Shown one piece after another: positions 1-6,665 of a stretch of DNA of 6,665 nucleotides. The position numbers were made by a program, and so were the translations under genes. Location: the IMG/VR virus record IMGVR_UViG_2737471869_000001, positions 1 to 6,665 of that record, one strand, 5' to 3'. Under the pieces are notes generated by a model. The model did not search any database. It was not told the DNA's origin and saw only the letters and a list, made by a program, of their open reading frames with translations. Position 1 is the first letter of the stretch. Each line of letters starts with the position of its first letter. Origin of the DNA: a virus. Lineage: Duplodnaviria; Heunggongvirae; Uroviricota; Caudoviricetes.

Positions 1-82
1 GGTCTGGAAGGATTTGCTGTACTGCGTGAATAGCGTTTTGCTGATGTGCTGGAGATCGAATTTCAAAGGTTAGTTTTTTCAT
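1..82 (-). CDS. ninB: NinB-like recombination protein, N-terminal fragment (27 codons; gene continues past the window start)
   Basis: Minus-strand ATG at 82..80 preceded by GGGGAGAGGG Shine-Dalgarno. Translation MKKLTFEIRSPAHQQNAIHAVQQILPD matches the lambda NinB N-terminus as I remember it (not searched). Open to the window edge. Confidence 0.7.
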   Translation of the reverse strand, partial: MKKLTFEIRSPAHQQNAIHAVQQILPD

Positions 83-98
83 GACTTCCCTCTCCCCC

Positions 99-130
99 AA
101 ATAAAAAGGCCTGCGATTACCAGCAGGCCT
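99..130 (-). terminator. Intrinsic terminator between replication genes and nin region (tR2-like position)
   Basis: Perfect 8-bp stem AGGCCTGC (107-114) / GCAGGCCT (123-130) with 8-nt loop. On the minus-strand transcript it is followed by TTTTATTT (complement of 99-106). No T-run on the plus strand, so it is unidirectional. Confidence 0.6.
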
Positions 131-159
131 GTTACAAGCTCAGTGATGTAGATGGTCAT

Positions 160-2040
160 TTAATACTCCGTCACGTTTTCCTGTCGCCACGCCTCGTCAT
201 ATTCCGATTTCGGCATATTGGCGATGTAGCTATATGGCGATCCTGATTCAAGTTGCAGGAACTGGTGCGATTGCTCGTCAAGGAACAACGGGACACCACC
301 TTCCCAACCTTCGCCGTTACGTTGTTTTTCAAGCATCAAAACAGATGCCGGAGATGCCAGTAGCTGTTCGTCCTTCTCTGACATCTTTTCACCACTCTGA
401 ACTCTCTGTAACGCTCTCTCGCGAGCCTTGTTACGCCAGATGATGAAAAGGTTGTCTGTCAGGTCTGTTATCGCTCCAGAGCCTTTTACGTCCATTTTCC
501 CGGTTGGTTTTTCTTCGCTGTCTCCTTTTCGCGAGTGAGTAACGAGAATGACGTGGGAGTTTGTTTTGTTTTTGAAGTCGCAAATCGAGTCAACAAACGC
601 CTTCTGCCCGTTATAGTCATCGTCGCCTATGCCACATTTCATCAGGCTGTCGATGATGAATAACTGGATCCCGTATCGGCGGCGAGCGTAGTCGAATATT
701 TCGATCAGCCTGTCGGCTTTCGCCGTTCCGGTCAGGCCAAACACCCAAAGTCTTTCGTCATAAAATTTAAATGCAGAGTCAATTTCCAGCACTGGCGGAA
801 TCTTGCAGCACGTCGCCTGACGGGTAAGGCGCTTAAGGAGAATACCAGGCTTCAGCTCAAGTGACGCGATGCACGTCTTCACACCCTGACGCATTGCCTC
901 AAGTGCCATATGCCCGACAACCTCCGTTTTTCCGTGACCGTTCACACCATTGACCAGCGTCAACTCTGCCTCACGGAACTGGAATTTATCTGCCAGAGAT
1001 TCCCACGGTGGATTAAACAGATACTGCTGCTTGCCGTAGAAAGCGTTGATAGTGTCCTGGTAAAACTCTCGCGCACTGTAGAGTTCTTCAGGATCGAAGT
1101 AGGATGCCGTGCCGATGTACTGCCAGATTTCATCCTCGGTAACACCGTTCATCAGGCATTCGTTGATGTCTTTGTACGGCAGAGTAACAAGACGGCAACG
1201 ATGTTCACCGAGTCGGCTTGCGATTTCCCTTGCGGCTTCACGACCAACATCATCAACGTCCATCGAGATGAATATTTCCTCAAACCTGTCGAGGTTGTGA
1301 TACTCAAACTCAATCCACTGTTGCTTAGCGCCTTTTCCTCCACCAAACGGCACGGATAACGCCGAGATGCCGTATTGCGCATAGCTCATACAATCAATTT
1401 CGCCTTCGCAAAGCACAACCGCCCTCACGCCAGCGTCCAGAGCCTGCCATCCGAACAGACAAGGTTCACAATCACCTTCTGCCATAATGACTTTCTTCCC
1501 GTCCGGGCGCTCAGTGCTGATTCGCTTGACCTGCAACAACTCACCATCGCGTTTGTACGGAATCACCAGAGCATCCAGTTCCCGCTCTCCATTCCACACC
1601 TTGCCGCTGACAACCTCGTAGCGCTTTACGATTTCTGGCGATATGCCACGCGATTGCAGGTACTCAAGATGGGATTCTGTTCTGGTAACGTAGCGGGCGA
1701 TTTTCTTGCGATCAGGTCTGGAGAATTTTTTCTCACGTTTGGCATCGAAATGGTGATCGTCATCCTTGATACCGAGGAATGCTTTCGCTTCCTGCATAGC
1801 CTGATGCAGGTTAATTCCACGACATGCCATCCACAAATCAAGCATGTCACCGCCGTCTCCCTCAGCGAAATCAGCCCATTTTTTCTTGCCGCTAAGATTG
1901 ACCTTAAGGCTGTTTCCCTTGTCACCGTTGACGTTACCGGCAACCCACTCATGCCCCTCTTTCTTGCCGTTTGGCAACAGGTGCGGAGCCACCCTGTCAA
2001 CCTGCGCCCAAAGCAGGTCGCTGAGTTCACTTGGCCTCAT
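160..2040 (-). CDS. Replicative primase-helicase fusion (Toprim primase domain + SF4 DnaB/T7 gp4-like helicase domain), 626 aa
   Basis: Uninterrupted 626-codon ORF; ATG at 2040 preceded by GAGGGA. Toprim signatures: acidic Glu motif in LCEGEIDCMSY and DxD in SMDVDDVG. Helicase signatures: Walker A GVNGHGKT, Walker B LFIIDSLM. The N-terminal 100 residues lack a Cys4 zinc ribbon. Sits immediately downstream of the O-like gene. Confidence 0.9.
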   Translation of the reverse strand: MRPSELSDLLWAQVDRVAPHLLPNGKKEGHEWVAGNVNGDKGNSLKVNLSGKKKWADFAEGDGGDMLDLWMACRGINLHQAMQEAKAFLGIKDDDHHFDAKREKKFSRPDRKKIARYVTRTESHLEYLQSRGISPEIVKRYEVVSGKVWNGERELDALVIPYKRDGELLQVKRISTERPDGKKVIMAEGDCEPCLFGWQALDAGVRAVVLCEGEIDCMSYAQYGISALSVPFGGGKGAKQQWIEFEYHNLDRFEEIFISMDVDDVGREAAREIASRLGEHRCRLVTLPYKDINECLMNGVTEDEIWQYIGTASYFDPEELYSAREFYQDTINAFYGKQQYLFNPPWESLADKFQFREAELTLVNGVNGHGKTEVVGHMALEAMRQGVKTCIASLELKPGILLKRLTRQATCCKIPPVLEIDSAFKFYDERLWVFGLTGTAKADRLIEIFDYARRRYGIQLFIIDSLMKCGIGDDDYNGQKAFVDSICDFKNKTNSHVILVTHSRKGDSEEKPTGKMDVKGSGAITDLTDNLFIIWRNKARERALQRVQSGEKMSEKDEQLLASPASVLMLEKQRNGEGWEGGVPLFLDEQSHQFLQLESGSPYSYIANMPKSEYDEAWRQENVTEY

Positions 2041-2147
2041 GATTCCCTCAGATTGAGATTTTTAAACCAGAAATCGACAAACGAAATACTTAACCAGCCG
2101 TGGTTATAACCAGCGACCAGTAGCGATTTGATTTTTGATTTCATGGT

Positions 2148-3008
2148 TCACCTGTCGAAAAACACGTAGCCAGTTTTCGATACGGTGATTGCGGATGATG
2201 GTTTGGATTGTGGTTGAATAGTTTCTGGCTTCTCGTCGTTCCAGCGTTGACCGTTCAGGTAGCTCGATGGTAACAACCTGTCGAATCCGAACTGCTTACC
2301 ATTCCTGCATGCGATGTCTTCTGCCAGCATCGTGGCAAACTCGCTTGCCGTACCCCTTGTAGTTTTACGCCATTCCCTGAACTGTGTTCTGAATGCCGAA
2401 GCCGCGTTTTTCTTCCCGTCTTTCCGCATGCCTGCACACCAGAATATTTCCTCGAATGCCTTGTCGGTTTCTTCGTGACGGTCAGATGATTTTTCACACT
2501 CCGTCCGAACACTTTCGGACATAGTGTTTTTATTATTTCTTTTTTCTTTTGTAATAGTTTCTTTTGTGTGTCCCTGTTTTGGTGACAGCGCTGTCACCGT
2601 TTTGGTGACACTTTTTGTCACCAATGCAGTGACATTATCACCAGAGTAGTGACACCCTTCGATTTGCCATTCTTCGATGTTCTTGTTAGGACCGATTTGC
2701 TGGCCTTCGCGAAGGATAACCTTCATCGCGATAAGCTCATTCTTGGCCTTGTTTACCTTCTGTCTTGGCAGCCTGGTAATTTGAGCTAACTGACTATCAT
2801 AGATGCGATCCATCTTTTTACCGTAGCCGTATGTTTTACGGCATATGGCGTGGGCAACCTTGCTCTGATTTTTCGTTAAATCTGCGCCGATAAGCTCTTC
2901 ATACAGGGCATTTGCAAGACGGGTATAACCATCTTCAACTTCTGCCACACGACGCTCCACAGGCCGTTGTGAAGGCCTTAAATGTGTTACGGTTGCAAGA
3001 TTACTCAT
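2148..3008 (-). CDS. O: Lambda O-like replication initiator (replisome organiser), 286 aa
   Basis: ATG at 3008 with AAGGAG 7 nt upstream. The N-terminal domain ([57 protein letters not shown]...GPNKNIEEW) resembles the lambda O iteron-binding domain as remembered. Origin-type iterons lie inside the gene. The C-terminal half is unlike lambda O, consistent with a different helicase partner. Confidence 0.9.
2521..2657. repeat. Origin of replication inside the O-like gene: dyad iterons plus flanking AT-rich tract
   Basis: Iteron 1 GGTGACAGCGCTGTCACC (2581-2598, perfect 18-bp palindrome). Iteron 2 GGTGACACTTTTTGTCACC (2604-2622). Degenerate copies AGTGACATTATCACC (2628-2642) and AGTGACACC (2648-2656). 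Spacing about 22-23 bp. An AT-rich tract (2521-2575) lies on the side that is downstream in O coding sense, the same arrangement as lambda ori. Confidence 0.75.
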
Positions 3009-3147
3009 GACCTTTCTCCTTCTGCATCAGCTTCACTTTTTCCAACTCAGCCCGGAATCGACCAGGCTGCTTGAAGCTGGACAGGAAGCGATCACGTAGT
3101 ATGTGTTTGTGAATTTTGTCCTGGTAAGGACTGAGTGGTTTTGTCAT
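3001..3147 (-). CDS. Hypothetical small basic protein, 48 aa ([48 protein letters not shown])
   Basis: ATG at 3147 overlaps the stop of the upstream 134-aa gene (TAATG). Strong GAGGAGG Shine-Dalgarno 4-5 nt upstream. Its stop overlaps the O start region (ATGAGTAA). Below the ORF-track length cutoff; supported only by coupling geometry. Confidence 0.35.
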
Positions 3148-3551
3148 TAAGCCTCCTCTACTTCGTAATCAGCGAAGTAACCAGTAGACATTTTTAAAAA
3201 CCTTGATTCGGTGACTGTGTAAGCCTTCCTTCCTTTCCTCTCCTTGCCTTCAGGCTCTATGAGGTGGCACGAATAAATGATTCTGCGCTGCCAGTTGCCT
3301 GGCATTTCCACCACTGCCAGAACCTCAAGAATTCTCTTTCCTTCAGCATCAGCGGTGTAAAAACACTGATCACCATAACCACAATCGGCTGGCTCATAAT
3401 TTTTGTGACAACCGCCAATCCAGCGCTCATCGGTATGCACGTTGCCGTCATAAGACTGATAATCTGTGCATACGAAGATAAATGGATATACGGTTTCGAA
3501 CTTGTCACCGGCCTTTATGCCGGTGTTTACTTGCTTGGTTTGTCCTGGCAT
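3147..3551 (-). CDS. Hypothetical protein, 134 aa, Cys/His-containing, unknown function (accessory gene between cII and O)
   Basis: The track ORF 3147..3758 overlaps cII. The internal ATG at 3551 is preceded by AGGAG 5 nt upstream and lies 35 nt after the cII stop, so the likely product starts [26 protein letters not shown]... It contains several spaced Cys/His (CTDYQ...H...[18 protein letters not shown]...SCH). No family recognised. Confidence 0.7.
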
Positions 3552-3585
3552 AATTACTCCTGTTACTTGGCGTAACACAGTGTGC

Positions 3586-3864
3586 TTAAGCGTCCAGACT
3601 GCTACCAACAGCTGGGCGTTTTTCTTTTGTGAGAATCGATGCCACCTGCTGAGCAAGTCTCGCCAACTCCTCGTCTTCAACACCCCATTCCAGCACAGCC
3701 AGAAGCATGGCCATCTTTGGGATAAAGCTGTCTTTCCATCGCGAAATTTGCGATTCATTAATCCCTAACGCGTCGGCAACCTTTCGCTGACCACGTACAG
3801 CAATTCGATTCAGGATGTTGCTTGTAATTGCATTCGCTTTCTTGCGAGTACTTGTAAGTTGCAT
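3586..3864 (-). CDS. cII: CII-like lysogeny transcriptional activator, 92 aa
   Basis: Core GINESQISRWKDSFIPKMAMLLAVLEWGVEDEELARLAQQVASILTKEKRPA resembles lambda CII (SQISRWK...IPKFSMLLAVLEWGV). Start placed at ATG 3864 with AAGGAAA Shine-Dalgarno, because the longer track ORF (to 3951) would contain the nutR boxB hairpin. Confidence 0.9.
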   Translation of the reverse strand: MQLTSTRKKANAITSNILNRIAVRGQRKVADALGINESQISRWKDSFIPKMAMLLAVLEWGVEDEELARLAQQVASILTKEKRPAVGSSLDA

Positions 3865-3875
3865 ATGTAAGTATT
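3842..3875 (+). promoter_or_regulatory. PRE-like CII-dependent promoter region (antisense to the cII start)
   Basis: TTGC-N6-TTGT at 3842-3855 plus a further TTGC at 3859-3862, on the strand pointing towards cI and overlapping the cII start codon. Position and motif type resemble the lambda PRE TTGC-N6-TTGC CII site. No transcript data. Confidence 0.4.
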
Positions 3876-3922
3876 TCCTTAACAAATAAGAAGTTATGCG
3901 CATCAAATTATGCGCGTTGTAT

Positions 3923-3966
3923 TCCCGCATTTCGGCGGGAATGATGACCATGACTGTTAAAGAGCG
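3923..3966 (-). promoter_or_regulatory. nutR antitermination site (boxA + boxB)
   Basis: On the minus strand: boxA CGCTCTTTAACA (complement of 3955-3966), directly after the cro stop. Then boxB hairpin TCCCGC-CGAAAT-GCGGGA (complement of 3923-3940). The identical 18-nt hairpin recurs at nutL. Confidence 0.75.
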
Positions 3967-3973
3967 GTGTTAC

Positions 3974-4198
3974 TTATGCTGCCTGATTCGGTTTTGGAAA
4001 CAGGTGTGGCAAATCGGGGCGAATTTCGTAAGCCTTGATCTGCCCTCCAGTGGCGTTAACGATGGCGGTAACTTTCTCTGGAGAGACCAACCCGCCTTTC
4101 AGCCATTTGTGTACTGCTGGCTGCGTTACACCACACTTGTCGGCAAGGCGCTTTTGGCTACCGACAATTTTCAAGGCTCGTTGAATTACTAAATTCAT
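3974..4198 (-). CDS. cro: Cro-like small HTH repressor, 74 aa
   Basis: First gene after the divergent operator region, opposite the cI-like gene. HTH-like segment QKRLADKCGVTQPAVHKWLKG. Start chosen at ATG 4198 (AAGAGG 7 nt upstream) rather than the track start 4219, which lacks a Shine-Dalgarno. Confidence 0.8.
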   Translation of the reverse strand: MNLVIQRALKIVGSQKRLADKCGVTQPAVHKWLKGGLVSPEKVTAIVNATGGQIKAYEIRPDLPHLFPKPNQAA

Positions 4199-4231
4199 GA
4201 GCATACCTCTTGTGGTCATTAGTTATAACCA

Positions 4232-4260
4232 AAGATAACCCAAGTTATAAAAAATAGCAA
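4232..4260 (-). promoter_or_regulatory. PR-like promoter driving cro-cII-replication operon
   Basis: Minus strand -35 TTGCTA (complement of 4255-4260), 17-bp spacer, -10 TATCTT (complement of 4232-4237). Operator copies overlap both hexamers. Confidence 0.55.
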
Positions 4261-4297
4261 TAACCTTTGTTATTTTACTTTGGATAACCGTAGTTAT
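4235..4297. promoter_or_regulatory. Tripartite OR-like operator: three 14-bp dyad sites
   Basis: ATAACCCAAGTTAT (4235-4248), ATAACCTTTGTTAT (4260-4273), ATAACCGTAGTTAT (4284-4297). Centres are 24-25 bp apart, between the divergent cro and cI genes. Confidence 0.75.
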
Positions 4298-4302
4298 AGA
4301 TT
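4274..4302 (+). promoter_or_regulatory. PRM-like promoter producing leaderless cI mRNA
   Basis: -35 TTTACT (4274-4279), 17-bp spacer, -10 TAGATT (4297-4302), the same hexamer I remember for lambda PRM. The predicted start is 7-8 nt downstream, at the cI ATG (4310), which has no Shine-Dalgarno. Confidence 0.55.
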
Positions 4303-4309
4303 TGTGGGT

Positions 4310-5017
4310 ATGAAAACATTCGCAGAAAGACTAAATGCAGCCATGAGCTCAGCAGGGGTATCACAATCACAGCTTGCTGACATGGTTGGAATATCTCAGC
4401 CAGCCATACAGAAGATGTCGTCCGGTAAAACAAACGGATCTCGCAAGATGGTTGAATTAGCCAATGCTTTAAAAGTGCGCCCTGAATGGCTTAGTTCTGG
4501 TATTGGTGAAATGAGGGATGGTGCACATGAAGAACCATCCAATGTCCGTGAGTCATCTTTAAAAGCTGTGGTATGGGAAGACATTAAAAGAAACGATGAC
4601 GAGTTTGTTGCGTTGCCTCTTCTTAACGTTTCGCTTTCAGCTGGAAGCGGTAGCTGCGAGCTAGAGGAATCATCGGAGTTCTCTTTGGTTTTCAGAAAGC
4701 ACTATCTGAAAAAGATGGGAGTATCTGAAAGATCAGCCAAGCTAGTTAGGGTTGTAGGGCAAAGCATGGAACCAACGCTTCACGATGGCGATGTTGTTGG
4801 TGTTAACACGCAAGATACCACAATCAGAGATGGTAAAACCTACGCTATTTGCCAGTCTGATTTGTTACGAGTAAAAACATTAATCGCCACCCCTACATCG
4901 GTGATAATCAGATCAATAAATCGCGAAGAGTACCCGGATGAAGTAATGGATAGAGATGAATTTCATGAAACCGTAAGGATTATTGGCAGAGTATTCTGGT
5001 CGTCTCATAGTTGGTAA
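4310..5017 (+). CDS. cI: CI-like prophage repressor (HTH_XRE N-domain + S24 LexA-type autopeptidase C-domain), 235 aa
   Basis: HTH in QSQLADMVGISQPAIQKMSSGKT. Ala-Gly cleavage candidate in LSAGSGS. Ser nucleophile in GQSMEP and Lys in LLRVKT, 37 residues apart as in LexA. The track ORF starts at a TTG (4280); ATG 4310 is preferred given the PRM geometry. Confidence 0.9.
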   Translation: MKTFAERLNAAMSSAGVSQSQLADMVGISQPAIQKMSSGKTNGSRKMVELANALKVRPEWLSSGIGEMRDGAHEEPSNVRESSLKAVVWEDIKRNDDEFVALPLLNVSLSAGSGSCELEESSEFSLVFRKHYLKKMGVSERSAKLVRVVGQSMEPTLHDGDVVGVNTQDTTIRDGKTYAICQSDLLRVKTLIATPTSVIIRSINREEYPDEVMDRDEFHETVRIIGRVFWSSHSW

Positions 5018-5057
5018 CCGATAATCAGAAGAAGACTTACGGAAGTGCGGAGGGATA

Positions 5058-5354
5058 ATGGAATTTCTGATAGTTTTTGTTGTTGTTTTGGTCATCATTC
5101 TTTTTGTTTTGCTAAGCATTAGCAAAAAGCTATCTCAAATGATTGAACATAGCTCTAATCGCGCAAAAGAAGAAGAGCATCTAATTGATATAAAAGAGAT
5201 TCTCTCTGATATAAAAATCACATTAGATGAAATAAAATATACAACAGATCTAATTGAACAGTATAAAATACCAACCCCAAACGAGAGAAAAGCAATAGAT
5301 CAATATCGTATTGACTTAGAAATCGACGAAATGCTAAGCAATAGAAAGGACTAA
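5058..5354 (+). CDS. Small single-pass membrane protein, 98 aa, AT-rich moron in the rexAB-equivalent slot
   Basis: ATG 5058 with GGAGG 4 nt upstream, 40 nt after the cI stop with no intervening terminator. N-terminal hydrophobic helix EFLIVFVVVLVIILFVLLSI followed by a charged Ile/Glu/Lys/Asp-rich, probably helical tail. Markedly lower G+C than the flanking genes (by eye). Followed by an intrinsic terminator. Confidence 0.8.
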   Translation: MEFLIVFVVVLVIILFVLLSISKKLSQMIEHSSNRAKEEEHLIDIKEILSDIKITLDEIKYTTDLIEQYKIPTPNERKAIDQYRIDLEIDEMLSNRKD

Positions 5355-5359
5355 AAACA

Positions 5360-5385
5360 CCCGGCCTCAGCGCCGGGTTTTCTTT
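5360..5385 (+). terminator. Intrinsic terminator ending the PRM (cI + membrane protein) transcript, tIMM-like position
   Basis: Stem CCCGGC (5360-5365) / GCCGGG (5372-5377), 6-nt loop, then TTTTCTTT (5378-5385). Confidence 0.75.
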
Positions 5386-5551
5386 CCCTGCCGTTCACCA
5401 CCCAATCAACCATCCTCATCATAGACAAGTATCAAGCCAAAGGTAACACCTTCACCCCGCACGCAAGCCCTCAAACACCAATCAATCAGCAACATTTACA
5501 AAAATAAAATACCTTTGTTATCCATCACTTATAACTTATTTACCACAAAAT

Positions 5552-5593
5552 ATAAATAAAGTTATTGACCGCACCTATAACCTAAGTTATCTT
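5552..5593 (+). promoter_or_regulatory. OL/PL-like operator-promoter
   Basis: Operator copies ATAAATAAAGTTAT (5552-5565) and ATAACCTAAGTTAT (5577-5590), same family as the OR sites, 25 bp apart. -35 TTGACC (5565-5570), 17-bp spacer, -10 TATCTT (5588-5593). Confidence 0.6.
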
Positions 5594-5638
5594 TAAGCCA
5601 TCAGCAGGACGCTGGTAGCCAAACGGAACATATTGGCA

Positions 5639-5680
5639 GGCTCTTTAACATTGATGGGATTGTCCCGCCGAAATGCGGGA
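5639..5680 (+). promoter_or_regulatory. nutL antitermination site (boxA + boxB)
   Basis: boxA GGCTCTTTAACA (5639-5650), 11 of 12 identical to nutR boxA. boxB hairpin TCCCGC-CGAAAT-GCGGGA (5663-5680), identical to nutR boxB. Confidence 0.75.
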
Positions 5681-5787
5681 ACCAAAGAGTAGTTGGCTTT
5701 GGGGTGACGTGAAGTGCAGCTGCACGACGGCAACCGGAAGATAAGCACCCGGCGCGTCACCGCCAAAGTCAATCATCGGAGGTCAAC

Positions 5788-6060
5788 ATGACAGTAGTCA
5801 TTACATATCTGGCTGACGATAACACCAGAAATCGCCGCAGAGCACGCAGACAGGCTCAACGTGAACAGGCAATGCAAGAGCAGCGACTGGCACGAAAAAT
5901 TGCGCTAAAGCTCTCTGGTTGCGTCAGAGCAGATAAAGCAGCATCACTCGGAAGCCTTTGCTGCAAGGAAGAAGATGAACGCAGTGGAAGTATTTGCCTG
6001 CCAAACGTAGCCATTTACGCGGCAGGATACCGGAAATCAAAACAACTGACAGCGAGGTAA
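5788..6060 (+). CDS. N: N-like transcription antiterminator with arginine-rich motif, 90 aa
   Basis: GGAGG 5 nt upstream of ATG 5788. Arginine-rich motif NTRNRRRARRQAQREQ near the N-terminus. First gene after PL/nutL. The C-terminus AIYAAGYRKSKQLTAR resembles the P22 gene 24 product as I remember it. Confidence 0.85.
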   Translation: MTVVITYLADDNTRNRRRARRQAQREQAMQEQRLARKIALKLSGCVRADKAASLGSLCCKEEDERSGSICLPNVAIYAAGYRKSKQLTAR

Positions 6061-6063
6061 GTG

Positions 6064-6288
6064 ATGAATCAGACATACATTCCATCATGCTTGAGAAATC
6101 TGCCAAAGCAGAAAGCAAAGCCCCGCAAGCAAGCCATAAAGGACGCTAAGGCAGAGGTTATTGATCAAGCAATACAATTGCTCAGGGAGGAGTTAAGAAG
6201 TGGCAAGCTCGAAGGAATGATGATGCCCTATCAGCGCGGATATCTATCGGCGATTAGTAAGCTGGAAGTATTGAAGAGTGAATTATGA
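6064..6288 (+). CDS. Hypothetical small basic protein, 74 aa, first gene after N
   Basis: ATG 6064 three nt after the N stop, GAGG 6 nt upstream. Lys/Arg-rich N-terminus and a predicted helical remainder. No family recognised. Confidence 0.6.
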   Translation: MNQTYIPSCLRNLPKQKAKPRKQAIKDAKAEVIDQAIQLLREELRSGKLEGMMMPYQRGYLSAISKLEVLKSEL

Positions 6289-6349
6289 ACTATCTGGAAT
6301 TTCCGGATGGTTCATTGTTTTGGCAGCAAACCACTTATTCTAGGTGATA

Positions 6350-6436
6350 TATGGGAGAAGAATTTGAAGAGTTCGAAGAGCATCCGCAGGATGTGATGGA
6401 ACAATACCATGACTATCCGTATGACTGCGACTATTG
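6350..6436 (+). CDS. Possible 28-aa highly acidic peptide (MGEEFEEFEEHPQDVMEQYHDYPYDCDY)
   Basis: ATG 6350 with AGGTGA 3-4 nt upstream. Below the ORF-track cutoff. Unusual acidic/aromatic composition. Could be chance. Confidence 0.2.
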
Positions 6437-6518
6437 ATAAGAATCAATGGTGTGGGCAATACGAGCGGCGGCAATGATTGCCAGAGAACTTGGTAAACAG
6501 AACAACAAAGCTGCCTGA
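6420..6518 (+). pseudogene. ral: ral (restriction alleviation) remnant disrupted by an internal deletion and a 1-nt frameshift
   Basis: Three frames carry pieces that match lambda Ral as remembered. Frame from ATG 6420: MTATIDKNQWCGQ. Second frame: WAIRAAAMIA. Third frame ending at stop 6516-6518: RELGKQNNKAA. An extra C in the GCCC run at 6479-6482 separates the last two. No single frame encodes the whole protein. Confidence 0.5.
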
Positions 6519-6597
6519 TAGTGGCCTTTATCTTTGGCATAAACAACAGAATAAACACTCACTGTGTATTCATTCCAACGAGTGAATACACGGAGCA

Positions 6598-6665
6598 ATG
6601 TCGCTCGTAACTAAACAGGAGCCGACTTGTTCTGATTATTGGAAATCTGGATTTGCCCCTATATT
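6598..6665 (+). CDS. Possible 5' end of a gene running off the window (MSLVTKQEPTCSDYWKSGFAPI...)
   Basis: ATG 6598 with GGAG only 2 nt upstream (suboptimal spacing). Open to the window end. A 9-bp inverted repeat lies just upstream. Confidence 0.2.
   Translation, partial: MSLVTKQEPTCSDYWKSGFAPI

Follow-up and report, generated by a model that had tools for sequence, protein, structure and literature searches.

In lambdoid phages, the gene order downstream of cII has been described as cII-oop-orf-O-P, and the orf48 gene of P22 is naturally absent from lambda (Hayes et al. 2012, PMC3349717). The layout of the promoter pO and the genetics of lambda oop are described in the same work. OOP RNA has been detected experimentally at the same position in the P22-like prophage BTP1 (PMC7067206). 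The initial annotation of the DNA analyzed here had noted that lambda has no gene in the cII-O interval and had raised the question of whether the interval is a variable site; it is indeed variable among lambdoid phages, in agreement with Hayes et al.

In the window (the whole 6,665-nucleotide stretch of DNA analyzed here, from a P22-like prophage), the distance from cII, which ends at 3586, to the O-like initiator is 577 bp, and every gene of the interval, namely, cII, a 134-aa ORF, a 48-aa ORF, and the initiator, is encoded on the minus strand (Table 1). Two overlapping ORFs in an interval of about 580 bp, a TAATG overlap, a GAGGAGG motif, and a 48-aa ORF whose stop overlaps the O start had all been noted in the initial annotation, and each was confirmed in the sequence. 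TAATG combines the stop codon of the 134-aa ORF with the start codon of the 48-aa ORF, and GAGGAGG lies within the final codons of the 134-aa ORF (E-E-A). The second junction, ATGAGTAA, contains both the TAA of the 48-aa ORF (3001-3003) and the ATG of the initiator (3006-3008), which gives an overlap of 8 nt, and the Shine-Dalgarno sequence of the initiator falls within the 48-aa ORF. The longest ORF of the cII-like gene reaches 3951, and the equivalent of the PGAP start is 3864. Given the gene order, both genes of the interval would be transcribed from PR following N-dependent read-through of tR1.

Table 1. Features of the cII-initiator interval and its two flanking genes (positions in the window)
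Feature	Position	Strand	Basis or sequence
O-like replication initiator, downstream neighbor	2148-3008	-	Pfam Phage_rep_O, E=4e-37; PHROG replication initiation O-like
Junction DUF2740/initiator	3001-3021	-	AAGGAG (3016-3021), 7-nt spacer, ATGAGTAA (3001-3008)
48-aa ORF	3001-3147	-	ORF call; Pfam DUF2740
Junction 134-aa ORF/DUF2740	3145-3158	-	GAGGAGG (3152-3158), CT, TAATG (3145-3149)
134-aa ORF	3147-3551	-	ORF call; ATG with AGGAG ahead
Antisense oop-type promoter (pO-like)	3526-3554	+	TTTACT, 17 nt, TG-n-CATAAT
Predicted oop-like antisense RNA, about 68 nt	3561-3628	+	Fold prediction
cII-like activator gene, upstream neighbor	3586-3864	-	Pfam Phage_CII, E=2e-42; PGAP annotation

We estimate a probability of roughly 75% that the interval consists of two separate genes, which have become neighbors only via mosaic shuffling, together with an antisense RNA promoter, and that it contains no two-part module. 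Both ORFs are coding and under purifying selection, as judged from dN/dS values in the annotated frame of 0.43 (48 aa) and 0.30 (134 aa), compared with 1.0 to 1.26 in the two shifted frames.

A profile search of both proteins, as the initial annotation had proposed, assigned the 48-aa protein to DUF2740 (PF10872) and the 134-aa protein to PHROG 30464. The 48-aa gene is DUF2740/orf48, a regular component of P22-like phages and many lambdoid phages. Its match to PF10872 is strong (E=9e-29; 99.4 bits, the curated gathering threshold being 27), with residues 6 to 48 aligned to the full profile (positions 1 to 43 of 43). The copy in Escherichia coli MS 115-1 is named DUF2740 family protein by PGAP, and HK620 hkaW, P22 orf48, and HK022 gp53 belong to the same family. 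Homologues were found in Escherichia, Salmonella, Citrobacter, Klebsiella, and Pluralibacter. The protein is basic (pI of about 10.3, net charge of about +6) and was modeled by AF2 as a two-helix hairpin (helices at residues 7 to 23 and 28 to 44, pLDDT 80). PHROG 1913, which contains DUF2740, is labeled "tail protein," but the gene is always located in the replication region and the label was rejected as a mislabel. In Silas et al. 2023, the name "orf48" follows the numbering of that screen and stands for gnarl1, which modifies the O antigen and comes from lytic phages; the sequences of the 134-aa and 48-aa proteins are absent from the supplements of that study. A literature search for DUF2740 found no mention of it.

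The last codons of DUF2740 hold the Shine-Dalgarno sequence of the initiator, and the 8-nt overlap with the next gene, with the sequence ATGAGTAA, was present at all 171 of 171 DUF2740 loci, ahead of three different initiator types or clusters. With a junction fixed in this way, ribosomes that finish DUF2740 would be handed to the initiator start, so that translation of the two genes may be coupled. The most likely role of DUF2740 is thus that of a coupled gene upstream of the initiator. Conservation of its central residues suggests that the peptide may well also assist the replication module as a small accessory protein.

The two genes are distributed independently of each other. Among 5426 complete E. 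coli genomes, the cII-DUF2740-O region was matched in 519, and the 134-aa gene was covered in only 2; a sensitive blastn search with the gene alone returned the same 2. DUF2740 occurred without the 134-aa gene at 161 of 172 DUF2740 loci and in about 517 of the 519 E. coli genomes. The remaining 11 of the 172 loci had the 134-aa gene upstream, the upstream gene being cII or cII-like elsewhere. Conversely, a recognizable DUF2740 was directly downstream at 7 of 80 134-aa loci; the figure of 11 was counted over an enlarged locus set.

These distributions bear directly on the proposal of the initial annotation that the two ORFs form a two-component unit, for example, a toxin-antitoxin pair or a small regulator with its partner, that was inserted into the early operon as a whole. 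Tight stop/start overlaps and a strong Shine-Dalgarno sequence are indeed present, a complex between an acidic (about -5) and a basic (about +6) partner is physically conceivable, and a few prophages that are nearly identical (L001, L007-L011) carry the pair in the same form. However, the genes are distributed independently (2 versus 519 of the 5426 E. coli genomes), HK639 and Hafnia phage Meifeng carry cII, the 134-aa gene, and the initiator in this order with no DUF2740, and the stop/start overlaps are generic to the operon. Across the 80 loci, the 134-aa gene overlaps whichever gene comes next, by -1, -4, or -8. Neither protein matched a toxin, antitoxin, or defense family in Pfam, NCBIfam, or PADLOC, and PDB sequence and fold searches returned no match to a toxin, an antitoxin, or a DNA-binding antitoxin domain. 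A promoter scan of 2900-4300 detected no sense-strand site from which the pair could be expressed on its own, which weighs little as the scan was of low sensitivity and also missed PR itself. The two-component proposal was therefore abandoned as very improbable. A different objection to two separate genes is that DUF2740 may not be a functional protein at all, its translation serving as a leader for the initiator and its conservation reflecting overlapping DNA and RNA signals only. The 5' end of DUF2740 overlaps the pO region in phages where the gene directly follows cII, its final four codons (K-G-H-E) coincide with the spacer and ATG that follow the initiator Shine-Dalgarno sequence, the -8 overlap is invariant, and prophage maintenance does not require P22 orf48 (bioRxiv 10.1101/2023.08.15.553423). 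Because the conserved N- and C-terminal residues overlap the pO region and the ribosome-binding site of the initiator, part of the conservation is not at the protein level. In contrast, the invariant residues are mostly central, away from these signals (H13, K14, I16, R18, D19, R20, L22, F25, and 27-37), the in-frame dN/dS of 0.43 is well below the off-frame values of about 1.0 to 1.17, and the helical hairpin is modeled with confidence. A purely leader function thus appears improbable, and we retain the reading of two separate genes, of which DUF2740 encodes a protein.

The third element of the interval, a predicted antisense oop-type RNA with a promoter that overlaps the 5' end of the 134-aa gene, was absent from the initial annotation. 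The pO-like promoter was the only promoter-like site found in the scan of 2900-4300. Its -10 box shares bases with the start codon (ATG) of the 134-aa ORF, and codons 7 to 9 (Q-V-N), read as the reverse complement, form its -35 box. Among the 134-aa loci, the promoter was present at 39, of which 38 had the QVN motif at the N terminus, and absent at 39, of which 38 lacked it. At DUF2740 loci, TGnCATAAT was found at 157 of 172. The RNA is predicted to fold into a 5' hairpin (GTTAC...GTAAC) and a GC-rich terminator hairpin followed by a U-run; it extends across the 3' end of cII (stop codon at 3586-3588), and the terminator ends near 3628. Of 57 distinct homologous regions, 56 have a terminator hairpin of at least 6 bp abutting the T-run, and the stem arms occur in 24 different sequences. 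No match for the RNA was obtained when the whole window was scanned against Rfam at E<=1. The placement of the promoter where the ORF next to cII begins, the antisense course into the 3' end of cII, and the intrinsic terminator within cII all correspond to an oop-type unit. The first ten codons of the 134-aa ORF, as the sequence indicates, supply the -35 box of this promoter, and the cassette would therefore keep cII under oop control.

The 134-aa gene itself is a rare, self-contained cassette that occupies different slots of the early operon in different temperate phages. About 45 of 80 sampled loci follow cII, ahead of three initiator types, and these copies span at least three cII types. 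At about 34 loci, of a Klebsiella type, the gene comes later, in a nin-like region behind the replication genes, and has neither the pO promoter nor the N-terminal extension. Distant members adjoin ERF/YqaJ and integrase genes or are located amid runs of small early genes. In the phage studied here, the cassette fits precisely into the junction of the cII-oop unit and DUF2740.

The 134-aa protein is WP_001119433 in E. coli MS 115-1, where it is an annotated CDS, and is 91% identical to gp53 of Escherichia phage HK639 (YP_004934083), which is the subject of none of the papers listed in a literature search. It matches PHROG 30464 over its full length (residues 1 to 134 of 134, E=2.7e-95), which is also the sole PHROG matched by distant family members. 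An exhaustive search with the family profile gave 187 clusters at 50% identity, and Pfam holds no family for the protein. Family members are acidic (median pI of about 5), and the AF2 model of the 134-aa protein has seven strands and one helix (pLDDT 84.5). The protein thus belongs to an acidic, unannotated family with a predicted all-beta structure. No solved structural relative was found, with only one insignificant match in a profile search of PDB sequences. The fold may be either a strongly diverged small beta-barrel of the SH3/Tudor-like kind or a new one. A Pfam scan of ten N-terminally extended members found no informative fusion.

The 134-aa protein most likely acts alone, as an early binding protein after infection or induction, with no fixed partner gene. 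We tentatively suggest, at somewhat short of even odds, that its target is a component of the host or of a competing phage, in an accessory function of the counter-defense or host-takeover type. The evidence for this suggestion consists of a sporadic and mobile gene in the early region and a fold resembling that of binding proteins. More than half of the sampled copies are located exactly at the cII-initiator junction, which could instead mean a position-linked role in replication or in the lysis-lysogeny decision.

Such a position-linked role, in which the protein modulates replication initiation or the cII/oop switch, would fit the 45 or so copies placed between cII and the initiator across several types of both genes, and the pO -35 box in the N-terminal codons of these copies indicates long residence at the site. 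Nevertheless, it is unlikely, since the nin-like copies do without the promoter and the extension, distant members have recombination and integrase genes as neighbors, the 80 loci show no specific tie of the gene to any one initiator or cII type, and the gene is missing from nearly every phage that has this set of cII, DUF2740, and O genes. Binding of single-stranded DNA or RNA through a PC4- or OB-fold-like structure was also considered. Foldseek searches with the model matched PC4 and SSB-type proteins only weakly and without significance (E of 0.1 to 1), a phage SSB was also matched weakly, and one family member (P0073) is fused to DUF3850/ASCH, labeled RNA-binding by PHROGs; even so, nucleic-acid binding would come as a surprise. 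The initial annotation had pointed to spaced Cys/His residues and a possible metal site. The residues are indeed present (C28, C48, H49, C57, C62, C95, and H96), and among close relatives C48 is the sole invariant Cys/His and C95 is nearly invariant. The site, however, is not conserved: across 63 diverse family members, only P23, G47, G71, and R90 are invariant and none of the Cys/His columns is conserved. With no match to a zinc-finger or other metal-site family and no catalytic or metal-binding signature in the protein, a metal-binding function is scarcely credible. A free-standing accessory protein therefore remains the preferred reading of the 134-aa gene. It is a doubtful though real possibility that the family, which comprises no fewer than 187 clusters at 50% identity, represents both an undescribed fold and a new counter-defense or host-takeover factor; in the post-cII subfamily, the N-terminal extension would then have been shaped by having to encode the oop promoter as well, the two being dual-coded.

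This analysis removes a tempting but wrong toxin-antitoxin annotation, and a stop/start overlap in a tightly packed phage operon is no evidence of a functional pair. It also ties the 48-aa gene to the long-known orf48/DUF2740, for which translational coupling to the initiator is a testable role. The 134-aa family is a moderately large group of phage early proteins with no Pfam entry or structure, and it is a reasonable candidate for accessory-gene screens. In addition, the oop promoter must be supplied by the gene next to cII, whatever that gene is, and this limits the exchange of cassettes at this site.

Compared with known systems, the 48-aa ORF resembles P22 orf48, HK620 hkaW, and HK022 gp53 (PF10872) in length, in its position between cII/oop and the initiator, and in the 8-nt overlap. 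It differs from this family in that DUF2740 does not directly follow cII, the 134-aa gene being inserted upstream, and the start of DUF2740 lacks the pO -10 box (CATTAA, not CATAAT). The closest relative of the 134-aa gene, HK639 gp53, likewise directly follows a cII-oop unit (there with an "M3-like RNA") and overlaps the next gene. In HK639, however, the next gene is another type of initiator, DUF2740 is absent, and cII is of a different, 181-aa type. The antisense unit is similar to lambda oop/pO in running antisense to the 3' end of cII from a promoter that lies across the beginning of the gene next to cII, and the RNA, predicted here from the sequence, shares the short length, two hairpins, and intrinsic terminator of lambda oop RNA; the -35 box, in contrast, lies in the 134-aa ORF, not in O or orf48, and the RNA sequence differs. 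Type II toxin-antitoxin modules also consist of two small adjacent genes with a stop/start overlap, but the two genes of this interval show no obligate co-occurrence, no toxin or antitoxin homology, and no DNA-binding antitoxin domain. The 134-aa gene has several features of nin-region accessory genes and "morons": it occurs sporadically, is mobile between phages, has edges that coincide exactly with gene junctions, and is not needed by most relatives. A classic moron brings along a promoter and a terminator and is expressed in the prophage. The 134-aa gene, unlike these, forms part of the PR operon; the low-sensitivity scan showed no promoter or terminator of its own on the sense strand, and the gene overlaps its neighbor at the stop codon.

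The two ORFs reported between cII and the O-like initiator gene in the initial annotation were confirmed in the window, which represents the immunity/replication region of a P22-like prophage and is ~99% identical to the E. coli MS 115-1 prophage adjoining ybhC. They fill most of a 577-bp gap in the early-right operon. Both ORFs and the signals at their junctions stood, but the proposed two-component system (e.g., toxin-antitoxin) and metal site were not supported. Instead, each ORF is a mosaic unit of its own, independent of the other, with exchange taking place at gene boundaries.

Coordinates of features in the window and in related loci
Feature	Coordinates	Strand	Position
cro-like gene	3974-4219	-	first in early-right operon
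cII	3586-3864 (PGAP annotation); longest ORF to 3951	-	after cro-like gene
134-aa ORF	3147-3551	-	after cII
48-aa ORF	3001-3147	-	after 134-aa ORF
O-like initiator	2148-3008	-	after 48-aa ORF
Toprim/DnaB-type primase-helicase	160-2040	-	after O-like initiator
Predicted oop-type promoter and RNA (about 68 nt)	3526-3628	+	across 134-aa ORF start and cII 3' end
98-aa ORF	5058-5354	+	directly downstream of cI, same strand
N-like antiterminator ORF	5788-6060	+	
MS 115-1 counterpart of N-like ORF	L001 22889-23160		
54-aa ORF, Yersinia-type loci	L075 5393-5557; L076 5393-5557; L080 5384-5548		between 134-aa gene and next gene
Fused distant member (P0073) of 134-aa family	L247 6001-6843		between ERF/YqaJ recombination genes and integrase

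The primase-helicase (626 aa, Toprim plus DnaB-like, PHROG 239) is not a lambda P-type helicase loader; thus, this phage combines an O-type initiator with a helicase-primase of its own. The N-like ORF is intact (90 aa; Pfam N_peptide, E=2e-14), and PGAP flags its MS 115-1 counterpart as a frameshifted pseudogene. The 98-aa ORF, which has an N-terminal hydrophobic helix and PHROG 18389 (unknown function) as its sole match, occupies the position taken by rexAB in lambda and by hkaS in HK620, and is a candidate for an exclusion or defence gene expressed in the lysogen.

Profile and structure searches had been suggested for both proteins. The 48-aa ORF matches Pfam DUF2740 over its full length (E=9e-29) and is related to P22 orf48 and to HK620 hkaW, the latter carrying an annotation of similarity to HK022 gp53. 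The common lambdoid layout is cII-oop-orf-O-P; P22 orf48 is located between oop and gene 18 and is naturally absent from lambda (Hayes et al. 2012, PMC3349717). The cII-DUF2740-O region had matches in 519/5426 complete E. coli genomes and in 94 phage records, and 377 IMG/VR contigs encoded a relative. Conservation of the small ORF, which had been left for comparison with relatives, was found at the protein level across five enterobacterial genera, with a dN/dS of 0.43 in frame versus 1.0-1.17 off frame. In the predicted structure, helices 7-23 and 28-44 form a hairpin (AlphaFold pLDDT 80), and the family is basic (pI ~10.3). The invariant residues fall mainly in the central part, which suggests that the hairpin also acts as a protein within the replication module. 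No function for DUF2740 was found in the published literature, and P22 orf48 is dispensable for prophage maintenance (bioRxiv 10.1101/2023.08.15.553423). The PHROG 1913 label "tail protein," which has passed into RefSeq phage records NC_019706, NC_027398, NC_028696, NC_008464, and NC_019708, looks wrong, since the gene is always in the replication region.

The 134-aa ORF had no match in Pfam, NCBIfam, or PADLOC, and its sole profile match was PHROG 30464, of unknown function. It was present in just 2/5426 E. coli genomes, even with sensitive blastn. In relatives lacking it, the same 34-bp spacer lies between cII and DUF2740, so the additional DNA amounts to exactly one gene. Close homologues, with 51-100% identity, were found in HK639 (gp53), Hafnia phage Meifeng, Klebsiella phages, and 76 IMG/VR contigs. 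The wider family, whose members almost all have a single domain and a length of 115-140 aa, comprised 187 clusters at 50% identity by exhaustive profile search (274 by word-indexed profile search). The gene evolves as a protein-coding sequence would (dN/dS of 0.30 in frame versus 1.1-1.26 off frame), and it is a rare, mobile accessory gene.

The junctions were as initially described: the window sequence reads GAGGAGG-CT-TAATG between the 134-aa and 48-aa ORFs and AAGGAG-N7-ATGAGTAA between the 48-aa ORF and the initiator. Stop/start overlaps of this kind are a general property of this compact operon and no sign of a two-component system. In addition, the ORFs occur independently, and across relatives the interval between cII and the initiator holds DUF2740, the 134-aa gene, both, or the 134-aa gene with a 54-aa ORF, depending on the phage. 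Among the roughly 45 loci in which the 134-aa gene is adjacent to cII, DUF2740 follows it in 7 and the unrelated 54-aa ORF in 3; HK639 and Meifeng lack a small ORF altogether. The DUF2740 stop overlaps the ATG of the next gene by exactly 8 nt in 171/171 loci with a downstream gene present (172 loci in the set), the downstream genes belong to three different initiator clusters, and the initiator Shine-Dalgarno sits within the last DUF2740 codons. Given this invariant overlap and the placement of the Shine-Dalgarno, translational coupling to the initiator is the best-supported candidate mechanism. In the Yersinia-type relatives, the 54-aa ORF (MMRKKTNAKQREV...KANE) fills the DUF2740 slot and may be its analogue; its start overlaps the 134-aa gene stop by 4 nt, and the next gene is O-like in L076 and unclassified by the reference set in L075 and L080. 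A 10-nt string, CCAGGACAAA (coding strand), is shared by codons 2-4 of the 134-aa ORF (3539-3548) and codons 8-11 of DUF2740 (3115-3124), and may reflect chance (about 0.06 expected) or cassette-joining recombination.

The AlphaFold model of the 134-aa protein is confident (pLDDT 84.5), with about 10 disordered N-terminal residues, seven strands, and one C-terminal helix; Foldseek found no PDB match at E<=0.001 and a single unnamed viral model in BFVD. Across 63 diverse members, P23, G47, G71, and R90 are invariant and conservation extends to none of the Cys or His positions, so the proposed metal site is not supported. The family is acidic (median pI 5.1-5.3). One distant member, P0073, found in a prophage, carries a fused DUF3850/ASCH (PUA-like) domain at its N terminus, labeled RNA-binding in PHROGs; ten other extended members carried no further recognisable domain. 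The order cII, 134-aa gene, initiator was seen in about 45/80 loci, with initiators of three unrelated types. About 34/80 copies, of Klebsiella type, lie in the nin-like variable region downstream of the replication genes, and seven of seven distant members examined belong to phages or prophages, where their neighbours are either series of small, overlapping early genes or, on the two sides, ERF/YqaJ recombination genes and the integrase. The family thus has neither a fixed locus nor a fixed partner. Sporadic spread, mobility among early slots, lack of a catalytic or metal signature, acidic charge, and a small-barrel-like fold lead us to favor a stand-alone binding protein, which would act in a host- or competitor-directed accessory role; a function linked to the junction of cII and the initiator is a credible rival. 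While DUF2740 was already known as a family, the 134-aa gene adds a new member to the many uncharacterised accessory genes of phage early regions.

An antisense oop-type promoter was overlooked in the initial annotation. TTTACT-17-TGnCATAAT at 3526-3554 (+) is the only promoter-like site found within 2900-4300. Its -10 box holds the reverse complement of the 134-aa ORF ATG, and its -35 box is that of codons 7-9 (CAA GTA AAC, Q-V-N). In the cII-adjacent subfamily, the N-terminal extension coincides with the -35 box: across 78 loci, promoter and QVN extension were almost perfectly correlated, the motif being present in 38/39 copies with the promoter across the start and absent in 38/39 copies without it. 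Where DUF2740 directly follows cII, TGnCATAAT lies on its start instead (157/172 loci); where the 134-aa gene precedes it, the DUF2740 start reads CATTAA. Thus, the first gene after cII carries the oop promoter. The predicted transcript, from ~3561, would form one hairpin at its 5' end and a second, GC-rich terminator hairpin whose U-run ends near 3628, and would be antisense to the last cII codons. In 56/57 distinct versions of the region, a hairpin of 6 bp or more still abuts the T-run, even though 24 different stem-arm sequences are used. OOP RNA was seen by RNA-seq at the same position in the P22-like prophage BTP1 (PMC7067206), and the predicted arrangement is the same as that of oop RNA and its promoter pO in lambda (PMC3349717).

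Follow-up and report, generated by a model that had tools for sequence, protein, structure and literature searches.

ORF98, a predicted single-pass inner-membrane protein encoded behind cI in a lambdoid immunity region, is candidate anti-phage cargo of the repressor operon

Between the cI repressor gene and the OL/PL operator-promoter region of a lambdoid phage lies a single conserved 98-codon gene, ORF98, which is oriented with cI and is predicted to encode a small inner-membrane protein with a cytoplasmic helical hairpin. We analysed this gene within a 6,665-nucleotide stretch of caudoviricete DNA, hereafter the window. We hold with high confidence that ORF98 has the anatomy described below, namely its identity as a gene, its cassette, its synteny and its protein architecture. 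Our leading explanation, to which we give a probability of roughly 0.4, is that ORF98 is exclusion or anti-phage cargo expressed in the lysogen and acting at the inner membrane. Its position, together with analogy to RexAB, BstA, Hex and HK97 gp15, makes an exclusion or defence function plausible. The chances of an anti-phage role of any kind appear evenly balanced, and a block of DNA injection, which we rank first among single mechanisms, is put forward tentatively.

The window comprises a lambdoid immunity and replication region in the orientation opposite to that of the standard lambda map (Table 1). The motif ATAAC-N4-GTTAT occurs five times in it, compared with 0.17 occurrences expected, and a count of five was reached in 0 of 200 shuffles; the five sites mark OR, with three operators, and OL, with two. 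PRM must be placed within the OR region (4235-4297). The cI reading frame called mechanically begins with a TTG at 4280 that overlaps an operator, so the true start of cI is taken to be the ATG at 4310, which is also the RefSeq start in the prophage L001. The order cI, ORF98, OL/PL, N matches the lambda layout and places ORF98 in the position of rexAB, as the preliminary description of this DNA had proposed.

Several neighbouring features were recorded alongside. The O-like initiator is paired with a 626-aa Toprim plus DnaB-like/AAA_25 primase-helicase and not with a helicase loader of the lambda P type. A 134-aa gene on the minus strand (3147-3551) sits between cII and a DUF2740-like ORF plus O and matches phrog_30464 (E=1e-94), a PHROG with no assigned function; the mechanical ORF of 203 aa overlaps cII, and the true start is probably M70. 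This segment is unmatched in L001, a prophage otherwise 99% identical, and thus resembles a second variable cargo slot. Directly after N, a 75-aa ORF on the plus strand (6061-6288) belongs to phrog_5305, whose function is unannotated, and is kept in many E. coli prophages. An Rfam scan of the whole window returned no RNA family.

Table 1. Coordinates of ORF98, its signals, its protein segments and the surrounding genes in the window.
Feature	Coordinates	Strand	Basis or remark
Toprim/DnaB-like primase-helicase	160-2040	-	
O-like replication protein	2148-3008	-	
CII homologue	3586-3951	-	
Cro-like protein (cro)	3974-4219	-	
OR region, three operators ATAAC-N4-GTTAT	4235-4248, 4260-4273, 4284-4297	.	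between cro (-) and cI (+)
cI repressor, 235 aa, HTH_3 + Peptidase_S24	4310-5017	+	PF00717 E=1.6e-17, PF01381 E=8.5e-7
Exchangeable cassette, intergenic leader + ORF98	5020-5358	+	blastn breakpoints 5019 and 5359
Shine-Dalgarno sequence GGAGGG, 3 nt 5' of the ORF98 ATG	5049-5054	+	sequence
ORF98, 98 aa, ATG start, phrog_18389 member	5058-5354	+	predicted single-pass inner-membrane protein
Predicted TM helix, residues 3-21, FLIVFVVVLVIILFVLLSI, then K23 K24	5064-5120	+	Kyte-Doolittle 3.67
Variable juxtamembrane linker, residues 22-41	5121-5180	+	family alignments; pLDDT dips to 61
Predicted cytoplasmic heptad-repeat helix, residues 42-68	5181-5261	+	register kept across family; AlphaFold2 continuous helix
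Turn Y69-K-[IL]-P72 and second helix 74-97, ERKxIDQxRIDxEIDxML	5262-5348	+	invariant columns; AlphaFold2 helix
Intrinsic terminator, stem 5359-5378 then TTTCTTT	5359-5385	+	consensus scan
OL operators	5552-5565, 5577-5590	+	ATAAC-N4-GTTAT matches
PL-like promoter TTGACC-17-TATCTT, overlapping OL, drives N	5565-5593	+	consensus scan
N antiterminator, far border of the slot	5788-6060	+	PF25694 E=2.2e-14; phrog_271

ORF98 had been described as a 98-aa reading frame with a strong Shine-Dalgarno sequence, 40 nt behind cI with no terminator in the gap and with a clean intrinsic terminator after it, and each of these features was recovered. Its start codon follows the cI stop (5015-5017) after 40 nt, a consensus scan found no terminator-like site in between, and the downstream stem consists of seven pairs, six of them G-C, closed by a loop of 6. 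Computed G+C content is 30.3% for ORF98 (GC3 27.3%), bearing out the low value of about 30% given earlier; cI has 43.2%, N has 49.5% and the window as a whole 46.1%. At this base composition the chance probability of 98 open codons is about 1.6e-4 per frame, and the observed open run was reached in 11 of 2,000 shuffles. With a dN/dS of 0.12-0.22 against the Citrobacter and other homologues, ORF98 is under purifying selection; all 31 E. coli alleles examined are intact and carry conservative replacements. On the strength of the dN/dS values, the intact alleles and the shuffles, we rejected the possibility that the frame is open by chance or is a by-product of the antisense ORF overlapping it at 4913-5125.

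No second ORF of at least 30 aa was found between ORF98 and OL. The spacer from the terminator to OL (5386-5550) is C-rich, with a GC skew of about -0.58, is 95% conserved in the related prophage NZ_CP148498 (L020), and gave no ORF of at least 30 aa and no Rfam match. At the Citrobacter and L007 loci the corresponding spacer has a convergent gene of 68-74 aa (DUF2767 in L007).

The only promoter-like site near ORF98 (4983-5011), which agrees with the consensus at 9 of 12 positions, falls within cI, and sites of this quality are no commoner than in shuffles (3 against 4.0 expected). We found no promoter belonging to ORF98 itself, and gaps of 0-24 nt at homologous loci are too short to accommodate one, so that ORF98 expression should depend on the cI promoters. 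The 40-nt gap, the lack of a terminator-like site within it and the terminator behind ORF98 form an operon-like arrangement that agrees with the cI-ORF98 unit claimed earlier, and we infer that the two genes are co-transcribed. Judged from the sequence, the placement 3' of cI is compatible with a PRM-cI mRNA arrangement like that of the hex gene of phage 434.

Comparison with related prophages delimits the cargo precisely. NZ_CP148498 carries the same cI; blastn breakpoints show 99% identity to the window up to position 5019 and a restart of homology precisely where the terminator stem begins (5359). Between these points ORF98 is replaced by genes for 120-aa and 42-aa products, and the terminator is common to the two cassettes. 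Because the same cI is found with other cargo ahead of a common terminator, 5020-5358 constitutes a discrete exchangeable cassette. The alternative pair (L020 2121-2889) has an AT-rich leader of 245 nt and no Pfam match. In NZ_CP077436 (L019 2109-2477) a 122-aa protein with three hydrophobic segments, likewise lacking a Pfam match, is encoded 17 nt after a different cI. A further prophage, L018, has a related cI and no co-directional cargo gene after it. The region between cI and N has been cited as a mosaic hotspot that holds rexAB and bstA (PMC8585504).

ORF98 had also been proposed to be a horizontally acquired moron. Two traits of a moron in the Juhala/Hendrix sense are present: the base composition differs from that of the flanks, and the gene is present or absent between adjacent genes of related phages (L020, L018) as a swappable cassette. 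A terminator follows the gene but is common to the alternative cassette, and we found no promoter of its own, so ORF98 is better described as operon cargo than as a classical self-contained moron. All homologues are AT-rich (30-41% G+C), so low G+C is a family trait and was rejected as a sign of recent arrival.

The preliminary description recognised no family for the protein. ORF98 is in fact catalogued as phrog_18389 (E=5e-62, with its residues 1-98 aligned to all 98 positions of the profile), a family that has no functional annotation and that was matched by 19 of 19 aligned relatives, which hit no other PHROG; the earlier statement holds to the extent that our profile searches matched no characterised family. 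Near-identical copies annotated as 'hypothetical protein' are present in 99 of 5,426 complete E. coli genomes (about 2%), and ORF98 is also carried by the sequenced phage Stx1a_10051. An exhaustive HMMER search of 1.8 billion representatives yielded 13 relatives at 30-66% identity, and a profile of the C-terminal domain raised the number to about 38 clusters, all of 73-126 aa and all unnamed, from E. coli, Citrobacter, Yersinia, Enterobacter, Serratia, Mangrovibacter and one Pelagicoccus assembly. That odd assembly apart, the family is limited to prophages of Enterobacterales. Searching 50,697 phage records by tblastn with three family members retrieved only LC744178, and a scan of one genome per species gave no relative, probably because the genomes chosen to represent the species lack this prophage.

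Some family members stand apart. The most distant relatives (L006, from Pelagicoccus sp., and L017; 113-116 aa) adjoin no S24 repressor or recognisable lambdoid genes; one of them comes from a Verrucomicrobiota assembly, which is odd for a family restricted to Enterobacterales and may reflect contamination. A 75-aa E. coli member (P0010) has an unrelated 13-residue N-terminus in place of the TM helix and an intact hairpin, and represents a naturally soluble version of the protein or else a scar left by recombination.

This distribution bears on a reading of ORF98 as a lysogenic-conversion factor that binds and tunes a transporter, sensor kinase or protease of the host inner membrane, for a gain in fitness or virulence that has nothing to do with phages. 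Small membrane-protein regulators of bacteria, among them MgrB, AcrZ and MgtS, typically have this architecture. Restriction to Enterobacterales prophages would fit a conserved host target, and the carriers include STEC strains and an Stx1a phage. Homology to any such regulator was not found, however, and anti-phage genes are the best-known cargo of this slot (PMC8585504); we consider a conversion role quite improbable.

Homologues were found beside repressors in other prophages. In 11 independent lambdoid lineages (the window plus L002/L004, L007, L008, L009, L010, L012, L013, L015/16 and L055) a homologue lies 0-54 nt after a repressor with HTH and S24 domains and before N. Purine-rich motifs resembling Shine-Dalgarno sequences are present in these gaps as well, and a hairpin with a T-run follows the gene at 10 of 12 homologous loci. 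All 30 E. coli copies in IMG/VR share the 40-nt gap of the window and are preceded by a single cI allele (identity of at least 98.8%). Across lineages the encoded proteins are 37-76% identical to ORF98 while the repressors share only about 20% identity (17-28%) with the window cI, in the HTH and S24 parts alike, and the Cro types of lineages carrying a homologue also differ. In its evolution the gene therefore does not track a single immunity specificity, and co-evolution with one specific repressor was rejected. In Serratia (L055 3500/3501) and in L013 (3999/4001), the repressor stop abuts the start of the homologue or is separated from it by 1 nt; these gaps of 0-1 nt suggest translational coupling with cI.

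Such tight coupling to cI, held across 11 lineages, could also be read as a sign that ORF98 is a membrane-tethered modulator of the prophage's own lysis-lysogeny switch, stabilising or establishing lysogeny by interfering, for example, with the RecA-stimulated cleavage of the repressor (the effect of 434 Hex) or with membrane-bound FtsH, which degrades CII/CIII. Hex, likewise on the PRM-cI mRNA, lowers spontaneous induction (PMC3564112). Tethering to the membrane would also bring a cytoplasmic domain within reach of FtsH. But the partner of such a modulator cannot be cI-specific, given a highly conserved hairpin next to such divergent repressors; the same cI, moreover, does its work beside different cargo or without any (L020, L018), and Hex is described as a soluble protein of 158 aa in a paper that mentions no membrane (PMC3564112). 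A role in the prophage's own switch is accordingly rather unlikely.

All family members are built from four parts: a short acidic or neutral N-terminus, an aliphatic TM helix, a linker that varies in length and sequence, and a conserved C-terminal block. The N-terminal membrane helix and charged helical tail reported in the preliminary description were both reproduced, the former by hydropathy and the latter by AlphaFold2. Outside the membrane segment ORF98 is charged and acidic, with 13 Lys and Arg residues and 18 Asp and Glu residues. The AlphaFold2 model, computed from a 19-sequence alignment, has a mean pLDDT of 78.5 and consists of a helix from residue 2 to 68, a YKIPT turn and a helix from 74 to 97. 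The conserved block reads I[KR]Y[TV]TDxIExYK[LI]Pxx-ER-xIDQxRIDxEIDxML; its I[KR]Y[TV]TDxIE portion belongs to the heptad helix, and Y69, P72, D81 and E88 are invariant across the alignment.

No Lys or Arg precedes the TM helix in any of the 19 members, and the 15 residues that follow it carry one to four. By the positive-inside rule this distribution puts the conserved block in the cytoplasm, and an N-out/C-in topology is inferred. The opposite arrangement, in which a cleavable signal peptide or an N-in anchor would expose the hairpin in the periplasm to incoming tails in the manner of lactococcal Sie2009 or P1 Sim, is very improbable. Several known Sie proteins work outside the cytoplasm, and S20-I21-S22 could satisfy the (-3,-1) small-residue rule for cleavage. 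Nevertheless, the traits of a cleavable signal are missing: the n-region is devoid of positive charge in 19 of 19 members, the hydrophobic core of 19-20 residues is too long for a signal peptide, and Lys and Arg cluster right after the helix, where they would retain the C-terminus in the cytoplasm.

In the heptad helix, L42, L49, L56 and T63 occupy the a positions and I45, I52, I59 and I66 the d positions. A profile search against PDB sequences returned only designed coiled coils. This pattern makes it likely that the coiled-coil hairpin oligomerises.

An oligomerising cytoplasmic domain would also suit a single-gene abortive-infection (Abi) protein, a non-homologous equivalent of RexAB in which the hairpin senses a phage product or replication cue, and the coiled coil then draws the TM helices together, so that the membrane is perturbed, the proton motive force is lost and the infection is aborted. 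In designs of the GCN4-pLI type, Leu at a with Ile at d favours higher-order parallel bundles, and this register is conserved in the family. A sensor would be expected in the cytoplasm, the side on which the conserved domain is predicted to lie. The slot is that of rexAB and bstA, which are both Abi systems (PMC8585504), and a precedent for a membrane-anchored prophage Abi protein comes from S. aureus (PMC10127798). Set against these points, the TM helix is purely aliphatic and, with no polar face, a poor pore former; no partner gene, toxin-like feature or homology to RexA or RexB was found; and a constitutive protein of 98 aa would need to combine sensor, switch and effector in one. We regard an Abi mechanism as unlikely.

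Inner-membrane exclusion cargo, our preferred reading, may operate as follows. In the lysogen, ORF98 would be transcribed together with cI from PRM/PRE, with transcription ending at the terminator behind it. The product would be a bitopic inner-membrane protein with a two-residue N-terminus in the periplasm and one very hydrophobic TM helix, and its cytoplasmic tail would comprise the variable linker and a coiled-coil helix-turn-helix hairpin through which it oligomerises. The membrane-anchored oligomer might then hinder a superinfecting phage in building or using its conduit for DNA entry, a mode of action proposed for HK97 gp15, so that the lysogen, and hence the prophage, would be protected at the inner membrane against other phages. 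That the hairpin is so strongly conserved beside unrelated repressors suggests a conserved host or phage factor, rather than the repressor, as its partner.

ORF98 is an uncharacterised example of a well-known kind of prophage repressor-operon cargo and as such is not surprising. The slot between cI and N earlier yielded RexAB, BstA and Hex, and the phrog_18389 family is another occupant. What the family offers is compactness: some 38 clusters that pair with unrelated repressors, are under purifying selection and share a sharply conserved cytoplasmic motif, which implies a specific conserved partner. Should ORF98 exclude phages, it would bear on the host range of phage therapy and on the spread of Stx phages. 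Should it instead prove a one-protein infection switch equivalent to RexAB, or a membrane-tethered regulator of induction independent of immunity type, which is a distinctly unlikely outcome, it would found a mechanistic class of its own among repressor-operon cargo. Testing should be inexpensive, since ORF98 is small, consists of one gene and has an isogenic control in nature (same cI, different cargo).

Searches against known systems gave no sequence or fold support for an exclusion or defence role in PADLOC, Pfam, NCBIfam, PDB or BFVD. Pfam, NCBIfam and PADLOC scans of ORF98 and 19 relatives produced only sub-threshold noise from TM or coiled-coil segments (DUF5385, MscL, ZorB); among the defence HMMs of PADLOC-DB v2 the only match, to ZorB/MotB, covered the TM region and scored 13.5 bits (E=0.0089). 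PDB and BFVD searches gave nothing meaningful and matched no solved fold, and a literature search on the RefSeq protein accession and on small membrane proteins adjacent to cI found no characterisation. Genes co-transcribed with repressors commonly exclude other phages (PMC3564112).

Lambda RexA and RexB resemble ORF98 in occupying a slot ordered cI, cargo, OL/PL, N, in their presumed co-transcription with cI, and, for RexB, in an inner-membrane location. RexB has four TM segments. Lambda Rex is encoded by two genes (279 aa and 144 aa), whereas ORF98 is a single gene with one hydrophobic segment, and hhalign gave probabilities of 0.5% for RexA and 0.9% for RexB. BstA is an Abi protein of roughly 300 aa, cytoplasmic and DNA-associated, with a cognate aba element. 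Its gene is found immediately behind a variety of prophage repressors, with synteny preserved, and lysogens express it at a high level (PMC8585504); ORF98 shares this position behind diverse repressors but has no PADLOC or Pfam match. The 434 Hex protein, encoded 3' of the repressor on the PRM-cI mRNA, confers heterologous exclusion and protects the repressor from RecA-stimulated cleavage (PMC3564112). Its gene apparently overlaps cI and the protein was purified as a soluble fragment, and it is likened to ORF98 by description only.

The closest architectural analogue of ORF98 is HK97 gp15, a YebO-like moron product and inner-membrane superinfection exclusion protein that blocks genome injection in a tail-dependent way (PMC3594210). 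Homology between the two is not indicated: hhalign with HK97 gp15 reached a probability of 17% over only 10 TM columns, and a Pfam search found no YebO at E<=0.1. HK97 gp15 also differs in its location in the tail operon, in having its own promoter and in lacking the conserved Y-K-L-P hairpin. Like ORF98, however, gp15 is small (62 aa), starts with Met-Glu and combines an N-terminal TM segment with basic residues next to the membrane and a charged helical tail. It is expressed from the prophage, as presumed for ORF98, and in each case the gene is followed by an intrinsic terminator and is AT-rich compared with its neighbours (PMC3594210).
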